Program-made: the position numbers and the translations under genes
Shown: one piece after another, positions 1 to 28,078 of the stretch
Position numbering within the stretch: the stretch's first letter is position 1
How the letters are laid out: the number at the start of each line of letters is the position of its first letter
IMG/VR virus record: IMGVR_UViG_3300022178_001099
Coordinates: 1-28,078 of that record
DNA: 28,078 nucleotides
Source of the DNA: a virus
Taxonomy: Duplodnaviria; Caudoviricetes
Strand: one strand, 5' to 3'
Notes under the pieces: model-generated
What the model saw: the letters and a program-made list of their open reading frames with translations, nothing else
Databases searched by the model: none
What the model was told of the DNA's origin: nothing

Positions 1-223
1 TTGCAGTTTGACCCTGCGCACCCCAAAGCCAACCCATGTCTCCCGAAATTCTACCCAGCTTGACCCAACTACTCCAAGTCCACGTTTTTTGATTACTAGC
101 AGACGCAGGGGTTCTGGTTAAATACTGAGCATCGTCATCATTAAACTTCAACGACTGGTCAAGCAAATGCTTGTAAAAGCCTGTGCTTACTTCGCCTGAA
201 CCTGCTGCTTTGATTAAAGACAT
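1..223 (-). CDS. Tail fibre/receptor-binding protein with LamG/ConA-like lectin domain (N-terminal part, runs off the window)
   Basis: Translated by hand from ATG at 223: MSLIKAAGSGEVSTGFYKHLLDQSLKFNDDDAQYLTRTPASASNQKTWTWSSWVKLG. The SLKFN...YLTRTP...KTWTWSxWVK pattern is typical of marine phage LamG-like fibres. It follows a tail fibre gene. Confidence 0.75.
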   Translation of the reverse strand, partial: MSLIKAAGSGEVSTGFYKHLLDQSLKFNDDDAQYLTRTPASASNQKTWTWSSWVKLGRISGDMGWLWGAQGQTA

Positions 224-232
224 TCGTATTCC

Positions 233-2626
233 CTAAGTTAAAATAGCTGAACCGCTGACTAGGATGGAATCGTTCCCAGATGCTGCGCTACAATAATAAG
301 CAAGATGGTATGTGCCGCTGGCTGAGATGGCTGTTAGTACATCAGCGTTGATGGCTACTGAGGCGTGGGCTGATATTGTGTGGTTACTACCATTGATAAA
401 CATTATGTTTCCTGATTGACCTGCCGCTGGATTTGTAAAGGTCAGGGTGAGGTTCCCGGCAGTGGTACACTTAAAGTCGTTGCCTACCGCCAAGTCAAAG
501 CTGCCATCGTTGTCAGTGGTTACATGACCAACTGCTCTTCCGCTAACTGCCACATCATCATTCATAGTGAATATGGTTGTGCCTGTTGCAATCGAAGCTA
601 CTGTAGCATCTGCGTCGTTCTTGATTGTAACGTCTGTAGAGGAACCTTGTCCTGTTAGGATAAGTCCTTCAGCAGAAGTGTAGCCTATAGCAGCGTTGTC
701 CCCTGCAGCAGTATCTGCACTAGGTTCAAACGTGGTTGCAGCCATCATTAGGTTACAAGTCAGGCTTGTATCAGCAGCGTGTGTGAGTGTGACATCGCTA
801 TCTGCACCAAACTTTAGTACGGCACTGTCTGATAACAACATGACATCATCACCAAACACCGCATCCTTAACAACAGACAAACCACCGTCAGTCTGTAGGG
901 AACCATCAGTTGTGCTTGTTGCTTCAGTCGCATCGTCTGTCTTCAGGATACCACTAAATGTTCCTGTTGTTGCAGAAAGAGTGCTTGCGCCTACGATTGT
1001 GCCACTAACATCCAAGTTACCGTTTACGTCAATCAGGGTTGAGTTCAACTCAATTTCATCGTCAGCGTTGATATCCAAGTCACCATCAGCCGGAGAGCCA
1101 ATGTTAATTGCAGAGTCACGGAACTGAATTACACTTGCTGCATTTAGTAACAACCCGGTATCAGCAACGTGGGTCAGGGTTACGTCTTGGTCGTTACCAA
1201 ATTGTACGGTACTCGCATCCGCAAGGAACAGGTCACTGAACTCAGCAGATGCAGTTCCAAGAGTTGCCCCATCCGCACTAGCAGGAACAATGGATGTACC
1301 TACAGTAGCTGTATTTAGGACGGGGCTGGTGAGTGTCTTGTTTGTCAGGGTATCTGTTGATACAAGGGAAACAAGGGTTGAACTACTTCCTGCTGGGAGT
1401 AACATGGTGTTTGTTACAGCAGCAGAATGAGGTTGTGACGCTACTGTTTGACCATGACTGTTACTTTCACAATTAAATACGATTCTACCTGAGTTGGTGT
1501 TTCCTCGCACAACCACTGTGCCTGTGCCATTAGGAGCCAAGTCAATTGTGGCGTTGGATGTCGTAACGATATCCGCACCGTTCATGTCGAGGTTGCCACC
1601 TAGCTGGGGAGACGTATCCTCAACTACGTTAGATATAGCCCCGGATGTTGCAAGACCTGCAACTATAGTGCTTCTTGAAATCTTCTTTAGTCCACCCCCT
1701 GATGTATCTACAGCGAGGAATACGTCATCATTCGCTACTGTGGATATTTCAGAAAGGTCGCCAACTGCCTTTTCTTCAAAGCTGGTGCCGTCTGCAACAA
1801 GAATTTTACTAGCAGTATTATCTGGCATACGTAGTTGTGCGCCAAGAGTAAGGTTGCCAGACAGTTCAGCCGCACCGTTAATGTCGATTGTGGTAGCGTT
1901 GATTTCTATTTCAGTGTCAGAAACAAGGTCGAGGACACCATCGGCTGACTGATGTATGTATGTGCCACTATCACCAAACTGTAACTGTCGTGTTGAGTTC
2001 AGAAGGATGCCTGTGTCAGCAACGTGAGTAAGAGTCGTATCTTGGTCTGCGCCTAAGTTGATTACGGCTGCATCAGCAAGAAACAAGTCGCTAAACTCTA
2101 GGGATGATGTACCTAGTGCGGCACCATCACTTGCGTCGGGAACAAACGCTGTACCCGCCGATATTGTGCTGGCTCCAACAACAGTCCCGCTAACATCTAG
2201 GTTACCGTTTACATCAATAGTTGTGGCTGCAATCTGTATTTCTGTGTCAGCTACAAGGTCGAGTTGCCCATCTGTGCTTGAGTTGATGTATATTGCAGTA
2301 TCACGGAACTGTATCTTTTCTGTGGTGGACATAAGTATGTCGTCAGAGAATTGGAAGTAATCCTCATCTTCCATCCATGTGAGAACGCCGTCACTGGTGT
2401 TACCGTCGAAAGTAACTGCAATGTCGGTGTCTGCACCTGTTCCAAAAGTGATGGTGTTACTTGCCAGAGCAGAGATTGGTCCCCCCTCTCCAGCAGTTCC
2501 ATCGTGCGTGTGGCCCGTGCTTGCAGCAAATGCCGCAAGTAGTTGGTTAAACTCGTCGTTGGTATCTGCAGCGGAAATTGTATCGCCGTCAGCATACGTG
2601 GACTGTCGTGTATAGGTTGCGCCCAT
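233..2626 (-). CDS. Tail fibre protein (797 aa) with internal repeats
   Basis: Acidic and rich in T/G/D/S. N-terminal anchor EFNQL..AF....GHTHDGT; marine-phage DTSPQLGGNLD motif; repeated EFSDLFLAD...D.TLTHVADTG and IDVNGNLDVSG units. Lies downstream of the nozzle gene. Confidence 0.8.
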   Translation of the reverse strand: MGATYTRQSTYADGDTISAADTNDEFNQLLAAFAASTGHTHDGTAGEGGPISALASNTITFGTGADTDIAVTFDGNTSDGVLTWMEDEDYFQFSDDILMSTTEKIQFRDTAIYINSSTDGQLDLVADTEIQIAATTIDVNGNLDVSGTVVGASTISAGTAFVPDASDGAALGTSSLEFSDLFLADAAVINLGADQDTTLTHVADTGILLNSTRQLQFGDSGTYIHQSADGVLDLVSDTEIEINATTIDINGAAELSGNLTLGAQLRMPDNTASKILVADGTSFEEKAVGDLSEISTVANDDVFLAVDTSGGGLKKISRSTIVAGLATSGAISNVVEDTSPQLGGNLDMNGADIVTTSNATIDLAPNGTGTVVVRGNTNSGRIVFNCESNSHGQTVASQPHSAAVTNTMLLPAGSSSTLVSLVSTDTLTNKTLTSPVLNTATVGTSIVPASADGATLGTASAEFSDLFLADASTVQFGNDQDVTLTHVADTGLLLNAASVIQFRDSAINIGSPADGDLDINADDEIELNSTLIDVNGNLDVSGTIVGASTLSATTGTFSGILKTDDATEATSTTDGSLQTDGGLSVVKDAVFGDDVMLLSDSAVLKFGADSDVTLTHAADTSLTCNLMMAATTFEPSADTAAGDNAAIGYTSAEGLILTGQGSSTDVTIKNDADATVASIATGTTIFTMNDDVAVSGRAVGHVTTDNDGSFDLAVGNDFKCTTAGNLTLTFTNPAAGQSGNIMFINGSNHTISAHASVAINADVLTAISASGTYHLAYYCSAASGNDSILVSGSAILT

Positions 2627-4357
2627 TTACCTTCTTGCTCCCACCTGAAATTCTAATTGAAACCCTTTTAGGGTGTATGGGGCAGTAGCGGTTGCCCCGT
2701 CTTCTACTCGTAATGCTACAGCAAATCCTGAACCTTCTACTGCTTTACGAACAATAGGCTGTGACGGTCCACCGTACACTGCGTTTCCATAAGTCGAACT
2801 GCCGTATGTACCCGCAACATTTGTACTGTCTAGGGGGTACGGTGCAGGGCGAATAGAGTTACTCGATTCGTAGTCATATCTTACAAACAAGTCTGCGTCT
2901 AGGGTTGACTCTGGTGCGTAGTTGATATTAACCCGCTGCATGTGTTTGCGAACTCCGGGGTCACCCATACTCAAGTCAGGACTTCTGTACTTGGCATTTA
3001 TTAAAGTACCGTCAAAAGTGTTACCCCGTTCTTGCCTGTATACAAAACCATCGAAGCCACCATGTATGGCTACCACATCTCCAGCTTCAACGACCGTATC
3101 CGCACAAGCAGGGCGAATACCCTTCATAGTCGAAAACTCAAATGCCTGTCCCTTCATAACACAGATAGCCCCTAGTGAAGATGTCTGTGCCTGTCCCTCT
3201 TTTGAGAAGAATATACGGTACTGGGTTTTGTCGGGTATGACTAGGGAAACAAACGCTTCCGCATTAGTCAGGTTATCCCTGAACAACTGCTGAACATTGG
3301 TGCTTATGGTACCCAACTCAACGTCACCAATACGGGCTGTACCAGCAACAGTACGCAAGCCATCCGGCCCCAAGAACACCAAGTCACCAGCAAATTCCAA
3401 GATGGTAAAACCGTTTACACATCCGATGTTTCTAGTAACAGGAACAATTGCAAAGTCACTGAGCGAACTGCCGCCCAACTTAAATATTCTGTTCTCACAG
3501 AAGATAAACAAGTCACCCCGGAAAGCCCTCAAGCCAACAATCGTGTCGTCAACCTTAATACTTCCGGCACCCTGCCCTGAAACAAACGCATCCTCATCGA
3601 AGGGTTCGCTAAAGACTATCTCTTGGGGTGTAGCAGACATGCCGGAGTAGAACATGTGGTTCTTAAAAGCAGCAATGTGTTTTGCACCAGCTACCGCACT
3701 GTTGCTTACATCTGTTGCAGTAAGGGACGTATTGAATATCGTAGGAGCGTTAGTCTGGTCAACGACTATGATTTTTTCGTTGCCGTCAAAGTTGTATCGC
3801 TCAAAATTGTAACGGGCTGCGTTTGTTCTTCCGGTGTCTCTCACAGTCCAAGTTTCAGAAACAACATCATCGACTGCGTGTGCTGCAGCGGTAGTGCTGC
3901 TCGTTGCCCTTGTTACACCTGTCAGGGTCAACGCAGTCTTACCTGTGTAGGTAAATATTTCAGAATTTATCTGGACAGTGCCGCTGGAGCTAAACCCGTC
4001 AGTGCTGTCAAGGTTTAATGTTCCAGCCCCTGTCATGGCTGTAGCTGAAGCAATACCCTGTGATAACTCACTAGATGCAGAACTAAATATCTTTTCGCCT
4101 CGTGCAGCCAATACAAAGTTGTTGAACTGCGTAGACATTAAGACAGCTTCACCAGACGAGTTTGTTTCAGGTACAATCTGATTTACAAAGGGACGAAACC
4201 CCAACATCCTTTTGTACCCGCCACCAACGTCAGGCTCAAAGTTTTCCAACTCAAGAGCTTGTCCCGGCTGCATAATAAAGGTAGACCTGTTTAATATCAA
4301 GCCACCCTCGCAGTTGAAAGAAAGGGGGCTAACCCCTTGGAGTTCTAAATCCGGCAT
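2627..4357 (-). CDS. Tail nozzle / tail tubular protein B-like (P22 gp10/T7 gp12-like beta-propeller)
   Basis: 576 aa; beta-propeller-like segments (IGCV...I.E..GDLVFLGPDGLR); position between the adaptor and fibre genes. Confidence 0.7.
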   Translation of the reverse strand: MPDLELQGVSPLSFNCEGGLILNRSTFIMQPGQALELENFEPDVGGGYKRMLGFRPFVNQIVPETNSSGEAVLMSTQFNNFVLAARGEKIFSSASSELSQGIASATAMTGAGTLNLDSTDGFSSSGTVQINSEIFTYTGKTALTLTGVTRATSSTTAAAHAVDDVVSETWTVRDTGRTNAARYNFERYNFDGNEKIIVVDQTNAPTIFNTSLTATDVSNSAVAGAKHIAAFKNHMFYSGMSATPQEIVFSEPFDEDAFVSGQGAGSIKVDDTIVGLRAFRGDLFIFCENRIFKLGGSSLSDFAIVPVTRNIGCVNGFTILEFAGDLVFLGPDGLRTVAGTARIGDVELGTISTNVQQLFRDNLTNAEAFVSLVIPDKTQYRIFFSKEGQAQTSSLGAICVMKGQAFEFSTMKGIRPACADTVVEAGDVVAIHGGFDGFVYRQERGNTFDGTLINAKYRSPDLSMGDPGVRKHMQRVNINYAPESTLDADLFVRYDYESSNSIRPAPYPLDSTNVAGTYGSSTYGNAVYGGPSQPIVRKAVEGSGFAVALRVEDGATATAPYTLKGFQLEFQVGARR

Positions 4358-4358
4358 A

Positions 4359-5423
4359 TTAAACTGCTCTCATGTAATCTTTTCTGTTTAGTAATTCTAC
4401 CTTCATACGTTTTAAGCCATCTTCATATTCCTTCATAGCAAACTGTGCCGTCTGAGTATCGGAACGAAACATGTAGGTATAGTATTTTGCACGGGCATTA
4501 ATAACGGGTTCGAAACGCTCCGGTACAATTGATGTGTCTGTAGCACCCGACAAAGCAGATGAAGAAACATAATAATCAAAAGTTAATGAACGGTTACTTG
4601 TGTCCGGTATAGGTGTCAATCCGATTTCATTATTGTAGCTGGTGTAAACAAACTCCGGGTCCCCAAACTTATCTACATCAGGACGAGAGTCTCTCTCTCT
4701 ATATCGTTCGTTGTATTCCTCATAAGACAAATACTTTAACTGTATAGGTGTTATGTTTTCACTCAATTCAACTAACTTGACAAAGGCTGCGCTTCCGGCT
4801 GCTTCTGTAAAGCTTACAAAATGACTTGTAGCCGTAGCTGTGAATATAGTTTCGGTAAGAAGAACCTCGTTACCACTACTGATTGTCAGGGTAGAAGATT
4901 TAGTTTGCGAACCACCAGAACTCGTTCCTATTTCCAAAGTTAGCGTTGCGCCACTTGTCTGTGTTAAGACTGTGTAAGACCTGCCTACAATTAAATCATT
5001 AACTTGTTGAGTTGCCTCTGCGTTAGTCAGTAATAGAGTGTTACCAAACTTAGAACTCGCTGCAGGAGAACCACTCACTGTAGTCCAGCCTGTTATACTA
5101 GCCGCTCCCGCAACCTCGTAGGTTCCGTTGGTTATGTAGTTCTTAGGCTTTAGTATCATGTTATCGTAGTCTACGTACTTTAGTGTAGACGCAATCGAAG
5201 CGTAGCTGTACAACGATTTACCTGCAATAACGTCAACAGACCCTTCAGCGTGAGTAAAGGGCCAGTTTAATTCAGAGTTTAGTATGTCAGAGATAGAACG
5301 GTTGATGTAATCTTTTACAGTTGTCTGCACACCACGAGAAGTAGCAAACGTAGAACTGGTAAGCTCAACTTCGTTCATGTCCCGAAGAACATTGTTTACT
5401 AACACAAGATAACTACTAGCCAT
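4359..5423 (-). CDS. Head-tail adaptor / tail tubular protein A-like with inserted beta-sandwich domain
   Basis: N-terminus YLxLVNxVLRxMNEVEL...INRSI.DI...E..WPF and C-terminal LTPIPD...FDYY...VPERFEPVI are typical of podovirus adaptor proteins. Confidence 0.7.
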   Translation of the reverse strand: MASSYLVLVNNVLRDMNEVELTSSTFATSRGVQTTVKDYINRSISDILNSELNWPFTHAEGSVDVIAGKSLYSYASIASTLKYVDYDNMILKPKNYITNGTYEVAGAASITGWTTVSGSPAASSKFGNTLLLTNAEATQQVNDLIVGRSYTVLTQTSGATLTLEIGTSSGGSQTKSSTLTISSGNEVLLTETIFTATATSHFVSFTEAAGSAAFVKLVELSENITPIQLKYLSYEEYNERYRERDSRPDVDKFGDPEFVYTSYNNEIGLTPIPDTSNRSLTFDYYVSSSALSGATDTSIVPERFEPVINARAKYYTYMFRSDTQTAQFAMKEYEDGLKRMKVELLNRKDYMRAV

Positions 5424-5568
5424 TTACCTTACTCTTCTTCTCTTTTAATTTGTAGTGCTTGACCCCACCGGGTAAAGTACGTATAAGCTTTAAGTCTTCG
5501 CTTTTGTATACAGGGGGGAACTTTGTCCTTCTTAAATAAACTGGCTTTAAGAACTGGTGAGGTATCAC
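5416..5568 (-). CDS. Small basic hypothetical protein (50 aa)
   Basis: GTG start overlaps the previous stop (GTGA); MIPHQFLKPVYLRRTKFPPVYKSEDLKLIRTLPGGVKHYKLKEKKSKVNG; fills the gap before the adaptor gene. Confidence 0.45.
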   Translation of the reverse strand: MIPHQFLKPVYLRRTKFPPVYKSEDLKLIRTLPGGVKHYKLKEKKSKVNG

Positions 5569-5675
5569 TTTTTATTCCAGTTTAGGACTGTACGATGTTT
5601 TTTCCAAAACCAGTTGCCCACACGAGTAAAGGGCTTGCCACAATTTAGCAAACCCAGTGCAAGGTAACTAGTCAA
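5565..5675 (-). CDS. Small hypothetical protein (36 aa, TTG start)
   Basis: C-terminal part of track ORF 5565..5855 (TSYLALGLLNCGKPFTRVGNWFWKKHRTVLNWNKK); fills the gap with coupled overlaps. Confidence 0.35.
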   Translation of the reverse strand: MTSYLALGLLNCGKPFTRVGNWFWKKHRTVLNWNKK

Positions 5676-5892
5676 ACAGGGACGGATACCCCTCGTCTGT
5701 GATGTCATCCAAAGCTTGAAGCCTACTGTTAGCTTCTTCCCAGCTTCCAATAGCTTTGTCCATTTCTTCAAGAAGGTCAGGATGCTCCCCAATAGCTGCT
5801 GGATTTTGGAAGTAATTTGTGAGAGTATATTTTGCACTTTTTTTCTGTGCCTCATATCTGTAACGCAGTGCGTCTATTGCAAGTTGTTTCAT
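5668..5892 (-). CDS. Conserved phage hypothetical helical protein (74 aa)
   Basis: RBS GAAGGGA and own promoter; YFQNPAAIGEHPDLLEEMDK motif is common in marine phages. Confidence 0.75.
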   Translation of the reverse strand: MKQLAIDALRYRYEAQKKSAKYTLTNYFQNPAAIGEHPDLLEEMDKAIGSWEEANSRLQALDDITDEGYPSLFD

Positions 5893-5910
5893 AGTATTCC
5901 CTTCAAAAGT

Positions 5911-5939
5911 ATTATATACTGATTTTGAAGTTTAGTCAA
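5911..5939 (-). promoter_or_regulatory. sigma70-type promoter TTGACT-N17-TATAAT overlapped by an inverted repeat
   Basis: -35 at 5934-5939, -10 at 5911-5916, 17 nt spacer, upstream of ATG 5892. Confidence 0.8.
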
Positions 5940-5943
5940 GAAT

Positions 5944-6438
5944 TTAATTGATAAAGGCAGATGCGGTAGAAACCATCAACGCTATCAAGAGTCCAATACC
6001 GATTGCAAAAACCATCACTATCAGAGCCGCTACCTTGATGTTTTCCATTATTTCTTCTTGTCGTAGGATTTCTGCTTTTCGGGCTGCAGCAGCAGCTTCC
6101 TTTGCGGCCTTGATACGATTGGCCCGTTCAGTAACGATACCCTTCCAAGTTCCCGGCCCGAACCGCATGTCAACCATCGTGGCTACTTCTTGGAGTTTTT
6201 CTGCAGCGATACGTGCATCAATGACTTCACGGGCAACAGTGTCTACACCAAACTGGTCACCAATACCTACGTTACCCGCTTTTTTGTTGCGAACTTGCTG
6301 TACCTGCTTTTCGCCCTCGAACAGATTATCTATGTAACCTGCTATGTCCCCGATGTCGTTGGCGGTTCCTATTGCAGATTTGATACCATCTACGGCACTC
6401 TTCACAAGGGCTATACCCGCGAGTGTTTCTGCAATCAT
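5944..6438 (-). CDS. Hypothetical protein with coiled coil and C-terminal transmembrane helix
   Basis: 164 aa; RBS AGGA; hydrophobic C-terminus VAALIVMVFAIGIGLLIALMV. Confidence 0.75.
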   Translation of the reverse strand: MIAETLAGIALVKSAVDGIKSAIGTANDIGDIAGYIDNLFEGEKQVQQVRNKKAGNVGIGDQFGVDTVAREVIDARIAAEKLQEVATMVDMRFGPGTWKGIVTERANRIKAAKEAAAAARKAEILRQEEIMENIKVAALIVMVFAIGIGLLIALMVSTASAFIN

Positions 6439-6447
6439 GGTTGGTTC

Positions 6448-6627
6448 CTACTTTGGTTGGGGTCTACATACTGCGGTTATCTTTTGTCTTTTACCCCCAC
6501 TTGCTGGAACAGACTGTTGTCGCGACAATCTTTGAGCAAAGTATAGGCATCTATCCATGTCTACGAACTGTTGTGTGCGGTCTATTATATTTGCACCCAA
6601 GTACACGTATAGCACAAACACAATCAT
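6448..6627 (-). CDS. Small two-Cys protein with hydrophobic N-terminus (59 aa)
   Basis: Translated by hand: MIVFVLYVYLGANIIDRTQQFVDMDRCLYFAQRLSRQQSVPASGGKRQKITAVCRPQPK; ATGA overlap with the upstream ORF. Confidence 0.65.
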   Translation of the reverse strand: MIVFVLYVYLGANIIDRTQQFVDMDRCLYFAQRLSRQQSVPASGGKRQKITAVCRPQPK

Positions 6628-6782
6628 TCTATCTCTTTATCCATTCCAACGCAGAAGCAATTCTCATCCGGGTTGTAAAACCCGTGTTCGGTTACAGCTA
6701 CGTGACAGTGAGAAAGCCATTTGTGAGTAGAGTGTACAGCAGCTTTTACCTCAACAGGGCTAACTGCAATAAGACAAAACAT
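6624..6782 (-). CDS. Small His/Cys-rich protein (52 aa)
   Basis: Translated by hand: MFCLIAVSPVEVKAAVHSTHKWLSHCHVAVTEHGFYNPDENCFCVGMDKEIE; starts 2 nt after the oxygenase stop. Confidence 0.6.
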   Translation of the reverse strand: MFCLIAVSPVEVKAAVHSTHKWLSHCHVAVTEHGFYNPDENCFCVGMDKEIE

Positions 6783-6784
6783 AA

Positions 6785-7858
6785 CTACGCCACTAATTGC
6801 CAAGACTTACTCGCATCCAAGCCCATCCATTTGCTCCACTCTGCGTAGTAGTGGCGCATACCAACTTCGTCGTGAATGGTACTGTTCTCGTGCCGCCCGT
6901 GCAGGATGTTGCGAGGTTCGGTTCCCTCACGCATTGTTGTACCCTGACCTGCTACGCCTATGAGGTCTTCGTGTAGGTTACGCCCAAACGGACCCCAGAT
7001 AGAATTGTGGTGCTTGATACGAGTCTGCCGTTCCTCTGGGGTATCTTTTTTAAGACCGTAGCCGCGAAACTCAATAAGAACCTTGTTTGGCCCAAGAGGT
7101 GTAACGCTATCACTTCGGTAAGCACTACCGCGCAGGTTAAAATTAAATCCGGGGAACAGGTCAACCATGTACCACTGATTGGGTGGCAGGTTAGGGAAAC
7201 TAAGCTCTCCTCTATCCTCAAAGCCGTCGTACTCCTCGTAGTTAACGGTGAAGCTGCTAACATTAACATGTCCGTTATCGAATGGTATGTTCTTTCTAGC
7301 AAAGTATTCATCGTTAAACCCTGACACACGATTAAAGTAGTGCATAAAATCGTGGTAGAACTCGCTGTTGGTATCGTGCCACAGCTTGTAGTTTGTATCT
7401 ATTACTGCCTTGTGGTAGTGAAAGACTTCCATTTCTTCAGTGTCGATAGCATCCGCAATACAGTCAAATGCACCGCCTGTCCACTCGTCTACACTTTGCG
7501 TTGGGTTAGGGTCTAGGGTAACCCAGACCATGCCGCCATGTTTTACTTCACAGTGTAGCTGTGGTTCAACTGTTACGATTGGTGCAGCTACAGTACCCGA
7601 AGGTGAATTAAATCCGTAGTTACGGTATGCCCTAACACCATCTTTGGTATTAACTGCAATTACATTTTGTCTAGCAATTTGTGTGGTCCTGTAGTTACCC
7701 TCATTGTACATCTCAGAGATGTGGCACATAGGAACCCACACCTTAGAGAAGATGTTTTCTTGTTCCTGCTTGTAGATGTCGTGACTAGAGTAGATTGAAG
7801 AACTGATGTGTTCTACTTTGGGAGTCTTAGTCCAGTCTCTATGATTACGTGGTGGCAC
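6785..7858 (-). CDS. msmA: Ring-hydroxylating (Rieske-family) oxygenase alpha subunit, MsmA (methanesulfonate monooxygenase)-like, lacking Rieske 2Fe-2S ligands; auxiliary metabolic gene
   Basis: N-terminal Y...IY..E.E.IFSKVW...CH.SE...G.Y; mononuclear-Fe motif NYKLWHDTNSEFYHDFMH and later EDL; C-terminal E.GMRHYY..W. No CxH...CxxH. The oxygenase family is secure; MsmA identity is from recollection of the family. Confidence 0.75.
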   Translation of the reverse strand: MPPRNHRDWTKTPKVEHISSSIYSSHDIYKQEQENIFSKVWVPMCHISEMYNEGNYRTTQIARQNVIAVNTKDGVRAYRNYGFNSPSGTVAAPIVTVEPQLHCEVKHGGMVWVTLDPNPTQSVDEWTGGAFDCIADAIDTEEMEVFHYHKAVIDTNYKLWHDTNSEFYHDFMHYFNRVSGFNDEYFARKNIPFDNGHVNVSSFTVNYEEYDGFEDRGELSFPNLPPNQWYMVDLFPGFNFNLRGSAYRSDSVTPLGPNKVLIEFRGYGLKKDTPEERQTRIKHHNSIWGPFGRNLHEDLIGVAGQGTTMREGTEPRNILHGRHENSTIHDEVGMRHYYAEWSKWMGLDASKSWQLVA

Positions 7859-8067
7859 TAATCAAATAATCCTTTTACAATTGACATACCTTCTTCGGCA
7901 TACTTTTCTATAGTAGACTTCTCTGCACTATCCGCAGCTTTACGACTAAATGTCTGCTTGCGTATGGAATCTTTTTTTGTCACGGGACTCCAAGTTTTAC
8001 TTGTTATAGTACCTTGTTTATTACGGTACACAATATAATTGCCTTCTTGTTTTCCGTATGTAGACAT
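7858..8067 (-). CDS. Small hypothetical protein (69 aa) with RKAAxSAEK motif
   Basis: Coupled to both neighbours (TAATG and TAGTG overlaps); RBS GGGGGAG. Confidence 0.65.
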   Translation of the reverse strand: MSTYGKQEGNYIVYRNKQGTITSKTWSPVTKKDSIRKQTFSRKAADSAEKSTIEKYAEEGMSIVKGLFD

Positions 8068-8552
8068 TAAAACTCCCCCGCTCTCATCGCGTCCGAAAGT
8101 TTAACGGCCCTCGAACCCACTTGCTTCGCCCATCTGGAATCCAACATTTCGATAGATGCTATCTCGTAGTTACCGTCGTGGATTGCACCCCACATGTTTT
8201 TAAATTTACACAAGCGGGGAACTCCCATATTAAATGCCATGTCCATCAGTATCAACTGTCTTACACTATCTAAGTCTTCAACGCAAGGATGAACTCGACA
8301 CAGTTCGTTTTCGACTATGCGGATGTCGTTCATGGCAAGGTAACGAGCGTCGGCTTCGGTAATACCGTGTTCGTAGACCACATCCATGCTAGGAATGTCC
8401 ATGTAGTCTAGCTCTTCTTTGGTAATGCCTCTGTCTTTAAGGTTGCGACCAATGCCGATAGTTTCGATGCCCAGACTGTCTTCATACACAGTAAGCACCA
8501 TACCCTCATGGTGAATTAGTTTATCTAGGAAATGTTCTGTTCTGTATTTCAT
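8067..8552 (-). CDS. Endolysin, T4-lysozyme-like (GH24)
   Basis: Catalytic E-x8-D-x5-T in HEGMVLTVYEDSLGIETIGIG; MAFNMG...F..M...EMLDSRWAKQVG.RA..L C-terminal motif. Confidence 0.92.
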   Translation of the reverse strand: MKYRTEHFLDKLIHHEGMVLTVYEDSLGIETIGIGRNLKDRGITKEELDYMDIPSMDVVYEHGITEADARYLAMNDIRIVENELCRVHPCVEDLDSVRQLILMDMAFNMGVPRLCKFKNMWGAIHDGNYEIASIEMLDSRWAKQVGSRAVKLSDAMRAGEF

Positions 8553-8662
8553 TTGGCTTTACCCCAGTTAGTTATTTCTTCGATGGTTCGTCCACACCCG
8601 ATACACTTAACTCTTTCCTTATCCAATACACAAATTCCTTTGCACGGACTCTTCTTAGTCAT
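8549..8662 (-). CDS. DUF1289-like 4-Cys mini-protein (37 aa), predicted Fe-S/metal binding
   Basis: Translated by hand: MTKKSPCKGICVLDKERVKCIGCGRTIEEITNWGKAK matches SPCxxxC...CxGCxRTxxEIxxW; overlaps both neighbours. Confidence 0.8.
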   Translation of the reverse strand: MTKKSPCKGICVLDKERVKCIGCGRTIEEITNWGKAK

Positions 8663-8951
8663 GCAAGACTTGTATCTGCAACTTCAGTTTAGCAAGTTCT
8701 ATTTCTAGTTCGTGAACTCTACCTACTGTGTCCTGCACAGACTTAGGCGGCTCAAATTTATCAATCCAGTCGTCATTCTCTTCAACTTCTTGCATAGTCA
8801 ATTCTAGATTGTGTTCAAGAAACGAAATGCGTTCAGTGAGGCCAAAATAAACCCAAACACTGACAGCAGTAAACGCAATCATGCTAATCAAATTCCGAAG
8901 GGGAATTGTGACTTCGCTACTTTCGTTGAGCTTTGTTGCTGCGGCTTTCAA
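8655..8951 (-). CDS. Membrane-anchored coiled-coil protein (possible spanin-like lysis accessory)
   Basis: One TM segment (LISMIAFTAVSVWVYFGL) then heptad-rich helix; located in the lysis cluster. Confidence 0.55.
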   Translation of the reverse strand: MKAAATKLNESSEVTIPLRNLISMIAFTAVSVWVYFGLTERISFLEHNLELTMQEVEENDDWIDKFEPPKSVQDTVGRVHELEIELAKLKLQIQVLHD

Positions 8952-9162
8952 CTACGTTATCTCCCTTGTGTTCGTGGCCCATCCAAATTCCAAAAACGCC
9001 TGTCATTACGCCCATTACAACACTGACGAACGCTGACTGTGAGGCTGTAGGGTCAGGCAAATCCATAAACCATTCGGCACACCGCCAAGACATTACTGTG
9101 CTGGCTAACATCATAAATCTAGGAAGTATCTTCCATTTTAGAAATGCTTCTACAGTCATCAC
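8917..9162 (-). CDS. Small membrane protein with 2 TM segments (holin/antiholin candidate)
   Basis: W.ILPR.MM...WFM.LP.PT..QSAFVS...G..TG.F pattern typical of marine phage membrane proteins; MM dual start. Confidence 0.6.
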   Translation of the reverse strand: MMTVEAFLKWKILPRFMMLASTVMSWRCAEWFMDLPDPTASQSAFVSVVMGVMTGVFGIWMGHEHKGDNVVESRSNKAQRK

Positions 9163-9548
9163 TTCTTACCAAAGAACTTTGTCGCTGACCTGACTCCAAA
9201 GCTTGCAGCAACAATAACGCCCAAGCTGTACTGGTACCATTCAGGCATTTGCTCCAATTGTTGAAATCCGTTACGTACAAGGTCTTCCATCCCCGGAGTA
9301 AAAGCTAAGATAAGTGGTATGCTAAATAAGATGGTGAGCCATTCGTCCTTCCAAGATGACTGGCTACCCTTCGCCATCTCTAAGTCCCAATCAATTTCCC
9401 CCGTAGCCTTCTTCTGCATAACTATGGCTTCGGCTTGTGCCTTTGCTACTTTGGTAGCGGATTGGGCTTTCTTCTCTTCGACTTTGCCAGACATCCACGT
9501 TCCAGCAAGGTCTGCTATTGGTCCAATAAGGGCTGCTAACATTTCCAC
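9159..9548 (-). CDS. Holin-like protein (3TM GTA-holin-like family)
   Basis: SWKDEW.TI....P....F.P......GF..L...P.WYQ......AASFG.R motif and basic C-terminus. The start may be ATG 9542. Confidence 0.65.
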   Translation of the reverse strand: MEMLAALIGPIADLAGTWMSGKVEEKKAQSATKVAKAQAEAIVMQKKATGEIDWDLEMAKGSQSSWKDEWLTILFSIPLILAFTPGMEDLVRNGFQQLEQMPEWYQYSLGVIVAASFGVRSATKFFGKK

Positions 9549-9823
9549 CTCTTCCGCGCTTGACGTAAGCGACTGTTGGGATTCTTTGCTGCTGCAGGAA
9601 ATTTCTTCATCTGTCCGGCTGACCTTGCACAGTAAGATTTGCGACGTTTAGCTGCAGTGCTTCCCGGCTTGACCTTCCCAGTAACAGCAGTCTTTAACTT
9701 GCTGCCGGGGTTCTTGCGACGGTAAGCAGCAACGCCAGCTTTAGTCATTCCGGCACCCGACTTAGTAGAACGATAGTTCTTCTTGTTGCGGGCTGGCATC
9801 TTGTCAGGCTTTCTTGGTGGCAC
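9536..9823 (-). CDS. Small highly basic protein (DUF6321-like)
   Basis: G.GMT.AG...YRR.NPGSKLK..V......RRKSYCARS.G...NSRL..AR.RWKC motif; K/R-rich. Confidence 0.7.
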   Translation of the reverse strand: MPPRKPDKMPARNKKNYRSTKSGAGMTKAGVAAYRRKNPGSKLKTAVTGKVKPGSTAAKRRKSYCARSAGQMKKFPAAAKNPNSRLRQARKRWKC

Positions 9824-10052
9824 TTTTCTTCCTTCGTTTTCCTGATGCAGTAACAGACCAGTTTACTCTACGTGGCCCTGTCTTCTTAGCTGCTTCTTTT
9901 TTAGTTATACGCTTGGCGACTTTGGCAGGTCTACAGGCTGGGTAGGGGCGTTTCTTTTTATCCTTACCGGAACGACCACACTTCTTGCCGGTCTTTACGT
10001 CCCGCCAGTCTTCCTTGAACCATTTCGTTAAGCCGCCCTTTGGTTTAGCCAT
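9804..10052 (-). CDS. Small basic protein, resembling the C-terminal half of DUF5872-like proteins
   Basis: GGL.KWFKE.W.DV..GK.CGR...YPACRP motif. Confidence 0.7.
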   Translation of the reverse strand: MAKPKGGLTKWFKEDWRDVKTGKKCGRSGKDKKKRPYPACRPAKVAKRITKKEAAKKTGPRRVNWSVTASGKRRKKSATKKA

Positions 10053-10054
10053 GC

Positions 10055-10381
10055 CTACTTCTTCTTGACCTTACCGCCGTGCATCAGTTTTTGAAAAGAC
10101 CCTTTTGCACCTGCCTTCATAGACCCCTGTTTTCTCTGTATCTCCGGGTTTCCACCTTTTCTAGCCTTTAGTTCTCTGTCTGTAGAGATAACTTTTTTTG
10201 CTAGAGCGGCTGTACTTTTCGGTCCTGCTACTTTCGCATTTTTATTCATCAGTGCATCTAGCCGTTTTCTTTTATTAGGAAGTAGTGAACCTCTTATTGA
10301 GTTGTATTCTGCTGTTAAAGATGAGCTAAGAGGTTTCTTAGTTTTTAAAGCGTTATTAAGCTTTTCCATAAGTGTTGCCAT
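10055..10381 (-). CDS. Basic hypothetical protein ending in a HGGKV motif
   Basis: 108 aa, Lys-rich, RBS GGAG; AT-richer than its neighbours. Confidence 0.65.
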   Translation of the reverse strand: MATLMEKLNNALKTKKPLSSSLTAEYNSIRGSLLPNKRKRLDALMNKNAKVAGPKSTAALAKKVISTDRELKARKGGNPEIQRKQGSMKAGAKGSFQKLMHGGKVKKK

Positions 10382-10395
10382 TACTATTCTCCGAT

Positions 10396-10554
10396 TTAGG
10401 CGTAGGTGCCACCACGCTTCTTATAGGTTCTAACCAGCCAAGCATTTGCGTATGCGCTTGGGTATACTTTAAATTTACGTTTAGCTTCTGCCTTAACCCG
10501 TGAGTACAATGCTGCGTTCTTGGGCTTTGGGCTTTTTGATTTCTTAGCTGCCAT
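10396..10554 (-). CDS. Small basic protein (52 aa), resembling the N-terminal half of DUF5872-like proteins
   Basis: Translated by hand: MAAKKSKSPKPKNAALYSRVKAEAKRKFKVYPSAYANAWLVRTYKKRGGTYA; RBS GGGGG upstream. Not in the ORF track. Confidence 0.8.
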   Translation of the reverse strand: MAAKKSKSPKPKNAALYSRVKAEAKRKFKVYPSAYANAWLVRTYKKRGGTYA

Positions 10555-10582
10555 GTGTATTTACCCCCGGCAAGGTTATCTG

Positions 10583-10611
10583 CTTTTATCACAAAATAAA
10601 TAAAAAGTCAA
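10583..10611 (-). promoter_or_regulatory. Candidate sigma70 promoter TTGACT-N17-TAAAAG built into the 3' arm of the capsid terminator
   Basis: Sequence match with 17 nt spacer and a TG before the -10. Confidence 0.5.
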
Positions 10612-10637
10612 GAGGGCAAGTTGCCCTGCCCCCTTGA
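10602..10637 (-). terminator. Rho-independent terminator after the capsid/decoration genes
   Basis: TCAAGGGGGCAGG-GCAA-CTTGCCCTCTTGA followed by a T-tract; GNRA loop. Confidence 0.88.
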
Positions 10638-10643
10638 TTAGTA

Positions 10644-11102
10644 TTATACGCCAGTCTGAACTGCAGCAGTCTGGACCATTGCAGTTGGGTCACCAATGTC
10701 AGCAATCAAGGCAATAACACGGAAACGAACTACAGCAGAGTCTGCACCCAAGATTTTAACTTGGATAGCGTCTGTAGCAATTACTGTGTTGATACCTGCT
10801 GCTGTAGGGTGAAAGTTGTAGATAGCGTCAGCGTTACCATCGACACCATCACAGAAGGCATCAATGTCGGTGCTGATACCAACGTCAAAAGTCACACTAG
10901 AACCGCCAGCTTCAAGGACATCAAGGCAACCACCAAGAACAATCGAGTTGTCCGGTAGGTCAATCACTTTGATGACATCGTTAGCTGTAAGGTTATCATC
11001 GGCAGCGTCAAAGATTTTTGACTGCACGATATAAGGACGAATCGCATTAGCGGGATGTCCTACAGTTCCACCACCAGTGATGGTATGGTCAAAAGTAGCC
11101 AT
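10644..11102 (-). CDS. Capsid decoration / minor capsid protein
   Basis: 152 aa beta-rich protein directly after the major capsid gene and before a strong terminator; D.I.VI.LP....V pattern. Confidence 0.6.
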   Translation of the reverse strand: MATFDHTITGGGTVGHPANAIRPYIVQSKIFDAADDNLTANDVIKVIDLPDNSIVLGGCLDVLEAGGSSVTFDVGISTDIDAFCDGVDGNADAIYNFHPTAAGINTVIATDAIQVKILGADSAVVRFRVIALIADIGDPTAMVQTAAVQTGV

Positions 11103-11116
11103 TTATCTAGCCCCCC

Positions 11117-12106
11117 TTATGCGAAGTCTACGACACCGCGAACGATTGCTTCTTGGCGAAGTACTTTTTGCCCAAAAACATGCAGTCCACGAATAACGTC
11201 GGAGAACGATTCAGTTGAACGAACCACTTCTGTTTTCGCAATGTGCGAAGCAGTAGAGGTGGATGACATGTGACCTGCAAGAACAATGTTCTCAGAACCA
11301 TCAGTTGCGAGGGTTGCAGATGCGTCTGTCAAAGTAACTTGGTCTGTGCCGCCTGTGCTGTTAAGAGCAGTTGACTTGTAGCAACGGAAGCCAGCAAGTG
11401 TGCCGACAGTTGCAAGACCGTTGCGAAGTGGTGAGGTACCGTCGCCAGTAACCTGTACTTCCGCAATTTTATTCCCAGCTTGAAACACCTTCTCGTAGAA
11501 GATTGGTGGTGCTACAAACCAGCGATTTTCTTCTGGCACTGACTCATCGTCAAGGAGACGGGCCATTGCAAGCATCATGTTGATGCCAGCGTCGTCTGTC
11601 TCAATGTTGATTGGTGCAGCAGCAGTACCAAGAGTACCTGCAGCAGCAGTAGTAGTCAGAGTTGTGCCGGATACAGCAGAAGCTGCAATACCTGCACCGT
11701 TAGCCATAGCCTGAAGAACAGTCTTGTCGTACTTACGCTTCAATGCAAATGCACCTGAAGAGGTAGCAAGTGCCTCGAAGTTTACGTGCGAGTGACGCTC
11801 TTCAATGTCGTCGATTTTGAAAGCAAACGCATTAGCTTGGTCAACAACCATAGTAATCTGGTCATCAGCCAAGTCTTGTGGGTTTACAACAGAACCCCGC
11901 TGGTAAGCGGATACTGTAACAGTCGGCTCTTTGATGATACGGACTGTGTCGCCAAAGTTTTCAATTTCGCCAGCGTAATCTGTGTTCGTGATGTCTTCAA
12001 CAACCGAAGCGCGACGAAAGAATTTGAGAACTTTTTGGCTAAAGATTTCTGGTGCAAAATTACCGGAAGGTAAGTTTCCATATCCAGAAGCAGTAGTGAA
12101 CGCCAT
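11117..12106 (-). CDS. Major capsid protein (HK97 fold)
   Basis: F.PEIFS.KVL.FF...ITN.DY.GEI...GDTV.I; VP...RW....P; F.D..RGLHVFG.KVLR; strong RBS GAAGGA. Confidence 0.92.
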   Translation of the reverse strand: MAFTTASGYGNLPSGNFAPEIFSQKVLKFFRRASVVEDITNTDYAGEIENFGDTVRIIKEPTVTVSAYQRGSVVNPQDLADDQITMVVDQANAFAFKIDDIEERHSHVNFEALATSSGAFALKRKYDKTVLQAMANGAGIAASAVSGTTLTTTAAAGTLGTAAAPINIETDDAGINMMLAMARLLDDESVPEENRWFVAPPIFYEKVFQAGNKIAEVQVTGDGTSPLRNGLATVGTLAGFRCYKSTALNSTGGTDQVTLTDASATLATDGSENIVLAGHMSSTSTASHIAKTEVVRSTESFSDVIRGLHVFGQKVLRQEAIVRGVVDFA

Positions 12107-12134
12107 TGTTCATTCCTTCTCTATTTTTGAGGTT

Positions 12135-13034
12135 TTAAGAGTTTAAGTCGATTCGCCCTTCATTCCGTGCTTGGTCGAGTTCAGCTTCCATCTTCTCGAA
12201 CTCCCACGGTTTCATCTTGGCGATTTGTGAAGCTTTCCAGATTTTCTTGTCTCCAATAGCATCCGTATTTACGTCCCTAGCAGGGGTTCTGGTAACTGCG
12301 TCTGCTGCCGAAGCATCTTTGGTCTTCTTCTTTTTAGTTGAGCCGGTATCGGCTTTGTAGAGGTCTATGACCCGTGCCGCCCACTTGGAGTCGGTACTAT
12401 TCTTATAGATACCATCTGCAATTGAGCTTGGCTGCTCTTCTAACCATGTCAAGAACTTTTCGTCGGCCTTTAACTCTGCGAAGTCGGGGTGGGCGCGAAG
12501 CAGTTGCTCGTAGGCTTTCTGCTTTTCTAGTTCCTTTTCCCGTTCCTGAATAGTGCCTAGTTCTTGTCGTAGTTTTGCAACCTGTGATTCGGTCTGCATA
12601 CTCGAAACCGTCTGAACAACTTCGAAGACATCTGGGTATCGTTCCTTGAACTCATCTAGCTCTTCTTGTGTTCGTGGGGGCGTTACGCCTCGTGGCATTT
12701 CTGCCGCACGGTCTGTCATTGTTTTTCGTAGGTTTTCAATTTCTCCTTTGAACTCGTCTACCTTGGAATCATAATGACGTTTCAAGTCATCATACCGTTT
12801 CTTGTAGTCGTGGTCTTCGCTAGATTCCTTCTTGGCTTCTACGAAGCTTTCGCTCTGTTCTTGCTGAGTAGCCGCTTGTTCTACGGGGTCAGCGTCTTGA
12901 GCTTCCACATTTGACTCTTCGTCTTCATCCTTGTAAACTTCGTCCCGGTATTTTCCTTTGTACAGGGAGTCGTTGTTGATTGTTCCGAAAGAGTCGTTTA
13001 CTTTGTTGGCACGGTGGCCTCTTGCTTTTGCCAT
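12135..13034 (-). CDS. Capsid scaffolding protein
   Basis: Acidic N-region, DYKKRYDDL coiled coil, HPDF motif, C-terminal I..M...EFEK....L..A..EGRI; directly upstream of the capsid gene. Confidence 0.85.
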   Translation of the reverse strand: MAKARGHRANKVNDSFGTINNDSLYKGKYRDEVYKDEDEESNVEAQDADPVEQAATQQEQSESFVEAKKESSEDHDYKKRYDDLKRHYDSKVDEFKGEIENLRKTMTDRAAEMPRGVTPPRTQEELDEFKERYPDVFEVVQTVSSMQTESQVAKLRQELGTIQEREKELEKQKAYEQLLRAHPDFAELKADEKFLTWLEEQPSSIADGIYKNSTDSKWAARVIDLYKADTGSTKKKKTKDASAADAVTRTPARDVNTDAIGDKKIWKASQIAKMKPWEFEKMEAELDQARNEGRIDLNS

Positions 13035-13050
13035 TGTATTTACCTCACTT

Positions 13051-13117
13051 GCGGGGCCACATGGCTGTGGGTAGCCGCGTCGGTTGTGCTGGGGCCACGA
13101 ACTTGTGGGTAGCCAGC
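13051..13117 (-). promoter_or_regulatory. Tandem structured RNA hairpins in the scaffold gene leader
   Basis: Two copies of GG-CTAC-CCAC-N6-GTGG-CC-CC with different closing stems and loops, just 5' of RBS GAGGT. Confidence 0.7.
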
Positions 13118-13120
13118 GGA

Positions 13121-16100
13121 TTAGTACGCAGGTGTTACACCTAGCATCTTGTCTAGGAAGCCGCGTTCATATTTTTGTTCGGGTGCAGGTTGACTTCCTA
13201 CTGCGGCACCTGTTGCATCCTGTAAGGGTGCTTTTGCAGAAGCTGGTTTTGGAGAGGTCTTCCTACGGGGGATGTTAACGGGCTTATCTACTACCGCGTT
13301 TTTAAACAATATTGCTGCGTAATCTTCTGCCATAATTCTGTTTATAGAATCATAGGCTGCAGCTAATTCTTCAAACGGAATTTCATTTACATCTTTTCTG
13401 TTCCAAATCTTTCCTACTTTTAAATCTAAAGTGTCATATTCAGAATCTAATTTAAACAGGCTGTTTTCTTCAAAAAACTGTTTCCTGTTTGCAGGAGTTA
13501 AATAACTTTCAAATACTCTTCGTGTTTCATATAGAATATTCTGTTTTGCTTCGTTTACAAGGTCAGAGCCTGTCACTTTTCCAAATGAATCTTCAAAACC
13601 TTTAGGGGGTCTTTGTGACTTTTCAAAAGCTCCCGCTACACTTTCTATATTTCTTCGTAGATAAGCTTGCCCTATAACAGCCGCAATGTACCTATGTTCG
13701 GCATCTCCGCTAGTTCGTTTTTCATCCTTTGCTTTACTATACGTTTCAAAATCTATTTTATCATCTATATATCTAGTAATGCTGGGTAATCTTGCGTATA
13801 ACCCTTGCATTGCAACCAACGACCTACTAGGATTAAAGTTTGGGTCGTTTGCTAGTATGTCTGCCCCCTTGTGCATTAATTCATGGGCTAGAGTTGCAGT
13901 ATAAGCCATAGGGGGTTTTAAATAATCCGTGCTAGGTCCACCAAATCCGGCGGGACTTCTCATTAGTATAGCACTATTCGATACGTCTGCTCTAAAGTCT
14001 TTAGTGGATTTTGCACCCATGCGATTATTTAGAGAATCTGTATAATTTATTTCACCATCTTCATATACAGGTGAAGTGTAGGGTTCTCGCCCATACTGAG
14101 CGTATAACCCCATTGCATTCCTGTGGTAAGGGTTAGCCACGTTCTCACCCGGTCTTAAAGTTGTTACAGTATCACTTAATGTTCTACTATCTCTAGCCGC
14201 TGCTTGAATAAGCTTATTAAAGTTTGTTTTACCTAGTATGTCAGCAAAAACCTCTGTGTCACCGAATTGAACTCCCTGATTATACAACTCTTCTTCAGCT
14301 TTAGATTTAAAAGTAGGAGTGGCTGATTTTCTTTTATATTGTTCTTCCTGAAGATGGTCAATTTCTAAGTCTTCGCTAGTCATACCATACTTGGAAGTCC
14401 CAGATATACCTACTGCTGCTTTTACGTTGTGCGAGTGTACGCCCCCGCCACTATGAAACTTTTTTCTAGTGATAAAGCCACCCCCTGCGGCTTGAACCGG
14501 CTCCTGCCCATTCTCTGCTATGCGCTGTTCGGTTTTCCGAATGCCTCGTTTATTAATCTTCTCTAGGCGGTCTTCGCCAATGATATCTACTAGGTGTGGG
14601 GCTACGGTTACTTCCCCGCGAGACACCGCAATATCAACGAGGTCGGAATGCCGTTCAAAGTCTCCTGTTGAAAGACCCCTGCGAACCGCTTCTTTCTGGG
14701 CATCCATAATCATTTTGCGGATGTCCTGCTCTCCCGCGAACTCGACAGCAGCCGCATTTATAACGTAGGTTCCCTCTTTAGCCTTCATAGGACGGTCGTC
14801 AGCGACTTTACCGGCTTCGGAGACCTGTGATGGCGGTCTGTCTACAAAACCGCTCTGTGAGGCTTGTACCCCCGCTGGCGGGGTTCCCATGGCGTAGCCG
14901 GGTACTTTACCGCCATATTTAAAATCCCCTGCTTCTACATCATCATCTGCGGTAGAACCAAAATTACCACCACTATCAAAGTCACCGCCGCCGCCGCCGA
15001 CACCATAATCACCGCCACTGTCTTCACTGGTAACAACACCGGAACCATATTGGTCTCTAAGTGCTTTGTCTGCTGCTGCCTGCCTTGTTCTTTCTTCTAC
15101 GATTCTTGCTGTCTCTAATGCCTGCGCCTTGGAAGCTTTTGCTGCCTTGATATTATCCATGAGCTTCCCTTGACCTTTACGGGTGGCACTCAGGATTGAA
15201 CCAATCTCAGCTTCACTTAAACCATGCTTGGCTGCTAAAGACTTAGAGTGACTGGCAAGGCCCATCATGGAAGTACGACCGTACCGGTCCATAAAAGCTC
15301 CGGTATCGGTGTAGCGTCCACCCCCTGCAACTTCCCCGCTGTAACCGGCTTCCTCGAAAGTGGTGGCACCCCTGCCTGTGTAGTCAAAACCAAAGTTTCG
15401 GTTTCCAAAGGTACTAGGGACAAAGCCCCGCTGCACAGCTTCCATGTTCTTCAGGGTTTGATTGTCTAGGCCGCGCATGTTTCCTGTGTAGGTGAAGGTT
15501 CCGGCTTTGCGGGTTATGCCTGTTGCTCCGGTGCCGCTTCCAAACGACATGGAGAAGCCAATGTCCCGGTCTGCTGCAAATCTTCCTGCTAAACTGTCAT
15601 CTTGAAAACGGTCTTCAGTCATGCCACTCACTGACTCTCTAAAATCAGTCATGTTGGCCCGTGCAACAGCCCTATTGTGCGCCATATCCGCGTACTGAGT
15701 AGAGTGAACCGCATCTGCAACCATACCAAGGATACCATCAGGCCGTGCGCTGATGTTGCCAAAAGCGTTTCTTACGGTGGTGGTGCTGAGTACGGCAGAG
15801 CCTACAAGACCTAGCATGGGGTTTGCAGCTACCAAGGCTCCCTTTATCCCAGTCTTAGCATCGGGCTTTGTAACGCCCTCGACCATGTCGGTTCCAACGC
15901 GGTCAGCAAGCCCCTTCGTTCCCGCTGTAAAGTCTATGTCTCCAAACCTGCCAGATGTGAGGGGTTCCATGACGTTAGAAATAAAGTCTACCCGGTCTGC
16001 CATCCCCGGCGGCTTTTCTCCGGTTATGTAGTCCGAATAGGACTCGTATTTATCGTAGGCATTAAAGTTATTGTACTCTATCCCCGTCCCGCCCGGAAAC

Positions 16101-16384
16101 ATCGAAGTTTTTCCCTGCGCTATTTCTTCAGGAGTGGCCTGTATATTTATACCCCCCAAGTCATTCAGGGCATCATCCTGAGTATCGCCGCCGTCGTCAC
16201 CACCACCACCAGCTATCCCATAATCCTTCAACTTGGTAATGTCATCGGGGTTGACAATATCAATACCAGTACCTGTCAAGCTATCCACATCTAGGGCCTG
16301 ATTGTAGAAGTCAACAGGACCCTTGGAATACTGGTCATAGCTAATAGATTCTGGGTTAAAGAACGTTGGTGGTTTAGGTGCCAT
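13121..16384 (-). CDS. Large internal virion/ejection-type protein with C-terminal HEXXH metallopeptidase-like domain
   Basis: 1087 aa, Gly-rich; GGKV...ADD.P....EG.YVINAAAV and V..GE....P..V..IG..RLEKIN modules seen in ejection/tape-measure proteins; TLAHELMH at 13871-13885; between portal and scaffold. Confidence 0.6.
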   Translation of the reverse strand: MAPKPPTFFNPESISYDQYSKGPVDFYNQALDVDSLTGTGIDIVNPDDITKLKDYGIAGGGGDDGGDTQDDALNDLGGINIQATPEEIAQGKTSMFPGGTGIEYNNFNAYDKYESYSDYITGEKPPGMADRVDFISNVMEPLTSGRFGDIDFTAGTKGLADRVGTDMVEGVTKPDAKTGIKGALVAANPMLGLVGSAVLSTTTVRNAFGNISARPDGILGMVADAVHSTQYADMAHNRAVARANMTDFRESVSGMTEDRFQDDSLAGRFAADRDIGFSMSFGSGTGATGITRKAGTFTYTGNMRGLDNQTLKNMEAVQRGFVPSTFGNRNFGFDYTGRGATTFEEAGYSGEVAGGGRYTDTGAFMDRYGRTSMMGLASHSKSLAAKHGLSEAEIGSILSATRKGQGKLMDNIKAAKASKAQALETARIVEERTRQAAADKALRDQYGSGVVTSEDSGGDYGVGGGGGDFDSGGNFGSTADDDVEAGDFKYGGKVPGYAMGTPPAGVQASQSGFVDRPPSQVSEAGKVADDRPMKAKEGTYVINAAAVEFAGEQDIRKMIMDAQKEAVRRGLSTGDFERHSDLVDIAVSRGEVTVAPHLVDIIGEDRLEKINKRGIRKTEQRIAENGQEPVQAAGGGFITRKKFHSGGGVHSHNVKAAVGISGTSKYGMTSEDLEIDHLQEEQYKRKSATPTFKSKAEEELYNQGVQFGDTEVFADILGKTNFNKLIQAAARDSRTLSDTVTTLRPGENVANPYHRNAMGLYAQYGREPYTSPVYEDGEINYTDSLNNRMGAKSTKDFRADVSNSAILMRSPAGFGGPSTDYLKPPMAYTATLAHELMHKGADILANDPNFNPSRSLVAMQGLYARLPSITRYIDDKIDFETYSKAKDEKRTSGDAEHRYIAAVIGQAYLRRNIESVAGAFEKSQRPPKGFEDSFGKVTGSDLVNEAKQNILYETRRVFESYLTPANRKQFFEENSLFKLDSEYDTLDLKVGKIWNRKDVNEIPFEELAAAYDSINRIMAEDYAAILFKNAVVDKPVNIPRRKTSPKPASAKAPLQDATGAAVGSQPAPEQKYERGFLDKMLGVTPAY

Positions 16385-16601
16385 TTCTAACTATTGCCTC
16401 GTGGTTATCCTTCAACTGAAGGAGCATTTCCAGTAAAGCCGCTTTCCCCTGCAGTTGGCGCAGTTCCGACTCCGATTGTGCCGTTACCAGACCCCTGTGG
16501 GTCTGTTCCTTCAGGATTTGGAGATACTCCTCCAGCCCCTGCCATATCTTGGGCTGGGCCAGCAGCGGGGCCACCAGCTTCGCCTGTTCCTTGCTGTACA
16601 T
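16374..16601 (-). CDS. Small helical protein (75 aa) overprinted on the portal C-terminus
   Basis: MYSKEQAK...W..LEEYL..L.......L.......ELRQLQGKAALLE.LL.LK resembles the small gene that commonly follows podovirus portals. Confidence 0.65.
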   Translation of the reverse strand: MYSKEQAKLVAPLLAQPKIWQGLEEYLQILKEQTHRGLVTAQSESELRQLQGKAALLEMLLQLKDNHEAIVRNGT

Positions 16602-18531
16602 TAGCCTGCATTCCTTGTAACATTTTTGCGTAGAGTTGTGCTTGGTTTGCATCGTTGACTAGGCTGTCAGGGTCTATGTCCTGTGAGATAGCCAGTTCGC
16701 GCATCAGGTTTGGTATCTTGATGAACGGAGCTAACATGGGGTTGGCGACGGTTTGCAACAGGGACGTTAGCCGCTGTGTGCGAACCTCTTTCTGCATCAC
16801 GGCTGCAACGCCGCGTGGTTTAATTTCTAGGTCGCCTTGGATGTCTTCTGCTTCCTCGTTGAACTGCATGTTCCACTGGAAGTAGGCTTCGCCCAAGGGC
16901 TTCAAGAGCATATCGTCAATGTTCTTGATGACAGTCTTCATGGACAAGCCAGCAGAACCCATGAGCATGGAAAGGCCAGCGGCGGTTCGCCCAGTTCCGG
17001 TTACACCTGTCTGTCCGTGCATGATTGACGGGATGCCCGTCTCTTCATCAGCAAGCTGACGACTAATCTGGTACATCTGCAGGTTTTCCCCCGCCGTGTT
17101 CGGAAACTTTAAGCCGTTGATGGCTGTGCCTGTAACACCAGACTGCCTACGGAATATCTTTCCGGGGAAGATGTCCATGTTCTGTCCCGGCACGAGACTA
17201 GCTTCATCTACGTCAAAGACGAGGTTGCCTGCAAGGGCGAGGTTGTCGATAGCCATACGAACGTGACCGTTCATTAGCTTCTGAGCATCTTCCATGTTCT
17301 CCGCTACACCGACACCCCAGAGTTGATAGGGGTTGACTTCGTATGGGAAGACTTGATAGGGGATACGGGCGGGTGTGAAGGGATTTAAGACGCAGCGTAT
17401 AACCATGTTGCCGCAAACCCAGACGTTTACCTGAAGCTCGTCGAACTCCGACATGTCTCCAGCACCTTCCAAGCCAACTTCTTCGGCTAGTTTAGCATCT
17501 AAGACACCCCAGTATTCCAAGACCTCGTAGCGGTTGCCTTGGTAGAATGGCTCTGTCTCGTCCTCACGAATAGTGTCCTCGTAGTACTTGTCCTCATAGT
17601 TCGGACCTTTAGCTAGGCACTCTTCGATTGCTTCCGAAATAAAGTGTGGTCGTTTTATCAACGCACGAAGCTGTTGACGGTTCATGCGGTGACGCTCTAT
17701 GACGTACTCGCAGTCATCTATGCTAGTAGCAGAGGGGTCAGGGTGAAAGTCCCATATCGACACCATCTCAATCCGTGGAACGGTCTTCTCATCCGGGTTA
17801 TAAACCCGTTCTCCCTCTTCGTTACGCTCCCACTTGTGGACCCGCTTGTAAAAGTTGAATGGTCCCTTTACAACGCCAGTTCCCAAGAGGGCTGCTTCGA
17901 ACACGGAGTTCCGCATCACGTTCACAGCGTTTGTGTCAGTGAGTTGGTCGTGTATAACTTTTTCCATCCGCAGGGCTGCTTCTTGAGCAGGCTTGAGTTG
18001 CGGTTCGCCTATCCGTGCCGGACCCTCTGCTAGGTCTAGTTGTCCATACTTGGACTCTAGGCCACCTAAGAAGTCACCACCGGGTTTTGCTTGCAAGGCA
18101 CCGGGAGCTAGTTCGCGACCATCTCCTGAGAACCCATAGGGGTCTTGTTCAGTTGCCTCGTCCAAGGGGGTCTTCATGTGGGCAAACTCCGCAATGCCTT
18201 CCGGCACGGGAGTTGATTCCACAACCAAGGGGAACTTCTTGTTTGCGAACAGGATGTCTATTATTTGACCGAACGCAGCAAGAACCTTTGTCTTGGTAAT
18301 TCGAACAAAGACCTTGGACCGTTCGGAATCACGATACTGAGTTGTAGAGTCGTAGATACCCCTGAAGTTTTTGTATGCCTGTAGCCAGCGTTGCTCGTGA
18401 GCAAAACGACCAGTTTCAGCATCCCTAAACTTTGAGGTTACGTATCCTGCAAGACCCGGCATCTGCTCATCAGGAGCGTGTACCGGAACTACCGTGTCAT
18501 CATCCGGTTGGAGAAAGTTATCTTCAGACAT
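16405..18531 (-). CDS. Portal protein
   Basis: 708 aa; RS..FV..TK.KV.AA, GTGV.KGP, DF.PDP.A, PYE..P...WG.GV.E.M.D.Q, RTA.G.SML motifs of P22-like portals. Confidence 0.92.
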   Translation of the reverse strand: MSEDNFLQPDDDTVVPVHAPDEQMPGLAGYVTSKFRDAETGRFAHEQRWLQAYKNFRGIYDSTTQYRDSERSKVFVRITKTKVLAAFGQIIDILFANKKFPLVVESTPVPEGIAEFAHMKTPLDEATEQDPYGFSGDGRELAPGALQAKPGGDFLGGLESKYGQLDLAEGPARIGEPQLKPAQEAALRMEKVIHDQLTDTNAVNVMRNSVFEAALLGTGVVKGPFNFYKRVHKWERNEEGERVYNPDEKTVPRIEMVSIWDFHPDPSATSIDDCEYVIERHRMNRQQLRALIKRPHFISEAIEECLAKGPNYEDKYYEDTIREDETEPFYQGNRYEVLEYWGVLDAKLAEEVGLEGAGDMSEFDELQVNVWVCGNMVIRCVLNPFTPARIPYQVFPYEVNPYQLWGVGVAENMEDAQKLMNGHVRMAIDNLALAGNLVFDVDEASLVPGQNMDIFPGKIFRRQSGVTGTAINGLKFPNTAGENLQMYQISRQLADEETGIPSIMHGQTGVTGTGRTAAGLSMLMGSAGLSMKTVIKNIDDMLLKPLGEAYFQWNMQFNEEAEDIQGDLEIKPRGVAAVMQKEVRTQRLTSLLQTVANPMLAPFIKIPNLMRELAISQDIDPDSLVNDANQAQLYAKMLQGMQANVQQGTGEAGGPAAGPAQDMAGAGGVSPNPEGTDPQGSGNGTIGVGTAPTAGESGFTGNAPSVEG

Positions 18532-18539
18532 GTAGAGTC

Positions 18540-18764
18540 CTAGCTAAAGTAGTTTCTGTCTTCTGCCATTGTGTTAAATGAAGCTTCTACAGTAGGCTTG
18601 GTTTGCTTCTTGGGCATATCTTCTGTGATTGGGCCTGTCTTTACACGAGTGTTAAACTCAAGACCTTCACGGTATAGTTTTGATGCACCCTCATCTGTAT
18701 CGACGCTGACTTTATCAGAGTTCATTACATAGGCTGCACCGTAGTTGTAGTTATTGTCTGGCAT
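18540..18764 (-). CDS. Hypothetical protein (74 aa), probably virion-associated
   Basis: RBS GGAGG; located between the recombinase-like gene and the portal gene. Confidence 0.7.
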   Translation of the reverse strand: MPDNNYNYGAAYVMNSDKVSVDTDEGASKLYREGLEFNTRVKTGPITEDMPKKQTKPTVEASFNTMAEDRNYFS

Positions 18765-18773
18765 CTCTGCCTC

Positions 18774-20414
18774 CTAGTTAACGGAAAGAAAGCCTTGGTC
18801 TTGGGCAGGGGCGGCTTGAGGAACCCTGTCCGGTTCTGGAATCATGCCAGAATCCTGTGTGGCAACTCGTGCCATTATGTCTTCGTCTGTTTCCTCTACC
18901 TCTCTGGCAGGGATAAAGTCTGTTCGCGGGGGTGGCATCTCTGATAGTTCGGGACCAGCAGTAGCTGTCGAGTCCAAAATCATGGGCAAAGCTCCGGCAA
19001 CACCTGCTCCCACACGTGCAGCTAAACCAACTCCTTCTATAGCCAAGTCCCGTGCCATTGCTGCGCCAGCCCCTTCGGGGTCACGAGCAGCTTCGTAAAG
19101 ACCCGTTCCAAGTAGGGCAGCCCCACCAGCTTTAATTGTAGTGTCAATTTTCTTACCTATGTTTTTAACCAGACCATCCCAGTCCAACCCTTTACTAGAA
19201 AGTTCTTCTTGTAAGTTGCTAGAGGTTACATTCTTGTCTATGTTGTCTGTGGACTTGAGAGTAGTGGGAACCTCTTCACGAACCGGGAGTTCGAAGTAGC
19301 CTTCATATCCTGCAGTCTGGGTTGTGATACGGGTTTCTGGCATCGGAATCTTGGATTTAATGTCAAACCCTGCTTCCTTGGCAGCGTCCCCCCAGAAACT
19401 AGCAAACATATTGGCGTTCTGGCGGTCAACTTCACCAACTGCACCCGGAAATGCCTGCTGGTAGGTTGTGAGTTCTCCTGTACTGCTCTTACCGGCTGAC
19501 TTGAGACTACGACCCTGCAAGAAAGCTAGGCGGTCTTGGTCTACACCAATTGATTGTCCCACGGTAGCGTGGATGTTACGCAAAAGGGCCGAACCCTTCT
19601 TACCTGTAAAGCCAGCAGGGGCTAGTGTATCAAAATATTTACCCGTAGCAGCATCAAAGGCAATGTCTTTTACCTTGACATCCTTTAAAAGGTCTGTCAT
19701 ATCGCTAGATGTAACTACCTTGCCGTTTGGTTTAACAAAGAAGTTTTCTTTGTTTCCTGAAGCTAGACTATCCTGTAGGATACTGTCTGCAATAGGGTTC
19801 AAGGGGATATTTACAGGACGGCCCTTTGCACCCTTGGTTTCTGCCTCAATATAGATAGCACCACTATCAGGTTTATATGCAGTTACCTGAAGACCAGCAG
19901 CAGCGTTAGGACGAAGGCCAGTATTGAGGTTAAAAATAATTGCTTGGGCAGTGGCTTTGGTATTAGGGTTGTCAAGATACTTAGAAACACCTGCGAACAA
20001 CTGGCTCATCTTAGCTTTATCTGGGTTGATTGCAACCTCTGATGCAGCTTTAGCAGGTTCGCTACGCCCAAAGATACGATTGTTTACATCTGTGTTCGGG
20101 GCTTTGTCTGGTAACAGCTTGTATTCTGGTGTGTCAGGACCGACGGACTCTTTTAAGGTTAAACCAACTTGGCGAAGGTTTTGCATCGCTGTCTTGACGG
20201 TCGATGTATCTTCTGTACCTTTAAAAGTCTTGGAAAGAAGGGTAACCCCTTCAGGGTCCTTTTCGAACAGCCGTAGGGCAGAGCCGGGTTCGTCTGCAAT
20301 GTCTTTAAAGAATTGTAATGAAGAAGTAACAAACGCCTTCCCCCGCTTCGACTTCTCAGCGTAAGCTTCAGCAACTTCACGAAGGGTTGCGGTTTTTGGG
20401 TCGAGGTCTGCCAT
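18774..20414 (-). CDS. Tyrosine recombinase-fold protein with altered active site and long C-terminal extension
   Basis: NTGLRP (R168), ETKG (K194)...V.IPL, ALLR (R279; H replaced by A), LQGR (R302 at the H/W position), TTY (Y318); start overlaps the terL stop (TAATG). Confidence 0.72.
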   Translation of the reverse strand: MADLDPKTATLREVAEAYAEKSKRGKAFVTSSLQFFKDIADEPGSALRLFEKDPEGVTLLSKTFKGTEDTSTVKTAMQNLRQVGLTLKESVGPDTPEYKLLPDKAPNTDVNNRIFGRSEPAKAASEVAINPDKAKMSQLFAGVSKYLDNPNTKATAQAIIFNLNTGLRPNAAAGLQVTAYKPDSGAIYIEAETKGAKGRPVNIPLNPIADSILQDSLASGNKENFFVKPNGKVVTSSDMTDLLKDVKVKDIAFDAATGKYFDTLAPAGFTGKKGSALLRNIHATVGQSIGVDQDRLAFLQGRSLKSAGKSSTGELTTYQQAFPGAVGEVDRQNANMFASFWGDAAKEAGFDIKSKIPMPETRITTQTAGYEGYFELPVREEVPTTLKSTDNIDKNVTSSNLQEELSSKGLDWDGLVKNIGKKIDTTIKAGGAALLGTGLYEAARDPEGAGAAMARDLAIEGVGLAARVGAGVAGALPMILDSTATAGPELSEMPPPRTDFIPAREVEETDEDIMARVATQDSGMIPEPDRVPQAAPAQDQGFLSVN

Positions 20415-22135
20415 TAGTATCCAAACGTAGCATCATAGGGCTGGAAGGCTTGGTCTTTGATGCCCTGCAGTTGTTTGTGTATCGAAGTGTATCCGCTGGT
20501 TCGCGTCATAACCATATATCGCAACGCATCGTAGGCATGGTCCTCTGCTCTCGTGTCTACATCTTCACTGTTAGTTTTGGAGAGTGGAATGCCCGATAGC
20601 TGTGCAATGATATGCTTACAAGTGGAAAAGATTCGCATACGGGGTTCATTAGAGTGGGGGTCGTCAGCAAGCCGCCTGTGTAGTTCCATTTTTCCTTGTA
20701 GACGATTGCGGTCGGATGGAGTCCACCTAACCCCGGCCCTCATCATAGTCTCTGCGATAGAAGGGCCGAATCCGGTCTTGTTCCAGCATGAAGAGTCTAG
20801 GACCGTATAATGAGGTAACGGGTCCAACTCCTCACATTCTAATATTTTATCAGCTAATTGCTCTGCTGTCAAGTGTTTTACGTAAAGTTCGCGATAAATC
20901 CAAATATTGTTATCCCAATCAATAGCACCCCACAGGACACACGACGGCGACGAGTAGCCATAGTCGGCGGCACGTATGCGAGGCCAGTTCGTGGGAAGCT
21001 CAAAATGTTCGACCACATGTCGTACCCTCGAAAACTCTGGGAAGGCCGCTCCCTCTGCCACATCCCAGTCCCCTTCTAGGAGTCGTCTACGCTCGACATC
21101 CGGGAGTGACCGAAGCATGGCCTCATACTGACCATCTGCCATCAGGAAGGGGTTGTCAGTCAACCTCGCTGGGATAAACTTGCGGTAGAATAGGGGTTGA
21201 CCTGCTTTTGGATGGTTGTCAGGCCACACAAAGGTTCGACCTGTTTCTAAGTCTTTAGCCCCGAACGCCTTGTTCTGTTCGTGGGCATCAATGTACATCT
21301 TCTTGACCCACCAGCCGCCAACACCACCGGGGTTCGCTGTGCAGCGCATGGTTAGGTTCTTCTGTAGTTCAGGGTCCGTCGAACGAAGACGAGAACGAAG
21401 ATAGTCCCAGACGTAGCTGCTGGGGTACTGTGTTATTTCATCTATGCCAATCCAGTTAAACGCCTGTCCCTGAAAACGGGTGACATCCTTATCTCTGTCG
21501 AGATAGGTAAACCACATGGTTGCACCGGATGGAAAGACCCACGTTGACTTGGACTCTCTAAAGTGTGCGCCGGGAAATGCCTTGGGGTATAGCTGCTTCG
21601 ACTTGTCGATGAGTTCCGTTAGTTCGTCGAGCGTTCGCCGGAGAAGAAGGCCACGATGGTTGGGATTATGGCAATAGCGTAGGGGGTCAGCAAGTAAAGC
21701 AAATGACTTGCCACCGCCAGCGGCCCCGCCATAAAGTACATCCTGTTCGGAAGCCGAAAGAAAGTCCTCTTGAGGTCCTTCATTAGGTTTGAAAATGACA
21801 GGGGTATCATCTATTAGGTCCGTAACTGCTGGGGGTAATACGTCTAAGTCTGCAGCATCTACCACACGGGTCTTGTTTCCGTTTAGGGCATTCTCTACAT
21901 TCTTGGCTGCGCTGGTCAGGTCACGAACCTTGCGACGGTTCCGGGCTGTCTTCACATCCTGCTTGACCTGCTTCTTCTTGGCATTCTTTAGCTTCATCTG
22001 CACAGAACGCCGCGCACGTTCCCGGTCACTAATCTTGTGTGTGGTCTTGGGTTCGCCGGGTCTTTTCTTAGGTCTGCCGACCTTGCCTAGGTCTTCTGGG
22101 TTCGGGGGGACTAGGACTCTTTTGCGTGGGGCCAC
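20414..22135 (-). CDS. terL: Terminase large subunit
   Basis: Q motif, Walker A YGGAAGGGKS, Walker B IGIDE, TANPGG, nuclease ADYG and DHAYDALRY; ~110 aa basic N-terminal extension. Confidence 0.95.
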   Translation of the reverse strand: MAPRKRVLVPPNPEDLGKVGRPKKRPGEPKTTHKISDRERARRSVQMKLKNAKKKQVKQDVKTARNRRKVRDLTSAAKNVENALNGNKTRVVDAADLDVLPPAVTDLIDDTPVIFKPNEGPQEDFLSASEQDVLYGGAAGGGKSFALLADPLRYCHNPNHRGLLLRRTLDELTELIDKSKQLYPKAFPGAHFRESKSTWVFPSGATMWFTYLDRDKDVTRFQGQAFNWIGIDEITQYPSSYVWDYLRSRLRSTDPELQKNLTMRCTANPGGVGGWWVKKMYIDAHEQNKAFGAKDLETGRTFVWPDNHPKAGQPLFYRKFIPARLTDNPFLMADGQYEAMLRSLPDVERRRLLEGDWDVAEGAAFPEFSRVRHVVEHFELPTNWPRIRAADYGYSSPSCVLWGAIDWDNNIWIYRELYVKHLTAEQLADKILECEELDPLPHYTVLDSSCWNKTGFGPSIAETMMRAGVRWTPSDRNRLQGKMELHRRLADDPHSNEPRMRIFSTCKHIIAQLSGIPLSKTNSEDVDTRAEDHAYDALRYMVMTRTSGYTSIHKQLQGIKDQAFQPYDATFGY

Positions 22136-22138
22136 GGG

Positions 22139-22402
22139 CTAGGCTTTTTCTGCACTACTTGCAGCTTTGCGGCCTTTACATGCTGACATCTTCTTCACGC
22201 CGCCCTTGGGAGTGCCATAGCGGTAGCCGGGAACCTTGCCGCCCTTGGCTTTGGCTCCACGTATCTTGTCGTACATGGATTTAATCTCACCAGCTTCAGC
22301 ATCGCTGTCTGCTTCTTTGAGCATCTTTTTTATAAACTCTTCGTACTCTTGATTGCTCATGTCCTGAATGTTGCTTCGCATTGCGTTTCTTGCTAGTTCC
22401 AT
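22139..22402 (-). CDS. Small hypothetical protein with GGKVPGY and RKAAxSAEK motifs
   Basis: 87 aa between terS and terL; RBS AAGG. Confidence 0.7.
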   Translation of the reverse strand: MELARNAMRSNIQDMSNQEYEEFIKKMLKEADSDAEAGEIKSMYDKIRGAKAKGGKVPGYRYGTPKGGVKKMSACKGRKAASSAEKA

Positions 22403-22406
22403 AACC

Positions 22407-22808
22407 TTATCCGTCTATGACGACCTCTTTCTTGGGTGGCAACAGGACAACCCCGTGGATTGCCTGTACGTTGTGGTTCATTGTTTCCTGTTTTGCGATA
22501 CCAACGCGGTTCAGGATGGATTCTGCTGCCTTCATACGAAGGTCGTCCCCGCGTTCGATGTCAGGAGCCGTTACGAGGCTTGCTAACTTGTTCGCGGCTG
22601 ACAGGGAGTGGCCTGCTAACATGGTTTTGGTACGCTCTATAATCTCATCGGCTAGGCGTTCCTTTAGCCAGCCCACGGATTTGGGAGAATAGCCCACGAT
22701 TTCGGCAGCAACGGACATATTGCCGTTGTTTTCGAACAGGACATCCAAGAACTGCTCCTGTTTCTCTGTCAGGGCAGCTTTTTTATTCGTCTGGGGTAGT
22801 AAGTTCAT
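22407..22808 (-). CDS. terS: Terminase small subunit
   Basis: N-terminal HTH LTEKQ.QFL......GN...AA...GYS; C-terminal RMKAAESILNRVG and GVVLLP.K; upstream of terL. Confidence 0.8.
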   Translation of the reverse strand: MNLLPQTNKKAALTEKQEQFLDVLFENNGNMSVAAEIVGYSPKSVGWLKERLADEIIERTKTMLAGHSLSAANKLASLVTAPDIERGDDLRMKAAESILNRVGIAKQETMNHNVQAIHGVVLLPPKKEVVIDG

Positions 22809-22814
22809 GGGGAT

Positions 22815-23015
22815 TTAGGTTTGTAGGGCCTCTGGGGCTGTACACTTCCACCTTATGTTTAGGTCGAACAGGTTTACCTCTATCGCAAACTCTGCCATTT
22901 CGTCGATACGTCTCATGCAGTCTACCTCATTGGTGTAGGGACCTCGTGTGTCACTCAACTCAACACATTCTTCGGGTGCTGCAGCTAGGCATATCAGTAA
23001 AATAGCTTCGAACAT
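22815..23015 (-). CDS. Small Cys-containing protein with hydrophobic N-terminus (66 aa)
   Basis: Start reassigned to ATG 23015 (RBS CAGGA, downstream of the promoter): MFEAILLICL...GPYTNEVDC...WKC. Confidence 0.7.
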   Translation of the reverse strand: MFEAILLICLAAAPEECVELSDTRGPYTNEVDCMRRIDEMAEFAIEVNLFDLNIRWKCTAPEALQT

Positions 23016-23049
23016 GGGGTTTTCCTGCGAACCGTTGTCATACCCTTGT

Positions 23050-23078
23050 ATTATGGCGGCTTTTGCAACCTCTGTCAA
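23050..23078 (-). promoter_or_regulatory. sigma70 promoter TTGACA-N17-CATAAT driving the packaging/structural operon
   Basis: -35 at 23073-23078, -10 at 23050-23055. Confidence 0.75.
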
Positions 23079-23128
23079 CCTGTTTTCAGCATGGTTTATA
23101 GAAAAATAACCAAAAATGAAAAAACCTG

Positions 23129-23157
23129 TTGACAAATCGGGAATTTGACGCTACTAT
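23129..23157 (+). promoter_or_regulatory. Divergent sigma70 promoter TTGACA-N17-TACTAT with A-rich UP element
   Basis: Near-consensus hexamers, 17 nt spacer, A-tracts at 23100-23124. Confidence 0.75.
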
Positions 23158-23163
23158 AGGACC

Positions 23164-23253
23164 TAGTCCTGCCGGGGTAAACCCCCTATGTACCCTGCAG
23201 GGTCCCCTAATGGTTCGCAAAATGGTCCCCGCTGGTTCTCCGGTGGGGTTTTT
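23164..23253 (+). ncRNA. Candidate ~90 nt phage small RNA
   Basis: Bounded by the + strand promoter and a + strand terminator; internal hairpins; no RBS-led complete ORF inside. Confidence 0.5.
23227..23253 (+). terminator. Rho-independent terminator
   Basis: CCCCGCTGG-TTCT-CCGGTGGGG-TTTTT; two G-U pairs form only on the + strand. Confidence 0.75.
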
Positions 23254-23629
23254 CTGTTGGGTACCCTAGAGGTTCGCAAAATACCCTGTATGGATAACCT
23301 TAAAATTACAAAAAATATGTCGGGTTTGCATAGCAAGTGCCGGGGGGGTGGGGTGTCCCTCGCGTACCCGCGCACAGCCAAATATTTTTATAATTAGGAT
23401 ACCTCACCGAGACCTTGACGCATACCGAAAGCACCGGCAACCCCGCGAACACATACGAAACCCCTCGAACATGCGCCCGCACCCGCGCCCGCGTTGCCTG
23501 ATTTGTCATGCCGGTTACTATCTGGGGTGGCCTTTCGGTTAAGGGAATATATACAAACACGGCTAAACCACACCGCCGAATAACCACGGGATTACCGCCA
23601 GTTAACCCGCATTAATATATGCCGGACAT

Positions 23630-23658
23630 AAAAAGACCCCCGCCGGATAGACGGGGGC
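23630..23658 (-). terminator. Rho-independent terminator ending the early region
   Basis: GCCCCCGTC-TATCC-GGCGGGGGT-CTTTTT. Confidence 0.8.
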
Positions 23659-23713
23659 AAGGTTATGGGGCTGTTCAAGGGAGGAAAGCCAGCCCCGACG
23701 GGTTCGCGGGAGG

Positions 23714-24103
23714 CTACGCTACAAGCCTATATTTCGGCTTGGTTCCCTGCCGGTTACATTCGATGGTATAGCCCCGCTGCCGAAGCTGTTGAATGCCTTG
23801 GTGGACGCTGACCGGTGTCATGCCGGAATGCCTGACAAGGGTGTCGCGGTTGACAGCATAGGTTCGCGAAGCTAGGCAACCATGCAACCGGCCAAGCTTG
23901 CTATTAGGCTTGGGTCGTTTGATGCGGGTCTGTTCCCCATTCCGGTCTGCAAAGATATCGGCAAGGAACCGCCTTGCGTCGGCTTCGCGTTCGGATGCCA
24001 TTCGGGTTAGGATATTGTGCCGCTCATCCATGCGGATTGCTTCCTCTATCCGGGCTTCGATGCTATGCAGGTCGGCTCTTAACTTCGATGGTAAATTAAA
24101 CAT
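23714..24103 (-). CDS. Winged helix-turn-helix DNA-binding protein
   Basis: C-terminal L...L......V.R..L....GMT..SV...I.QLR..GY.I......Y.L is HTH_11/BirA-like. Confidence 0.7.
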   Translation of the reverse strand: MFNLPSKLRADLHSIEARIEEAIRMDERHNILTRMASEREADARRFLADIFADRNGEQTRIKRPKPNSKLGRLHGCLASRTYAVNRDTLVRHSGMTPVSVHQGIQQLRQRGYTIECNRQGTKPKYRLVA

Positions 24104-24140
24104 GGTTTCGGTTCTTTCCGCCCCTCAGGGCTTTGGTGGT

Positions 24141-24221
24141 TCAAACAATAAAGACCGCATATATTATAGAGATTATCAAGAGAACGGTCAGGCTCCGATA
24201 AATTACATATAAGGCTTCCAT
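24141..24221 (-). CDS. Tiny hydrophobic membrane peptide (26 aa)
   Basis: MEALYVIYRSLTVLLIISIIYAVFIV; leader GAAAGATAACCA-ATG resembles those of neighbouring early genes. Confidence 0.5.
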   Translation of the reverse strand: MEALYVIYRSLTVLLIISIIYAVFIV

Positions 24222-24272
24222 TGGTTATCTTTCATATCACAAAGAAGATTAAGAAAAGCAGCAACGATTCAA

Positions 24273-25298
24273 TCATGCTGCCACCGACAACCAAGCGTCA
24301 CTATTCAAGACGCTGGCAACCTGTTCATTTCGCTTGCGCTGCACATCATAAACCTTGGCCGTTTTCTTGCCGGTCTGGTATTCCTTGCCGGTCTCAAGAT
24401 TGGTGACGGTCTCATTCGTATGAGTTGCCCAGTGGGTCAAGGCATTATAGGCCGCCCACATTGTCCCGCCCAGTTCGGGCTTTTCCTTGTCGAACATGTA
24501 AAGCAAGGCATTCATTAGGCGTTCATTAACACCCTCAAGAACACCGGCTTTAACAGCCCGCCCAGTCTTGGCGCAAATGGTCTCTTTCAAGATGTTCGCA
24601 AACTGTTCGTCGGATAACCGCGAACCCTGCCAAGCCCGCATTTGGTCGCGCTGGTTCGTCCACATATCAAGAGAGCCGCCCGCCTTGGTTATCATGGCTT
24701 CAACGCTCAGATTCTTGGTATGCTTTGCTTTTTGGTGATATGACTTTTCACCACCGAAAACCAAGGTATTGCGGCAAAGGTCACGATATGCCCCGCTGAA
24801 TATTTGAAAGCACCAAGACTTGTCTACGCTGTTAAAGATATCCATGCGGCACCGAACCAAGTCGCTGCTATCCCCTACGGTCGTTTGCAGGTCGTTAAAG
24901 TGAATAGTGCGATGCGCCCGAAGCCCACCCTCATAGAGCCGGTCAACAACCGACACATCACCAAGCGGCAAATCTGATTCGCTCAATAAATCGGCCTGCT
25001 TTGCAAATAACCGGTCATGGGGTTCTAATTTATAAGAACGGCCTATTGGGGCGACGTCCAGAACATCACCGGTTGCGCTATTCTCTAGTGCAAAGTAATC
25101 GGGCATAGGCACGTTTTGGCAAATGGTCGCTGCGCCTTCCTGCCGGACAAACTGCAACGCCTCAATCGGGATTTTACGAACCGCCCCAATCTGGTCGAAC
25201 AAATCGACGTTCGCGGGGTCGTTGTGTTCAAACGTATAAGTGCCGCCGCCCCGATTGACAAAGCTGGCTTGGTTTTCAATTGGTACTAAATCGAACAT
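24273..25298 (-). CDS. DUF932/DUF945-like phage protein (341 aa)
   Basis: Y...PH...F, IFNSVD.S..FQ...GAYR..C.N.LV.G, KHT, GTMWAAYNALTHWATH motifs; start reassigned to ATG 25298 (RBS GAAAGGA). Confidence 0.75.
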   Translation of the reverse strand: MFDLVPIENQASFVNRGGGTYTFEHNDPANVDLFDQIGAVRKIPIEALQFVRQEGAATICQNVPMPDYFALENSATGDVLDVAPIGRSYKLEPHDRLFAKQADLLSESDLPLGDVSVVDRLYEGGLRAHRTIHFNDLQTTVGDSSDLVRCRMDIFNSVDKSWCFQIFSGAYRDLCRNTLVFGGEKSYHQKAKHTKNLSVEAMITKAGGSLDMWTNQRDQMRAWQGSRLSDEQFANILKETICAKTGRAVKAGVLEGVNERLMNALLYMFDKEKPELGGTMWAAYNALTHWATHTNETVTNLETGKEYQTGKKTAKVYDVQRKRNEQVASVLNSDAWLSVAA

Positions 25299-25357
25299 GG
25301 TTAATGTTCCTTTCGTTCTTGGTTGTTGGCATGGTTGTTGCAACCAGCCTTGATTTG

Positions 25358-25387
25358 TTTATGCCATGCCGCTGGCGAATCGGTCAA
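25358..25387 (-). promoter_or_regulatory. Candidate promoter TTGACC-N18-CATAAA
   Basis: Preceded by the terminator T-tract; upstream of the DUF932-like gene. Confidence 0.5.
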
Positions 25388-25404
25388 CAAAAAAAACAGA
25401 TAAA

Positions 25405-25438
25405 TAAAATGGATGCCGCCCCGCGACTCGCGACACCC
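25405..25438 (-). terminator. Rho-independent terminator after the Gp88-like gene
   Basis: GGGTGTCGC...GCGGCATCC stem followed by ATTTTATTT and a T8 tract. Confidence 0.6.
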
Positions 25439-25537
25439 TTTGCTAATACCGCACCCAATCCCCCCGAACCACCAAGGATAATTGCAAGTAACATACTAGC
25501 CCCAAGAAAAAGTTGGCGTGGTTGATTTGTCATTTGG

Positions 25538-26224
25538 TCAATGCGTAACAAACAGGATTTGTTTATCCGGTGCAGACCAACACAAGGTACAGGTCGCGCA
25601 CGATTCCGCCTTGCCGGTTTGTTCGGGACAAACAATAGATTTGTTCTTTTCCGGTTTGTATAGGTCGGCACTGTTCGCGCTGAATTGCCAAGTTGGTGCG
25701 TTGCTATACCGTACAGAAAAACGCTCACCGAACACGCCGCGAACCGCACGAAGCGCAAGCCCGATATCGCTGTTAGGCTCATAGCCGGTAAAGCCCCAGA
25801 CCGCCAAGTTATCAAATTTAGATAATAGATGCTGCCAGACTGCAACATAATCCACAGAATAAAAGTCGCCTAAAACGTGCAACCGGACAATCACCCCTTT
25901 ATAGGTGGCGCACAATTCTGCTATTTCGTTTTTGATGCGCTGCTCTAATTCGCTGCCATGCTGCAACCGGTGCGCGAACATCATGTTATTACCATAGCAA
26001 TTATCCCAGTGGTAACAAGAGCGGGGACAGGTGGCGCGTTCTTGCAAAGTTAGGGTATAAATCACATAGCCCTTGAACTTGCCCTTTTTAATTACAGGTA
26101 ATTTATCTTTTGAAAGCTTCGCATTTTTAGATTGCTTCAAGACCGAATGCGGATAATCAGATAATAGTTTAACTGATTTAGGATACATGGTCACGGCTGG
26201 TTTATTTATATCTGCCTTTTTCAT
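25538..26224 (-). CDS. Gp88-like Fe-S (radical-SAM-related) protein
   Basis: N.KL, TCPxxCxxxxxCYG, RLHVLGDF, and C-terminal CP......C..C.LCW motifs. Confidence 0.7.
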   Translation of the reverse strand: MKKADINKPAVTMYPKSVKLLSDYPHSVLKQSKNAKLSKDKLPVIKKGKFKGYVIYTLTLQERATCPRSCYHWDNCYGNNMMFAHRLQHGSELEQRIKNEIAELCATYKGVIVRLHVLGDFYSVDYVAVWQHLLSKFDNLAVWGFTGYEPNSDIGLALRAVRGVFGERFSVRYSNAPTWQFSANSADLYKPEKNKSIVCPEQTGKAESCATCTLCWSAPDKQILFVTH

Positions 26225-26259
26225 CGGTTCGGGTTCCTTCGTTGGTTTAGGTTGGGTTT

Positions 26260-26288
26260 CTTTTACGGATAATAACCGGCATGGTCAA
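26260..26288 (-). promoter_or_regulatory. Candidate promoter TTGACC-N17-TAAAAG
   Basis: Upstream of the Gp88-like gene; the spacer carries a repeated 18 bp motif. Confidence 0.5.
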
Positions 26289-26448
26289 GCCCTTTTATTT
26301 TCTTACCTAATCTTTTTAGGTAACATTCTGGACAGGAAAAGAACTTGTCCATCTCAACCACCATCGCCGGTTCGCCGCAAGTGTCGCATTTATATTGCGG
26401 GTTTAGTGTGGTCGGTTTGTCAAAAGTTTGGCGTGTAGTGTTTGTCAT
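26263..26448 (-). CDS. Small Zn-finger protein
   Basis: CDTC...CPEC. Confidence 0.65.
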   Translation of the reverse strand: MTNTTRQTFDKPTTLNPQYKCDTCGEPAMVVEMDKFFSCPECYLKRLGKKIKGLDHAGYYP

Positions 26449-26629
26449 CGTTCAATGCCCGCTTTAGTGTGGCTAGTTTGTCACGTTCGGCGTTTGTCAC
26501 CGGCTCCCCGTTCCACTCTTTGTCGTGGATTTGTCTGTTTAGGGTTCGCCATTTGTCAGCCGTGTTTGATAGGCGTGGGTCGCTTGCCGCGTTGGGATAG
26601 CGTGGCTCAATCTGCATGATACACCCCAC
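26420..26629 (-). CDS. Hypothetical early protein
   Basis: Overlapping chain of ORFs; start may be ATG 26617 (MQIEP). Confidence 0.6.
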   Translation of the reverse strand: MGCIMQIEPRYPNAASDPRLSNTADKWRTLNRQIHDKEWNGEPVTNAERDKLATLKRALNDDKHYTPNF

Positions 26630-26870
26630 CCATCATTACGACACCATCATCACACTGGCACGAAACCGGCGCGTCTGTTTCTATCCAGACTTTAGCCCCG
26701 CACGATAGCGGTTTGTCAGGAGAATAGACGACAGTAGACGAACCGCCAATATCAACCTTGTGTGCGTAGACATTGCGCTTGCTAGTCTTAACTGTAATCA
26801 CCGGATTGTTTTCTTCGTTCTTTGCATTAGAACGGATTACATGTTGGTTTATGTGGATTCGCTTTTTCAT
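26607..26870 (-). CDS. Conserved marine phage hypothetical protein
   Basis: IH.NQH.IR.N...PVITVK...Y.PDKPLSCGAKVWIET motif. Confidence 0.75.
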   Translation of the reverse strand: MKKRIHINQHVIRSNAKNEENNPVITVKTSKRNVYAHKVDIGGSSTVVYSPDKPLSCGAKVWIETDAPVSCQCDDGVVMMGGVYHAD

Positions 26871-27070
26871 ATGTACTTACTCCAGTAGTTGTCCCAAGCT
26901 TCACGCAACATATCAGCATATTCTCTGTCGTCACGCAACCCCAAGAAATCGCGGTGCTGTTCCATTTCTTGCATAAACTCGCCAAAGTATTCACAGTTGC
27001 CTATCTTACTGTTGGCAAGATACCAGAAGTCTTCCTCTAGCTGGATTGCCCAGTCGCTCATCTTACCCAT
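26867..27070 (-). CDS. Hypothetical acidic early protein
   Basis: MGKMSDW start; coupled overlaps with neighbours. Confidence 0.7.
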   Translation of the reverse strand: MGKMSDWAIQLEEDFWYLANSKIGNCEYFGEFMQEMEQHRDFLGLRDDREYADMLREAWDNYWSKYI

Positions 27071-27266
27071 CGCAATTCTCCATGTACCATGTCTTGTACT
27101 TATGAAAGGCTAGTATCTTGTATGCTTCCAAGTCTAGCTGTTCCCATTCCTTTAGGTCAAGCCCCTCAAACTGAAAGCGGTTTTCCATTTCACCATCCAA
27201 CATAACCATCAGGGCGTTAGCCTCTGTGCGTGTTAGTTGTAGCCATACTTTGTCAGTCTTAATCAT
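27063..27266 (-). CDS. Hypothetical early protein
   Basis: RBS AAGGAG; coupled overlaps. Confidence 0.7.
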   Translation of the reverse strand: MIKTDKVWLQLTRTEANALMVMLDGEMENRFQFEGLDLKEWEQLDLEAYKILAFHKYKTWYMENCDG

Positions 27267-27429
27267 TGGTTGTCTCCTTAACAGCTAATACTTTGGTATT
27301 TTCACCACCGACTAAGCCCACCATTTCTATCTGGGCTTGTATCTGTGCCTCATATTCTGTGTCAGCGTGGACAATAACTTCACGGGTTGTCGTCGCTTCC
27401 ACCTTAACTTCCCAAGTTCGTTCAGTCAC
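27259..27429 (-). CDS. Hypothetical protein (56 aa), weakly DpnD/PcfM-like
   Basis: Translated by hand from GTG: MTERTWEVKVEATTTREVIVHADTEYEAQIQAQIEMVGLVGGENTKVLAVKETTND; RBS GGAG; fills the gap. Confidence 0.65.
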   Translation of the reverse strand: MTERTWEVKVEATTTREVIVHADTEYEAQIQAQIEMVGLVGGENTKVLAVKETTND

Positions 27430-27676
27430 GGCTCATCTCCAATCCCATCAGGTTCATAACATCAATCGTTAGCTGGTCAATCAATTCATACACATCGTTG
27501 ACATCCCAGTATTCAAACGGTTGCCAGTGATTGTCACTGATAAAGTTATCTAGCTTTTCTTCTTCCCATGTATCCCAGTCACTGGGCAGGGGTGTAGCTA
27601 GAAAGTTTGCTGACATACGAGCAAATATCTCTGTGTGTTTGATTGAGTATTCTGCGTGGGTTAGTTTGGTAGCCAT
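27422..27676 (-). CDS. Hypothetical acidic early protein (84 aa)
   Basis: Start reassigned to ATG 27676 (RBS GGGGGAG). Confidence 0.7.
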   Translation of the reverse strand: MATKLTHAEYSIKHTEIFARMSANFLATPLPSDWDTWEEEKLDNFISDNHWQPFEYWDVNDVYELIDQLTIDVMNLMGLEMSRD

Positions 27677-27677
27677 G

Positions 27678-27956
27678 TCACTCCCCCCGCAAATTGAATT
27701 GATACTGTAGTGCGTCCATTGCGTCAGACAGTTCTTGTAGGTCGTAGGCAGTAACAGCCTTGATGCCACCCATGTCAGGATACAATGCAACGTCAAGCAC
27801 TGTGTCTAACAGTTTGTTTATGTTGATGACTGCCGCACGTTGCTCCATAGTTAACTTAGCTATCCGGTTCCGGCGATTGATACGCTCCTTCTCACGGATG
27901 TTTTCCCAGTAAGCAATGCGTTCGTCTTGTGTCATGTTTTGTAGTTTCTTCGCCAT
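27678..27956 (-). CDS. Hypothetical early protein (92 aa)
   Basis: Start reassigned to ATG 27956 (RBS AGGAG), downstream of a promoter. Confidence 0.7.
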   Translation of the reverse strand: MAKKLQNMTQDERIAYWENIREKERINRRNRIAKLTMEQRAAVININKLLDTVLDVALYPDMGGIKAVTAYDLQELSDAMDALQYQFNLRGE

Positions 27957-27988
27957 TTGGTTTCTCCTATCTGGCAGTTGATTAGTAA

Positions 27989-28017
27989 CCAATATCGGAA
28001 ACAAACAGGGGTGTCAA
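27989..28017 (-). promoter_or_regulatory. Candidate promoter TTGACA-N17-TATTGG
   Basis: Perfect -35 preceded by the terminator T-tract. Confidence 0.6.
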
Positions 28018-28018
28018 C

Positions 28019-28056
28019 AAAAAAAGAAACGGGACTAGAAATGAATCTAGCCCCGC
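28019..28056 (-). terminator. Rho-independent terminator
   Basis: GCGGGGCTAGA-TTCATT-TCTAGTCCCGT-TTCTTTTTTT. Confidence 0.85.
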
Positions 28057-28078
28057 TCTTCAACCAACCAACGAAAGT

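Follow-up and report, generated by a model that had tools for sequence, protein, structure and literature searches.

The interval between terL and the portal gene in the phages described here is a slot for cassette exchange: the core of the gene that fills it, called X below, is replaced between the terL stop codon and the tail of X itself, without the flanking DNA. In the window, by which we mean the whole 28,078-nt stretch analysed (positions 1 to 28,078 of the IMG/VR record IMGVR_UViG_3300022178_001099), residues 1-377 of the X product can be modelled as a two-domain tyrosine recombinase of the Xer/lambda Int core type. The reading that we favour, with a confidence somewhat short of an even chance, is that X may be a DNA nicking-rejoining effector which is loaded into the head and injected, and not a lysogeny integrase; we infer packaging, catalysis and target alike.

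Gene X, its neighbours and its carrier phage

The genes around X follow the order terS, terL, X, a 74-aa ORF (s74) and portal; after these come the gene of a 1087-aa protein, one that probably encodes the scaffold, and that of the capsid (Table 1). X does lie between terL and portal, as the preliminary description had it, with the 74-aa ORF standing between X and portal; look-alikes of this small ORF, as judged by eye, are present in HTVC033P, a phage without X. The ATG of X overlaps the terL stop codon (TAATG), and translational coupling of the two genes had been proposed. The 1-nt overlap is there in the window, but it recurs in only 48 of the 165 closed loci, nearly all others starting X 1-7 nt further on, and X also has a promoter-like site of its own upstream.

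The carrier can be placed among HMO-2011-type podophages because of three features: a family A DNA polymerase (PF00476) with two CxxCxGxG motifs, found in record G001, a twin that contains the window sequence; an HMO-2011-like head module; and the relatedness of terL, which is 48-58% identical to that of Roseobacter CRP phages, HTVC033P and HMO-2011. Few phages in the sea are as abundant as those of this type; their subgroups without a recognised integrase have been called obligately lytic (excerpts of PMC9038755). An X-like gene between terL and portal was absent from the three cultured relatives inspected, and a tblastn search with X against 50,697 phage records gave no match, so that no cultured member was found; nor did the c2 allele of X (see below) or the 1087-aa protein match cultured phages by tblastn. 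Two further observations concern the carrier genomes. The family A DNA polymerase is laid out as two overlapping ORFs (an exonuclease of about 195 aa and a 530-aa polymerase with DnaJ-type motifs) in all six genomes (G001:C1:18300-20391 on the minus strand, with equivalents in G002-G006), which is either a split gene or a programmed frameshift. Positions 6785-7858 of the window encode a ring-hydroxylating alpha subunit (PF00848), which belongs to the known auxiliary genes and has 75% identity to a gene that in HMO-2011 carries the annotation methanesulfonate monooxygenase.

Table 1. Positions in the window of gene X, its neighbours and its predicted parts
Feature	Position	Strand	Basis or remark
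Gene X, 546 aa: class c0 tyrosine-recombinase core + tail	18774..20414	-	ORF list, structure model
terL	20414..22135	-	allele swaps have their left breakpoint at its stop codon
Conserved small ORF (s74), 74 aa	18540..18764	-	
Portal	16405..18531	-	
Post-portal variable protein, 1087 aa, ERGFL tag + HExxH motif	13121..16384	-	
Sigma70-type promoter-like site, TTGACA-17-TAAAAT	20844..20872	-	inside terL, 430 nt upstream of X
Core-binding (CB) helical domain, predicted, about aa 1-120	20055..20414	-	approximate limits; model aligns from residue 7-9 with CB domains of XerA, Tn1549 Int, lambda Int 75-356
Catalytic domain, predicted, about aa 125-350	19365..20042	-	model and motif position
R168	19911-13	-	role predicted by motif position
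K197	19824-26	-	role predicted by motif position
R279	19578-80	-	role predicted by motif position
H282	19569-71	-	role predicted by motif position
R302	19509-11	-	role predicted by motif position
Y318	19461-63	-	role predicted by motif position
Acidic low-confidence tail, aa 378-546, with Gly/Ala-rich stretch	18777..19283	-	right-hand homology arm of swaps
GFL tag, aa 541-543	18786..18794	-	putative head-loading/sorting signal

Predicted fold and active site

The tyrosine-recombinase fold proposed for X in the preliminary description was recovered above chance, by a match to a PHROG integrase (E 1.7e-5) and by the AlphaFold model. The model of X, which belongs to class c0, is confident to about residue 377, except for the lysine loop and residues 306-318, and is not confident beyond. 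Foldseek matched it to Tn1549 Int, XerA, lambda Int and XerH with E values of 5e-5 to 5e-4 (VIA Z 13.9-12.1 over 157-264 residues for this group), and XerA, Brujita Int, Tn1549 Int and the lambda Int core align to both domains of X at Z 12-14. Sequence profiles gave less: PF00589 scored 14.7 and 17 bits, below its curated cut-off of 27.1, and an HMM search of PDB sequences with X returned only XerH (E 0.06). A model of class c3 is also a tyrosine recombinase with Int/Xer ranked first; profile comparison of c0 with c3 gave an HHalign probability of 1%, and the fold is common to both.

A special kinship to topoisomerase IB (TopIB) and telomere resolvases, which had been suggested, was not supported, since the c0 and c3 folds both rank Xer/Int first. 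TopIB reaches Z 8-9.6 against the X models in the catalytic domain only, whereas Int/Xer match both domains; among protelomerases, TelA ranks 41st against c0 by Foldseek (E 0.02) and lies outside the top 50 by Z, and TelA and TelK score Z 4.5-5.2 against c3. TopIB, TelA and TelK have the same catalytic fold and phosphotyrosine chemistry, but X scores lower against them and has a CB domain of the integrase type. With simple tyrosine recombinases (XerA 4a8e and 5hxy, Brujita Int 5vfz, Tn1549 Int 6en2, the lambda Int core 1p7d, XerH and Cre) X shares the CB and catalytic fold at Z 10-14 and 10-15% identity, as well as the R-K-R-Y order. It differs from them in having no HxxR histidine, mostly Arg at the H/W position, a tagged tail of 170 aa, a place in the head operon, no att or dif site that we could find, and optional, swappable N-terminal modules of 135-145 aa.

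The canonical pentad of the superfamily is R-K-(H/K)-R-(H/W) (excerpts of PMC2965224). Both canonical histidines are replaced in X, as had been noticed, with ALLR in place of HxxR and LQGR in place of LGH. R168, K194, R279 and Y318, listed earlier as the retained residues, are all present in X, but the invariant lysine is K197 (48/48 in class c0), K194 being Lys in 42/48 members of c0 and in 87/120. Conservation in class c0 is 48/48 for each of R168, K197, R279, H282 and R302, and 47/48 for Y318; one early column count took in five tail-only matches that belong to other classes. Across 24 class representatives both catalytic arginines are present in 24/24 and the tyrosine is aligned in 20/24; His occupies the HxxR position in 0/24 classes (Tyr or Lys in 12/24), and the second histidine position (302) holds Arg in 17/24 and His in 7/24. 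Within each of the classes c0-c4, R/R/(H or R)/Y is invariant except for one gap. R/K/R/Y are kept in related contigs, and because the catalytic residues are conserved, X is likely to be catalytically active.

Loss of the HxxR histidine means neither a dead enzyme nor a TopIB, since archaeal integrases without it work, SSV1 with KxxR and pNOB8 with YxxR (excerpts of PMC8371274). These SSV1-type (R..KxxR..Y) and pNOB8-type (R..YxxR..Y) enzymes resemble X in this respect, and the SSV1 catalytic domain matches it at Z 11.8; they insert at att sites, whereas for X we found no such site and no split gene. The integrase fold has also been reused for purposes other than integration, in SPbeta MrpR and phi3T SroF (excerpts of PMC10516654; for SroF, 10.1101/2025.11.27.690993), and X might by analogy be a non-catalytic DNA-binding regulator or DNA organiser. 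The fold in common (SroF Z 8.8; MrpR Z 6.0) and the loss of one canonical histidine are in keeping with this. The repressor MrpR, however, lacks both catalytic arginines in the account excerpted from PMC10516654, and X has both in all classes, together with Lys and Tyr, which makes such a role highly improbable.

Occupancy of the terL-portal slot and exchange of its alleles

The uncultured marine phages with this gene are a widespread group, and we found 255 relatives. Grouped at a core identity of 45%, the 128 distinct proteins of the slot make up 24 classes; HHalign could not connect about half of these classes to c0, and membership of the unlinked ones therefore rests on motifs, BLAST chains, weak Pfam matches and the c3 fold. 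A profile search of the whole library gave 103 clusters, in which 54 further proteins of at least 500 aa span 518-797 aa, 34 of the 54 lying outside the 24 classes. On viral contigs the terL-portal interval is occupied in 165/165 closed loci (duplicates and loci selected by X included) by a 517-851-aa ORF that starts no more than 12 nt from terL. Selection of 80 loci solely on their terL gave 66 in which the ORF of the slot was complete, spanning 14 classes, and 14 without a readable one. In metagenome contigs terL lies upstream of X in 51/51, and s74/portal downstream in 49/49 where there was room to see; X is fixed in the head operon between terL and portal among related loci. The context of distant relatives amounts to one locus in the same slot for P0139 and gene fragments only for P0155, with none found for P0142. 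Each of six near-complete genomes has exactly one member of the family by profile search, and PF00589, run against five genomes, picked out this gene alone in three and nothing in two.

Phages with a terL 97-100% identical to that of the window have four core classes among them, and in nine sets one and the same terL C-terminal sequence goes with differing classes. On a terL tree, obtained by a quick search and not a careful one, the class labels need 56 changes, where the minimum is 21 and the shuffled mean 70.7. DNA identity stops at the terL stop codon and returns at varying points inside the X tail, so that unrelated cores sit in phages with flanks 96-99% identical; a c3 junction at 20415 was seen again in X15 and X17, public runs from a single sample. 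Two loci were inspected upstream of terS, and there the DNA goes with the backbone. Some X proteins have an additional N-terminal module of about 135-145 aa, and these optional modules are shuffled without regard to the core. They are of at least three kinds and are fused to several X classes (L004:6168-6570, L016:3303-3740, L093); a search of the Atlas with the commonest one gave no usable match.

The pattern of exchange bears on two explanations. The main idea of the preliminary description was a virion-delivered, Cre-like site-specific enzyme that circularises or protects the phage's own termini, and the CB and catalytic domains as in Cre/Xer, the head-operon position and the tag of X would suit it. 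Yet with unrelated cores between nearly identical flanks, all of these would need to read one terminal site; no recombination-type inverted repeat was found in X or at its ends, and the DNA upstream of terS went with the backbone in the two loci examined there. It is hard to reconcile the swapped cores with a fixed, site-specific task at the termini or the pac site of the phage itself, and we give the idea of a circulariser or end-protector little credence. The second explanation takes X for a selfish homing-type nickase, possibly virion-delivered, that cuts co-infecting relatives and spreads by gene conversion. An always-filled slot with competing alleles, a sharp breakpoint at the terL stop and an embedded promoter would all fit, but the co-conversion signal is absent, the 3' end of terL being not consistently closer in same-class pairs at matched backbone identity, and to our knowledge no homing tyrosine recombinase has been described. 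We regard it as very improbable.

Integrase/att cassettes are commonly exchanged among related phages, and X could be a lysogeny integrase, ordinary or virion-delivered, with an attP inside the swapped cassette as in SSV1 and another attB for each allele. The closest folds are simple integrases and Xer, no second integrase was found in these genomes, and some HMO-2011-type phages, such as CRP-3, do integrate (excerpts of PMC9038755). On the other hand, the known int genes of these phages (subgroups I and III; CRP-3), which belong to the same phage group and superfamily as X, sit upstream of the replication module, the only place that the excerpts of this survey mention for integrases; they gave no tblastn match to X at E 0.01. 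X has the constant head-gene neighbours counted above. Neither an att site nor a repressor was found next to it: the genes at X leave no intergenic space for an attP, six genomes contain no tRNA gene, the 128 slot genes lack a T-loop motif, and none of the classes c0, c1, c3 and c4 shows a stretch that is synonymously frozen (in class c2, 15 scattered frozen codons appear among only 12 close sequences). The region 16000-25000 of the window holds only four inverted repeats, all short and imperfect and none in or beside X, and neither a palindromic tel site nor a recombination-type repeat. Scans of species genomes, in which the hosts are poorly sampled, gave nothing by terL, and by portal eight MAG contigs with phage-like gene sets but neither X nor a host junction; such searches can miss short att cores and unsampled hosts. 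X departs from canonical phage integrases in the HxxR/H-W motif and scores below the Pfam cut-off; loss of the HxxR histidine is known in working integrases. We consider a lysogeny integrase quite unlikely.

Transcription, tail and possible role of X

The promoter-like site inside terL is intact in 115/118 loci, ten loci with short or frame-broken terL ends having been dropped beforehand. Its Leu codon is TTG in 115/115 and its Thr codon ACA in 117/118, the most frozen of 104 conserved degenerate sites (median 0.49). Near-consensus sites of this kind number only 2-7 per genome, and none occurs at the equivalent place in HTVC033P, HMO-2011 and CRP-13, cultured relatives (3/3) that lack X and are distant by terL. 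As the site is conserved, X is probably the first gene of the head-operon transcript and not reliant on terL translation alone; the site may serve the portal and capsid genes instead, and a promoter for host RNA polymerase is in itself no proof of late timing. Contigs from the RNA runs X16 and X18 cover parts of the c0 core, with DNA carry-over possible, and give neither start site nor level. Similar sites were seen elsewhere. A conserved near-consensus promoter, TTGACT-18-TATAAT, lies in the 3' end of the DNA polymerase gene (G001:C1:18328, with equivalents in G002-G005), the same device as in terL. At window positions 23050-23157 and 23227-23248, sigma70-type sites stand back to back, with an inverted repeat (23073-23086 / 23121-23134) made up by their TTGACA boxes; the plus-strand site of this pair faces a terminator-like hairpin about 70 nt away, possibly yielding a short RNA near the genome end, and similar divergent promoter pairs are found upstream of terS in G002 and G004.

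X had been credited with a Gly/Ala/Pro-rich tail of about 200 aa ending in QGFLSVN. The ending is as claimed and a tail with such a stretch exists, but it measures about 170 aa (pLDDT <50), is acidic (net -13), and contains 31% Gly, Ala and Pro against 25% in the core, rising to 46% in residues 420-490. The similar ERGFLDK of the 1087-aa protein is present, but 8 residues before its end, and this protein, earlier called ejection-type, is not a member of the classical ejection trio, which lies beyond the window (182/664/1580 aa in G001). A tag of the form [GS]F[LIVM] is found within the last 25 aa of 104/128 slot proteins, whereas 3.5% of internal windows contain it. The six genomes were also searched for it in 291 ORFs other than X, and 10 have it, of which five are the gene of about 180 aa that heads the trio, four the post-portal protein and one another gene. 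The tag, which is three residues long, is missing from 24/128 X proteins and from 29/54 full-length distant relatives.

By size and order only, the trio of about 180/660/1580 aa is likely to be the counterpart of IVP-B/C/D (sizes and order from excerpts of PMC4819975); the same arrangement exists in HTVC104P, and the IVP-B-like gene of about 180 aa gave no family match. In post-portal ORFs the tag is C-terminal in 33/75 and often internal in the rest. Hydrolase_2 or a pesticin-type lysozyme is matched at E<=0.01 by 12 of the 36 scanned out of these 75, with 8 above cut-off, and such cell-wall hydrolase/lysozyme domains in its counterparts point to the post-portal protein being in the virion. 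This protein is a second polymorphic locus, in which a common domain ending in AxGGF is combined with variable add-ons (Hydrolase_2, pesticin-type lysozyme, HExxH, DUF6973; e.g. L156:8067-10805 and L165:6509-8929). It shares a GGKV-type motif, which may be a further signal for sorting or processing, with small basic ORFs (window 22139-22402 and 10055-10381). One MAG includes a contig of a more distant phage (L244:6970-11356), without X, on which three post-portal ORFs follow one another, all of them with a GF tag close to the end.

In the effector reading, X would lead the head operon, transcribed by host RNA polymerase from the terL-internal promoter, and the tail with its GF[LI] tag would sort the product into the prohead, like the capsid-targeting sequence of T4 internal proteins. 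X would then exit with the ejection proteins, alongside the genome, and early in infection it would clamp DNA, cleave it through a 3'-phosphotyrosine at Y318 and rejoin it. Its target would probably be the DNA of the host or some other foreign DNA, or else X would cut with little specificity; a fixed site of the phage genome is probably not the target, because cores swap without flanking DNA. The diversity of alleles might then reflect an arms race, X acting as an effector in a conflict between phage and host. Three things suggest, by analogy, the logic of T4 IPI/Alt and of MuF-borne effectors: the gene is never lost, it has many exchangeable alleles, and its tag is common to likely internal proteins. 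T4 IPI-III and Alt, MuF-fused effectors and the passenger domains of IVPs are accessory proteins of variable make-up that a short tag or a carrier directs into the head, from which they are injected (excerpts of PMC9026906, PMC5512222 and PMC4819975). The analogy is one of logic only: there is no sequence link, and the putative tag of X is C-terminal; the word "recombinase" has no occurrence in the main text of PMC5512222.

A fuller form of this reading, possible but in our view rather doubtful, has an active tyrosine recombinase loaded by a C-terminal tag common to ejection proteins and existing in dozens of specificity alleles, exchanged between the terL stop and the tail, that would hit host or competitor DNA (or integrate the genome) before phage gene expression. 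It counts against loading that a folded two-domain protein of 377 aa would have to unfold to pass the portal. A predicted complex between the major capsid protein and the 45-aa tail scored 0.00, which carries no weight either way.

X might instead act inside the cell, as a resolvase or swivel coupled to packaging, which would rid concatemers of Holliday junctions or supercoils before the terminase gets there, its tail tethering it to the prohead or portal; T4 endonuclease VII has a comparable role. The position of X directly after terL with overlapping stop and start, its co-transcription with portal and the presence of one such gene in each of six near-complete genomes agree with this, and tyrosine recombinases can relax DNA non-specifically (excerpts of PMC8371274). 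However, a housekeeping job leaves at least 24 exchangeable cores unexplained, cultured relatives package their DNA without X, and the tag is common to muralytic and IVP-like proteins, which act from the virion. We thus consider the swivel unlikely.

X is distinct within the tyrosine-recombinase superfamily by motif, architecture and context, and no description of its family, or of a capsid-delivered tyrosine recombinase in tailed phages, was found in the literature as judged by titles and abstract openings. As X scores below the Pfam cut-off and is yet sometimes auto-labelled integrase (JGI names), lifestyle calls for such phages can err in both directions. Recombinases whose active sites are altered can be drawn from its divergent cores, of which there are dozens. 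Should X travel in the virion, it would be a tyrosine recombinase delivered from the capsid, and its GF[LI] tail would become a candidate for the signal by which internal proteins of podophages are loaded.
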